Source: a virus
Taxonomy: Duplodnaviria > Heunggongvirae > Uroviricota > Caudoviricetes
DNA: 8,429 nt
Strand: one strand, 5' to 3'
IMG/VR virus record: IMGVR_UViG_3300029590_000173
Coordinates: 1-8,429 of that record
Shown here: positions 1 to 8,429 of the stretch, one piece after another
Layout of the letters: each line of letters opens with the position of its first letter
How positions within the stretch are numbered: position 1 is the first letter of the stretch
The notes under the pieces: model-generated
Seen by the model: only the letters and a program-made list of their open reading frames with translations
What the model was told of the DNA's origin: nothing
Database searches by the model: none
Made by a program: the position numbers and the translations under genes

Positions 1-17
1 AAGTTGGCAGCATCACC
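1..17 (-). mobile_element. Terminal 17 bp of a second IS1 copy (left inverted repeat, reverse-complemented); the body of that copy lies upstream of the window
   Basis: Bases 1-17 (AAGTTGGCAGCATCACC) are the exact reverse complement of bases 2473-2489 (GGTGATGCTGCCAACTT), the left end of the complete IS1 in this window. Only 17 bp are visible, so full versus solo end cannot be decided. Confidence 0.7.
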
Positions 18-288
18 CGAAATCACTTCATCAAGCACGTGTGTTGATGAGTACTTCAGGATCGGGTCGACGATCAAAACTGACCGGGTAATAGAACTGG
101 ATGGGGTAACTTACCCATATGTTACAATTGACGTTTCTTCTAAGTCGCATCCGTTCTATACAGGCAAACTGAGAACTGTTGCTTCAGAAGGTAATGTTGC
201 ACGCTTTACCCAGCGTTTTGGGCGTTTTGGGCGTTTTGGGCGTTTTGGGCGTTTTGGGCGTTTTGTTGATGCGAAAAAAGGCGGCTGA
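18..288 (+). CDS. rpmE2: 50S ribosomal protein L31 type B (RpmE2/YkgM-like), 3' fragment with a C-terminal (GRF)n expansion; 5' end abuts the IS1 end
   Basis: The translation ...[62 protein letters not shown]...KKGG matches my recollection of the non-zinc L31 paralog YkgM over about 65 residues. The stop is TGA at 286-288. The frame stays open back through the IS1 end to base 1, so the true start is not in the window. No rpmJ2/ykgO-like gene follows. Confidence 0.75.
214..265 (+). repeat. Perfect tandem repeat of the 9-bp unit CGTTTTGGG, 5 full copies plus a 7-bp partial copy, in frame within the L31B coding sequence
   Basis: Counted directly: units at 214-222, 223-231, 232-240, 241-249 and 250-258, then CGTTTTG at 259-265. 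The repeat encodes RFG/GRF repeats. Confidence 0.95.
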
Positions 289-589
289 TTTCGCCGCAAA
301 GGTGCGTTTGACAATTTTAAAACGGACCGGACAGAGAGAGCCTGCACCTGAATATACTGAGGTAGCCCGTCCCTCCGGGGCGTGCAGATGATCCCGTCAC
401 CAGAAGATTGCGGACCTCTCTGAAAACCAGTACATTACGCGCGGGTGCCTTTCGGCTGACGGCTGGAAGGATTACCTGAAGGCCGGATGTGGAAAGGCCC
501 CGGAAAACATCTCTGTTTAGCCGAGGCCCTAATCTACATACCTTTAGCAAGTAGAAGGTTAGCGCCTCTTTGAAAAAGGAGCAAGCGCT

Positions 590-730
590 ATGCCGCAAAA
601 AACGATCATCGTGAGCATTTTATGCTTAACCATGTTGTTGACCGTCTGGATGATACATCGTTCACCATGTGAATTCAGACTTAACATCATGTGGTCAGAA
701 TTTGCGGCGTTCTTGCAGTGTAAACCGTAA
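590..730 (+). CDS. Small hydrophobic protein (46 aa), Hok/Gef-family-like type I toxin candidate
   Basis: The ORF ATG 590 to TAA 728-730 was not in the supplied track because it is below the length cut-off. Translation: MPQKTIIVSILCLTMLLTVWMIHRSPCEFRLNIMWSEFAAFLQCKP. AGGAG at 577-581 sits 8 nt before the ATG. It has one N-terminal transmembrane segment followed by R-S-P-C-E-F-R and S-E-F-A-A-F, which resemble the Hok motifs R-K-x-L-C-E-I-R and E-V-A-A-F as I recall them. A GC-rich hairpin and an intrinsic terminator follow. Confidence 0.5.
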   Translation: MPQKTIIVSILCLTMLLTVWMIHRSPCEFRLNIMWSEFAAFLQCKP

Positions 731-824
731 GAAACCGCAGCGGGGGTGAAAGCCCCCGCTATCCGGTTGCCGAAGGTTCGGTCGAAAGCCGCACCCGTGC
801 ATGCAAGTGACAAAGAAAAAACAA

Positions 825-858
825 AGCCCGCAGCGTAAAAACTGCGGGCTTTTTTATT
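825..858 (+). terminator. Rho-independent terminator downstream of the hok-like ORF
   Basis: Stem AGCCCGCAG (825-833), loop CGTAAAAA, stem CTGCGGGCT (842-850), followed by TTTTT-ATT. Confidence 0.65.
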
Positions 859-896
859 CACATACCGAAGGTGTGGTAACTGCCTGGGTTCAGACC

Positions 897-921
897 AAAA
901 AAAGCCCCATAAAATGGGGCT
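897..921 (-). terminator. Rho-independent terminator for leftward (minus-strand) transcription, convergent with the plus-strand terminator
   Basis: On the minus strand: AGCCCCA, loop TTTTA, TGGGGCT, then TTTTTTT (the plus strand shows an A-run at 897-903). It lies about 300 nt downstream of the minus-strand operon end at 1217. Confidence 0.55.
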
Positions 922-1067
922 GAAGATTCTGTAAGGAATTTCACAGCAATGAGATTCTAGTCTCTTCCAATGATATATGAGTCTTCAGCCTGAATCAATG
1001 GGGCATGACTGTGAATCCACCGACGATCAAAACTTGCACAATGCCTGAAGTTGAGTTAGAAAAGTAC

Positions 1068-1128
1068 CGGGCGCGATATCCGGTTTATTTTTTGTTGCTG
1101 TGTTTTGCCTCGTGCCGGATATCGCGTC
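1068..1128. repeat. Imperfect 15-bp inverted repeat (GGGCGCGATATCCGG ... CCGGATATCGCGTCC) separated by a 31-nt T-rich spacer
   Basis: Arms at 1068-1082 and 1114-1128 are reverse complements at 14 of 15 positions. Each arm contains GATATC. Function unknown; possible large hairpin or protein-binding site at the GC/AT transition. Confidence 0.5.
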
Positions 1129-1216
1129 CACCGTCTTTCTGATGATTCTTATGAAATCGTACTTTATTGATTTACTGCCATCCTGGTTTGTCTTTTTATG
1201 TTCATTATTGCGACAG

Positions 1217-1612
1217 TCATTTCCTGTTTCTGGTGATGTTTTGATAAAAGTGAAAGAATAAAACGATCATTGCAGAAGGTATTGCTAAAACCATACATAT
1301 CATTATATAAACAAGATGAAAATGATATATACCATAAGACCAGAAAAAAGGTTTTTTCCAGAATGATATGGATGTGTATTTTAGTGTAATTGTTTTTGTC
1401 AGGTATATTGAACAAGGAAGAGCCAGGCCACTGAGTATCAGAAATAAGTCAACTTTTATCGATGCTTCTGTTGGTGTGTCATATATAAGATGCAATATGG
1501 ATATTATAATGGGGCACATTCCCCACAGGATATTTTTGAAATAGAATTTCCGGTTCATATGTTTATGCTCTTTGGTTTTATCCCGGGAATTGGCGCTTTG
1601 TTTTTTATTCAT
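1217..1612 (-). CDS. Hypothetical multi-pass membrane protein (131 aa, about 3 predicted transmembrane helices), low-GC, second gene of a two-gene operon
   Basis: Track ORF. The start overlaps the stop of the upstream ORF by 8 nt (ATG at 1612-1610 versus stop at 1607-1605). Hydrophobic stretches include ILWGMCPIIISILHLIY, VDLFLILSGLALPCSIYL and YGIYHFHLVYIMICMVLAIPSAMIVLFF. An alternative start at the internal Met (codon 18) is possible. No family recognised. Confidence 0.55.
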   Translation of the reverse strand: MNKKQSANSRDKTKEHKHMNRKFYFKNILWGMCPIIISILHLIYDTPTEASIKVDLFLILSGLALPCSIYLTKTITLKYTSISFWKKPFFWSYGIYHFHLVYIMICMVLAIPSAMIVLFFHFYQNITRNRK

Positions 1613-2276
1613 GAACGTTTTCGTTGTTTAATAACCATGGGGTATTATGATTATCCTTTATTTTTGATATGTAATTGTCAATAGTGGATTTCGTTTCATT
1701 ATTGTGGTTATAGTAATCATGAAGAGTGCAAAACACATCATCTTTTATTGTGGCGATTAATGGGGCTTGTGTGAGGGTAAAATATAAAGAACGATTACTT
1801 AGTGTCCTGAAATAAATTTTTTCGCCAATGACCAGATCGGTGTTCATTATATTGTAGCCTATTTCAAATATATTGTTTGATGGCATGTGTAATACATATG
1901 TGGGGTATTTGTTGTGTTTTTTCATTAAATAATAAATAAAATCAGATACAGGCATCTGTTTTAGTTTTTTTTGCATCTTCCTTATGTGTTGTGACATTAA
2001 TATCATTTTCGAGAGAATGCATAAGAGACTAAACAAGAGATTAAATACTATGTTCAGTACTATCAGAGTAACAAACAGGCCAATGCTCCTTAGCGCTGAA
2101 AATATATTGTCATTGTAAATATACTGGAATGTATATCCGGCTGATAAAAATGCCAATATATATAACACTATGTCTGTTTTATTTCGCTTTTTTATTTTGT
2201 AGGTTATTGCTGATTTTAAGAATAAGATGGCAATAAGAGCAGTGATAACCCAGAAAAATATAACGGAAACTTCCAT
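1605..2276 (-). CDS. Hypothetical membrane protein (223 aa): three N-terminal transmembrane helices plus a ~130-aa Asn/Lys/Tyr-rich soluble C-terminal domain; low-GC; first gene of the operon
   Basis: Track ORF. ATG at 2276-2274 with a weak AAGG upstream. Transmembrane segments around residues 3-20, 36-54 and 65-88. GC content is about 28%, against roughly 50% in the flanking DNA. No family recognised. Confidence 0.6.
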   Translation of the reverse strand: MEVSVIFFWVITALIAILFLKSAITYKIKKRNKTDIVLYILAFLSAGYTFQYIYNDNIFSALRSIGLFVTLIVLNIVFNLLFSLLCILSKMILMSQHIRKMQKKLKQMPVSDFIYYLMKKHNKYPTYVLHMPSNNIFEIGYNIMNTDLVIGEKIYFRTLSNRSLYFTLTQAPLIATIKDDVFCTLHDYYNHNNETKSTIDNYISKIKDNHNTPWLLNNENVHE

Positions 2277-2326
2277 AATTATACCTTTATCGTGTTTTCA
2301 GGGAGGTAATTTATCATTGTGCTGAT

Positions 2327-2346
2327 ATGCATGTAAATACATGCAT
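2327..2346. promoter_or_regulatory. Perfect 20-bp palindrome ATGCATGTA-AA-TACATGCAT, 51-70 bp upstream of the 223-aa membrane-protein gene; candidate operator in its promoter region
   Basis: The 9-bp arms are exact reverse complements with a 2-bp spacer. It lies in the 196-bp AT-rich gap between the ORF start (2276) and the IS1 left end (2473). Confidence 0.45.
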
Positions 2347-2527
2347 TATCTGTTTCTTATATTCTTTTTATGAAGTTACTGATTAATTTATATTAAAACA
2401 ACACATTCATAATGAAATCAACATGTTCATATGGTTGACGGCAGATTTCTCTTTTTGTTAACCTGCATCTGCGGTGATGCTGCCAACTTACTGATTTAGT
2501 GTATGATGGTGTTTTTGAGGTGCTCCA

Positions 2528-2803
2528 GTGGCTTCTGTTTCTATCAGCTGTCCCTCCTGTTCAGCTACTGACGGGGTGGTGCGTAACGGCAAAAGCACCG
2601 CCGGACATCAGCGCTATCTCTGCTCTCACTGCCGTAAAACATGGCAACTGCAGTTCACTTACACCGCTTCTCAACCCGGTACGCACCAGAAAATCATTGA
2701 TATGGCCATGAATGGCGTTGGATGCCGGGCAACCGCCCGCATTATGGGCGTTGGCCTCAACACGATTTTCCGCCATTTAAAAAACTCAGGCCGCAGTCGG
2801 TAA
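2528..2803 (+). CDS. insA: IS1 InsA protein (transposition inhibitor and N-terminal part of the InsAB' transposase)
   Basis: The 91-aa translation [43 protein letters not shown]... is the canonical InsA with its zinc-finger Cys motifs. Confidence 0.95.
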
Positions 2804-3225
2804 CCTCGCGCATACAGCCGGGCAGTGACGTCATCGTCTGCGCGGAAATGGACGAACAGTGGGGATACGTCGGGGCTAAATCGCGCCAGCGCTGGCTGTT
2901 TTACGCGTATGACAGGCTCCGGAAGACGGTTGTTGCGCACGTATTCGGTGAACGCACTATGGCGACGCTGGGGCGTCTTATGAGCCTGCTGTCACCCTTT
3001 GACGTGGTGATATGGATGACGGATGGCTGGCCGCTGTATGAATCCCGCCTGAAGGGAAAGCTGCACGTAATCAGCAAGCGATATACGCAGCGAATTGAGC
3101 GGCATAACCTGAATCTGAGGCAGCACCTGGCACGGCTGGGACGGAAGTCGCTGTCGTTCTCAAAATCGGTGGAGCTGCATGACAAAGTCATCGGGCATTA
3201 TCTGAACATAAAACACTATCAATAA
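2722..3225 (+). CDS. insB: IS1 InsB reading frame (expressed as the InsAB' transposase by a -1 frameshift at the A6C site)
   Basis: The track ORF translation ...[44 protein letters not shown]... is canonical IS1 InsB. The frameshift site lies at 2779-2785. Confidence 0.9.
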
Positions 3226-3240
3226 GTTGGAGTCATTACC

Positions 3241-3586
3241 TGAAGCGTTAATGCATGATGCAACAGAAGCGTATTGCCAGGACATCCCTGCTCCACTGAA
3301 ACGCCTTCTTCCTGACTATAAACGGATGGAAGAAAAAATAGACGCCGTAATCCGTGAGAAATACGGGTTACCTCCTGTTATGAGCACGCCAGTGAAATAT
3401 GCCGATCTCATTATGCTGGCAACCGAACGTCGCGATCTCGGGCTTGATGATGGCTCTTTCTGGCCTGTACTGGAAGGTATCCCGGCGACAGAGATGTTCA
3501 AAGTTATTCCACTGTCACCAGGCCATGCCTACGGGATGTTTATGGAACGTTTTAACGAGTTATCGGAGTTACGCAAATGCGCATGA
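3241..3586 (+). pseudogene. 3' remnant of an HD-domain phosphohydrolase-like prophage gene, decapitated by the IS1 insertion
   Basis: The reading frame runs uninterrupted from inside the IS1 right end, and the apparent start at 3227 is IS1 sequence. The remaining translation begins PEALMHDATEAYCQDIPAPLKRLLPDY..., which carries an HD-type metal-binding motif (H-D-x-x-E-x-x-x-x-D-I-P). The N-terminal half is missing. Confidence 0.5.
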
Positions 3587-3939
3587 ATGTTTTCGAAATG
3601 GAAGGGTTTCTTCGCGGGAAATGTGTACCACGAGATCTGAAAGTGAATGAAACAAATGCTGAGTACCTGGTACGTAAATTCGATGCGCTTGAAGCTAAAT
3701 GTGCGGCACTGGAAAACAAAATAATACCAGTGTCAGCTGAACTGCCGCCAGCAAATGAAAGTGTTCTGTTATTTGATGCTAACGGAGAAGGCTGGCTAAT
3801 TGGCTGGCGTTCTCTCTGGTACACCTGGGGACAAAAAGAAACCGGAGAATGGCTGTGGACATTTCAGGTCGGGGACCTTGAAAACGTCAATATCACTCAC
3901 TGGGCAGTAATGCCGAAAGCACCGAAGAATAAAAAATGA
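3577..3939 (+). CDS. Prophage protein with a C-terminal Trp-rich domain resembling DUF551
   Basis: Track ORF with GGAG 8 nt upstream; it overlaps the previous stop. The C-terminus GEGWLIGWRSLWYTWGQKETGEWLWTFQ...ITHWAVMPKAPK fits the Trp-rich phage domain I recall as DUF551 (ending THWMPLP-like). Confidence 0.5.
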   Translation: MRMNVFEMEGFLRGKCVPRDLKVNETNAEYLVRKFDALEAKCAALENKIIPVSAELPPANESVLLFDANGEGWLIGWRSLWYTWGQKETGEWLWTFQVGDLENVNITHWAVMPKAPKNKK

Positions 3940-4139
3940 GCGTGATAAAAACTCATACAGGAATTGTTATCACCCGAGACGGTCCGCAGGTAAAAAAACT
4001 GCACCAGACAAAGCGGATGTGGGTCGTCGGAAAAAACGAGTTTTACCACAAAGAAACCGGACGCCGCCACTTTGCAGAAAATACTCGCCGCCGACTGCTG
4101 ATCGATACCATCAAGCCTATCGAGGTGAAGCATGTTTAA
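3936..4139 (+). CDS. Hypothetical prophage protein (67 aa)
   Basis: Track ORF. Its ATG overlaps the upstream stop (ATGA), typical of translationally coupled phage operons. No family recognised. Confidence 0.4.
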   Translation: MSVIKTHTGIVITRDGPQVKKLHQTKRMWVVGKNEFYHKETGRRHFAENTRRRLLIDTIKPIEVKHV

Positions 4140-4371
4140 ACAGAACGAAAAATCTATCGCTCAAATTGCTGAGTATATCCCGCGTGCGTGCCGGGATATG
4201 CAGTTGCAGGAAGCCAAAGCACGCCTGGAGAAAAAAATTGCGCTCTATATCGATGACGGCTGTGATGCCGCCGTTCTTAACGCGGCGTTCGCGCCAGCTC
4301 TTAACAGTCATACGCGAAAGTCTTTTTTTTCGTGCATCGCAGCGCAGATCCGTAAAGGAGGCAACCAGTGA
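4132..4371 (+). CDS. Hypothetical prophage protein (79 aa)
   Basis: Track ORF. Its start overlaps the upstream stop (ATGTTTAA) and its stop overlaps the next gene's GTG start. No family recognised. Confidence 0.4.
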   Translation: MFKQNEKSIAQIAEYIPRACRDMQLQEAKARLEKKIALYIDDGCDAAVLNAAFAPALNSHTRKSFFSCIAAQIRKGGNQ

Positions 4372-4967
4372 GCAACATTAACTATCAGGTACTGCGTGAA
4401 AAGGCAGAGAAAGCAACTAAAGGAAGCTACATCGTAGGGCATACATCTGTTAACCAACACGGCAATTTAACAGGAGTTTTTGTTTGTCAAAAATGGAAAG
4501 GAGAACCCGGTGGCGTAATTGCAGAATGTCACGTTAACTGCCTGGTTGAAACAGATGCTCAGGCTTATGCAAACGCTGAATTCATAGCAGAGGCTAACCC
4601 GGCTACCGTGCTGGCACTGCTGGATGAACAGGAAAGAAACCAGCAATACATCAAACGCCGCGACCAGGAGAACGAGGATATTGCGCTAACGGTAGGGAAG
4701 CTGCGCGTTGAGCTTGAGGAGACAAAATCAAAACTCAACGAGCAGCGCGAGTATTACGAGGGAGTTATCTCTGATGGGTGCAAGCGTATTGCTGAACTGG
4801 AAGCGCGGGAAGTTCAATTACCGACTCGCTACGACCTTCGATATGGACACCCGATAAATGCAGATGAGCGACAAGTCATGATACCTAAAGAAAATGGCAG
4901 TTGGCTTTACCTGATTGACCTAGAACACGCATTACGCGTCGCTGACATTCGCATCAAAGGAGAGTGA
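4368..4967 (+). CDS. Ead/Ea22-like prophage accessory protein (199 aa)
   Basis: GTG start with a strong AAGGAGG 6 nt upstream. The N-terminus MSNINYQVLREKAEKATKG... and the central coiled-coil region match my recollection of lambdoid Ead/Ea22-like proteins encoded between int/xis and the recombination genes. Confidence 0.55.
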   Translation: MSNINYQVLREKAEKATKGSYIVGHTSVNQHGNLTGVFVCQKWKGEPGGVIAECHVNCLVETDAQAYANAEFIAEANPATVLALLDEQERNQQYIKRRDQENEDIALTVGKLRVELEETKSKLNEQREYYEGVISDGCKRIAELEAREVQLPTRYDLRYGHPINADERQVMIPKENGSWLYLIDLEHALRVADIRIKGE

Positions 4968-4968
4968 T

Positions 4969-5484
4969 ATGGCGTTAACACACCACGAACTCTGTCAGAT
5001 TGCGTACAAGTTCCTTAAGCGCAACGGGTTCAAGGTTTGCTTTCATGACCGCTTTGTTGCTGTAACCAGTACCGGAGAACAGCCAGATGCTATGGGATTC
5101 AGAAATTCAGCATCATGCCTGATAGAGGCGAAGTGTTCTCGTGCTGACTTGTTGGCAGATAGAAAAAAGCGTTTCCGTAAAAATCCCTCACTTGGCATGG
5201 GCGACTGGCGATTCTTTATTAGTGAGCCGGAAATTATTTCAGTTGAGGATTTACCTCCCGGCTGGGGATTACTTCACGTTGTTAACGGAAGAGTACGGAA
5301 AGTACATGGATGGCCCAGGGGTAATTGCTGTTGGGGTAATCCTGACGATAAGCCATTTACTGGGAATAAGCAGGTTGAATGCGATTACATGTTATCTGCA
5401 TTAAGGCGCATGGAGTTGAGAGGGCACCTTAATGAAATATATGACGGTGTGATTGTTAATAAGAAAGAAGGAAACGCGGCATGA
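4969..5484 (+). CDS. Hypothetical prophage protein (171 aa); possible PD-(D/E)xK nuclease fold
   Basis: AGGAG 6 nt upstream; starts 1 nt after the Ea22-like stop. The sequence contains ...GEQPDAMGF...CLIEAKCSRADL..., which is compatible with a PD-x(n)-E-x-K catalytic motif. This is a motif-level inference only. Confidence 0.35.
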   Translation: MALTHHELCQIAYKFLKRNGFKVCFHDRFVAVTSTGEQPDAMGFRNSASCLIEAKCSRADLLADRKKRFRKNPSLGMGDWRFFISEPEIISVEDLPPGWGLLHVVNGRVRKVHGWPRGNCCWGNPDDKPFTGNKQVECDYMLSALRRMELRGHLNEIYDGVIVNKKEGNAA

Positions 5485-6239
5485 TCACTATTACCAAAGG
5501 GCGACTGCTGACAATCAAGCAGTGGCGCGAAACATACGGACCGGGTAGCAACGTTGTACTGCCAGCAGAAGAAGCGGAAGAACTGGCACGAATTGCTCTG
5601 GTATCGCTGGAAGCAGAGCCGGTGGCAAAGATTATAGCTCATTACCCATTAGGAGTTGACGTAGGCAAACAAAAGTTCGTACAGGCCATTGGAGAGCTTC
5701 CTGACTTTGGCGGATATCTATTTGCCGCCCCGCCAGCGCCGGTAGTGCCGGAAGAAGCAACTCCGGAAAACGTAGAAATGCTCTCTGGCTATGTTTCCAC
5801 GTACAAATTAACCGATAGCGAGCGCGATATTGCTGCCGAAATATGGAACGCCTGCCGCACCGCCATGCTTCAGTCCGGAAACTTTCGGGAAAGCAAGAAT
5901 TCGTCAACCAATAATTTTCGGGAAATCCCGGAAGCGTCAACCAGCTCTCCGGTAACTCCGGCTCTTCTGCCTGGTGGTTTCACCATTGAGGAGGCGAAGG
6001 AATTACATGAAGACCTGGTACGCAGCCACATAAGCAAGGCCTTAAGTGGCGAAAAGATGAAAAAGAAAGATCGCGATGCTGATTTGCGCTGGATTCATGG
6101 CGTTATAGTTCAGGCAGCGTGGTTTGTAAAAGCATCACTGGAGCAGAATGCACTATCGGGCAACTCTCCGGTAACTCCGGATGGTTGGATAAGCTGTAGT
6201 GAGCGAATGCCGGACGACAGGCAGGAGGTGAATCAATGA
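5481..6239 (+). CDS. Hypothetical prophage protein (252 aa) with internal short repeats and a C-terminus that looks like the start of a DUF551-type domain
   Basis: ATG overlaps the upstream stop (ATGA) with GAAGGA upstream. It contains exact 17-bp direct repeats at 5945-5961 and 6164-6180 (encoding SPVTP) and ends ...SPVTPDGWISCSERMPDD before the stop at 6237-6239. Confidence 0.5.
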   Translation: MITITKGRLLTIKQWRETYGPGSNVVLPAEEAEELARIALVSLEAEPVAKIIAHYPLGVDVGKQKFVQAIGELPDFGGYLFAAPPAPVVPEEATPENVEMLSGYVSTYKLTDSERDIAAEIWNACRTAMLQSGNFRESKNSSTNNFREIPEASTSSPVTPALLPGGFTIEEAKELHEDLVRSHISKALSGEKMKKKDRDADLRWIHGVIVQAAWFVKASLEQNALSGNSPVTPDGWISCSERMPDDRQEVNQ

Positions 6240-6319
6240 GCTGGCCTGATGCAATCGTAACTCTGGGGGTGGTATTCGCAGCAGCGTTTGTTGTGTTCTC
6301 GATTTGTCGATGGGGATAA
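6236..6319 (+). CDS. Small single-transmembrane peptide (27 aa, MSWPDAIVTLGVVFAAAFVVFSICRWG); candidate host-targeting small membrane peptide
   Basis: Not in the track because it is short. AGGAGG at 6222-6227 sits 8 nt before ATG 6236. The ATG overlaps the upstream stop (ATGA), and the stop TAA at 6317-6319 lies 4 nt before the next ATG (6324). Confidence 0.4.
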   Translation: MSWPDAIVTLGVVFAAAFVVFSICRWG

Positions 6320-6323
6320 CCAC

Positions 6324-6566
6324 ATGTTCGCTTTGATTCAACGCGGTCAGATATACACGGACAGAGCCGGATACCCCGTGGTGATTACTCGCATCACTGA
6401 GCACTCAGTGTTCTTTCGACGGGTGGACGGACGATCCGGGCGGGTACGCATTGGTGAGTTAAACTGCCTGTTCGAACATATTGACCACCAGGAGTACCGC
6501 AAAATTCTCGCGGACACTGAGCAGGAAAAGCACCTGAAAAAATTACGAGCCATAAAAAGGAAGTAA
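6324..6566 (+). CDS. Hypothetical prophage protein (81 aa from ATG 6324; the track's TTG start at 6288 is less likely)
   Basis: Track ORF 6288..6566. The ATG at 6324 follows the small-peptide stop by 4 nt. Translation: MFALIQRGQIYTDRAGYPVVITRITEHSVFFRRVDGRSGRVRIGELNCLFEHIDHQEYRK... No family assigned with confidence. Confidence 0.45.
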   Translation: MFALIQRGQIYTDRAGYPVVITRITEHSVFFRRVDGRSGRVRIGELNCLFEHIDHQEYRKILADTEQEKHLKKLRAIKRK

Positions 6567-6569
6567 AGA

Positions 6570-6704
6570 ATGAATAAAGCATTTGAACGATGGGTCCACC
6601 AGCGTTACGGCAATCACTATGACCTGACGCGAGATGTTGATGGCTTCTACTGTCGTGAAGTTGTGAAGCGAATGTTTGAAATGTGGTGCCACTGCCGTGG
6701 ATGA
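6570..6704 (+). CDS. Small Cys/His-containing protein (44 aa, MNKAFERWVHQRYGNHYDLTRDVDGFYCREVVKRMFEMWCHCRG)
   Basis: Not in the track because it is short. AAGGAAG lies about 7 nt upstream, and the ATG is 4 nt after the previous stop. C-x(13)-C-H-C could be a metal-binding knuckle. Weak call. Confidence 0.3.
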   Translation: MNKAFERWVHQRYGNHYDLTRDVDGFYCREVVKRMFEMWCHCRG

Positions 6705-6722
6705 AAGTTTTATGAGGTTGGC

Positions 6723-6977
6723 ATGCAGACAATCATCTATCAGATAACCCCCAGCAAATGGTGTACGGAGAGAGTCCTTATTGCATCAACAGGGCTAAAG
6801 CCCGGCACCATCGAGCGGGCCAGAAGAAAGTCATGGATGCAGGGAAAAGAATACCGCCATTACGCTGTAGAAGGTGATCCTGGGCATTACAGTGAATGCC
6901 TGTACAACATCGAAGAAATTATGCGATGGATCGAAAACCAGAAACAACCAGGTGCCAAAAATGCAAGTTCCGGTTAA
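6723..6977 (+). CDS. xis: Excisionase-like (Xis) protein, 84 aa
   Basis: It sits immediately upstream of int and is co-oriented with it, the canonical xis position. The N-terminus MQTIIYQITPSKWCTERV... resembles the putative-excisionase family of enterobacterial prophages as I recall it. Confidence 0.5.
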   Translation: MQTIIYQITPSKWCTERVLIASTGLKPGTIERARRKSWMQGKEYRHYAVEGDPGHYSECLYNIEEIMRWIENQKQPGAKNASSG

Positions 6978-7010
6978 CCTGTTAATGCTCCTGGACGTCT
7001 GGGAGGTTTA

Positions 7011-8315
7011 ATGAGTAACGTATCATACCCGACAGGCGTTGAAAACCATGGAGGATCACTCCGTATATGGTTTCACTATAATGGCAAACGTGTCAGAGAA
7101 AACCTCGGTGTTCCTGACACCGCCAAAAACCGGAAGATCGCAGGTGAACTTCGCACTTCCGTTTGTTTTGCAATCAGAATGGGGAGTTTCGACTACGCTA
7201 CACAGTTCCCTAATTCCCCTAACCTGAAACACTTTGGTCTGGGAAAAAGAGAGATAACCGTTAAGGCACTTTCGGAAAAATGGTTGGACCTTAAGAAAAT
7301 TGAGATTTGTGCGAATGCACTTAATCGTTACCAGTCAGTAATTAAAAACATGTTGCCTATGTTGGGTGAGAAAAAACTGGTTTCATCCATAACAAAAGAG
7401 GATTTACTTTTCGCAAGGAGAGATTTGTTGACCGGTTACCAAAAGCTTTCTAATGGAAAGATTTCTTCCATAAAAGGGCGCTCAGTGGTCACAGTAAACT
7501 ACTATATGACAACCATAGCTGGAATGTTTCAATTTGCAACAGATAATGGTTATACCTCAGGAAACCCATTTAACGGTCTGGCCCCCTTAAAAAAGTCCAA
7601 GGTAAAACCAGATCCTCTCACCCGTGACGAATTTATTCGTTTTATTGAGGCTTGCCGTCATCAACAAACAAAAAACCTGTGGATTCTCGCTGTATACACG
7701 GGTATTCGTCACGGGGAGCTGGTATCGCTGGCATGGGAAGATATAGATCTTAAAGCAAGGACTATAACCATCCGTAGGAATTATACAAAACTTGGCGAAT
7801 TCACTCCACCAAAAACCGATGCTGGCACCGGAAGGACAATTCATCTGGTTCAACCAGCTATTGATGCTCTTAAAAGTCAGGCGGAAATGACCATGCTTGG
7901 AAAGCAACATTCTGTAGAGGTAAAGCAGAGGGAATATGGGAGAAGNNNNNNNNNNNNNNNNNNNNNNNNNNNNNNNNNCACTTTTGTTTTTAGTCCTCAG
8001 GTAATAAAACAGCGGCAGTTTTCCGGACCGCACTATAAGGTTGACTCCATCAGGGAGTCATGGACAAGTATCTTAAAACGCGCAGGTCTGAGACACAGAA
8101 AATCGTACCAATCCAGGCATACTTATGCATGCTGGTCACTTGCCGCTGGAGCTAATCCTAGTTTTATCGCAAGCCAGATGGGCCACACAAACGCACAAAT
8201 GGTATTCAATGTTTACGGAGCATGGATGAAAGACAACAATCACGAACAGATAGAACTCCTTAACAAAAGACTATCTGAAAGTGTCCCATGTATGCCCCAT
8301 AAGAAAGCTGGGTAA
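7011..8315 (+). CDS. int: Phage integrase, tyrosine site-specific recombinase (lambda Int family); the reading frame spans a 33-N gap
   Basis: GGGAGG Shine-Dalgarno before ATG 7011. The C-terminal catalytic region carries ...LAVYTGIRHGELVSLAWEDIDL... (Arg box) and ...HTYACWSLAAGANPSFIASQMGHTNAQMVFNVYGAWM... (H-x-x-R ... Y motifs). Ns at 7946-7978 fall inside the gene. Confidence 0.9.
   Translation: MSNVSYPTGVENHGGSLRIWFHYNGKRVRENLGVPDTAKNRKIAGELRTSVCFAIRMGSFDYATQFPNSPNLKHFGLGKREITVKALSEKWLDLKKIEICANALNRYQSVIKNMLPMLGEKKLVSSITKEDLLFARRDLLTGYQKLSNGKISSIKGRSVVTVNYYMTTIAGMFQFATDNGYTSGNPFNGLAPLKKSKVKPDPLTRDEFIRFIEACRHQQTKNLWILAVYTGIRHGELVSLAWEDIDLKARTITIRRNYTKLGEFTPPKTDAGTGRTIHLVQPAIDALKSQAEMTMLGKQHSVEVKQREYGRXXXXXXXXXXXXTFVFSPQVIKQRQFSGPHYKVDSIRESWTSILKRAGLRHRKSYQSRHTYACWSLAAGANPSFIASQMGHTNAQMVFNVYGAWMKDNNHEQIELLNKRLSESVPCMPHKKAG
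7946..7978. other. Run of 33 N (assembly gap or masked bases) inside the integrase gene
   Basis: Seen directly. Because 33 is a multiple of 3 the frame appears preserved, but the true length and content are unknown. Confidence 0.99.
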
Positions 8316-8360
8316 AATAAAAACTTGCAAAATCAATTAGTTTACCCTTAATCCCTGTCA
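8316..8360. other. Prophage-chromosome junction (attL-type) region between the integrase stop and the resumption of mlrA-like sequence
   Basis: Position immediately 3' of int, and the point where the downstream frame begins to read as MlrA (about 8354). The exact core cannot be defined without the other junction. Confidence 0.35.
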
Positions 8361-8429
8361 CGTTACGCGCGTGGCAGAGGCGTTACGGATTGCTGAAACC
8401 GCAACGGACAGACGGCGGTCATCGGCTGT
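8354..8429 (+). pseudogene. mlrA: Fragment of the MerR-family curli regulator gene mlrA (yehV), helix-turn-helix region; its 5' end is replaced by prophage sequence and it runs off the window
   Basis: The in-frame translation [25 protein letters not shown] matches the MlrA N-terminal HTH region as I remember it ([42 protein letters not shown]...). The upstream in-frame codons ([11 protein letters not shown]) do not match and contain no start codon back to the stop at 8318-8320. Confidence 0.6.

Follow-up and report, generated by a model that had tools for sequence, protein, structure and literature searches.

A complete IS1 with unlike flanks at the apparent joint of an integrative conjugative element and an mlrA prophage

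Among compound transposons built from IS1, Tn9 carries its two IS1 copies in direct orientation, and in Tn1681 inverted copies surround an ST enterotoxin gene. IS1 also makes local hops, and where a target duplication is missing, the usual cause is recombination between IS copies or adjacent deletion (PMC5009759, PMC11708052). The window, by which we mean the whole stretch of 8,429 nucleotides analyzed here, contains one complete IS1 and, at its left edge, the inverted tip of a second. Our best explanation, to which we give about an even chance, is that the complete IS1 is a hybrid joint produced by IS1-mediated rearrangement and not by one insertion.

Parts of the window and their sources

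Table 1. Features of the window, 5' to 3'
Feature	Position	Strand	Remarks
IS1 left inverted repeat (IRL) tip, pointing into the cargo	1..17	-	exact match to IRL, not IRR
Cargo: internal contiguous segment, accessory region of an integrative conjugative element (ICE)	18..2472	.	99.0-99.9% identity, 13 complete E. coli genomes
Type-B ribosomal protein L31 paralogue, fusion ORF of 94 aa	4..288	+	Pfam PF01197, NCBIfam NF002462
9-bp tandem repeat (GCGTTTTGG), encoding GRF repeats at the L31 C terminus	213..274	.	
hok/sok-type toxin-antitoxin locus	443..730	+	Hok ORF 590-730
131-aa ORF, ~3 hydrophobic helices, no family match	1217..1612	-	33%-GC DNA
223-aa hypothetical protein WP_021531917.1, hydrophobic helices, no family match	1605..2276	-	
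Complete IS1	2473..3240	+	IRL 2473-2495, IRR 3218-3240
yfdR 3' part (5'-deoxynucleotidase, HD domain)	3241..3586	+	begins at third base of codon 64
Lambdoid prophage early-left arm: yfdR, ea22-like genes, xis, int, attR	3241..8347	+	
xis	6723-6977		
int	7011-8315		
33-N run inside integrase gene	7946..7978	.	15 nt there in relatives
Chromosomal mlrA (yehV)	8348..8429	+	98.8% identity to K-12 mlrA over 82 nt

The complete IS1 is 768 bp long and matches K-12 IS1A at 761/768 positions (7 differ). Its two terminal repeats are identical at 18/23 positions, insA lies at 2528-2803, the insB' frame at 2722-3225, and the A6C frameshift motif TTAAAAAAC at 2777. InsA matched PF03811 and PF12759, and the insB' frame matched PF03400 (DDE_Tnp_IS1, E=2e-78); NF033558 was matched also. 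This is a canonical, intact IS1 that is potentially active. The initial annotation had described it as a copy with unlike flanking 9-mers that bordered a prophage HD-domain gene and could not be a simple insertion, and the comparisons with relatives agree: the flanks are TGCATCTGC (2464-2472) and TGAAGCGTT (3241-3249), with no 8-9-bp direct target duplication, the left one belongs to an ICE and the right one to a prophage, and the HD-domain gene is yfdR. The absence of a duplication reflects the history of this copy and not its identity as IS1.

Alignment to related genomes that lack IS1 here, which the initial annotation had proposed, found the 2,455-bp cargo continuous within an ICE in 13 complete E. 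coli genomes, flanked by the TraG_N gene and by one with an integrase domain, and free of IS1 at both edges. It is collinear with, and embedded in, a conjugative-transfer region (TraC/TraU/TraG_N, TIGR03756/7) with integrase-like genes (loci L001, L002, L004-L013), and the ICE without IS1 continues past the point of the IS1 left flank, reading ...CCTGCATCTGC and then ATTAACTG. The cargo thus reads as an internal, otherwise contiguous piece of ICE, which had previously gone unrecognized; this places both inner junctions in ICE DNA and makes the complete IS1 an ICE/prophage hybrid joint. The same ICE region has received IS1 independently at another locus (L055), with the IRL facing the cargo at approximately window position 803.

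Within the cargo, the L31 paralogue lacks its first 17 nt and takes an in-frame TTG from the IS1 tip, the native start being visible in one of the uninterrupted loci (L001). The "rpmE2 fragment" is thus nearly whole. The number of GRF repeats varies among strains (2, 3, and 5), and L31 coding sequences of 261 and 288 nt occur. The Hok ORF matched Pfam HOK_GEF (E=1.9e-6, score of 27.8 against a cut-off of 22) and is annotated Hok/Gef in RefSeq, and the Rfam sok match at 443-600 scored 47.7 bits, under the gathering score of 59. The 131-aa ORF is called as a gene in many metagenome contigs.

The DNA to the right of the IS1 comes from a lambdoid prophage integrated in mlrA and begins within yfdR, of which it holds the 3' part; the prophage/chromosome junction is at ~8347/8348, and in genomes lacking the insertion, yfdR reads ...TTTGCTTT directly followed by TGAAGCGTT. 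The complete IS1 accordingly joins two unrelated mobile elements. Its IRR/yfdR junction is present also in a gut-metagenome scaffold (L023), in which the next 1,389 nt are identical to the window; SNPs at 3920 and 4339 are common to both and missing from the closest IS1-free relative, and all differences between the two cluster at a mosaic boundary at 4630-4706. This identity and the two shared SNPs apparently indicate one old insertion, shared by descent. The scaffold breaks off after 53 nt of IS1, and none of the three IS1 junctions of the window was found in any of 5,426 complete E. coli genomes.

The left IS1 end and the recurrent module

Bases 1-17 and 2473-2489 are 100% complementary arms 2,455 nt apart, an arrangement for which the chance recurrence of one given 17-mer within the window is ~5e-7, and bases 1-17 match IRL (GGTGATGCTGCCAACTT) and not IRR (GGTAATGACTCCAACTT). 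The earlier description of the first 17 bases as the exact reverse complement of the left end of the complete IS1, with both inward-facing ends being IRL, is therefore correct. The ICE departs from the window exactly at 17/18, reading ...AATCAGTAA directly before base 18, and IS1 likewise reads ...AATCAGTAA, followed by GTTGGCAGCATCACC; because of this shared context, the strictly IS1-specific bases number 15 of 17 (3-17), and bases 1-2 fit both IS1 and ICE.

The fusion of the IS1 tip to the L31 gene is on record as two further proteins (P0035 and P0044) and on approximately 15 short contigs, none exceeding 2.73 kb, a recurrence which indicates that the IS1-bounded module is real and recurrent. 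All of these contigs end inside IS1 copies and consist of the cargo with ~110-150 nt of repeat per end. The public fusion proteins begin MAASPE... or MSKLAASPE... and not at the in-frame ATG of the ICE, implying that the IS1 TAA lies upstream. From these starts and the contig sizes, we infer that the left element, read for 17 nt, is longer than a short IS1 remnant; sequence to the left of base 1 was looked for in all of the collections searched and was not found. The contrary view, that bases 1-17 are a mere 15-nt remnant whose IS1 was lost by deletion between the AATCAGTAA 9-mers in ICE and IS1, leaving no second IS1 and no bracket, draws on the position of AATCAGTAA immediately left of the ICE breakpoint and again 15 nt inside the IS1 end; a match as long fell within 40 nt of the breakpoint in only 85 of 2,000 shuffles. 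We regard it as highly improbable, since a 15-nt insertion would leave the ICE ATG readable in frame, whereas the starts called in public records for this junction are TTG, ATC, or a more internal codon, which is what an IS1 TAA just upstream would produce, and the contigs end at ~2.65-2.73 kb, so that a repeat bounds both sides.

Formation of the joint

The anatomy of the window, the source of each flank, the IS1-free state of the sites in relatives, and the recurrence of two junctions elsewhere are established here. As for the order of events, we infer that the mlrA prophage already carried an IS1 in its yfdR, so that IRR followed by TGAAGCGTT would be an old, inherited junction, and that the other side of this resident copy was later exchanged for ICE DNA ending ...TGCATCTGC. 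The acting route may have been RecA-dependent exchange with another IS1 located in the ICE, replicative transposition of IS1 into the ICE to give a cointegrate with the excised circular ICE, or an event of the adjacent-deletion type. The second, inverted IS1, 2,455 bp to the left, would be due to another insertion close by in this part of the ICE, one that interrupts the L31-paralogue gene 17 nt past its start. Related strains carry ~30 IS1 copies, at 32-34 places per record. The ICE and the prophage lie ~3 Mb apart in strains that hold both (G1/2, G6/7, and G8); in SW070917 they are ~0.9 Mb apart on opposite strands, a layout in which an inversion would yield exactly the order seen in the window.

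Among the routes, a one-step duplicative inversion was rejected: AACGCTTCA, which TGAAGCGTT gives in reverse complement, occupies neither 18-26 nor 2464-2472, and the ICE DNA preceding base 18, read in reverse complement, does not match the right outer flank. Of the either/or previously proposed, an IS1-mediated deletion or inversion versus the edge of a composite element, the alternatives themselves stand, this one-step form of inversion fails, and a short-read misjoin through IS1 is to be added as a third option. The 5' part of yfdR fused to an IS1 end was sought as protein, with seven N-terminal variants and 8-, 9-, and 10-bp duplications, and neither predicted fusion was found among ~15 billion proteins; this hints weakly that the 5' half of yfdR is no longer next to this IS1, and the lack of reciprocal-junction proteins argues against a plain reciprocal inversion.

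Other observations sit less easily with a rearrangement. Genomes of the G1/2 type hold the ICE and the prophage in direct orientation, where simple exchange between IS1 copies would delete megabases, so that inversion needs another layout or the cointegrate route. The scheme calls for no fewer than three or four separate events. A composite transposon inserted at TGAAGCGTT would yield an identical window.

That composite transposon would have arisen from two inverted IS1 copies in the ICE, perhaps by insertion and a local hop, and the IS1-cargo-IS1 unit would then have moved by its outer IRRs into yfdR at TGAAGCGTT, transporting hok/sok, the L31 paralogue, and two small membrane-protein genes. 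We consider this possible but doubtful. Inward-facing IRLs leave an IRR at both outer ends, a workable pair; the right outer end is undamaged and the right IS1 intact; both inner junctions lie in ICE DNA, as expected of a unit formed there; stand-alone module contigs of at most 2.73 kb occur in ~15 assemblies, with 2, 3, or 5 GRF repeats; and ~3 events suffice. Yet the left IS1 is visible for only 17 nt, and the IRR/yfdR junction looks like that of a plain IS1 insertion and is common to the gut-metagenome scaffold, which breaks off inside IS1. Nor is there evidence of the unit in two different genomic contexts, and it is absent from the 5,426 complete genomes. The predicted left product (YfdR 1-67, then VMTPTY*) was not found in any of seven N-terminal variants, although the L31-side fusion is on record from annotated assemblies. 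The reading predicts that yfdR-5'...TTTGAAGCGTT directly borders the left IS1 at its IRR, with a 9-bp duplication enclosing the complete unit, and is incompatible with, for example, ICE DNA ending CGAAATCAC as the outer flank of that copy. Bolder still, and in our judgment rather improbable, is the proposal that the unit is an active, unnamed IS1 compound transposon that captured ICE genes, moved into the prophage, and circulates in several E. coli lineages; if true, it would account for the repeated occurrence of 2.7-kb contigs that have 2, 3, or 5 GRF repeats.

The misjoin supposes that the ICE received two ordinary IS1 insertions and yfdR a third, that each made its own duplication, and that a short-read assembler crossed the collapsed IS1 and created a false linkage of ICE and yfdR. 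We think it unlikely, even though the 33-N run where seven relatives have 15 nt has the look of a paired-end scaffold, the window begins 17 nt inside IS1, its odd length hints that it may be an entire contig of ~8 kb, every other assembly with these junctions breaks within IS1 (the gut-metagenome scaffold after 53 nt, the module contigs at 2.73 kb or less), and inserts of ~500 bp are too short to bridge an IS (PMC5009759). When an assembler fills a 768-bp repeat with sequence, it has usually had paired reads to bridge it, and the reciprocal product of a simple insertion (YfdR 1-67, then VMLPTY*) was not found among recorded proteins. Caution is due with any complete IS whose flanks do not match in an N-gapped scaffold, as it may be assembly and not biology.

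Under IS1-mediated rearrangement, our preferred reading, the event is of a well-known kind, ordinary IS-driven genome shuffling in E. coli, with a true composite transposon possible. Its consequences are the inactivation of yfdR, a broken ICE, and a hok/sok module that lies with three small genes between two inverted IS1 copies. The window is a clean example of IS1 breaking and rejoining mobile elements, here an ICE and an mlrA prophage, and is of little importance beyond annotation. Were the unit a functional compound transposon, a non-resistance addiction module would have been shuttled between an ICE and a prophage, which would be of modest interest for the movement of accessory genes between kinds of mobile elements.

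Comparison with described elements

The complete copy shares with IS1A/IS1R of E. coli K-12 its length, 23-bp imperfect terminal repeats, insA, the A6C -1 frameshift, and insB', but it lacks the 8-9-bp target duplication, and its two flanks are different mobile elements. The prophage side resembles the VT1-Sakai, YYZ-2008, and BP-4795 type of lambdoid prophage in mlrA (yehV), with an int-xis-ea22 arm that is 94-98% identical and an attR junction inside mlrA; in contrast to these prophages, yfdR is cut at codon 64 by IS1, and the window holds no prophage DNA to the left of yfdR. As in Tn9 and Tn1681, two IS1 ends enclose a short cargo, in the present case in inverted orientation and with the visible outer end intact; the cargo, however, holds no resistance or toxin gene and consists only of hok/sok, the L31 paralogue, and a pair of small genes for membrane proteins, and the second IS1 is read for 17 nt. 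Rearrangements without target duplication, namely, recombination between IS copies, adjacent deletions, and cointegrates (PMC5009759, PMC11708052, PMC4173774), likewise combine an intact IS with unrelated flanks that join regions distant in relatives; such a joint is seen here in a lineage rich in IS1, where another copy lies close by, as local hopping would give. The reciprocal junctions were not found in the present case, and the partners are an ICE and a prophage, so that two mobile elements are fused.

IS1 copies and the joint between ICE and prophage

The complete IS1 (768 bp) is identical to the K-12 IS1A copy at 761 of 768 positions and has terminal repeats that agree at 18 of 23; its insA encodes the InsA zinc-ribbon and HTH domains, the frameshift site TTAAAAAAC lies at 2777, and the DDE_Tnp_IS1 domain is found in the insB' frame. 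It is an IS1 by every defining feature except a target duplication: the adjoining 9-mers are unlike (TGCATCTGC on the left, TGAAGCGTT on the right), and this lack reflects the history of the copy. Bases 1 to 17 are the exact reverse complement of 2473 to 2489, with 2,455 nt between the arms; they fit the left terminal inverted repeat (IRL) and not the right (IRR), and the expected count for a match to one given 17-mer is about 5e-7. The inverted IRL match, the span of the IS1, and its differing 9-mers had all been reported in the initial annotation, and every coordinate was right on re-examination.

The complete IS1 forms a hybrid joint: its IRL side borders DNA of an integrative conjugative element (ICE), and its IRR side borders prophage DNA. 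In E. coli strains that carry both, the ICE and the prophage lie approximately 3 Mb apart on the same strand (G1/2, G6/7, and G8) or 0.9 Mb apart on opposite strands (SW070917). The three IS1 junctions were present in 0 of 5,426 complete E. coli genomes; the left IS1 junction was not found in GTDB representatives, IMG/VR, or JGI metagenomes, the junction of IRR with the prophage HD-domain gene yfdR was not found in IMG/VR, and the cargo junctions were not found in plasmids. The prophage arm joined to its IS1 end had no match among phage records, no exact counterpart of the 119- and 94-residue junction ORFs or of the N-run integrase is on record, and we found no earlier description of the ICE-IS1-yfdR arrangement in the literature.

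The 9-mer AATCAGTAA occurs both directly left of the ICE insertion point (5992-6000 of L001, an IS1-free ICE locus) and 15 nt inside the IS1 left end. A match of that length within 40 nt of the breakpoint arose in 85 of 2,000 shuffles, and the same comparison at the other two IS1 sites yielded no notable 9-mer; the shared 9-mer may represent target-end homology or chance.

Features of the window and forms of the IS1-tip::L31 fusion gene in public E. coli assemblies
Feature	Position	Description	Contigs	Longest contig (nt)
L31 paralogue, type B	within cargo	variable 9-bp tandem repeat		
9-bp tandem repeat	213-274	GCGTTTTGG; codes GRF repeats at C-terminus of ICE L31 paralogue		
hok/sok-type locus	within cargo	Hok over Pfam cut-off; Rfam sok match under gathering score		
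Hairpin	823-852	strong, terminator-like, bidirectional; 11-12 bp stem, T-runs flanking on both strands; between hok locus and low-GC block		
Low-GC block	901-2472	33% GC; two overlapping ORFs, 223 aa and 131 aa, minus strand		
Complete IS1	2473-3240			
Lambdoid prophage early-left arm	from 3241	yfdR 3' part, ea22-like genes, xis, int		
N run	7946-7978	33 N, within phage integrase gene		
Chromosomal mlrA	last 82 nt			
P0035 (MBA1051025.1)		MAASPE..., 2 GRF repeats	4	2,728
P0044 (WP_284095988.1)		MSKLAASPE..., 2 GRF repeats	3	2,648
P0042		MTSSS..., 2 GRF repeats	7	2,689
P0049		MTSSS..., 3 GRF repeats	1	2,697

The cargo and its ICE origin

In each of 13 complete E. coli genomes the cargo (18-2472) has a counterpart in one unbroken stretch, at 99.0-99.9% identity, which sits within an ICE between genes for a conjugative ATPase, TIGR03756/TIGR03757 proteins, TraU, and TraG_N on one side and an integrase-domain gene and ArdC on the other; none of the 13 carries IS1 at either cargo edge. 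In the IS1-free relatives, with which the initial annotation had proposed a comparison, the cargo is unbroken in the ICE and the prophage flank lies apart from it. At its left breakpoint the IS1-free ICE has the sequence ...ATGATATCAATCAGTAA / CGAAATCAC, and at its right one ...CCTGCATCTGC / ATTAACTGTCGC (slash, breakpoint); it follows that the left IS1 end cuts the L31 paralogue 17 nt past its ATG; an in-frame TTG is supplied by the IS1 tip.

The IS1-tip::L31 fusion gene occurs in four forms in public assemblies (see the table). As the two-repeat cargo measures 2,428 nt, these contigs correspond to the cargo plus approximately 110-150 nt of repeat at each end; such contigs are the short-read assembly product for a unique segment between IS copies, and this indicates that the IS1-bounded module is real and recurrent, not peculiar to the window. 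The left end of the window could alternatively be a 15-nt IS1 remnant, a reading that we consider very improbable: after an insertion of 15 nt alone the ICE ATG would still read in frame, yet it is used in none of the four call forms, so that an IS1 TAA is inferred to lie upstream and a mere remnant at 1-17 is unlikely.

Copy number of the GRF repeat is 2, 3, or 5 among public L31 variants, so this coding repeat of a ribosomal-protein paralogue is hypervariable. Both ORFs of the low-GC block encode hydrophobic helices and had no match in Pfam, NCBIfam, or PADLOC (family and defence-system models); the block is kept in ICEs, and a 92%-identical version resides in O157:H7 and O111 chromosomes. 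Exact-protein look-ups of the 223- and 131-residue cargo proteins and of a 199-residue window protein returned intact ICE or prophage contexts only. Weak Rfam Thr_leader matches at the 823-852 hairpin are probably spurious. A 55-kb metagenome contig (L055; JGI 3300029762, Ga0245183_100437) carries at 4463-5290 another IS1, with IRL towards the cargo at approximately window position 803, an adjoining IS200/IS605-type transposase gene, and unrelated DNA further out; the ICE region has thus been hit by IS1 on a separate occasion.

The prophage arm and its junction with IS1

The prophage arm shares 94-99% identity with many E. coli prophages and with VT1-Sakai/YYZ-2008-type phages, and the terminal mlrA sequence places attR at approximately 8347/8348. 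Intact yfdR reads ...GGAATTTGCTTT / TGAAGCGTTAATGC, which puts the IS1 right end at the third base of codon 64. A gut-metagenome scaffold (L023; SAMN13509516) stops 53 nt into IS1 and shows the same junction of IRR with TGAAGCGTT; past the junction it equals the window over 1,389 nt, shares SNPs at 3920 and 4339 that are missing from the closest IS1-free relative, and differs only at a mosaic boundary (4630-4706). We read the two IRR/yfdR junctions as inherited from a single old insertion of IS1 into yfdR. A truncated 111-residue YfdR is called in many contigs through frameshifts, stop codons, and small deletions, and among them only this scaffold has the IS1 junction.

Other yfdR disruptions were observed. 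In a 568-nt contig (L048; GCA_907172775.1), IS1 IRR adjoins yfdR past codon 87 in the orientation opposite to that of the window IS1, so yfdR has been struck by IS1 at no fewer than two sites (at least two). Two loci (L046 and L047, at approximately 4200 in each) have yfdR truncations that are IS-independent deletions and break off within 1-3 nt of the IS1 site; one is a ~500-bp internal deletion, and the other joins yfdR to a portion of an integrase gene; this clustering may reflect a query that favours fragments ending there, and nothing is drawn from it. In a different prophage, near zur/dinF/lexA (L017 9981-9990; GCA_006235185.1, SQIK01000137.1), a 10-N scaffold gap falls exactly at the TGAAGCGTT breakpoint and the left contig ends 14 nt before the yfdR start codon; the gap may conceal a further IS inserted at that nucleotide, accompanied by a deletion of 205 bp.

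Where the window has the 33-N run in its integrase gene, seven related loci carry 15 nt (TACTGTGCATAAATG) within identical flanks; the run is thus not length-preserving and resembles a scaffold gap. The run marks the window as a probable scaffold, and all other assemblies with these junctions break inside IS1; both points favour a short-read misjoin through a collapsed IS1, an explanation that we nevertheless regard as improbable.

Routes to the arrangement

The competing models differ in what should adjoin the yfdR 5' half. Simple insertion or reciprocal exchange predicts IRL (junction k-mer GCTTTTGAAGCGTTGGTGATGCTGCC; fusion ...FEALVMLPTY*), and a compound transposon predicts IRR (GCTTTTGAAGCGTTGGTAATGACTCC; ...FEALVMTPTY*); GGAGTCATTACCTGCATCTGCATTAACTG represents the reciprocal IRR/ICE junction in the ICE, and GTGATTTCGGGTGATGCTGCC the window left junction in reverse complement. 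Neither fusion occurred among ~15 billion proteins (seven N-terminal variants; 8-, 9-, and 10-bp duplications), the yfdR-5'/IS1 pattern with either IS1 end returned nothing from metagenome or genome collections, and a homology search for fusions of the YfdR N terminus to IS1 recovered unrelated truncations only. Judged from sequence collections, the lack of fusion proteins counts weakly against every model that places the yfdR 5' side beside IS1, and it leans slightly towards loss of that side.

A compound transposon inserted in yfdR would yield an identical window without extra events, and predicts a left junction yfdR-5'...TTTGAAGCGTT / GGTAATGACTCC (IRR) with a 9-bp duplication; a left IS1 that was a simple ICE insertion predicts ICE ...AATCAGTAACGAAATCAC / GGTAATGACTCC, which would favour rearrangement or a cointegrate. 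The bracketed unit is at most a candidate compound transposon: the second copy, the outer duplication, and a second genomic context are all unseen. We think such an insertion rather unlikely. It is similarly doubtful that an active IS1 compound transposon shuttles the hok/sok module from ICE to prophage, a finding that would be of modest interest if true.

One-step duplicative inversion was rejected. It predicts inverted target copies, and these are missing for an event in yfdR as well as for one within the ICE; nor does the right outer flank match, in reverse complement, the ICE DNA before base 18. The inverted copy of TGAAGCGTT (3241-3249) is missing from both inner flanks, 18-26 and 2464-2472.

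The best reading, held with about even confidence, is that an IS1 was first resident in yfdR, that its IRL side was then swapped for ICE DNA, and that a further IS1 inserted close by in the ICE. The swap could have proceeded by homologous recombination between IS1 copies, by IS1 cointegration with the excised ICE, or by an event of the adjacent-deletion type. IS1 has struck independently in the ICE region (L055) and in yfdR (L048). Such a rearrangement fits the old shared IRR/yfdR junction and the IS1-rich relatives (~30 copies); it fits the published behaviour of IS1, which hops locally, makes 8-9-bp duplications, and prefers AT-rich targets (PMC5009759), as well as the standard attribution of absent target duplications to recombination between IS copies or adjacent deletion (PMC11708052). 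It is well known that rearrangement joints can carry an intact IS whose flanks are unrelated.

Follow-up and report, generated by a model that had tools for sequence, protein, structure and literature searches.

Variable-number tandem repeats (VNTRs) are used in bacteria for strain typing as MLVA loci, with replication slippage as their accepted mechanism, and in short tandem repeats slippage becomes likelier as the perfect tract lengthens. The closest described relative of the gene reported here is ykgM of Escherichia coli K-12, which encodes a type B ribosomal protein L31 (bL31B, L31p) in the Zur-repressed ykgM-ykgO operon. A palindrome resembling a Zur box lies immediately upstream of the start of this gene, which is followed by ykgO and has two RF units and a C-terminal RFTQRFGRF motif that arises from the short direct repeat CGTTTTGGT-CGTTTTG. 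L31 is anchored in the 50S subunit's central protuberance and reaches the head of the 30S subunit (PMC7363858). In E. coli L31p, Met1, Lys2 and His6 contact 5S rRNA; the protein also represses the synthesis of the main L31, a function that is abolished in L31p without residues 2-8 and is unimpaired by deletion of C-terminal residues (PMC9825181).

The stretch of DNA analysed here (the window; 8,429 nucleotides of a Caudoviricetes record, IMGVR_UViG_3300029590_000173) begins with a gene of the same family, which, by homology, is an extra L31B copy of mobile-element origin and not chromosomal ykgM. In protein, it is ~95% identical to K-12 YkgM over residues 20-78, and its C-terminal tail is encoded by a similar short direct repeat, whereas the DNA of ykgM is only 81% identical (214/264) to the intact allele of this extra copy (hereafter the intact island allele). 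Codons 1-19, the partner gene and the upstream region of ykgM have no counterpart in the window copy.

The repeat array and the truncated gene

Tandem Repeats Finder (TRF) identified a single strong array in the window (Table 1), with a period of 9, 5.9 copies, 100% matches, no indels and a score of 106. In the register of positions 214-265, it consists of five copies of CGTTTTGGG followed by CGTTTTG, and it is in frame with the L31-related ORF (214 - 4 = 210, a multiple of three). An earlier, sequence-only reading had described five perfect 9-bp copies plus a partial one inside a coding sequence whose frame is kept, and both the TRF result and the ORF bear this out. The array encodes six RF units, the count that is used as copy number (n) throughout, versus two in intact alleles. 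The same reading gave the canonical protein a single RFGRF, and this holds true of both K-12 YkgM and the intact island allele. Forty-four consecutive bases are each identical to the base 9 positions upstream, an outcome expected by chance in 8.4 kb at about 8429 x 4^-44; a chance origin of a perfect array of such length is far too unlikely. The repeat lies outside any known RNA gene, because none was found there by a whole-window Rfam search at gathering thresholds or by a tRNA scan. Two further interpretations of the array were rejected. A minus-strand ORF at 156-347, which reads across it as (KRP)n, is an automatic by-product of the repeat without supporting evidence. A role as an iteron or protein-binding site is at odds with the parent allele, which has only the two-unit coding repeat, with the 9-bp period, which does not fit the helical repeat, and with the absence of a replication or regulatory context nearby.

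Table 1. Features of the window (positions in nucleotides; position 1 is the first base of the window)
Feature	Position	Strand	Remarks
IS1 terminal 17 nt (left inverted repeat)	1..17	-	IS1 copy to the left; abuts and further truncates the L31B remnant
L31-related ORF	4..288	+	Pfam PF01197 (Ribosomal_L31), 58 bits, profile positions 16-65 of 65
Non-L31 leader replacing codons 1-19	18..43	+	Origin in integrative conjugative element (ICE) backbone; breakpoint ~37-44
L31B-homologous remainder	44..288	+	Intact codons 20-87 plus expansion; TGA stop at 286-288; PF01197, NF002462
9-bp tandem array	213..265	+	TRF; (CGTTTTGGG)5 + CGTTTTG
sok-like RNA region	443..600	+	Rfam RF01794, 47.7 bits (gathering score, 59), E = 2.3e-9, entire model covered
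hok/gef-family toxin gene	590..730	+	Pfam HOK_GEF, 27.8 bits; 'Hok/Gef family protein' in RefSeq in all related loci
Two overlapping ORFs (131 and 223 aa)	1217..2276	-	No Pfam match; translations look hydrophobic
Complete IS1	2473..3240	+	Exact 23-nt inverted repeat at 2473; InsA and IS1 transposase (Pfam)
Integrase end of lambdoid prophage	3241..8429
Tyrosine-integrase gene	7011..8315		Contains a run of 33 N at 7946-7978

Allele alignment places the start of homology with the intact allele at TTGATGAG, i.e. at window position 44, which corresponds to codon 19-20 of the intact gene. The leader in front of it yields a Smith-Waterman score of 13 against the intact 5' end versus a shuffle mean of 12.8, which is no significant similarity. 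The possibility that the odd 5' end is a degraded L31B start was rejected because this local alignment score equals the shuffle mean, and the gene start was thus replaced and not eroded. In the 13 complete genomes that carry the truncated allele, the remnant lies 3' of ICE backbone sequence. Over the gene body, the window allele and the intact allele on metagenome contig L018 are identical.

With the NCBIfam profile for type-B L31 (NF002462), the window ORF scores 82.5 bits (cut-off, 86) over profile positions 18-79 of 80, versus 121.6 bits over positions 1-79 for the intact island allele. A full-length profile match above the cut-off is therefore lacking, as is the N-terminal segment with Met1, Lys2 and His6, which belonged to the replaced codons 1-19. 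The ORF does keep the type-B core, with the intact allele's sequence unchanged, and the C-terminal RFxxRFGxF motif, with the RFG unit multiplied. As judged from these matches, the ORF is of the L31 type B lineage by descent, yet it falls outside the family in length and N-terminus. It does pass the generic TIGR00105 profile (49.9 bits versus a cut-off of 38.35), and this pass despite the type-B failure is the likely reason why RefSeq names the truncated remnant 'rpmE, 50S ribosomal protein L31' (L001, 8984-9271; L002, 2984-3253; L012, 1484-1744; and L013, 1484-1762). This name is a warning for annotation, as it is probably an error that is spreading through databases.

No plus-strand promoter-like site was found within positions 1-1000 of the window, although the upstream sequence of the ORF comprises just 17 nt of IS1. 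Since the N-terminal residues of L31p are needed for its contacts and repressor function and L31 has an anchoring role in the ribosome, a product without residues 1-19 is very unlikely to act as a working L31B. Further decay is seen in relatives, with a frameshift inside the array in one (P0134) and an R-to-C change in another (P0131). The gene had been called a fragment from the sequence alone, and the replacement of ~19 codons, the adjoining IS1 end and the score below the type-B cut-off agree with this. Two options had been left open for it, decay of a pseudogene or tuning of a ribosomal paralog; the truncation, the IS1 abutment, the sub-cut-off score and the lost N-terminal residues favour decay.

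Mobile-element context of the L31B copy

The region was found by megablast in 1089 of 5426 complete E. coli genomes, and 588 complete genomes have one match covering at least 80% of a 900-nt query, with an annotated L31 gene followed by a Hok/Gef gene. An intact extra L31B with hok/sok is present in about 580 of the 5426 genomes (~11%, about one in nine), and the hosts of this intact copy include many Shiga-toxin-producing serogroups. The annotated neighbourhoods of the L31B copies are mobile elements: the neighbours in strains S19-651 and JE86-ST05, which carry the truncated allele with six and four units, respectively, are related to conjugative transfer (TraG, ICE proteins, ArdC, and integrase-domain proteins), and those in strain 2015C-3121 are traT and type I restriction-modification genes. 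The intact island L31B is a protein of 87 aa with a GTG start, a full N-terminus and a single RFGRF (RefSeq WP_000803992.1), and island copies are named bL31B-2 or bL31B-3 in UniProt/UniRef. In a plasmid collection, the cassette is rare, and the spans of its three near-full-length matches there agree with the two-unit intact form. A literature search found no papers on a repeat in ykgM or in the island copies, or on L31 together with a genomic island and hok.

The L36 gene is never located 3' of the island copy. The lack of the partner rpmJ2 had been taken as a possible sign of decay; the absence itself is real, but it is no such sign, because even the intact island form never has rpmJ2. It had also been proposed that an intact paralogous rpmE2-rpmJ2 locus be sought elsewhere, and the native ykgM-ykgO locus is separately present in 5061 of the 5426 complete E. 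coli genomes (93%). The window does not contain a Zur-box ykgO operon: hok lies downstream instead of L36, and the upstream region is replaced by IS1. Against a Zur-box consensus, the upstream region of the intact island allele gives a weak match (14/23) versus 17/23 for K-12. The hok gene is always next downstream of the island L31B copy, and the hok/sok module lies ~300 nt 3' of it (L31B and hok together at 18-900 of the window and at 2949-3654 of L003). In the window, the sok-like match is located just upstream of the hok start and overlaps it, an arrangement consistent with a divergent type I toxin-antitoxin module of the hok/sok kind.

Window positions 1-17, when reverse-complemented, exactly reproduce the opening 17 nt of the complete IS1 located further downstream, and window base 18 is where every E. 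coli match to the remnant starts. E. coli prophage matches begin exactly at 3241, and the right-hand IS1 connects the 18-2472 fragment with a lambdoid prophage at the latter's integrase end. The window is a gapped draft scaffold, as seen from the N run in the integrase gene, and, the window being a scaffold, this join could be a scaffolding decision. The 2.45-kb segment at 18-2472, which comprises the L31B remnant, hok and two unknown ORFs, is located between two inverted IS1 ends whose left inverted repeats face it, and it occurs as separate ~2.7 kb contigs in related draft assemblies. It could be a composite-transposon-like unit or the leftover of an IS1-mediated ICE deletion. The longer of the two unknown ORFs (223 aa) corresponds in length and position to a 672-nt 'hypothetical protein' gene of ICE-bearing genomes.

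Copy number in truncated and intact alleles

A slippage-prone repeat should vary in copy number, and the truncated allele, present in 13 of the 5426 complete E. coli genomes, contains 3, 4, 5 or 6 units (Table 2; counts are from match length, with one genome per copy number verified by sequence). The comparison across isolates that had been suggested for this locus was thus run, and an identical number everywhere was not what it returned. In the four genomes that were read (n = 3, 4, 5, and 6), 825 nt of flanking sequence (195 left and 630 right) show zero differences; the window flanks show two differences from these genomes. Because the flanks are identical across n = 3-6, the array appears to change much faster than point mutations accumulate.

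Table 2. Number of RF units (n) in truncated and intact alleles
Genome or contig	Allele	n	Match length	Sequence read
Window	Truncated, IS1-cut	6
H1-H4 (complete genomes)	Truncated	6	883 nt	L001
H8	Truncated	5	874 nt	L013
H9-H13	Truncated	4	865 nt	L002
H5-H7	Truncated	3	856 nt	L012
L003, L014	Intact	2		Both

More truncated alleles were identified by exact-sequence look-up in a collection of ~15 billion proteins, in which contig counts do not represent independent isolates: n = 2 on 69 + 15 contigs, n = 3 on 120 + 30 + 7 + 4 + 3 contigs, and n = 4 on 164 + 48 + 1 contigs. Contigs of ~2.7 kb carry the window-type IS1-junction form (beginning MAASPEIT) with three units (P0129 and P0130). Truncated alleles of three and four units also came from a metagenome scan, as did one contig (L020) with n = 5, which begins too near the array for its 5' end to show. 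The window's own ORF with 2, 4, 5 or 6 units, MISISNE-start forms with 5, 6 or 7 units and MPATLAY-start forms with 5 or 6 units are absent from the ~15-billion protein collection. Such absence proves nothing, because RefSeq complete genomes carry five and six units and the collection does not contain these forms.

Intact alleles were searched for with two queries against complete E. coli genomes. With a synthetic intact six-unit query, intact genes matched only to the second unit (query positions 1-241), and no intact allele ranked above the two-unit ones, in a listing in which two six-unit genomes expected near the top were absent and the ranking is not fully understood. With a four-unit intact query (L018), 576 genomes gave coverage of at least 80%; the best 30 matches listed have spans of 485 nt out of the 503-nt query, and none longer ranked above them. 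The ~576 intact island alleles in complete genomes appear all to carry two units, as judged from match ranking and the matches listed and not from genome-by-genome reading. Native K-12 YkgM with three or four units is absent among the ~15 billion proteins, in which at least 1000 contigs have the two-unit form. No more than two RF units are seen in any of the 120 L31B cluster representatives listed, and the [RK]FxxRFGxF motif is conserved in them as a single copy. A scan of species-representative genomes yielded no other L31B expansion to three or more units; it returned a kef pseudogene of Serratia symbiotica (described below) and seven short arrays whose surrounding frames are unlike L31. Small in-frame duplications of another kind are evidently also carried by L31B genes: two E. 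coli L31B proteins of 92 aa, P0027 (on 23 contigs) and P0028 (on one), have a 5-residue in-frame tandem duplication in the type-B core and are otherwise intact.

Expanded intact island proteins do exist, with n = 3 on two contigs and n = 4 on three contigs; ELR5928325.1 is one of these expanded proteins. Metagenome contig L018 carries an intact allele with n = 4 and a normal upstream region and start. Its gene body and ~120 nt downstream are identical to the truncated lineage, and the truncated allele therefore seems to descend from an L018-like parent. The first expansion may have occurred before the truncation; the truncated two-unit alleles (84 contigs) fit the opposite order or a later contraction. 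Among the alleles collected here, expansion is concentrated in the dead allele but also occurs outside it, and gene death is not strictly required, since intact three- and four-unit alleles exist.

Origin of the expansion and comparison with known systems

The array is very probably a slippage-driven variable-number repeat in a decaying mobile L31B remnant, i.e. an ordinary length polymorphism without a ribosomal role. The parent sequence, CGTTTTGGG-CGTTTTG, is a direct repeat of 7-8 nt at 9-nt spacing, and it encodes the conserved RFGRF tail. Strand slippage on this short direct repeat during replication would add a unit. Gone from the extra L31B copy are the promoter region, the ribosome-binding site and the first ~19 codons, with the IS1 cut on top of this in the window genome. 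The remnant, presumably no longer expressed and unable to make a working L31B, would then undergo length changes unopposed by selection. Each added unit would lengthen the perfect tract and make slippage easier, as in short tandem repeats generally, and copy number (2 to 6 seen) would drift, probably neutrally, much faster than point mutations. In functional L31B, the tail may be held at two units by selection or by a low rate of the first step. The conservation of the reading frame is uninformative on selection, because the unit is 9 bp.

An account that we regard as unlikely invokes mutational momentum alone: a rare first expansion from two to three units would have taken place in an intact, functional L31B of the L018 type, after which the longer arrays would slip far more easily. 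A working protein would tolerate the expanded tail, the truncation, in a single descendant, would be a later and incidental event, and relaxed selection would be unneeded. The existence of three- and four-unit intact proteins, the sequence that the four-unit L018 allele shares with the truncated lineage, and the finding that stable and unstable lineages do not differ in the sequence surrounding the array are in line with it. So are the unimpaired repressor function of L31p after C-terminal deletion (PMC9825181) and the E. coli L31B chain in PDB 6i7v, which stops at residue 68, the tail not being represented in the entry. Against it, intact expanded alleles are very rare (5 contigs versus at least 1000, with none found among the ~576 complete genomes), the longest arrays with a readable 5' end (five and six units) are on truncated alleles, and the truncated two-unit alleles also fit truncation before expansion. 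An assembly artefact, in which the six copies would come from a mis-assembled repeat, is scarcely credible: although the window is a draft scaffold that starts inside an IS1 end and contains a gap of 33 N, the 52-bp array is shorter than typical sequencing reads, and the same six-unit array and flanks are present in four complete genomes from different laboratories, with other counts in further ones.

That the variation is adaptive appears highly improbable. Here, the remnant or its parent would be expressed, and the repeat number would set the length of a basic aromatic tail acting at the subunit bridge, in rpmE mRNA repression or in a new RNA-binding role, much like a contingency locus on a mobile element. 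The bridge that L31 forms from the 50S central protuberance to the head of the 30S subunit (PMC7363858) and the extraribosomal regulatory role of L31p (PMC9825181) speak for it, and the ORF is open in nearly all alleles and annotated as a CDS. However, any gain or loss of a 9-bp unit leaves the frame unchanged, the product lacks the N-terminal residues on which 5S rRNA contact and repression depend, the native promoter and start region is gone with 17 nt of IS1 running into the residual ORF, frameshifted and partial variants exist, and the expansion occurs in no functional L31B among the 120 listed family representatives. The locus does not resemble a contingency locus, because a unit of 9 bp is divisible by three and cannot turn the frame on and off, and because the gene is a promoterless remnant: the repeat of such a locus would be expected in a functional gene that is expressed, or in its promoter, and the allele is truncated, abutted by IS1, below the profile cut-off and apparently without a plus-strand promoter-like site. 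A yet more far-fetched variant holds that mobile island L31B, including the rare intact three- and four-unit alleles, is a length-variable ribosomal-protein or L31-regulator module. If so, slippage in the RFG tract would alter the reach of the tail at the subunit bridge or the binding of rpmE mRNA, strains carrying the element would gain heritable heterogeneity of translation, and the six-unit window allele would be a dead descendant.

Under the preferred explanation, slippage in a decaying remnant, the locus says little about ribosome biology, since the tail that expanded belongs to a gene fragment unable to make a working L31B. It offers a clean case from nature in which a coding repeat conserved at two units (RFGRF) has become a fast-evolving array, mainly in a copy that has very likely lost its constraint, and a possible high-resolution marker for tracking the integrative element among E. 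coli isolates. The presence of an intact extra L31B beside hok on mobile islands poses a more interesting question than the repeat itself: since L31p represses the synthesis of the main L31 (PMC9825181), a mobile intact copy might disturb the L31 balance of its host.

Among known systems, the intact island L31B is the direct parent type. It has the gene body, the downstream hok/sok and the absence of rpmJ2 in common with the window, whereas the window allele is 5'-truncated, bounded by IS1 and expanded to six units. With bacterial VNTRs of the MLVA type, the locus shares perfect short head-to-tail units and whole-unit polymorphism among otherwise identical sequences, the differences lying on identical flanks. 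Unlike MLVA loci, it is located on a mobile element, and the truncated allele is confined to a small minority of strains (13/5426); a literature search found no description of it as a typing marker. A parallel is provided by S. symbiotica (L004; JAMDYG010000001.1, 2878-2923), in which a kefB/kefC-like K+ efflux gene has an expansion to 5.1 copies of the identical unit CGTTTTGGG where its dinucleotide-binding motif, GFGRFG, is encoded. Stop codons on both sides of this frame make it an apparent pseudogene, in a genome-reducing symbiont. This case, a single observation, differs in that both the gene and the organism are unrelated; by analogy, and being independent of L31B, it supports an intrinsic instability of the unit. 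The window locus is a fresh example of a well-known type of feature, the slippage VNTR.

Follow-up and report, generated by a model that had tools for sequence, protein, structure and literature searches.

A hok/sok-family unit without a mok reading frame and a candidate RNA switch for its toxin

The window analysed here, the whole stretch of 8,429 nucleotides, contains a unit of the hok/sok family at positions 408-858. This unit is best explained as a complete type I toxin-antitoxin unit that has no mok and in which the translation of hok would be gated by an RNA switch. We hold this explanation, taken as a whole, to be somewhat more probable than its competitors combined, and its parts differ in strength. 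The hok/sok-family identity of 408-858 is close to certain. Membership in the family, the RNA elements together with their conservation, and the absence of mok throughout the clade were established by comparing sequences of the window and its relatives.

Toxin gene, family and genomic setting

The hok coding sequence lies at 590-730 on the plus strand. It was taken from the list of open reading frames (ORFs), was matched with Pfam, NCBIfam and PHROG, and encodes a peptide of 46 amino acids (AA), MPQKTIIVSILCLTMLLTVWMIHRSPCEFRLNIMWSEFAAFLQCKP. Its Shine-Dalgarno sequence (SD), AAGGAG at 576-581, is located 8 nt 5' of the ATG, which confirms the 46-codon ORF and the SD of its own that were described in the initial annotation. 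The suggestion of a Hok/Gef-like toxin was likewise borne out. A search with a Hok/Gef profile HMM had been set beforehand as the test that could refute it, and the peptide scored 27.8 bits with Pfam PF01848 (HOK_GEF; gathering score 22, E-value 1.9e-6), the alignment spanning profile positions 7-42 of 42. PHROG 251, described as 'MokW-like host killing', matched over the full peptide length with 69.2 bits and an E-value of 4.6e-19.

The peptide shows the features of the Hok family, namely a length of about 50 AA, a basic N-terminus, a single hydrophobic helix with Cys/Thr, a C-E motif and an E-x-A-A-F/L tail. An alignment with HokA, HokB, HokC, HokE, R1 Hok and further members shows no variation at C12, T14 and E28 and almost none at L16 and E37. 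The best NCBIfam match was HokA, with which the peptide shares the N-terminus MPQK..., the W-M and CE motifs and the tail ...AAFL..C.... However, its score of 37.9 bits falls well short of the 89 bits set as equivalog cut-off (NF007290), the identity is only 46 %, and hokA occupies another genomic site next to cspA. A HokA orthologue was therefore rejected. Variable sites of the hok ORF among related units are distributed over codon positions 1, 2 and 3 as 27/15/34, and pN/pS between diverged variants is 0.2-0.67. This third-position-biased variation in conjunction with the pN/pS values indicates that the ORF is under coding selection. By analogy with its family, the 46-AA Hok of the window, with its one transmembrane helix, would be a toxin that damages the inner membrane.

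Thirteen complete chromosomes of E. coli match positions 300-900 of the window with 99.8 % identity, and about 590 of 5,426 complete genomes of this species contain a relative that covers at least 80 % of this region. On one of the 99.8 % identical chromosomes, NZ_CP075852.1 of strain S19-651, PGAP annotates the ORF corresponding to 590-730 as 'Hok/Gef family protein' (WP_001135720.1), so the gene, which had been called unannotated, already carries a name in public records. There, hok occupies one end of an integrative conjugative element (ICE), with a paralog of the type-B ribosomal protein L31 on one side and hypothetical genes on the other. The pairing of L31 and hok also occurs in a relative with 87 % identity. 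Within the window, only 18-2472 belongs to the ICE and is followed by an IS1 copy and then by the left end of a lambdoid prophage. The unit at 408-858 thus sits on an ICE-derived fragment adjoining the type-B L31 paralog. PADLOC reported no anti-phage defence annotation for Hok and its two neighbours.

In a 2026 preprint cataloguing Hok peptides, the MPQKTIIV... group forms cluster 82 and the sister group MSQKSL... cluster 72 (bioRxiv 10.1101/2025.08.07.668861). The peptide of the window falls into the former group and is about 80 % identical to its representative, 82_1289. Representatives of both clusters were cloned for toxicity assays, and neither is among the three constructs reported as non-toxic (bioRxiv 10.1101/2025.08.07.668861). 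The study was restricted to Hok coding sequences, and Mok, Sok and the mRNA elements were deliberately excluded (bioRxiv 10.1101/2025.08.07.668861). The toxin gene itself is ordinary, already annotated and catalogued, and is not new.

For the comparative analyses, 111 unique units of 450 nt were collected by look-ups and scans. They comprise two sister types with peptides beginning MPQK... and MSQK.... The counts given below refer to 110 units for mok, 108 for near-cognate starts, 104 for the promoter, 99 for the energy of the open form and 98 for the SD ensemble. A scan of 596 Gb of genome contigs with the 15-mer GAAGGTTAGCGCCTC yielded 120 loci, of which 119 were chance matches since the pattern is too short. 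The sole related hok was found on an 857-bp contig labelled Xanthomonas pisi (L044), a label that is probably due to enterobacterial contamination.

Absence of a mok reading frame

The hok/sok system is the paradigm among toxin-antitoxin systems of type I, and in its textbook logic Sok blocks mok, and mok drives hok. In the window, the frame used by mok in R1 is closed by TGA at 571-573, and the further stops TAG 552-554, TGA 612-614 and TGA 670-672, all of which had been listed in the initial annotation, are present. Upstream, TAG at 560-562 closes the frame of hok as well. At -58, the position of the mok ATG in R1, the window has ATC (532-534), and no start codon follows the GAGG box. The claim that no overlapping frame can exist was correct with regard to mok but slightly too strongly worded, since two short ORFs remain. 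One is a residual 28-codon ATG ORF at 487-573 (plus strand) in the mok frame, the sole canonical leader ORF in the window, whose TGA at 571-573 lies within the loop of the SD hairpin, 17 nt 5' of the hok ATG. The other is a 14-codon TTG ORF at 570-614, which has no SD and overlaps the start of hok.

Neither of these ORFs is conserved in relatives. The ATG at 487 is conserved, yet the ORF that it opens ends anywhere from -100 to +134 and in all three frames. Because its length and frame vary in this way, the ATG was rejected as a relocated mok start, and 487-573 is probably not a real gene. An ATG at -55 to -60 was found in none of the 110 unique related units, and a search of the same units for a conserved leader ORF found none. 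Any ATG, GTG or TTG ORF reaching the hok SD is present in only 38 of the 110, with heterogeneous starts. Near-cognate mok starts after the GAGG box were rejected as well, because their positions and stops are inconsistent among units. The same scan was applied as a control to 56 unique HokC/D-like, R1-like and HokE units. It recovered a leader ORF in all 56 of these classical units as well as in R1, hokB and hokC, nearly always starting with an ATG at -56 to -60. Since the leader ORF was found in all controls, the absence of mok is real and clade-specific rather than produced by the method. We are therefore confident that mok is absent from the clade, and the original statement for this one locus (no overlapping mok frame) extends to the clade as a whole.

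Alternatively, the translation of Hok could still need a translated leader of an unconventional kind. Such a leader could be the ORF at 487-573 or a 13-codon ORF starting at AUC 532, 5 nt 3' of GAGG, and a ribosome terminating at TGA 571-573 would unfold the anti-SD arm, with handover to the hok SD. The frame and position would match R1 mok (-58, frame 2), and the very stable SD hairpin would favour a helicase-like opener. In addition, R1 mok need not be translated beyond the hok SD (PMC9841398). However, the varying ends and frames of the ATG ORF argue against this explanation. Moreover, a near-cognate start 4-12 nt from GAGG is missing in 33 of 108 units, and in the remaining units the frames stop at -51, -46, -38, -30 and elsewhere. 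The structured GAGG hairpin lies downstream of the ATG at 487, which has no more than a GAAGG 4 nt away, and AUC is a very poor initiator. We consider hidden coupling of this kind improbable.

RNA elements and predicted control of hok translation

The elements of the hok mRNA described here are all on the plus strand. A candidate promoter at 408-436 was placed by eye, with a -35 box TTGCGG at 408-413, a 17-nt spacer and a -10 box TACATT at 431-436. The consensus promoter scan made no call at this site because the -35 box matches at only 3 of 6 positions. In related units, the -10 variants TACATT, TAGATT and TAAATT lie 6-7 nt 5' of GGGTGCC, and the 5' end of the mRNA (GGGUGCC) is predicted at about 443. 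This end carries tac (443-459, GGGUGCCUUUCGGCUGA), whose partner is either fbi (fold-back inhibition, 778-796, UCGGUCGAAAGCCGCACCC, located by folding) or ucb (493-501, AAAGGCCCC). In turn, ucb has the GAGG box as its partner in the closed form and tac in the open form, and folding places GAGG (523-526) in a sequestering hairpin at 496-528. The dcb or anti-SD segment (557-568, GGUUAGCGCCUC) pairs with the hok SD in the closed form and with GAGGCCCUAA in the open form. The resulting anti-SD/SD hairpin at 562-588 locks AAGGAG with CUCUUU across a GAAA loop (572-575) and has a local stability of -17.4 kcal/mol.

Further elements lie in and behind the coding sequence. The start of hok, AUGCCGCAAA (590-599), pairs with UUUGCGGCGU (702-711) in a long-range helix that is 99 % paired across 30 sequences. 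The GC-rich hairpin and the terminator noted in the initial annotation (739-760 and 825-858) were both found in the terminator and hairpin scan. The hairpin spans 738-761, shows 100 % pairing and contains four covarying pairs. It corresponds to the stable post-stop hairpin of the R1 type and is likely the 3' end of the processed, active mRNA. The intrinsic terminator at 823-858 consists of a stem at 823-852 and a T run to 858, and its stem can equally be read as a minus-strand terminator. The scan gave five terminator-like sites, with 0.9 expected.

Folding had also been proposed as a check for fold-back structures, and it revealed one. The RNA 443-858 has a minimum free energy (MFE) of -177.8 kcal/mol (z = -9.7 compared to shuffled sequences), and in this structure the 5' end at 443-459 is clamped onto 778-796. 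The 6-bp core of this tac/fbi pairing is paired in 29-30 of 30 relatives, and a compensatory variant (L231) combines a tac GGGCGCC with GGCGCCC in the 3' fbi. In the 30-sequence alignment, 82 % of cells are paired in the closed structure versus 34-45 % in slid controls, and the covariation score is 0.141 versus 0.04-0.06.

The sequence further points to a cis-encoded, Sok-like antisense RNA at the site homologous to that of R1, which would be expressed from the minus strand. Its putative promoter at 556-584 has a -35 box TTGCTC (584->579), a 17-nt spacer and a -10 box TAACCT (561->556), and it is aimed at the GAGG hairpin, as in R1. All 104 related units examined keep the -10 box TAACCT and a -35 box TTGNNN with a spacer of 17-18 nt. 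The expectation that any antisense RNA must be arranged differently from classical loci thus fails. The RNA predicted from the promoter position is about 60 nt long (488-549, minus strand), with a 5' tail of about 19 nt and a stem-loop at 530->495, and it folds with -28.8 kcal/mol (z = -3.2). The Rfam model RF01794 (sok) matches 443-600 on the plus strand over its full length with 47.7 bits and an E-value of 1.9e-8, which is below the gathering score of 59. The stretch from the GAGG box to CAAGT corresponds to the target of the Sok 5' tail and is hypervariable in relatives.

Besides the closed structure, a second set of pairings can form. For the 30 relatives, RNAalifold chooses tac/ucb (AAAGGCCCC) rather than tac/fbi, and it pairs GAGGCCCUAAC with GGUUAGCGCCUC (columns 89-101 and 125-136, pairing possible in 28 of 30 sequences). 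These are the 'open' pairings of R1, and the second of them includes the anti-SD of the hok hairpin. The ucb/GAGG set and the set of tac/ucb with GAGG/dcb are both formable and nearly isoenergetic. The columns of the latter are almost invariant, so covariation is neutral on the open form. The MFE structures of truncated RNAs alone do not show the open form, in the window and in R1 alike, and constrained folds and ensemble probabilities were used for this reason. It should be noted that nearest-neighbour folding fails to reproduce every known R1 state. In constrained folds of 99 units, adopting the open form costs the 3'-trimmed RNA 0-6.6 kcal/mol relative to the MFE (median 0). The penalty is 3.4 kcal/mol for the window and 2.0 kcal/mol for R1.

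The accessibility of the hok SD is predicted to respond to these states in the related units. Its local probability of being unpaired is 0.002 in the window, with a clade median of 0.007, compared to 0.5 at classical mok-bearing loci. Truncation of the full-length RNA raises this predicted probability in all 98 units, with an increase of at least 5-fold in 62 of them, and blocking the Sok target lowers it again in 97 of 98, although the 98 units are mutually related and these counts are non-independent tests. For units of the MPQK type, the median is 0.013 in the full-length RNA, 0.30 after trimming and 0.014 with the Sok target blocked. The hok SD of R1 does not respond and remains at 0.253 in all three states. 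The window copy itself is predicted to stay closed, with 0.002, 0.003 and 0.002, and the hok AUG lies in the 10-bp long-range helix in every state. On this modelling, an anti-anti-SD switch, in which 3' trimming lets the GAGG relic take up the anti-SD, leaving the hok SD exposed, is a tentative proposal whose chances we put at somewhat under even.

Based on these elements, the following course of events is conceivable. A weak promoter would produce a stable mRNA of about 355-415 nt whose 5' end (tac) is clamped to its 3' end (fbi). In this closed form, ucb would hold the GAGG box, the anti-SD (CCUCUU) would hold the hok SD, and the hok AUG would be paired to codons 38-41. Slow 3' trimming to the GC hairpin would strip fbi, whereupon tac would pair with ucb and the freed GAGGCCCUAA with GGUUAGCGCCUC. 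This pairing would draw the anti-SD off the hok SD and permit direct initiation of ribosomes on hok. A constitutive and unstable Sok-like RNA (~549->488) would pair with the GAGG region, return the anti-SD to the SD and probably trigger cleavage by RNase III, keeping Hok off while the element is present. The former mok SD would then survive solely as an element of the RNA switch. We infer the transcript ends, the refolding and the direct initiation at hok in this scheme from the predicted structures and from R1.

The low predicted accessibility of the window copy, about 0.002 in every state, could also mean that the locus is a silenced relic. In this case, the start of mok was lost, hok became untranslatable, and the unit is a decaying hitch-hiker on mobile DNA like the inactive hok loci of K-12. 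Some copies in the clade are visibly decaying and encode truncated (25-37 AA) or stop-loss (77 AA) peptides, the flanks of the window unit are a mosaic interrupted by IS1, and inactive chromosomal hok loci are on record (PMC1635323; PMC2887945). Against this, the 46-codon ORF is intact in 104 units and carries the pN/pS values and third-position bias described above. Although the peptides diverge by about 50 % and the units occur in many genomic contexts, conservation extends to the Sok promoter, tac, fbi, the hairpins and the SD, and the GC hairpin and tac/fbi show compensatory changes. Silencing is accordingly an explanation with a low probability.

Another possibility is that the processed mRNA is translated directly at a low level and that Sok acts only through decay by RNase III. 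Sok pairs at least 27 nt 5' of the hok SD, so direct occlusion is impossible, and RNase III cleavage of R1 hok/Sok duplexes is established (PMC4147584). In R1, however, the main mechanism is the block of translation and not RNase III (PMC4147584). The very tight anti-SD hairpin speaks against constitutive initiation, and the shift in predicted SD accessibility upon blocking the Sok target, seen in nearly all units, is also at odds with control by decay alone. We therefore give this alternative little credence, and the mok-less unit gated by an RNA switch remains the preferred reading.

Comparison with known systems

The unit was compared with R1 hok/sok using a reference sequence that was checked against plasmids (100 % identity), in which mok starts with ATG at nt 116 (-58) and hok with ATG at nt 174, the GC hairpin ends at 359, the processed mRNA at 359-361 and fbi at 396. 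R1, like flm, srnB and pnd, shares with the window the Hok toxin, tac/fbi, the predicted ucb/GAGG hairpin and a possible alternative GAGG/dcb stem. The AAGGAG before hok, the AUG paired to the distal coding sequence, the GC hairpin, fbi and the terminator follow in the order known from R1. On the other strand, the interval from the GAGG box to the hok SD holds the Sok promoter in both cases, and its spacing agrees (TTGCGC-17-TATCCT in R1), and GAGG 523-526 corresponds to the mok SD of R1. The differences concern the leader and the strength of the locks. In R1, the ATG at -58 opens a 70-codon frame across hok, whereas the window has ATC and its frame is closed at -19. Hok comprises 52 AA in R1 and 46 AA in the window. 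The hok SD is locked more tightly in the clade of the window, with a probability of being unpaired of 0.002-0.007 versus about 0.25-0.5 at classical loci, while the hok AUG of the window is locked less (about 0.2 versus 0.001 in R1).

As R1 hok is itself preceded by AAGGAG, an SD of its own does not set the window apart from classical loci as had been assumed. The broader expectation of an altered translational control holds for the translational-coupling step only, since the antisense RNA, the fold-back and the SD are classical. Variation in the mok architecture is already seen among the K-12 loci hokB/mokB/sokB and hokC/mokC/sokC, which belong to the same family and have the same overall layout, with mokC in frame with hokC and mokB out of frame. 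Nevertheless, hokB and hokC both have an ATG at -57/-58 and an ORF running through the start of hok, and the clade of the window has none.

The clade keeps every RNA element of hok/sok except the mok reading frame. This mok-less regulatory architecture, common to two abundant clusters, looks like an undescribed hok/sok variant. In a literature search of limited reach, no paper describing mok-less hok loci was found, and a prior description is possible. A more far-reaching proposal is that the prophage- and ICE-borne MPQK and MSQK clusters represent a mok-independent branch of hok/sok in which the mok SD now serves as an anti-anti-SD and Sok represses by refolding. We regard this as rather unlikely. 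If true, it would mean that translational coupling is dispensable in the textbook type I system. If the units are active, they would provide a second way to gate the translation of Hok on the same RNA scaffold and, as a natural experiment, would help to separate the hok mRNA elements required for structure from those required for coupling. For annotation pipelines and catalogues, a mok gene is not to be expected at such loci.

Type I systems without a coupled leader ORF exist outside the family and offer a purely functional analogy. In aapA/IsoA of Helicobacter pylori and tisB/istR-1 of E. coli, the toxin SD is likewise sequestered by mRNA structure, processing gives the translatable form, and the antisense RNA acts at a distance (PMC9841398; PMC4147584). 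Their toxins and RNAs are unrelated to those of hok/sok, whereas the switch proposed here would re-use tac, ucb, GAGG and dcb.

Mosaic structure of the window and the region downstream of hok

The window is a mosaic in which a segment derived from an integrative conjugative element (ICE) extends up to about position 2472 and is followed by IS1, with its transposase at 2722-3225, and then by the end of a lambdoid prophage. This prophage end comprises yfdR-like, DUF551 and Ead/Ea22 genes as well as an integrase at 7011-8315. No contiguous copy of the whole window was found among the complete E. coli genomes of the collection. Downstream of hok, the minus strand (1217-2276) carries a pair of AT-rich ORFs that overlap each other and encode 131 and 223 aa. 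Neither has a Pfam or PADLOC match, their PHROG matches are only weak (membrane protein, E-value 7e-4), and the 223-aa ORF is annotated as hypothetical in RefSeq. The stem of the hok terminator (823-852) can also be read as a minus-strand terminator, and a second minus-strand terminator is located at 921->903. Together, these two predicted terminators shield hok from the genes that converge on it from downstream.

Linkage of hok to a type-B L31 paralog

The ORF at 4-288 encodes a paralog of the type-B ribosomal protein L31. Its 3' end contains a perfect 9-bp tandem repeat, GCGTTTTGG, with 5.9 copies (213-265), of which the C-terminal (GRF)n tail of the protein is the product. The L31 paralog gene measures 288 nt in the related locus L001 and 264 nt in a second such locus, L002; a repeat number that varies between the two would fit this difference in length. 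The pair of L31 paralog and hok unit, found at 4-730 in the window, 7702-8431 in L001, 3726-4431 in L002 and 136-934 in the related loci L015/L016, recurs in several differing genomic contexts: on an ICE, on a traT/hsd island and on metagenome contigs, among others. The linked L31 copy is zinc-independent, and its partner is a toxin module on mobile DNA.

Tandem, decaying and stray hok copies

Two related loci, L012 and L013, carry three hok units in direct tandem with a spacing of about 472 bp (hok starts at 229, 701 and 1175). One of the units is of the MSQK type, and the other two are of the sister MPQK type, to which the window peptide also belongs. A separate leader, Sok promoter and set of 3' elements accompanies each of the three. 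Several copies of the window-type Hok have lost the stop codon, resulting in read-through to 58-77 aa, and others are annotated as fragments of 25-37 aa. These stop-loss and fragment peptides (P0005/L015-L018, P0001, P0003, P0008-P0025) indicate that part of the clade's copies is decaying. An 857-bp contig of a Xanthomonas pisi assembly (L044, NZ_JPLE01000227.1) also holds an MSQK hok unit of E. coli type whose leader is complete; this contig most likely represents enterobacterial contamination of the assembly.

Variability of the hok leader and its Rfam match

The least conserved part of the hok unit is the indel-rich segment that separates the GAGG box from CAAGT (529-546; columns of about 97-115 in A3, the alignment of relatives). 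This segment is the complement of the single-stranded 5' tail that is predicted for the antisense RNA Sok, and it probably sets the specificity of Sok/hok pairing among the many paralogous units of one genome. The Rfam family RF01794, named 'sok', was matched over its full length of 157 nt at 443-600 on the plus strand, which is the sense (hok mRNA) strand, and the match ends at the hok AUG. The RF01794 model appears to describe the hok leader and not the antisense RNA itself.

Follow-up and report, generated by a model that had tools for sequence, protein, structure and literature searches.

A divergent orphan colicin E1/Ia immunity homologue beside a fast-evolving membrane-protein gene in probable Escherichia coli conjugative-element cargo

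Does a low-GC segment carrying two adjacent genes for small membrane proteins, found in a sequence catalogued as viral, encode an undescribed two-gene defence system? The window considered here is the whole 8,429-nucleotide stretch of IMG/VR record IMGVR_UViG_3300029590_000173 that was analysed. The original prediction placed a trough in GC content at about 1150-2470, and this is borne out by 200-bp windows, which have 28-38% GC over 1101-2500 against 42-59% in the flanks. The picture of foreign low-GC DNA with two same-strand membrane-protein genes is likewise supported. Both genes lie on the minus strand. ORF1 (1605-2276, 223 aa) was taken from the ORF list and is annotated by PGAP as a 'hypothetical protein'; ORF2 (1217-1558, 113 aa) starts at a conserved ATG at 1558. 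The best explanation overall, held with moderate confidence, is that positions 1-2472 are a piece of the variable cargo region of a SPI-7/PFGI-1-type integrative conjugative element (ICE) of E. coli.

The native context of the block is a SPI-7/PFGI-1-type ICE of roughly 82 kb at tRNA-Phe, and a decayed copy resides in the tellurite/urease (ter/ure) island of EHEC. The block is carried by 589 of 5426 complete E. coli genomes and is whole in 588 of 590 E. coli records. Within the window, the module formed by ORF1 and ORF2 is accompanied in the ICE cargo block (4-730) by a type-B L31 paralogue on the plus strand (4-288, Pfam match Ribosomal_L31), cut by the window start, and by a hok/sok-type locus. 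The latter comprises a sok-like RNA (443-600, plus strand), whose Rfam sok match of 47.7 bits (E 5.9e-9) is below the gathering score, and a Hok/Gef gene (590-730, plus strand, Pfam match HOK_GEF). The gene order L31 paralogue, hok-sok and module is common to three relatives (L001, L002 and L030). A terminator scan located a GC-rich hairpin (1066-1084) in the interval that separates the Hok region from the 3' end of ORF2; it has a T-run on the plus strand and, on its opposite side, an A-run, and may serve as a shared terminator. Elsewhere, the cargo region of other ICE variants holds ccdAB and restriction-modification genes, with restriction-modification and toxin-antitoxin genes sharing the region in one variant, and traT or a traT remnant is close by in two variants.

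On the other side of the module, homology to every relative ends at 2472. An IS1 on the plus strand (2473-3240, Pfam matches InsA and DDE_Tnp_IS1; InsA 2528-2803, InsB' 2722-3225) cuts the upstream region of the module and joins it to unrelated prophage DNA, namely the left arm of a prophage, which encodes excisionase and integrase and adjoins mlrA (3241-8315). The IS1 lies outside the module. The IS1/prophage junction was found in no complete E. coli genome, and the adjacency is a secondary junction. Since the native context is an ICE, the argument for defence from the neighbourhood fails: the Hok, IS1 and prophage neighbours named in the original prediction are present, but the defence inference drawn from them does not survive. 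In S19-651, an 88-aa 'hypothetical protein' is annotated upstream of the module; in the window it is truncated by the IS1. As a candidate module member this ORF was rejected, being featureless and of normal GC.

The extent of ORF2 bears on what it encodes. It was originally read as a longer minus-strand frame of 131 aa (1217-1612). By comparison with its relatives, this frame is over-extended and its N-terminal 18 codons are unconserved as coding, the ATG at 1612 being out of frame in the EHEC variant through a 1-nt indel in an A-run and missing from the P0004-type ICE variant (L003-L008). The minus-strand interval 1559-1612 consists of the end of ORF1 (1605-1612) and the spacer between the genes (1559-1604), and the spacer has the lowest conservation within the block (72-96% nucleotide identity). 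When started at the ATG at 1558, ORF2 aligns with the colicin Ia and E1 immunity proteins from residue 1. A purine-rich AAGAG (1572-1568), 9 nt ahead of this ATG, can be read from the letters as a putative Shine-Dalgarno sequence. With the start at 1558, the two genes are 46 nt apart, so that neither the 8-nt overlap nor the translational coupling deduced from it is conserved. Thus both predicted ORFs stand while the 131-aa length and the coupling do not. All four E. coli variants preserve an undisrupted ORF2 of 113 aa, with dN/dS of 0.26-0.58. PGAP makes no call at ORF2, RefSeq leaves it unannotated, and some GenBank records label fragments of it 'colicin immunity protein'.

On the evidence of sequence comparison, ORF2 is a divergent orphan homologue in the E1/Ia pore-forming-colicin immunity family. 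Full-length BLASTP alignments were obtained with the immunity proteins of ColE1 (113 aa, L015; E 6e-8) and ColIa (111 aa, L016; E 1e-8), and a profile-profile comparison of ORF2 with the E1/Ia immunity family by hhalign gave 98.2% probability and E 3.8e-14 over 102 of 113 columns. In a tblastn search of 72,556 plasmids, annotated colicin Ia/E1 immunity genes were matched with 87-95% of the ORF2 query covered. Three hydrophobic segments (7-25, 33-54 and 75-106) agree with the earlier estimate of about three transmembrane helices, and together with the length they fit the about 96-115 aa and three spans of the family. The score of 14.7 bits against Pfam model PF03526 (E 0.027) is below the gathering threshold of 25, which is a database criterion rather than a definition of the family, for a model of 55 positions only; among NCBIfam models there was no match to ORF2. 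The original prediction recognised neither protein, but given the BLASTP and hhalign results ORF2 is recognisable. The toxin/immunity link that it offered as a fallback is half borne out by this family assignment.

The reference ColE1 and ColIa immunity genes are convergent with their colicin genes. A search for colicin pore-domain similarity found nothing in the window, at related loci or over about 100 kb covering the whole ICE of strain S19-651, and ORF2 is therefore classed as an orphan homologue outside a colicin operon. A degraded colicin gene, either convergent with ORF2 or elsewhere in the ICE, was also searched for and not found. The homology is evident; the protective function is putative. 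Modelled on the E1/Ia family, ORF2 would most likely be a three-helix inner-membrane protein that blocks the channel of an incoming E1/Ia-like pore-forming colicin by binding its channel domain once this has inserted into the membrane. ICE carriers could in this way be protected from competitors that produce colicins, while being spared the cost of a toxin of their own.

ORF1 belongs to a small uncharacterised family. The original description of N-terminal transmembrane helices followed by a C-terminal domain is confirmed by hydrophobicity and by an AF2 model, built on a 29-sequence alignment (pLDDT 81.7). In the model, three helices (about 3-30, 33-55 and 61-107) precede an alpha/beta C-terminal domain (about 108-215); a 4-sequence alignment had given an unusable model (pLDDT 46.8). 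One hydrophobic stretch extends over 38 residues. Hydrophobicity, the positive-inside rule and the model together suggest that the N-terminus is probably out, followed by three helices and a cytoplasmic C-terminal domain. An hmmsearch of 1.84 billion cluster representatives returned 27 family matches from Enterobacterales, of which 15 are near-full-length (198-228 aa) and the remainder shorter fragments. Shared motifs include an N-terminal MDRSLxFFY, WYVLYxPSxNxxEIGxN, GKKFYxKTLxGR, FICxLxxFY and TKxxVxNYIxxIKxxxxEPW. Across the 29 aligned sequences, L159 and Y202 are invariant and E138, N142, R162, I206, P213 and W214 nearly so; the conserved C-terminal domain covers about 115 aa. Pfam, NCBIfam, PADLOC and PHROG searches with ORF1 and 21 family members yielded sub-threshold transmembrane-helix noise only, the sole PHROG match of ORF1 being weak (E 6.7e-4) and in the transmembrane region. 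Fold searches with ORF1 found no structural relative. A ubiquitin-like identity, raised by polyubiquitin matches in a PDB sequence profile search, was rejected as chance because the ubiquitin repeats had multiplied a short KTLTGK beta-hairpin motif and no stretch was significant by itself.

The rate of change of ORF1 is unusual for its surroundings. Its GC content is 29% compared with about 50%. It is 78% identical between ICEs whose backbone proteins are 93-100% identical, and in a more distant ICE it is 41% identical against 68-96% for most backbone proteins. Judged by these identities, ORF1 evolves much faster than the ICE backbone. In that same distant ICE, a neighbouring integrase-domain protein is also just 43% identical. 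The dN/dS values of ORF1 are 0.11-0.45 in the C-terminal domain and 0.54-0.96 in the transmembrane part.

Upstream of ORF1, the AT-rich region of 2277-2472 (minus strand), cut off by the IS1 at 2473, has an AAGG ribosome-binding site at 2287-2284 and is conserved at 91-98% among the variants. ORF1 and ORF2 are probably co-transcribed from this region. Two promoter-like pairs are present, one with a -35 at 2374-2369 and a -10 at 2350-2345, the other with a -35 at 2337-2332 and a TG-extended -10 at 2313-2308; the scan that produced them gave 12 sites compared with 9.0 +/- 3.5 in shuffles, which is not above chance. The promoter-like hexamers are overlapped by the inverted repeat ATGCATGTA-AA-TACATGCAT at 2327-2346 (arms of 9 bp, spacer of 2 bp), which had been proposed as a perfect 20-bp palindrome and a candidate operator. 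The repeat is real, but the central AA is not self-complementary and the element is consequently 9 + 2 + 9. No other inverted repeat with arms of 9 bp or longer and a spacer of 6 bp or shorter occurs in the window. Of 1000 dinucleotide shuffles of the 196-bp upstream region, 13 contained such a repeat; for the AT-rich segment as a whole the figure was 96 of 1000. The dyad symmetry is unconserved in orthologous upstream regions, which argues against an operator: arms match at 9/9 positions in the window lineage only, at 7/9 in the EHEC variant and at 5/9 in the two other ICE variants, and the three variants outside the window lineage have CA where the window has TG. The palindrome is probably a lineage-specific accident in which two adjacent substitutions perfected an imperfect repeat, rather than a conserved operator.

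Whether the two genes act together is the next question, and the explanation preferred here, itself rated somewhat better than even as a whole, is that ORF1 and ORF2 form no obligate functional pair. Co-occurrence beyond one recently spread block, the mark of a conserved two-gene system, was not found. The pairing is confined to E. coli variants at least 88% identical in DNA, and the proposed check of neighbourhood conservation thus found the genes together only in the E. coli block. In Serratia, ORF1 homologues occur singly between argA and recD; in Atlantibacter they do so between rplS and ydcA, and there are further solitary sites. The positional homologue in a related ICE (P0014, 42% identity) is followed by an unrelated soluble 105-aa ORF, and no immunity-like sequence was seen at the retrieved ORF1-homologue loci (P0014 and distant homologues of 19-33% identity). 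At synonymous sites ORF2 has diverged about one third as much as ORF1 (p = 0.003-0.02 in three of four comparisons), which suggests partly separate histories. PADLOC-DB v2 has no family matching ORF1 or ORF2 at E <= 1. With that result and with ORF1 homologues either solitary or next to another downstream gene, the undescribed two-gene defence system of the original prediction loses its footing. The same-strand spacing of 46 nt and the invariable co-occurrence in E. coli are in themselves compatible with a functional pair. An effector/antidote pair acting in abortive infection, addiction or toxin-immunity would have the long helix of ORF1 disturb the inner membrane while ORF2 restrains it until a trigger such as phage infection or loss of the element. 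The order of effector then immunity on one strand, the constant E. coli association, the 38-residue hydrophobic stretch of ORF1, and the presence of hok/sok and, in other variants, of ccdAB and restriction-modification genes in the cargo region all speak for it, as does the manner in which the family of ORF2 acts, by binding membrane-inserted helices of pore-formers. It is nonetheless unlikely: besides the missing PADLOC match, the soluble neighbour in the related ICE and the lower divergence of ORF2, every distant ORF1 homologue is without an ORF2-like partner and yet intact, some of them conserved genus-wide.

If ORF2 is set aside as unrelated cargo, ORF1 could be an entry-exclusion determinant of the ICE, analogous to TraS or Eex, that is recognised in the recipient inner membrane by a TraG-like protein of the donor and blocks redundant transfer. 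Its fixed ICE position within about 3 kb of a TraG_N gene, the nearby traT or remnant in two variants, its fast divergence relative to the backbone and the clustering of TraG_N differences between ICE variants in the last ~50 residues are consistent with such a role. The predicted topology of ORF1, its C-terminal domain cytoplasmic, would be similar to that of Eex of SXT/R391. Against these points, solitary chromosomal homologues are found outside any conjugative element, a tblastn of all PLSDB plasmids returned self matches only with no similarity to plasmid exclusion genes, and two loci (L024 and L026) share an identical ORF1 homologue yet differ in the TraG_N tail. An ORF1-TraG_N exclusion pair was rejected because the tail fails to track ORF1 type, and the exclusion role is rated as quite unlikely. 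Another possibility, doubtful in its turn, is a single-gene anti-phage factor for superinfection exclusion or abortive infection, with ORF2 independent and the cytoplasmic domain of ORF1 sensing or blocking incoming phage components at the membrane. It would suit a low-GC cargo gene of a mobile element whose family is spread patchily over unrelated loci, whose sequence diverges rapidly and shows relaxed or diversifying change in its transmembrane part, and whose cargo region in one variant includes restriction-modification and toxin-antitoxin genes. It sits poorly with the lack of a PADLOC family, with a single PHROG match that is weak and in the transmembrane region, and with an ORF1 family not found in phage genomes; the Atlantibacter copy, syntenic across the genus and partly ameliorated in GC, is more like a resident cellular gene. 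Neither E. coli ORF1 nor ORF2 had matches among viral contigs. IMG/VR matches had put forward the Atlantibacter-type homologue as a phage gene, a candidate rejected on finding host DNA beside a P2-like prophage attachment site. Finally, the block might be functionless hitch-hiking DNA, decaying remnants silenced by H-NS and carried with the ICE. The missing PGAP call for ORF2, many truncated or frameshifted protein entries for both ORFs, an Atlantibacter subterranea ORF1 homologue split into two ORFs and the removal of part of the upstream region by the IS1 in the window would fit decay, but neither ORF is disrupted in any of the four diverged E. coli variants and the dN/dS values of ORF2 and of the ORF1 C-terminal domain indicate purifying selection, making this reading highly improbable.

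Returning to the preferred reading of ICE cargo with no obligate pair, the role of ORF1 within it is a best guess of low confidence, namely a stand-alone membrane-anchored protective or exclusion factor against something entering through the inner membrane. That ORF1 is a new single-protein membrane-anchored exclusion or defence determinant, or forms an effector/antidote module with ORF2, is given little chance. On an exclusion or defence reading, the conserved cytoplasmic domain of ORF1 would act at the inner membrane to stop a toxin or phage or conjugative DNA.

Searching the literature by protein accession, or for OI-43/48 with colicin, returned nothing on ORF1 or ORF2. Neither a missed immunity gene nor the ORF1 family establishes a new kind of system. 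What the locus offers is a conserved, intact immunity homologue missed by RefSeq in about 11% of complete E. coli genomes, with O157:H7 and O111 EHEC among the carriers, in which it lies in the tellurite/urease island. Should ORF2 confer protection against a pore-forming colicin that occurs in nature, it would amount to a chromosomal 'immunity gain' trait. Such a trait could influence how well EHEC and ICE carriers compete in the gut and would bear on proposals to use colicins against EHEC. ORF1, for its part, represents a small protein family that is worth a name and a phenotype; its fold is predicted with confidence yet has no match.

Among known systems, TraS of F and Eex of SXT/R391 resemble ORF1 as small inner-membrane proteins of conjugative elements, encoded near a TraG-family gene and diverging fast. 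Unlike them, ORF1 has no similarity to plasmid genes, has family members outside conjugative elements and does not co-vary with TraG_N. ORF2 shares with the ColE1 and ColIa immunity proteins its three hydrophobic segments, its low GC and, with the E1 protein, its length of 113 aa. Its N-terminus MNRKFYFKNILWG is colinear with MNRKYYFNN of the Ia immunity protein and MSLRYYIKNILFG of the E1 immunity protein, and a C-terminal C-x-VLAIP motif is common to ORF2 and ColE1 immunity. The identity, by contrast, is just 26-31%, and instead of adjoining or converging with a colicin gene ORF2 follows, within an ICE, an unrelated gene for a membrane protein. Solitary genes for a 'colicin E1 family microcin immunity protein', with no colicin nearby, also occur on Klebsiella plasmids and phage-plasmids, and at about 25-27% identity they gave the lowest non-self tblastn E-values for ORF2 (1e-2 to 7e-2). 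They differ in subfamily (119 aa) and genus and have no ORF1-like gene upstream. In E. coli, orphan immunity genes are a documented class on plasmids, defined in that work by >99% identity to immunity genes with known toxins (PMC12546727), and shiD is an immunity gene that resides on the pathogenicity island for aerobactin (iuc/iut; as reviewed in PMC7545054). No immunity gene with a known toxin comes close to ORF2, which sets it apart from the plasmid orphans; ORF2 also resides on a chromosomal ICE or island and is unannotated in RefSeq. Like the plasmid orphans and shiD, it is a toxin-less immunity gene on a mobile element, and as with them it may be read as protection against the toxins of competitors.

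The fall in GC content that set this segment apart is borne out, with 28-38% GC in 200-bp windows across 1101-2500 and 42-59% in the flanks. Its two minus-strand ORFs are likewise present at 1605-2276 (ORF1, 223 amino acids) and 1217-1612 (131 amino acids; ORF2 is its shorter reading), and Pfam confirms the surrounding Hok/Gef toxin, IS1 (InsA/InsB) and prophage arm (Ead/Ea22, DUF551, excisionase and integrase). A sok-like RNA match at 443-600 on the plus strand (Rfam RF01794, 47.7 bits, E 5.9e-9, below the gathering score of 59) lies directly upstream of the Hok ORF and overlaps it, so that a hok/sok-type addiction locus is part of the block. At one end of the window, the gene for an L31 paralogue (4-288, plus strand) contains at 213-265 a perfect 9-bp tandem repeat, GCGTTTTGG in 5.9 copies, that encodes GRF repeats at the C-terminus of this type-B paralogue. 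Its copy number varies by strain, giving gene lengths of 288 nt (S19-651), 261 nt (G6/7) and 264 nt (O111 11128). At the other end, a run of 33 Ns (7946-7978) falls inside the prophage integrase gene (7011-8315), so the source is a scaffolded or masked assembly.

Of 5426 complete E. coli genomes, 589 carry the 1.3-kb block holding ORF1 and ORF2, nearly always as a single chromosomal copy (identity at least 99% in 13 records, 90-95% in 572 and 80-90% in 5). In S19-651, whose copy is 100% identical, and in G6/7, the block is part of an integrative conjugative element (ICE), in its cargo region. There, a TraG_N protein, a small ORF, the L31 paralogue and Hok are followed by ORF2 and ORF1, both oppositely oriented, and, past ORF1, by an integrase-domain protein, ArdC and further genes. 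The entire ICE spans about 82 kb at tRNA-Phe and is of the SPI-7/PFGI-1 type, with ParAB, an island-type DnaB helicase, TraD, a type IVB pilus and SigA. A 94%-identical variant resides in an EHEC O111 island between urease and tellurite-resistance genes, where IS66 debris and a traT remnant border it; this island corresponds to OI-43/48 or SpLE1 of the literature (PMC3893438, PMC7545054).

Homology of the window to all relatives ends at 2472, precisely where IS1 (2473-3240) starts, and past IS1 lies the left arm of a lambdoid prophage integrated at mlrA, with yfdR truncated. The junction of ICE cargo, IS1 and prophage is absent from all complete E. coli genomes searched, and in G6/7 the cargo and prophage parts are about 3 Mb apart with IS1 at neither site. 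The Hok/IS1/prophage neighborhood is therefore secondary, produced either by rearrangement through IS1 or by an assembly join at a repeat, and the functional argument that the original prediction drew from it falls away, since such a junction is uninformative on function. Upstream of ORF1 in S19-651, an 88-amino-acid 'hypothetical protein' is annotated (WP_016237203.1; L001 10309-10575, minus strand) that IS1 has cut to its last few codons in the window (2458-2472). With normal GC and no recognisable features, it may be a spurious gene call.

The 20-bp palindrome put forward as a candidate operator is a genuine inverted repeat, ATGCATGTA-AA-TACATGCAT at 2327-2346, but its center is non-symmetric, leaving 9-bp arms around 2 bp. 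It is the sole member of its class in the window, and dinucleotide shuffling produces such a repeat in 1.3% of runs on the 196-bp upstream region and in 9.6% of runs on the whole AT-rich segment. It overlaps promoter-like hexamers, whose frequency here does not exceed that in shuffled sequence. Read along the gene strand, the sequence is ATGCATGTATTTACATGCAT in the window, ATGCATGTATTTACACACAT in the EHEC variant and AAGCATGCATTTACACACAT in the remaining ICE variants; the TG of the window is CA in three other lineages, so the perfect symmetry is derived. Two adjacent substitutions (CA to TG) 'corrected' an imperfect repeat to a perfect one, the hallmark of a quasipalindrome template-switch mutation. 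As the symmetry is perfect only in the window lineage among the variants compared, there is no support for a conserved operator.

A word-indexed search of 5.8 billion proteins found ORF1 relatives in E. coli only, at 72% identity or above, and an exhaustive hmmsearch against 1.84 billion representatives retrieved 27 family proteins, 15 of them near-full-length (198-228 amino acids) with the same layout and several common motifs. Hosts were identified as Atlantibacter (four species-level genomes), Serratia (two) and Enterobacter asburiae. ORF1 belongs to this small uncharacterised family. An AlphaFold model from a deeper alignment (pLDDT 81.7, with the C-terminal domain mostly above 90) has helices at residues 3-30, 33-55 and 61-107, followed by a helix, five strands and two helices. 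Since five K/R residues follow helix 1 and eight follow helix 3, the predicted topology is N-out and C-in with a cytoplasmic C-terminal domain. Around residues 150-170 (window ~1767-1829), the family has a motif, GKKFYxKTLxGR, that is similar to ubiquitin's first beta-hairpin (MQIFVKTLTGK); this likeness, probably a chance local match, inflated polyubiquitin matches in a PDB profile search.

Distant ORF1 homologues stand alone. In Serratia the gene lies between argA and recD, in Atlantibacter and its relatives it lies between rplS and ydcA (frameshift-split in one strain), and further distant homologues occupy other, unrelated sites. In the same slot of a related ICE, a 42%-identical ORF1 homologue is followed by an unrelated soluble ORF of 105 amino acids, and no immunity-like sequence was found in any distant-homologue or related-ICE locus retrieved. 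These partnerless homologues confine the co-occurrence of ORF1 and ORF2 to one recently spread DNA block, an outcome that the original prediction had itself named as refuting a conserved pair. Between the same variant pairs, ORF2 shows about a third of the synonymous divergence of ORF1 (p = 0.003-0.02 in three of four comparisons), which hints at partly separate histories. This low divergence of ORF2, the best-conserved DNA of the block, could come from a recombination break or from extra constraint on the DNA. An undescribed two-gene system with an operator, as the original prediction had it, is not supported.

The rate of change of ORF1 bears on what it might do. It is 78% identical between ICE variants whose backbone proteins are 93-100% identical, and 41% identical in a more distant ICE where most backbone proteins retain 68-96% and the neighboring integrase-domain protein 43%; ORF1 evolves much faster than its carrier element. 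Purifying selection acts on the C-terminal domain (dN/dS 0.11-0.45), and the transmembrane part is nearly unconstrained (0.54-0.96). GC content in the family is about 29% for ICE copies and 41-47% for chromosomal copies, in hosts of 46-58%. Fast divergence, the dN/dS pattern and the GC traits fit a protective or exclusion factor, and a membrane-level protective role is ranked first among the readings, with low confidence. One specific form of this, entry exclusion with a TraG-like partner, was tested. Among the TraG_N genes compared (S19-651, L001 5869-7371; P0004-type ICE variant, L005 10108-11610; related ICE loci, L024 9521-11017 and L026 3674-5197), variant differences lie nearly all in the last ~50 residues, with 16-19 of 25 positions in one block, and this variable tail is the gene end facing the cargo region. 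TraG_N tails differ, however, between two elements whose ORF1 homologues are identical, so the tail variation does not follow ORF1 type, and the family also occurs outside conjugative elements; both points speak against this partnership. Nor are family matches on viral contigs phage genes; they are host DNA adjoining a P2-like prophage attachment site. In several metagenomes (L048 1-4846 and equivalent IMG/VR contigs) a P2-like prophage (CI, CII/CP76 and integrase) occupies the rplS 3' end, directly ahead of the Atlantibacter-type ORF1 homologue, and viral-contig boundaries overshoot into host DNA.

Turning to the second gene, the 131-amino-acid ORF exists as predicted, but its ATG at 1612 is not kept when four diverged variants from E. 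coli are aligned. In the EHEC variant, an A-run has a 1-nt indel that shifts this ATG out of frame, and in the P0004-type ICE variant (L003-L008) there is no upstream in-frame ATG. Across the four variants, 1559-1604 is the least conserved stretch of the block (72-96% identity) and the sequence beginning with the ATG at 1558 the most conserved (94-98%). Read from 1558, ORF2 (1217-1558, minus strand) encodes 113 amino acids, is intact in all variants and has a dN/dS of 0.26-0.58. From its first residue it aligns with the immunity proteins for colicin Ia (111 amino acids, BLASTP E 1e-8) and colicin E1 (113 amino acids, E 6e-8), whose reference genes were taken from plasmids where each is convergent to its own colicin gene. 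Three hydrophobic segments, as in the E1/Ia immunity family, and a profile-profile comparison with that family (98.2% probability, E 3.8e-14, 102 columns) agree with this assignment. By tblastn, ORF2 matches more than 1000 annotated colicin Ia/E1 immunity genes among 72,556 plasmids at 87-95% query cover and ~30% identity. Pfam PF03526 matches below threshold, a few GenBank records name ORF2 fragments 'colicin immunity protein', and PGAP leaves the gene unannotated in all three RefSeq genomes inspected (S19-651, O111 11128 and G6/7) despite its being intact and conserved. Similarity to a colicin pore domain was detected neither downstream of ORF2 nor in the related loci nor across the whole ICE, so ORF2 is an orphan as well as a divergent member of a known protein family. 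Such orphan immunity genes have been documented as a class in E. coli (PMC12546727), and ORF2 is, by its homology, a new and overlooked orphan colicin immunity gene of the E1/Ia type.

Follow-up and report, generated by a model that had tools for sequence, protein, structure and literature searches.

Lambdoid prophages integrated at yehV/mlrA in E. coli include VT1-Sakai (Sp15), YYZ-2008, JLK-2012, BP-4795 and PhiR5_1. All carry an arm with an integrase, a DUF1233 excisionase and DUF4222/Ea22 genes, and the locus described here shares that arm (94.7–98.3%), their 21-bp att core and their integration in the 5′ part of mlrA. Truncated yehV phages have been reported (PMC8309913). E. coli integrative conjugative elements (ICEs) with TIGR03756/TIGR03757 proteins, such as that of strain G6/7, contain a stretch with an L31 paralogue, hok and a 223-aa ORF, which recurs at 99.8% identity in positions 18–2472 of our sequence. 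The insertion sequence that separates these two parts has the features of IS1A/IS1R, with a length of 768 bp, terminal repeats, and insA and insB′ genes with an A6C frameshift site. A single IS1 at a novel joint without a target duplication is the outcome of IS1 adjacent deletion, and composites with inverted IS1 ends are known from Tn1681 and the aerobactin region of pColV-K30.

The window, by which we mean the whole 8,429-nt stretch analysed, joins all three. Judged by its sequence, 3241–8373 belongs to a lambdoid prophage in mlrA (yehV) and represents its int-proximal arm on the attR side. The prophage is of the VT1-Sakai/YYZ-2008/PhiR5_1 type, which is very common in E. coli, and the whole arrangement is an ordinary strain-specific rearrangement in which every component is already known.

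The prophage arm and its attachment site

Eleven ORFs, all on the plus strand, occupy 3241–8315, followed by the att core and mlrA:

3241–3586, plus: 3′ two-thirds of yfdR (5′-deoxynucleotidase), first 191 nt missing; PHROG 6402
3577–3939, plus: 120-aa phage protein, weakly DUF551-like; phrog_583, 1.9e-81
3936–4139, plus: 67-aa phage ORF; phrog_1226, 2e-42
4132–4371, plus: 79-aa phage ORF; phrog_1344, 1.2e-52
4368–4967, plus: Ead/Ea22-like protein, 199 aa; Pfam Ead_Ea22, 1.1e-40
4969–5484, plus: 171-aa phage protein; phrog_9263, 1e-120
5481–6239, plus: 252-aa phage protein, final 16 residues matching the start of DUF551
6324–6566, plus: DUF4222 protein, 80 aa; Pfam DUF4222, 1.3e-13; homologue 243 bp
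6570–6704, plus: 44-aa conserved phage ORF; phrog_3871, 1.6e-30
6723–6977, plus: excisionase, xisR-type, DUF1233; Pfam DUF1233, 2e-29; phrog_539 excisionase, 1.6e-37
7011–8315, plus: tyrosine integrase, reading 434 aa; Arm-DNA-bind_2, 1.7e-24, and Phage_integrase
8353–8373, plus: att core (attR copy), ccctgtcacgttacgcgcgtg, 21 bp, within the 5′ part of mlrA
8353–8429, plus: mlrA (yehV) coding sequence past the crossover, frame 2, continuing beyond the window end

From the first gene onwards, successive boundaries overlap by 10, 4, 8 and 4 nt, then leave a gap of 1 nt and overlap by 4 nt; short gaps precede the DUF4222 gene, the 44-aa ORF, xis and int. The original prediction that this is a lambdoid accessory arm with int and xis is borne out by family matches far stronger than chance and by 97–99% identity between 3241–8429 and prophages that occupy mlrA in many E. 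coli genomes, and the predicted transcription toward int agrees with a run of plus-strand ORFs that ends in excisionase and integrase. Homologous mlrA loci jointly span the entire arm at 98% identity or above. Insertion at yehV/mlrA, likewise predicted, is upheld by alignment to VT1-Sakai (94.7% nucleotide identity over the arm) and PhiR5_1 (98.3%) and by the homologous loci, where int is followed by mlrA in every case and the order int, att, mlrA is conserved; in loci L001 and L003, mlrA is annotated at the corresponding position. Immunity, replication, lysis and structural genes are absent from the window, as had been anticipated.

The first gene had been called DUF551-like and is instead a 5′-truncated yfdR. 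It matches PHROG 6402, deoxyribonucleoside 5′ monophosphate phosphatase, at 4.6e-67, and the match begins 191 nt into the 537-bp intact gene of L001 and L003. We rejected DUF551 for this ORF; the resemblance to DUF551 belongs to the next ORF, 3577–3939, which scores 21 bits, below the Pfam cut-off of 22. The 199-aa Ead/Ea22-like protein occurs as an exact sequence in 929 blocks of the collection. The 171-aa protein has no match in Pfam, NCBIfam or PADLOC, and the 252-aa protein is annotated as 'phage protein' (WP_000628775.1) in L001 and L003. The DUF4222 ORF opens at 6288; the 80-aa version uses the ATG of annotated homologues. In the integrase gene, 33 N stand at 7946–7978 where homologues, with a 428-aa product, have 15–16 nt. 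The reading frame is kept. Such a run suggests a scaffolded draft assembly, though it could be masking instead of a gap.

The att core is identical to the 21-bp repeat annotated in YYZ-2008 as 'direct repeat due to prophage insertion', and in JLK-2012, compared by annotated position, a 21-bp attL likewise lies 38 nt after int. A repeat search found no second copy of the core in the window. The predicted extent of the arm, 3241–8360, is exact at its start because the IS1 occupies exactly 2473–3240, whereas its end falls within the att core.

IS1 and the DNA upstream of the arm

The remainder of the window is made up of the following:

1–17, minus: IRL tip of another IS1 copy, in inverse orientation to the complete one, remainder outside the window
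18–2472, plus: internal ICE fragment, 2,455 bp, between two inverted IS1 ends
18–288, plus: type-B ribosomal protein L31 paralogue; Pfam Ribosomal_L31, 1.1e-15; NCBIfam type B L31, 1.6e-23
590–730, plus: Hok/Gef-family toxin gene, 46 aa; Pfam HOK_GEF, 1.9e-06, above the cut-off
1217–1612, minus: 131-aa ORF, overlapping the 223-aa ORF, in DNA of about 30% GC
1605–2276, minus: 223-aa ORF, overlapping the 131-aa ORF, in DNA of about 30% GC
2473–3240, plus: complete IS1, 768 bp; insA 2528–2803, insB′ frame 2722–3225

The complete IS1, which had been proposed as the left boundary of the arm and ends at 3240 as required for that role, is 98–99% identical to IS1A on plasmids. Its terminal repeats are canonical, its sequence is free of N throughout, and it has clean flanks on both sides. 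InsA has the Zn_ribbon_InsA and HTH_Tnp_IS1 domains and InsB′ the DDE_Tnp_IS1 domain (2.3e-78), with the frameshift site TTAAAAAAC (A6C) at about 2777–2785. Read directly, the flanks (tgcatctgc and tgaagcgtt) show no 9-bp target duplication around the IS1, which is therefore not a simple insertion. In the unbroken parents, the ICE reads tgcatctgc followed by attaactg and yfdR reads gctttTGAAGCGTTaatg. As both flanks match, each is untouched parental sequence joined through IS1 only, which is what a deletion or a recombination event would produce.

A second, inverted IS1 tip at the other end of the window had been overlooked: positions 1–17, AAGTTGGCAGCATCACC, are the reverse complement of GGTGATGCTGCCAACTT at 2473–2489 (17/17), and ICE homologues all begin matching exactly at base 18. 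From there to 2472 the window matches 13 complete E. coli genomes at 99.8% identity. In strain G6/7 the stretch lies between TraG_N, TIGR03756 and TIGR03757 genes and an integrase-domain gene, and its surroundings are alike in other genomes. The DNA upstream of the arm is ICE interior bracketed by IS1, not the chromosomal neighbour of mlrA. IS1 removed the first 17 nt of the L31 paralogue, including the start codon, which is intact in the ICE homologue L002; the gene also contains a 9-bp repeat encoding (GRF)n. Hok/Gef is the annotation in homologues as well. The 131-aa and 223-aa ORFs, with no match in Pfam, NCBIfam or PADLOC, probably encode membrane proteins, to judge from their sequences. 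The collection has the 223-aa protein in 1,211 blocks, with the same ICE context in the 9 places listed.

Origin of the junction

None of 5,426 complete E. coli genomes contains the window's junctions. Both ICE–IS1 joints are also absent from the best 5,000 plasmid-search records, and the right-hand one (2472/2473) from genome-contig and metagenome-contig collections too; the source assembly itself did not turn up in any collection. One gut metagenome contig (L014), ending 53 nt into IS1, has the same joint between IS1 and the 3′ part of yfdR, which shows that this joint exists at read scale and is not confined to the present assembly. The reciprocal joint, the 5′ part of yfdR with the 9-bp duplication and either IS1 end, gave 0 matches in metagenome and viral contigs. 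Ten predicted reciprocal read-through products in both IS1 orientations, built on five intact yfdR alleles that may not be this lineage's, are absent from about 15 billion proteins. A homology search found no such product, while its positive control recovered the read-through product of IS1 at another yfdR site (P0002).

The missing duplication and the missing reciprocal junction lean, as indirect evidence, toward a real truncation. We tentatively prefer the reading that the arm is a true remnant, a stump left by IS1-mediated deletion; it is consistent with the 97–99% identity of the arm to mlrA prophages and with a complete IS1 flanked by differing 9-mers. An IS1-bracketed 2.45-kb ICE fragment would first have been placed upstream, either within the prophage or next to it. 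Intramolecular transposition of the IS1 at 2473–3240, from its IRR end into yfdR, would then have followed, and in this adjacent deletion everything between IS1 and yfdR nucleotide 192 would have been lost, leaving one IS1 and no duplication. Both the sequence of events and the disappearance of the upstream prophage are inferred. The model requires an earlier event to place the ICE fragment in cis: related genomes have the ICE 0.9–3 Mb from mlrA, so that direct deletion from a normally integrated ICE would be inviable. A short passenger between inverted IS1 ends is, moreover, a composite-transposon signature, a composite would account just as well for the lack of a duplication at the inner joint, and the N run hints at scaffolding. 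Of the original description as a remnant, the arm's identity, direction, locus and IS1 boundary stand; that only this arm survives is not established, with IS1-bracketed ICE DNA upstream and the state of the prophage further left hidden, since the window takes in just 17 nt of the left IS1. Were the upstream prophage lost, the arm would, by lambda biology, have been deprived of its early leftward promoter and immunity region and, IS1 being transcriptionally polar, xis and int would be essentially orphaned. Deletion as proposed would also leave no attL partner in cis, and the stump would be unable to excise, keeping mlrA disrupted.

An unlikely alternative is that inverted IS1, the 2,455-bp ICE fragment and IS1 form a Tn1681-like unit inserted in yfdR, with the prophage continuing past the left IS1, a continuation that the original prediction itself had named as contradicting it. 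Two IS1 insertions in the ICE would have formed the unit, and its later transposition en bloc would have broken nothing but one non-essential accessory gene. The ICE fragment has an IS1 IRL tip at either end, in inverted orientation, exactly where ICE homology stops; the inner joints need no common duplication and the chromosome no rearrangement, and yfdR is a recurrent IS1 target (P0002). Left of the upstream IS1, this model expects ...gaatttgcttttgaagcgtt, then yfdQ, yfdP and the immunity region. However, the predicted outer-left joint, ...TGAAGCGTT joined to GGTAATGACTCC, is absent from metagenome and viral contig collections and its product, ...EALVMTPTY, from about 15 billion proteins, and the unit occurs at no other locus in the 5,426 complete genomes or the best 5,000 plasmid-search records.

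Homologous recombination between an IS1 in yfdR and one at ICE position 2472/2473, splitting the prophage rather than losing it, seems improbable. It could be a chromosomal inversion, with the ICE oppositely oriented as in SW070917, or, where the orientations agree as they do in G6/7, integration of an excised circular ICE; either form puts the prophage's other half at a reciprocal joint elsewhere. In its favour, there is no target duplication, and ICE site and orientation relative to mlrA do vary among close relatives (G6/7, 4.77 Mb, minus strand; SW070917, 0.91 Mb, plus strand), while the mlrA arm lies at 1.77–1.83 Mb on the minus strand in both. These lineages match the window in about 30 places, nearly all of which are presumably copies of IS1. 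Yet four events are required, the nearby second IS1 becomes a coincidence, contig and protein searches found the reciprocal joint of the yfdR 5′ part with IS1 in neither orientation, no complete genome has either precursor insertion, and an inversion of at least 0.9 Mb, calculated from coordinates, would unbalance or reorient the replichore.

We give equally little credence to an assembly chimera, in which real IS1 joints were paired with the wrong exits through the collapsed 768-bp repeat, the IS1 being a simple yfdR insertion with separate copies in the ICE. An N run in a unique gene, unlike the homologous 15–16 nt in length, suggests a scaffolded draft, the metagenome contig that shares the joint breaks off within IS1, as short-read assemblies usually do, and the ICE–phage joint occurs in 0 of 5,426 complete genomes; but the IS1 is fully sequenced with clean flanks, the N run leaves the frame intact and may represent masking, and neither the joint expected of a simple insertion (...TGAAGCGTT joined to GGTGATGCTGCC; metagenome and viral contigs) nor its product (...EALVMLPTY; about 15 billion proteins) was found.

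Comparison with known systems

Unlike the usual IS1 insertion, the window's complete copy has no 9-bp target duplication. Compared with a typical IS1 adjacent deletion, the DNA on its IRL side is foreign, an ICE fragment ending in another IS1, so that one simple deletion from a normal context is insufficient. Composites of the Tn1681 type likewise have a short passenger, here 2,455 bp, between inverted IS1 ends; in our case the second IS1 is represented by 17 nt only, any outer target duplication would lie outside the window, and the passenger (a decapitated L31 paralogue, hok and two membrane-like ORFs) has no known selectable or virulence gene. Relative to ICEs of the G6/7 type, the window holds an internal fragment only, devoid of conjugation, integrase or att functions. 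Related modules, about 92% identical, occur in an E. coli genomic island beside a urease operon (strain ETEC1738) and in large records of the plasmid collection, including one from O157:H7 EDL933. Against the VT1-Sakai group, the window lacks stx, immunity, replication and late genes and keeps the last ~5.1 kb of the arm, beginning within yfdR at IS1, in which the middle cassettes form another mosaic, with a 199-aa Ea22 variant and the 171-aa and 252-aa ORFs.

The integration arm of an mlrA prophage

The prophage block predicted from position 3241 onward is real, and Pfam and PHROGs matches together with the IS1 edge at 3240 show its left coordinate to be exact. Eleven plus-strand ORFs occupy positions 3241–8429, the last two encoding an excisionase and an integrase, after which mlrA sequence follows. 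The arm, the int-proximal end of a lambdoid prophage in mlrA (= yehV), runs to 8373; a PHROGs search assigned a family to every small ORF within it, and Pfam recognised the following.

Arm, plus strand: Ead/Ea22 ORF (1.1e-40)
Arm, plus strand: DUF4222 ORF (1.3e-13)
Arm, plus strand: excisionase, DUF1233 (2e-29)
Arm, adjoining att, plus strand: integrase (Arm-DNA-bind_2, 1.7e-24, and Phage_integrase)

The first gene, originally called DUF551-like, is instead the 3′ two-thirds of yfdR, a 5′-deoxynucleotidase gene (PHROG 6402, 4.6e-67); yfdR is 537 bp long in intact prophages, and the window enters it 191 nt into the gene. Positions 3241–8429 are 97–99% identical to many complete E. coli genomes. 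Each locus inspected carried int followed by mlrA, yohO and yehW, with a full lambdoid prophage upstream. The arm has a mosaic structure: every segment finds a match of at least 98% in one locus or another.

As in lambdoid prophages of mlrA, the tyrosine integrase, which has both an arm-binding and a catalytic domain, adjoins att and is preceded by the DUF1233 excisionase. The att core, 8353–8373, lies within mlrA and is followed by mlrA coding sequence, the arrangement of the VT1-Sakai and YYZ-2008 type; the frame downstream of it (25 residues) we take to be MlrA. The core is identical to the 21-bp repeat annotated in YYZ-2008, ccctgtcacgttacgcgcgtg, and a 21-bp attL is annotated in JLK-2012 at the same offset after int, a match by position and not by sequence. 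The description of yehV/mlrA as a prophage site was therefore correct, the closest phage records being PhiR5_1, VT1-Sakai, YYZ-2008 and BP-4795. A plasmid origin of the phage block is ruled out by mlrA following int. ORF calls and Pfam searches found no immunity, replication, Q, lysis or morphogenesis genes within the window, so that the predicted loss of immunity, replication, lysis and structural genes is true of the window; nor does it contain a second att core (attL).

The integrase protein is near-identical to that of L001, an E. coli mlrA prophage with intact yfdR, outside a run of 33 N (7946–7978) that spans 11–12 codons. Homologues have 15–16 nt there (TACTGTGCATAAATG in L014, a metagenome contig discussed below), and the run keeps the frame but does not mask them base for base. 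Either a scaffold gap or an insertion of 18 nt could account for it, and given these 33 N the window sequence may come from a scaffold. Elsewhere in the arm, an imperfect 31-nt direct repeat with 33 nt spacing lies at 5880–5943, inside a 252-aa ORF whose final 16 residues match the start of DUF551; the two features suggest a recombinant gene.

The same yfdR–Ea22 arm also occurs with other integration modules (L018, L019, L020, L024 and L005–L012 among the compared loci). In one such module a 437-aa integrase adjoins a DUF72 gene. A PyocinActivator-family gene closes another arm, beyond which lie Fur-family regulator, MatE-family transporter, LexA and PlsB genes. The yfdR–Ea22 arm is a shuffled cassette set common to several prophage families.

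IS1 and the ICE fragment

The element at 2473–3240 is a complete IS1 of 768 bp, 98–99% identical to annotated IS1A, both termini of which could be read directly as the inverted repeats GGTGATGCTGCCAACTT... and GGTAATGACTCCAACTT.... Its frames, insA and insB′, give Pfam matches to InsA domains (3e-21 and 1.7e-30) and DDE_Tnp_IS1 (2.3e-78), with the A6C programmed frameshift site TTAAAAAAC at about 2777–2785. The flanks, tgcatctgc versus tgaagcgtt, form no 9-bp target duplication: the left continues an intact integrative conjugative element (ICE; ...tgcatctgc/attaactg) and the right continues intact yfdR (...gctttTGAAGCGTTaatg). Though the element is IS1, its joint is not a simple insertion.

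The 2,455-bp ICE fragment, bases 18–2472, recurs at 99.8% identity in 13 complete genomes, where the homologues sit inside an ICE with TraG_N, TIGR03756 and TIGR03757 genes on one side and an integrase-domain gene on the other. Judged by these homologues, the DNA left of IS1 is not the chromosomal neighbour of mlrA. Chromosome of the ykgM region was considered for this flank and rejected, the identity to the ICE copy being 99.8% and the complete-genome matches being ICE or island copies. The conjugation genes, integrase and att of the ICE were seen in the homologous loci only, and none is in the window's 2,455 bp of cargo. Reverse-complemented, bases 1–17 (AAGTTGGCAGCATCACC) agree exactly with the left terminus of IS1 (GGTGATGCTGCCAACTT) at 2473–2489. 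The ICE homologues all begin to match at base 18, directly after this inverted tip; IS1 ends in opposite orientation therefore flank the ICE fragment, IRL ends inward, in a composite-transposon-like layout. What the window contains is an mlrA-integrated lambdoid arm, severed in yfdR by an IS1 that is no simple insertion and joined to an IS1-bracketed ICE fragment with these genes.

ICE fragment: type-B ribosomal protein L31 paralogue, without its first 17 nt
590–730: Hok/Gef gene
1217–2276, minus strand: two overlapping ORFs of 131 and 223 aa, a putative operon in DNA of about 30% GC, probably encoding membrane proteins

In the L31 paralogue, a 9-bp tandem repeat at 204–274 (GCGTTTTGG, 5–6 copies) gives a C-terminal (GRF)n. 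Its copy number varies, since alignment implies that the E. coli strain G6/7 is 27 bp, or three repeat units, shorter there. The 490 nt between the hok-like gene and the minus-strand ORFs contain, some 90 nt past the former, a strong bidirectional terminator-like hairpin (823–852) with an 11–12 bp stem and T-runs on both sides. An Rfam scan at the gathering threshold found nothing, neither Sok nor any other RNA family near the hok-like gene. Searches of Pfam, NCBIfam and PADLOC gave no match to the 131- and 223-aa ORFs. The collection lists the identical 223-aa protein in 1,211 blocks, and in the nine places shown it stands beside hok in this ICE. Hok apart, no defence, resistance or toxin family was matched in the arm or the ICE fragment (Pfam, PHROGs, NCBIfam, PADLOC): no ORF matched a PADLOC defence family, and none of the unknown ORFs matched NCBIfam.

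Origin of the joint

The joined structure is rare. Among 5,426 complete E. coli genomes, no single place covered over 60% of the window, and a search with positions 1–3400 reached at best 72% in one place per genome, never with either ICE/IS1 joint. H41 (ETEC1738), a candidate for the ICE module with IS1, was set aside, its IS1 lying elsewhere in a 92%-identical island. Exact-pattern scans gave 0 matches to IS1/yfdR3′ in genome_contigs and viral_contigs. The only independent sighting was L014, a gut-metagenome scaffold from ENA that opens on the final 53 nt of IS1, followed by the identical IS1/tgaagcgtt joint. It agrees with the window at 99.6% over 3188–4720 and 100% over 7979–8429 (the int 3′ end and mlrA), with other cassettes in the middle (4720–6167), reflecting either recombination after the IS1 event or a scaffold that mixes strains. 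Because L014 has the identical joint, the IS1/yfdR joint is real at read scale; it is common to at least one other strain.

In G6/7, G8 and G1/2, 3.0 Mb separate the ICE fragment from the arm, both on one strand, and direct joining would give a joint of deletion or cointegrate type. SW070917 has its ICE at 0.91 Mb, on the other strand from the arm at 1.83 Mb, and an inversion would yield the window's joint. As the site and orientation of the ICE vary among close relatives, geometry selects no mechanism. A direct deletion by IS1 out of an ICE integrated in the normal way was rejected, the distance to mlrA being 0.9–3 Mb in relatives.

Our tentative preference, held at somewhat less than even confidence, is an IS1-mediated adjacent deletion that left a true stump. 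Such a deletion would leave the stump of the mlrA prophage arm and no reciprocal joint. A mis-paired simple insertion, a composite transposon and IS1–IS1 recombination each require instead that the yfdR 5′ part plus tgaagcgtt be joined to an IS1 end. A degenerate pattern for yfdR5′ plus duplication/IS1, covering both IS1 ends, had 0 matches in metagenome_contigs and viral_contigs. Nor did some 15 billion proteins include any of ten predicted read-through products, built from five intact yfdR N-terminal alleles continued by either LVMTPTY or LVMLPTY. A homology search with the YfdR–IS1 chimera likewise returned no predicted joint product; it did recover P0002, with IS1 at a different yfdR position, so products of this kind are captured. 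As indirect evidence, the missing reciprocal joint moderately favours a joint that would lack one, that is, a deletion. Look-ups of junction-specific or variable proteins (YfdR fragments of 111, 119 and 86 aa, a 94-aa L31 chimera, Ea22 and the 223-aa ORF) did not recover the contig from which the window comes.

Since a second IS1 end lies 2.5 kb upstream, the prophage may simply continue. A composite-transposon insertion of this kind, with the prophage carrying on beyond the left IS1, is doubtful. It accounts for one complete IS1 and the 17-nt IRL tip of an inverted second copy exactly where ICE homology stops, and would place to the left of the window a complete inverted IS1, ...caggaatttgcttttgaagcgtt, yfdQ, yfdP and the repressor region. 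The window ends inside the left IS1, so that the outer-left flank, where a target duplication would show, lies beyond it. The unit was not found at more than one locus, and neither metagenome_contigs and viral_contigs nor the roughly 15 billion proteins yielded the predicted outer joint or its product. The ICE/IS1 joints, too, were in no collection searched (the 5,426 complete genomes and, for the right-hand joint, genome_contigs and metagenome_contigs, the last two with 0 exact-pattern matches), and the IS1-bracketed unit and its joints were not among the best 5,000 PLSDB plasmid records. Two ICE sequences would tell the source-genome cases apart: ATGATATCAATCAGTAA, with TraG_N upstream, and attaactgtcgcttcgg, preceded by IS1.

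IS1–IS1 recombination, by inversion or by integration of an ICE circle, would split the prophage, but contig pattern scans and protein searches did not find the yfdR5′/IS1 joint it requires, and we consider it unlikely. The same missing joint counts against an assembly chimera through a collapsed IS1 repeat that mis-paired a simple insertion, which we hold to be equally unlikely. Any other origin is very improbable.

The yfdR site itself drew further observations. Two unrelated deletions, seen in other assemblies (L056, 4195–4215; L057, 4195–4210), have their left breakpoint at the IS1 target as well (ttttgaagcgttaa, 3241–3250). One joins the next ORF at TGAAAGTGTT microhomology (3757–3766), and the other runs into an integrase gene at its 3′ end, apparently beside a tRNA gene; the target looks like a recurrent breakpoint. 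P0004 and P0008, proteins of the chimera search with the same yfdR codons broken, were considered as reciprocal joints and proved to be unrelated internal deletions at microhomology. P0002, from a 568-nt NCBI contig, shows another IS1 insertion, some 60 nt further downstream in yfdR than the window's, where the YfdR N-terminus reads into the IRR end of IS1. The gene has been struck by IS1 more than once. Protein look-up indicated that YfdR products of 111 and 86 aa mostly mark frameshifted yfdR alleles.

Consequences and relation to known prophages

IS1 is polar, and we infer an arm that has no pL, immunity or attL partner in the window. Promoter-like sites number 17 against 14.3 in shuffles, no excess, so an internal int promoter is neither supported nor excluded. 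On these grounds the arm is probably neither expressed nor able to excise, and mlrA probably stays disrupted. Prophages inserted in mlrA limit both curli expression and biofilm formation in other E. coli (PMC3874044). With mlrA interrupted here, a curli defect would be fixed in the strain if the stump cannot excise. For prophage callers, an int/xis arm beside IS1 is not to be read as a lost prophage without a view across the IS.

The one mildly novel possibility is that the IS1–2,455 bp–IS1 block is an active, previously undescribed composite transposon that moved hok and the conserved two-gene module from the ICE into a prophage early gene. We think this improbable; if true, an addiction or accessory module would have been carried between two classes of mobile element. 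Outside annotation of the strain carrying the arm, the significance is small and the general importance low.

Compared with known phages, the arm is 98.3% identical to PhiR5_1 and 94.7% to VT1-Sakai. It is alike in Stx1 and Stx2 phages, a likeness that is uninformative on cargo because stx-free prophages have the same arm; an stxAB operon, placed downstream of Q, would fall outside the window. Truncated phages have been reported at yehV (PMC8309913). All components are known, namely IS1, the VT1-Sakai/YYZ-2008 integration module and att, the Ea22, DUF551 and DUF4222 cassettes, and the ICE module; the joint between them is strain-specific and not a new kind of thing.

Follow-up and report, generated by a model that had tools for sequence, protein, structure and literature searches.

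A mobile cassette of a Shine-Dalgarno sequence and 27 codons in lambdoid phages and phage-plasmids that very likely encodes a predicted single-pass membrane microprotein

A 27-codon open reading frame (microORF) at positions 6236-6319 of the window, the whole 8,429-nucleotide stretch of Caudoviricetes DNA that was analysed, is almost certainly a real coding gene, and its predicted product is a microprotein with one transmembrane (TM) helix. With a confidence equally close to certainty, comparison of its contexts identifies the microORF and its Shine-Dalgarno (SD) sequence as a portable cassette that lies behind many unrelated genes. The cassette moves among phages of E. coli, Shigella and Salmonella. 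As judged from the aligned copies, the frame, its length, the SD and the start and stop codons are demonstrably kept across highly diverged members of the family, together with a signature of purifying selection. The locus in the window is organized as follows.

5481-6239, + strand: upstream gene, encoding a 252-aa EaA/Ea22-region protein whose C-terminal DUF551 is shortened to the first 16 profile positions
6223-6228, + strand: consensus SD, AGGAGG, within the last codons of the upstream gene (...QEVNQ*)
6236-6319, + strand: microprotein gene, 27 codons with the TAA included, encoding MSWPDAIVTLGVVFAAAFVVFSICRWG
6236-6253, + strand: N-terminal tail M-S-W-P-D-A, acidic, predicted periplasmic
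6254-6307, + strand: hydrophobic core IVTLGVVFAAAFVVFSIC, residues 7-24, predicted single TM helix
6308-6316, + strand: C-terminal R-W-G, with the only basic residue of the peptide, predicted cytoplasmic by the positive-inside rule
6324-6566, + strand: DUF4222 gene, its ATG 4 nt past the microORF stop

A spacer of 7 nt (TGAATCA) separates the SD from the ATG (6236-6238), which shares bases with the TGA of the upstream gene (6237-6239) in an ATGA overlap. The microORF ends with the TAA at 6317-6319. The first-pass annotation had reported an SD ahead of the ATG, the start-stop overlap and the 4-nt gap to the next ATG, and all three are present, at 6223-6228, 6236-6239 and 6319/6324, respectively. 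It had also regarded the arrangement as fitting the coupling pattern of the operon, a view that extends to the family as a whole: in 166 of the 166 copies examined, the start codon of the microORF either overlaps the stop codon before it or lies directly next to it. Furthermore, that annotation let the gene stand or fall with the conservation of its reading frame in homologous prophage regions. The frame is conserved, and both the peptide and its SD are kept in related phages.

The 27-aa frame, composed of M-x-W-P-[DE]-A, an 18-residue hydrophobic core and R-W-G, is found in the Stx phages 933W, VT2-Sakai/Sp5, YYZ-2008, BP-4795 and ArgO145, and the microORF is also present in Stx phages of the VT1-Sakai type. 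The homologous ORFs encode 27 or 28 aa and are located in the equivalent unannotated gap or at unrelated sites. The YYZ-2008 homologue is MMNWPEAFTAVGVAIAVAFILYSLFRWG; the 933W homologue is MTWPEAFANVGTVMAVVLVVYSICRWR, with hokW/sokW just downstream. Homologous microORFs are also carried by PhiR12_1 and by the lytic Vequintavirinae phage Av-05, in which the protein encoded before the microORF shares its N-terminus with the upstream protein of the window. A tblastn search yielded 93 phage records with the microORF. In addition, 181 plasmids contain it (155 from Escherichia, 25 from Salmonella and one from Klebsiella), and these are mostly non-mobilizable, about 90-100 kb in size and phage-plasmid-like. 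At least 1007 of 5426 complete E. coli genomes possess the microORF, in up to four copies per genome, and it is absent from CPS-53 (yfdR-yfdS-yfdT-ypdJ-torI) of E. coli K-12. The species-level genome scan located true members in Escherichia and Shigella only. Matches in Xanthomonas and Acinetobacter were set aside as contamination-like, being confined to two tiny contigs, and those in other genera as chance matches with internal stops.

The coding assignment is carried by the way in which these copies have diverged. When copies are anchored by the SD and the first five codons alone, 119 of 121 have exactly 27 codons, and no indels are observed. Nucleotide identity between copies drops to 57-65% with the frame still kept, and the microORF is intact even in decayed prophages, including the IS1-truncated prophage of the window. 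Selection was assessed on 61 unique DNA sequences encoding 37 unique peptides; the search patterns behind part of this sample prescribed the initial codons and those for R-W, and the invariance of residues 1, 3-5 and 26 is therefore not independent evidence. The core displays a pN/pS of 0.425, whereas the other frames range from 0.8 to 2.0 and contain stops. A pN/pS of about 0.4 indicates a constraint of no more than moderate strength. Pairwise dN/dS is mostly 0.07-0.6 at 57-79% nucleotide identity. Parsimony steps are distributed over the three codon positions as 45/29/88 (chi2 34.5, p=3e-8), with third positions the richest, and the synonymous fraction of codon changes is 0.50 versus an expected 0.24 (p=2e-15).

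The boundaries of the conserved block coincide with those of the cassette. In an identity profile drawn from 39 diverse contexts, values of about 0.3-0.4 further upstream rise to 0.85 at the SD (-12 to -7) and stay at 0.73-1.0 in the ORF, and they fall to 0.31 from the first base past the stop codon. A GGAGG precedes the microORF in nearly all of the contexts listed. At least eight kinds of upstream gene C-termini precede the cassette, and more than 12 downstream junctions (27 classes) follow it, including DUF4222, a hok/mok locus, a small TM ORF and terminator-like hairpins. Since the similarity spans the SD to the stop codon and the flanking genes are interchangeable, the unit that is moved by recombination and kept by selection is the SD plus the ORF.

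DUF4222, which starts at +4 in 55 of the 166 copies, is one among more than 12 alternative downstream neighbours, and a hok/sok locus lies directly downstream in 46 of the 166 contexts. The first-pass annotation was silent on portability; the microORF is not tied to the gene pair that encloses it in the window. Neither a promoter nor a terminator was found at the microORF site in the window, where both strands nearby were scanned for promoter-like sites. We consider it probable that the microORF is expressed through translational coupling to the upstream gene. A longer form is impossible in the window, where an in-frame stop at 6200-6202 is followed by the ATG at 6236 as the first start and the frame is open for 11 codons upstream of this ATG. 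We also weighed a programmed -1 frameshift, which would join the TM peptide to the upstream protein, and dismissed it, given that no slippery heptamer is present and that the upstream genes are unrelated across contexts. Holins, antiholins and pinholins typically reside in a lysis cassette beside endolysin or spanin genes, are usually at least 60 aa long and have a charged C-terminal tail. In contrast, the microORF encodes 27 aa and is located in the early-left/exo-xis region near xis-int, hok or ea genes at all annotated loci.

The product is, very probably, a single-pass TM microprotein. The window peptide has a GRAVY of 1.46, a KD mean of 2.68 over core residues 7-24 and an approximate Hessa sum of -1.85 kcal/mol, and these values bear out, as a sequence prediction, the single-transmembrane peptide of the first-pass annotation. 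Across the family, the core KD ranges from 1.4 to 2.8, and charged or strongly polar residues account for only 1.1% of core residues. The most likely orientation is predicted to be N-out/C-in in the inner membrane, a call that depends on one Arg and one Asp/Glu. A lipoprotein or secreted peptide would be expected to have a basic n-region together with a lipobox ([LVI][ASTVI][GAS]C) or a signal-peptidase site. This candidate was rejected: the N-tail is acidic, C24 is preceded by F/Y-S-I with an Ile at -1 that the lipobox disallows, and cleavage at C24 would leave only three residues.

Sequence conservation in the peptide extends from the N-terminal motif M-x-W-P-[DE]-A to the C-terminal end. 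The search patterns partly dictated W3, P4 and D/E5, which also recur in pattern-free tblastn hits. A6 and R25, both of which the final regex left free, are found in 37 of 37 and 36 of 37 peptides, respectively. In the core, the near-invariant positions are G11, A15, A17, [LF]18, [YF]21, S22, I23 and C24. G11, A15 and S22 share one helical face, opposite the most variable positions. The helical periodicity of conservation along the core is not significant (permutation p=0.22), and a single conserved binding face on the helix is suggestive only.

The microORF has escaped most annotation. The first-pass annotation called it unannotated and invisible to length-thresholded gene callers. The second statement is correct for standard annotation, which misses the microORF; the first holds for every RefSeq/PGAP locus inspected, but a few GenBank records name the product a hypothetical, bacteriophage or prophage protein. 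Searches of Pfam, NCBIfam, PHROG, PADLOC, PDB and Rfam gave no significant match for the peptide or the site. In the Pfam-A scan of two variants (E<=10), the window peptide obtained no hits, and the YYZ variant obtained two weak and unrelated ones (E 0.07 and 0.28). A protein homology search with a concatenated three-variant query returned 16 entries only, all of them labelled 'hypothetical protein', and these are start-extended or frameshift- or deletion-fused forms of the microprotein. An apparent fusion with DUF551, suggested by 90%-identity clusters with 121-aa and 185-aa proteins, was discarded: the members end in ...PEPPQEVNQ and lack the peptide, and the co-clustering is an artefact because partial ORFs read across the junction. 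Literature searches with peptide strings retrieved no paper, and the microORF was not found in exo-xis reviews and papers, the hokW-sokW paper or a phage small-protein review. The peptide was likewise not found in the supplements of an Enterobacteriaceae microproteome study or of an EHEC Ribo-seq study on new small genes, which considered only ORFs of at least 30 aa (PMC5597208).

What could be the biological function of such a small membrane protein? We propose that the cassette at 6223-6319 combines a consensus SD with a 27-codon gene for an inner-membrane microprotein, which would be made by termination-reinitiation in step with the upstream gene, given that its start overlaps or abuts the preceding stop. 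The gene would be expressed as part of the early-left (exo-xis/ea) operon once the phage has been induced or has infected a cell, and it would be silent in a repressed lysogen. In the host inner membrane, the acidic N-tail (MxWP[DE]A) would be directed to the periplasm and the basic RWG to the cytoplasm, on either side of an 18-residue Ala/Val/Ile/Gly-rich helix, in a Pf3-coat-like minimal topology. The helix may then pack against a helix of a conserved membrane protein of host or phage, for which the divisome, the DNA-entry/PTS route used in superinfection and the FtsH/HflKC system are candidates. The microprotein would thus serve temperate lambdoid phages, phage-plasmids and at least one virulent phage as a non-essential accessory factor in host takeover or exclusion. 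No partner gene that co-varies with the cassette was detected, and for this reason the target is one that we purely infer. Taken as a whole, the explanation that joins a coding cassette, a coupled TM microprotein and a partner-binding modulator is the one that we favour, by a modest degree of belief; the modulator role in itself is put forward tentatively. A more far-reaching version appears unlikely. It would have the microprotein act as a portable effector that docks on one conserved inner-membrane machine of Enterobacteriaceae (ManYZ/PtsG DNA entry, the divisome or FtsH-HflKC) and thereby sets superinfection exclusion, the lysis-lysogeny outcome or Stx-phage release, with the cassette (about 97 bp of SD and ORF) being among the smallest autonomous mosaic units and exchanged as is by lambdoid prophages, phage-plasmids and virulent Vequintavirinae.

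A toxin would share many of these properties. The peptide could depolarise or permeabilise the inner membrane in a type I-like manner (Ibs, ShoB, TisB, DinQ and Hok) or block cytokinesis (Kil, DicB and SidA). Peptides of the Ibs, ShoB and DinQ class are small and extremely hydrophobic, as is the microprotein, and its gene belongs to the early-left accessory region, which is also home to kil-type genes. A role in toxicity would also be consistent with the hok/sok locus that follows the microORF in 46 of the 166 contexts and with the presence of the microORF in a virulent phage, in which host damage is cost-free. However, the hok promoter starts past the microORF stop, and the adjacency is therefore a junction rather than a shared unit. 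Moreover, the microprotein lacks homology to toxin or Kil families, and its core is devoid of the charged or polar residues that would line a pore. The antisense RNA, dedicated promoter or repressive leader that define type I systems are missing, and the reading frame has survived undamaged in 119 of 121 copies and in decayed prophages such as that of the window. Lambda Kil itself is not a membrane peptide (PMC3961180). Considering this evidence together, we regard the toxin explanation as doubtful.

The remaining alternatives dispense with the peptide altogether. If translation alone handed ribosomes from the upstream to the downstream gene or unmasked the downstream start, the peptide could be functionless. 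The window is suggestive in this respect, with its ATGA overlap, the 4-nt gap to the next ATG and last codons (TGG GGA TAA) whose GGGGA forms a weak SD-like element ahead of DUF4222, a gene that recurs at +4 after 55 of the 166 copies. A mere relay is nevertheless very improbable: purifying selection acts on the peptide, whose motifs are conserved and whose length is constant, the similarity stops at the microORF stop codon and not at a downstream start, and over half of the copies lack a gene close behind them, being followed instead by non-coding DNA, a terminator-like hairpin or the promoter region of hok. Even less credible is the idea that the conservation stems from something other than a sense-strand gene, be it an ORF on the opposite strand, an RNA structure or a recombination hotspot or other site in the DNA. 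Antisense ORFs do span the site in the window, at 6233-6325 (30 aa) and 6153-6404 (83 aa), and the wobble-aligned antisense frame has a pN/pS of 0.376 and a stop-free core. Both properties are expected of the strand opposite a TM-encoding frame because NTN codons give ANN codons on the antisense strand, which are never stops. Across 37 thinned contexts, the start of the antisense ORF falls at 17 different positions and its stop at 22, and the ORF could span the block in only 12 of them; the codon-complement antisense frame contains stops in 13 of 61 sequences with a pN/pS of 0.94. As for RNA, no Rfam family matches the site (no hit at E<=1), and folding is no better than that of shuffles on either strand (z-scores 0.33 and 0.98); a DNA site would not be expected to produce substitutions with a periodicity of three. 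Finally, a chance ORF in a short intergenic gap has a negligible probability. AGGAGG-N5-9-ATG occurs once in the whole 8.4-kb window, but 44 of 200 shuffled controls have at least one such occurrence, and thus the lone SD-ATG spacing is weak evidence. It is the cross-phage conservation, rather than this spacing, that makes the microORF more than chance, and the comparative data (length constancy, selection and cassette boundaries) refute the chance explanation.

The microORF is present in medically important Stx phages and in about one-fifth of complete E. coli genomes, yet it is invisible in RefSeq and has no curated family. It offers a clean case in which the coding status of a microprotein can be demonstrated by comparative genomics alone, and it illustrates that the units of phage mosaicism can be as small as an SD and 27 codons. 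The exo-xis/ea accessory region influences Stx-phage development and is poorly understood; if the microprotein does modulate a host membrane machine, this region would gain a membrane-embedded member.

Among known systems, lambdoid morons and mosaic modules resemble the cassette in being self-contained accessory units with varying places and sharp homology boundaries. Classical morons, with a promoter and a terminator of their own, are expressed in the prophage state. The cassette has only its SD and would draw its transcription from the upstream gene and its translation from coupling: no promoter-like site was detected, the homology block starts at the SD and terminator-like hairpins appear in some contexts only. 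In the filamentous phage Pf3, the coat protein of the virion has 44 aa and a minimal N-out/C-in topology and is inserted by YidC. The microprotein is similar in its short acidic N-tail, single hydrophobic helix and basic C-end, a likeness of topology design only.

Lambda Kil (47 aa), KilR and DicB are soluble and act on FtsZ, ZipA or MinC (PMC3961180). Like the microprotein, Kil, Rac KilR and Qin DicB are small, non-essential and host-directed products of lambdoid early or cryptic-prophage operons, but the microprotein is a predicted 27-aa TM helix with an 18-residue hydrophobic core. The positions also differ, with Kil between gam and cIII in the pL operon and the microORF adjoining xis/DUF4222, hok or terminators, and no curated family, including any Kil model in Pfam-A, matches significantly. 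DicB also confers protection from phage through inhibition of ManYZ, a receptor in the inner membrane (PMC6832061), an outcome of the kind proposed for the microprotein. T4 Imm, HK97 gp15 and P22 SieA are comparable as phage inner-membrane proteins that are made early or from the prophage in temperate and virulent phages. These exclusion proteins are larger (>80 aa, some multi-TM) and not homologous to the microprotein, and several are prophage-expressed, whereas the microORF has no detected promoter.

Type I toxins (Hok/Gef, Ibs, ShoB, TisB, DinQ and Ldr), with 18-50 aa and a single hydrophobic inner-membrane helix, share with the microprotein the character of a small hydrophobic membrane peptide. 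These toxins come with a dedicated promoter, a structured leader and an antitoxin in the form of antisense RNA, in contrast to the strong exposed SD and operon coupling of the microORF, and a search for such hallmarks at the microORF site by Rfam, promoter scan and RNA folding detected none. MgtR, MgtS, AcrZ, KdpF, CydX and Caulobacter SidA (29 aa) show no homology to the microprotein and are chromosomal, most of them co-encoded or co-regulated with their partner, whereas the microORF travels between phages as a cassette and has varying neighbours. They nevertheless have the same design of fewer than 50 aa and one TM helix, and the manner in which these small regulators pack against a larger membrane protein provides our working model for the microprotein.

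The 27-codon microORF at 6236-6319 (+), together with its Shine-Dalgarno (SD) sequence, forms a coding cassette that purifying selection maintains and whose SD and coupling are conserved. It lies in the early-left part of a remnant lambdoid prophage, at the end near int, where each gene overlaps or abuts the next in the style of a phage operon:

2528-3225, +, IS1 insAB (insA/insB), abutting the yfdR-like fragment
3227-3586, +, yfdR-like 5'-deoxynucleotidase fragment, C-terminal part only, cut by IS1
3577-3939, +, DUF551/YfdS-like gene
between the DUF551/YfdS-like and Ead/Ea22 genes, +, two small genes
4368-4967, +, Ead/Ea22 gene
4969-5484, +, gene
5481-6239, +, 252-aa gene upstream of the microORF
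6236-6319, +, 27-codon microORF
6324-6566, +, DUF4222 gene
6570-6704, +, 44-aa ORF
6723-6977, +, DUF1233 excisionase
7011-8315, +, tyrosine integrase

Because the yfdR-like gene is reduced to its C-terminal part beside IS1, the prophage is an IS1-truncated remnant. Among the complete E. coli genomes of the collection, none holds the whole window contiguously; 3241-8429 is the sole portion matched (97-99% identity). Inside the integrase gene, 33 consecutive N (7946-7978; bases masked or unknown) leave X residues in its translation. Near the start of the window, a 9-nt perfect tandem repeat (GCGTTTTGG x 5.9, 213-265) in the 3'-terminal part of the ykgM (L31 paralogue) frame encodes a 17-residue stretch and looks expanded relative to K-12 YkgM. 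Downstream of ykgM, 443-730 resembles a hok/sok-type locus: the Rfam sok model RF01794 scores 47.7 bits (E=1.9e-8) against 443-600 (+), short of its gathering score of 59, and is followed by a Hok-like 46-aa ORF (590-730, MPQKTIIVSILCLTMLLTVWMIHRSPCEFRLN...). Between this locus and IS1, 1217-2276 (-) holds two AT-rich ORFs (131 and 223 aa) that contain multiple hydrophobic stretches.

The local details reported in the first-pass annotation are all correct. The SD AGGAGG (6223-6228) is separated by a 7-nt spacer (TGAATCA) from ATG 6236, which shares bases with the upstream TGA (ATGA), and the TAA stop (6317-6319) precedes the DUF4222 ATG at 6324. Upstream, the frame is closed by a stop at 6200-6202, with no start codon between there and ATG 6236, so this frame can give only the 27-aa MSWPDAIVTLGVVFAAAFVVFSICRWG here. 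An AGGAGG-N5-9-ATG pattern occurs in 44 of 200 shuffles of the 8.4-kb window and is not improbable by itself; the case for a gene therefore depends on cross-phage comparison.

This comparison makes the coding status solid. A tblastn search with the peptide matched 70-93 phage genomes, including 933W, VT2-Sakai, Min27, BP-4795, ArgO145, PhiR phages and the virulent Vequintavirinae phage Av-05, and at all loci inspected the match, which has no annotation of its own, begins exactly where the annotated gene before it stops. Scanning IMG/VR with two patterns gave more than 120 further loci. The gap DNA of phage YYZ-2008 is only ~65% identical to that of the window, yet encodes MMNWPEAFTAVGVAIAVAFILYSLFRWG with GGAGG upstream and the ATGA overlap. 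When the SD and first five codons are the sole requirement, 119 of 121 homologous copies are exactly 27 codons long, two have premature stops and none has an indel. Selection statistics were taken over the 18 codons unconstrained by any search pattern, using 61 distinct DNA sequences (37 distinct peptides). The sense frame has a pN/pS of 0.425; the +1, +2 and two antisense frames give 0.8-2.0, with stop codons in most. Pairs drawn from the main types are 57-79% identical in nucleotide sequence and mostly have a dN/dS of 0.07-0.6. Parsimony changes on a neighbour-joining tree number 45/29/88 at codon positions 1/2/3 (chi2 34.5, p=3e-8), and synonymous changes make up 102 of the 205 codon changes on a minimum spanning tree, versus 24% expected (p=2e-15). 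The synonymous-site pattern, whose absence the first-pass annotation took as evidence against a gene, is therefore present, and the conservation that it proposed to look for in related prophages extends across phages with frame and length kept.

Could the signal belong to the opposite strand or to an RNA? The antisense frame that shares wobble positions with the sense frame has a pN/pS of 0.376 and no stops. However, this low value is an automatic mirror of a transmembrane (TM) sense frame, which leaves the antisense stop-free because sense NTN reads ANN and ANN is never a stop. Across 37 thinned contexts, moreover, its first start falls at 17 positions and its stop at 22, and it can span the block in only 12, which is not a conserved gene. 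The exact codon-complement frame (30-aa antisense ORF, 6233-6325) has stops in 13 of the 61 sequences. An Rfam search of the site (E<=1) found no family, RNA folding was not better than shuffled controls on either strand (z = 0.33 and 0.98), and no promoter- or terminator-like sites were found near the microORF.

The main point beyond the single-sequence view is that the SD and ORF form a portable unit (6223-6319 in the window). Among 39 contexts, thinned at 85% identity and anchored on the start codon, mean pairwise identity is 0.31-0.42 from -60 to -19, rises to 0.85 at the SD (-12 to -7) and 0.73-1.0 through the ORF, and is 0.31 onward from the first base past the stop. The SD is thus retained in relatives, and the suggested fit to operon coupling holds in all 166 copies, in which the start overlaps or abuts the upstream stop. 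The upstream genes are exchangeable between contexts and include, besides several more, these types:

DUF551/Ea22-type proteins, ending ...LPEPPQEVNQ-stop
truncated form, the window's own, ending ...MPDDRQEVNQ-stop
unrelated family, ending ...GLISVEDILR-stop
933W p77, ending ...LKNIEQKVNQ-stop
Av-05 protein, ending ...KKGMNQ-stop

The C-terminal "EV[NKR]Q" residues of upstream proteins are the SD in another reading frame. The window's 252-aa protein matches DUF551 profile positions 1-16 of 68 and then passes directly to ...DDRQEVNQ-stop; its gene appears to have lost an internal part of the DUF551 domain by a deletion that spared the cassette. The same protein contains near-duplicate segments (GNFRESKNSSTNNFREI...SPVTP / GNSPVTP). 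Downstream of the cassette there are 27 junction classes, including:

DUF4222 at +4, 55 copies
hok/mok/sok locus with its promoter starting just past the stop, 46 copies, including 933W/Sp5
second small TM ORF, 21 copies
other gene overlapping the microORF stop
terminator-like GC hairpins with T runs, ~25 copies

Given these sharp identity limits and exchangeable neighbours, the ORF is a cassette of ~97 bp moved whole by recombination and no filler of one gene pair.

Two arrangements downstream deserve mention. In the MIWPEAF.../MNWPEAFAITG... variants (IMG/VR, 21 of 166 copies), a second small hydrophobic ORF (MSDDISLAMEGALAVIAVVGVYCLVVFLMD...) with its own GGAGG follows ~35 nt past the cassette, so that some phages carry two consecutive TM microORFs. 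In 933W/Sp5-type Stx phages, a TTGCGG-17-TAGAAT promoter-like element lies 6 nt past the cassette end, and ~40 nt beyond it is the GCTTGAGGC motif characteristic of 5' ends of hok mRNAs. From this order, seen in 933W (NC_000924.1, 58832-58909) and O157:H7, the studied hokW-sokW locus has an unannotated coding neighbour directly upstream.

By blastn, at least 1007 of the 5426 complete E. coli genomes carry the cassette, at 1349 places (up to four per genome), 150 of them on plasmids. A tblastn search of PLSDB found 181 plasmids (155 Escherichia, including E. albertii and E. fergusonii, 25 Salmonella and 1 Klebsiella), the majority non-mobilizable and ~90-100 kb, consistent with phage-plasmids. 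A one-genome-per-species scan found true members in Escherichia and Shigella only. The microORF is absent from K-12 CPS-53, where 2498-2644 of the compared locus is annotated as the 48-aa 'toxic protein YodE', a prophage microprotein of similar size that, unlike the 27-aa family, already has a name.

The description of the ORF as unannotated holds for every PGAP locus opened and for the 84-nt gap in RefSeq close relatives of the prophage and in the YYZ-2008 and PhiR12_1 records. However, some GenBank submissions list the peptide as a 'hypothetical', 'bacteriophage' or 'prophage' protein (e.g. ASL58468.1, AOM45384.1, EIL24003.1, CAL6704654.1), and RefSeq WP_250221393.1 is a start-extended 45-aa version. 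Pfam, NCBIfam, PHROG and PADLOC models gave no significant match (best phrog_35838, E=0.085), a PDB sequence search gave none, and literature searches found no published mention of the peptide or its family, which is effectively undescribed. An EHEC Ribo-seq screen left out ORFs <30 aa (PMC5597208). Clusters at 90% identity place the peptide with 121-aa and 185-aa DUF551 proteins, yet these proteins lack it; the bridge is likely contig-end partial ORFs reading over the junction in the microORF frame, and users of such clusters should be cautious.

The family consensus is M-[TSN]-W-P-[ED]-A-[FIL]-x-x-[VL]-G-x-[AV]-x-A-x-A-[LF]-x-[VL]-[YF]-S-I-C-R-W-G. Positions 1, 3-5 and 26 are in part fixed by the search patterns and are present too in pattern-free tblastn matches; A6, G11, A15, A17, [LF]18, [YF]21, S22, I23, C24 and R25 are near-invariant without such constraint. 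The single TM segment proposed earlier is indeed predicted from the sequence: the 18-residue core has a mean KD of 2.68 and an approximate Hessa sum of -1.85 kcal/mol in the window peptide, with 1.1% charged or strongly polar residues family-wide. D/E5 and R25 are the only charges, which by the positive-inside rule predicts an N-out/C-in orientation. A lipoprotein or signal peptide is ruled out because the tail is acidic and a lipobox is absent. G11, A15, [LF]18 and S22 share one helical face, with the positions that vary most (8, 12, 16 and 19) on the other side, an arrangement that would suit helix-helix packing; the helical periodicity of conservation is not statistically significant (p=0.22).

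What does the peptide do? We infer that the microORF is transcribed as part of the early-left operon, that its translation starts by termination-reinitiation at the ATGA and that the peptide enters the inner membrane as a single span; as no promoter was found, the product would be made upon induction or infection and not in the lysogen. Its presence in temperate lambdoids, phage-plasmids and a virulent phage, amid changing neighbours, argues for a target common to all, which would be a conserved Enterobacteriaceae inner-membrane component and no phage-specific partner. We tentatively favour a partner-binding membrane modulator, a reading that is possible though short of probable. The main rival, a bulk membrane toxin, draws on the small size and hydrophobicity of the peptide, but nothing of the regulatory equipment found with type I toxins is present, the core lacks polar pore-lining residues and decayed prophages keep the ORF intact, all of which render it rather doubtful. 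That the act of translation alone matters, with the ORF as a relay and its peptide without function, is unlikely, since the peptide is under constraint and in many copies nothing lies behind it. Of the first-pass interpretation, a real, conserved and coupled gene for a TM microprotein thus stands, whereas homology lends its Kil-like role no support.

The peptide belongs with the small membrane proteins encoded by phages, a kind already known, among which its sharply delimited portable cassette and wide spread in Stx phages stand out. A membrane modulator of this sort could delay division or affect FtsH-dependent decisions. It would share its inferred N-out/C-in layout with the Pf3 coat protein and may act in the style of MgtR, AcrZ or SidA; were the outcome superinfection exclusion, T4 Imm and the action of DicB on ManYZ would serve as models.

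Follow-up and report, generated by a model that had tools for sequence, protein, structure and literature searches.

A probable attL junction of a lambdoid prophage splitting the curli regulator gene mlrA (yehV)

Genes and features of the window

The window analyzed here, positions 1-8,429 of IMG/VR record IMGVR_UViG_3300029590_000173, ends in a fragment of the curli regulator gene mlrA (yehV). To the left of this fragment lie a short phage arm, genes for a tyrosine integrase and an excisionase, a run of prophage accessory genes, a complete IS1 copy, and a segment of foreign DNA that begins at a second, inverted IS1 end (Table 1).

Table 1. Coordinates of the features in the window
Feature	Coordinates	Strand	Remarks
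Second IS1 end, inverted	1-17	-	17-nt match to the IS1 inverted repeat
Integrative and conjugative element (ICE) piece, 2455 bp	18-2472		L31 paralog, Hok/Gef ORF, two unknown ORFs; not prophage DNA
L31 paralog	near window start		5' end cut by IS1; Pfam Ribosomal_L31
Hok/Gef-family ORF, 46 aa	590-730		Pfam HOK_GEF
Two AT-rich ORFs	1217-1612 and 1605-2276	-	without Pfam matches
IS1, 768 bp	2473-3240	+	23-nt terminal inverted repeats at 2473-2495 and 3218-3240; abuts truncated yfdR
Early-left accessory genes	3241-6722	+	yfdR 3' fragment (5'-deoxynucleotidase), DUF551, Ead/Ea22-like, DUF4222, small ORFs (Pfam)
Excisionase gene xis	6723-6977	+	Pfam DUF1233 putative excisionase (2e-29)
Tyrosine integrase gene int	7011-8315	+	Pfam Arm-DNA-bind_2 (3.4e-24) and Phage_integrase (9.8e-18); transcribed toward the junction
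Phage arm, 38 bp	8316-8353	+	between the int stop codon and the core; in-frame TAA at 8318-8320 followed by 11 phage-derived codons
Attachment core, 20 bp, CCTGTCACGTTACGCGCGTG	8354-8373		common to attP and attB; covers mlrA codons 17-23
Distal mlrA (yehV) fragment	8354-8429	+	codons 17-41, encoding the latter half of the MerR-type HTH; cut off by the window end

The int frame is open outside a 33-nt run of N (7946-7978), at which it may be interrupted, and ends 38 bp before the core. By BLASTP, its product is 96-97% identical to its relatives (419 of 434 aligned positions against JLK-2012 and 415 of 434 against VT1-Sakai), and most of the non-identities are 12 X and 6 gap positions at the N run. 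RM12579, G1/2, PhiR5_1, and JLK-2012 have 15 nt at this place, an 18-nt length difference that preserves the frame, and the run could reflect masking, a gap whose length has no meaning, or a genuine insertion of six codons. An xis or xisR gene is annotated at the same position in JLK-2012, VT1-Sakai, RM12579, and G1/2. Further to the left, the Ea22-like, DUF551, and DUF4222 genes are typical of a lambdoid early-left region, and the DNA from 3241 to the window end is 98.8-98.9% identical to mlrA-adjacent prophages in complete genomes such as G1/2. The yfdR gene (window 3227-3586) has been cut by IS1, leaving a 3' fragment with a weak YfbR-like match from profile position 61.

The junction within mlrA

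The original prediction placed an integration junction inside mlrA and held that the last 76 bp of the window encode part of the helix-turn-helix (HTH) region of MlrA. Both claims were borne out. Positions 8354-8429 are identical to K-12 mlrA at 76 of 76 nucleotides, and their translation, obtained by reading the frame over 8258-8428, matches residues 17-41 of K-12 MlrA at 25 of 25 positions (PVTLRAW...GGHRL). The likeness to MlrA is not due to chance, given that 5403 of 5426 complete E. coli genomes were matched by a 450-bp query whose last base is 8429. From left to right, the junction consists of int, the phage arm, the 20-bp core, and then mlrA. The gene is disrupted at its 5' end, as predicted: codons 1-16 are absent at the junction, phage DNA stands in their place, and similarity to mlrA stops upstream of 8354, except for a TTAATCC with one extra C. 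The interval of 8316-8429 originally singled out thus contains the actual crossover region.

The identity of the core was established from annotated relatives. The VT1-Sakai record AP000400.1 annotates CCTGTCACGTTACGCGCGTG at the equivalent position as a misc_recomb feature, 'attachment site of Enterobacteria phage VT1-Sakai', and describes yehV as 'divided by the insertion of prophage'. In the JLK-2012 record (JQ347801), the annotated attL is a 21-bp sequence equal to window 8353-8373, which in RM12579 is found again at the far end of the prophage. Matches between the window and phage genome records end at 8354, 8372, or 8373. The sequence to the left of the core is phage sequence, while that to the right is bacterial, and strand exchange would have taken place somewhere within the core. 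The 38-bp phage arm matches the corresponding DNA of VT1-Sakai, JLK-2012, RM12579, and G1/2 exactly or with single substitutions and is unlike the 5' end of K-12 mlrA, in agreement with the claim that the in-frame codons upstream of the mlrA fragment derive from the phage.

Free phage DNA carrying attP would also contain the core, and phage records do match the window as far as 8372 or 8373. Beyond the core, however, the window (8374-8429) is chromosomal mlrA and not the P' arm of the phage (acgcaacatttttaaaaatcg...), and in complete genomes the same sequence continues into mlrA-yohO-yehW. These observations already refute the idea that the window represents attP or a chance HTH-like similarity rather than a chromosomal insertion, and we consider its probability negligible. 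Since the DNA to the right of the core is chromosomal mlrA rather than the other phage arm, the junction is assigned as attL, the int-proximal one, and on its sequence it appears to be the 'yehV left junction' of Shaikh and Tarr. Beyond 8429, genomes that share this exact junction carry the rest of mlrA through to the normal MlrA stop codon.

The reciprocal junction could be viewed in the O55:H7 genome RM12579. There, the other end of the prophage consists of btsS, the mlrA promoter, an ATG followed by 22 codons, and then a TGA in the phage arm, which arises at the boundary between core and phage arm (RM12579 locus extract 7510-7578). At this attR, RM12579 has a C immediately before the core (AAC, Asn) where K-12 has a T (AAT), and with this C the direct repeat in RM12579 is 21 bp long. 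A lambdoid prophage of ~51 kb, without annotated stx, lies between the two junctions. We also located the published junction primers. Primer F of the left-junction pair lies at window 7826-7845, and primer B was found with one mismatch in mlrA of RM12579, where the distance between F and B is 824 bp, equal to the published F/B junction band of 824 bp (PMC3874044).

Among the closest described systems is VT1-Sakai (Sp15), the Stx1 prophage of O157:H7 Sakai, whose 20-bp att core and its place within mlrA are identical to those in the window (AP000400.1). It shares the 38-bp arm except for single substitutions, as well as the order of xis and int and their orientation toward the junction. It differs in that its accessory genes are mosaic and its int-side region is only ~95% identical in nucleotide sequence, with 38% of the window covered. 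Unlike VT1-Sakai, the prophage in the window is interrupted by IS1 at 3241, and its late region, where stx would be located, falls outside the window. CP-933V, inserted in yehV (mlrA), is the EDL933 counterpart of VT1-Sakai. JLK-2012, from the O55:H7 strain DEC5E, is a non-Stx prophage, as are those found in mlrA in RM12579 and in the commensal G1/2. The int-xis module is shared, at 95-98% nucleotide identity, by BP-4795 (Stx1, AJ556162), YYZ-2008, PhiR5_1, and vB_EcoS_phi330, whose records end in or extend through the same core; these phages differ in their cargo and early-region genes and cover 29-44% of the window.

More generally, the arrangement resembles lambda-type Int/Xis recombination, in which attP and attB yield attL and attR. 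It has an arm-binding tyrosine integrase, an adjacent excisionase gene, an int gene oriented toward the attachment site, and a short core that is present in identical form at each end of the prophage (the ends were compared in RM12579). Many phages integrate at the 3' end of a tRNA or protein gene, which they restore. Here, in contrast, the core lies inside the 5' coding region of the host gene, and the gene is not rebuilt by the phage.

We consider it very probable that the junction is the attL of a lambdoid prophage of the VT1-Sakai/Sp15, CP-933V, BP-4795, and JLK-2012 integration type, which splits mlrA such that native MlrA is lost. The phage tyrosine integrase would have recombined attP with the identical 20-bp core in mlrA codons 17-23. 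The mlrA promoter, ribosome-binding site, and first 22 codons would thereby be left at the far prophage end, where a phage TGA closes the frame, as seen in RM12579, and codons 17-243 would be placed behind int. An mlrA-splitting prophage junction of this kind is already known and has been thoroughly published.

The IS1 boundary of the prophage

Contiguous prophage DNA extends 5.1 kb from the junction and ends at 3241 inside yfdR, where it meets IS1. The IS1 copy encodes ORFs of 91 aa and 167 aa, the sizes of insA and insB, whose hits are annotated as IS1 family transposase. Simple insertion of IS1 gives an 8-9 bp target duplication. We found no target duplication at IS1 2473-3240, where the flanks tgcatctgc and tgaagcgtt differ, which argues for a rearrangement or a composite structure rather than a simple IS1 insertion.

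The segment on the other side of IS1 (18-2472) has counterparts of 99.0-99.9% identity in 13 complete E. coli genomes. The single context that we inspected, that of G1/2, places this stretch between conjugative-transfer/ICE genes. We had considered whether the L31 gene at the window start could be the chromosomal K-12-type ykgM and rejected this identification, as the closest relatives of the segment have conjugative-element genes around it. The C-terminus of the L31 paralog contains a perfect 9-bp tandem repeat of GCGTTTTGG (5.9 copies at 213-265) that encodes (GRF)n. G1/2 has three units (27 nt) fewer than the window, indicating that the copy number of GCGTTTTGG varies between strains.

Together, the complete IS1 and the inverted IS1 end bracket the 2455-bp foreign segment with both IS1 left ends facing inward, in a composite-transposon-like arrangement. 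A simple IS1-mediated deletion joining the conjugative element to the prophage was judged unlikely, as the two lie ~3 Mb apart and in the same orientation in G1/2. Given the inverted IS1 end at 1-17, a composite IS1 block would be a simpler reading than a deletion. Genomes of the RM12579, JLK-2012, and G1/2 type, unlike the window, carry neither IS1 nor the conjugative-element block beside yfdR. Neither IS1 junction occurred among the 5426 complete E. coli genomes, in which the only matches were two-piece ones over longer spans, to IS1 copies that happened to lie nearby, and we found no complete genome covering at least 80% of the window. The block could be an IS1 composite within a prophage that is complete in other respects, a remnant left by rearrangement, or an assembly chimera caused by the repeats.

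Which of these applies matters for the prospect of mlrA being restored by excision in spite of the IS1 break at 3241. With two copies of the core, precise Int/Xis excision would be expected to regenerate an intact mlrA, and the disruption may thus be reversible. Alternatively, the junction could be real while the prophage is a decayed or rearranged remnant, or the contig an IS1 chimera, in which case the disruption of mlrA would be fixed and not reversible by excision. The end of the prophage in yfdR, against an IS1 without a target duplication, is in keeping with this alternative, as are the conjugative-element piece and inverted IS1 end beyond that IS1 and the failure of either IS1 junction to appear in any of the complete genomes searched. 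Short non-Stx yehV prophages have also been documented, for example, one of 20 kb (PMC8309913). However, an IS1-flanked composite block inside a complete prophage would look identical within the window, and no break is seen in xis or, outside the N run, in int. We regard the remnant or chimera reading as a possibility of real weight that falls short of probable.

The distal mlrA fragment and curli regulation

In intact MlrA, residues 5-42 align with the MerR HTH profile, and the Pfam MerR/MerR_1 domain spans residues 4-72. The product of the distal piece matches only positions 14-38 of the 38 profile positions, with a score of 26.2 bits, below the Pfam cutoff of 28.2. Across distal MlrA products, the first 13-15 positions of the profile are missing, and the distal piece lacks the first helix and the first third of the MerR-type HTH. 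The distal products of genomes that share the junction exactly retain intact MlrA_helical and MlrA_C domains according to Pfam.

The original prediction further stated that no start codon lies upstream of the fragment. This is correct for canonical starts, as no ATG, GTG, or TTG occurs among the 11 codons between the TAA at 8318-8320 and position 8354, and an intact mlrA start codon or N-terminus, looked for at the junction, is absent. On direct reading, no Shine-Dalgarno-like motif is present in 8316-8353, and no promoter, ribosome-binding site, or ATG, GTG, or TTG start was found ahead of the distal mlrA piece in the window. RefSeq nonetheless uses ATT or ATC as a start. In RM12579, the split gene is annotated by PGAP as WP_029208472.1, a protein of 233 aa with an ATT start corresponding to window 8336 (extract 9357-10058), and in G1/2 as WP_042101647.1, a protein of 228 aa with an ATC start corresponding to window 8351 (extract 14039-14725). 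Both coding sequences are marked as non-pseudo and named 'HTH-type transcriptional regulator MlrA'. Because no Shine-Dalgarno-like motif precedes these starts and they differ between the two genomes, we take them as a probable artefact of homology-guided calling and not as evidence of translation.

The distal piece is thus without promoter, ribosome-binding site, canonical start, and first HTH helix, for which reason native MlrA cannot be made from it. MlrA-dependent activation of csgD, and hence curli and biofilm formation, would be lost or strongly reduced. The link between the insertion and this phenotype had been raised in the original prediction, and the literature exists as it stated: two papers report that prophage insertion in mlrA limits curli and biofilm formation in O157:H7 (PMC3874044, PMC5931665, both citing Uhlich et al. 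2013 Microbiology 159:1586). A prophage in mlrA was present in 53 of 55 O157:H7 strains and was associated with curli and biofilm deficiency (PMC3874044). By analogy with this published work, we infer a loss of curli and biofilm in the source strain. The phenotype would also depend on rpoS and on there being no second copy of mlrA. Some complete genomes show two places matching the 450-bp junction query, and the source genome could carry a second, intact mlrA elsewhere.

Loss of the native protein would not necessarily make the distal fragment silent. Our scan detected no promoter-like or terminator-like site on the + strand between int and the mlrA fragment, which is weak negative evidence. 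As no terminator separates the two, the fragment could plausibly be transcribed by read-through from the prophage, especially on induction. In published experiments, 'distal mlrA' was induced up to ~62-fold by SMX-TM (PMC5931665). An in-frame TTG (MlrA Leu29) is present at 8390-8392, with AGAGG at 8376-8380 and its GAGG nine bases upstream of the TTG, and translation of an MlrA fragment without the HTH could conceivably begin at this codon, should prophage transcripts extend into the region.

It follows that mlrA might still be functional, with an N-terminus encoded by the phage arm from the ATT at 8336 or the ATC at 8351, or with a restart at the TTG at 8390-8392, yielding by read-through from int a variant that acts on csgD or on MlrA partners. 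The non-pseudo PGAP coding sequences of 233 and 228 aa lie exactly at the junction, no terminator-like site intervenes, and the two C-terminal domains are retained in such products; run-off transcription has been reported, and recombinant distal fragments restored some Congo-red affinity, according to PMC5931665, which cites Uhlich et al. 2016. Against this, neither ATT nor ATC is preceded by a Shine-Dalgarno-like motif, the starts differ between genomes, and the beginning of the HTH profile is gone. The truncated proteins from run-off transcription, unlike the native factor, did not restore biofilm formation or raise csgD and were considered unlikely to bind DNA, including the promoter (PMC5931665). 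Deficiency in curli and biofilm has been described for strains carrying the insertion, which were tested by pUC19::mlrA complementation (PMC3874044). A functional variant is therefore very unlikely in our judgment, and loss of native MlrA is the reading that we retain.

A further idea, which we regard as improbable though a little less so than a functional regulator, is that the distal fragment is expressed only on prophage induction and that the resulting HTH-less MlrA, with its C-terminal domains, modulates the curli/c-di-GMP switch in trans, for example, by titrating MlrA partners. The IS1 rearrangement may in addition lock the arrangement in the present case. The notion of an induction-dependent distal MlrA has already been raised in the literature (PMC5931665), and this reading, even if true, would be only moderately new.

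To gauge the prevalence of the junction, we searched the complete E. coli genomes with the 450-bp query and counted a junction when the match covered at least 80% of the query. A junction of the mlrA-prophage type was present in 460 of 5426 genomes, and the 450-bp junction was 100% identical in at least 10 of them, including RM12579 and DEC5E. Exact 52-nt and 24-nt junction patterns had no match in a species-representative genome collection. Occupancy of the yehV site is a standard typing marker for O157 and other Shiga toxin-producing E. coli. In one survey, yehV was occupied in 96.5% of 346 O157 strains, with non-Stx prophages among the occupants (PMC8309913).

The importance of the junction lies mainly in correct annotation, and it opens no new question. 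Surveys of mlrA integrity based on annotation alone would miss the insertion in the ~8% of complete E. coli genomes that carry it. They would be misled because RefSeq gives the distal piece the ordinary MlrA name and a start at ATT or ATC. As long as the prophage does not excise, a strain carrying the junction would be expected to lack MlrA and to form curli-dependent biofilm poorly.
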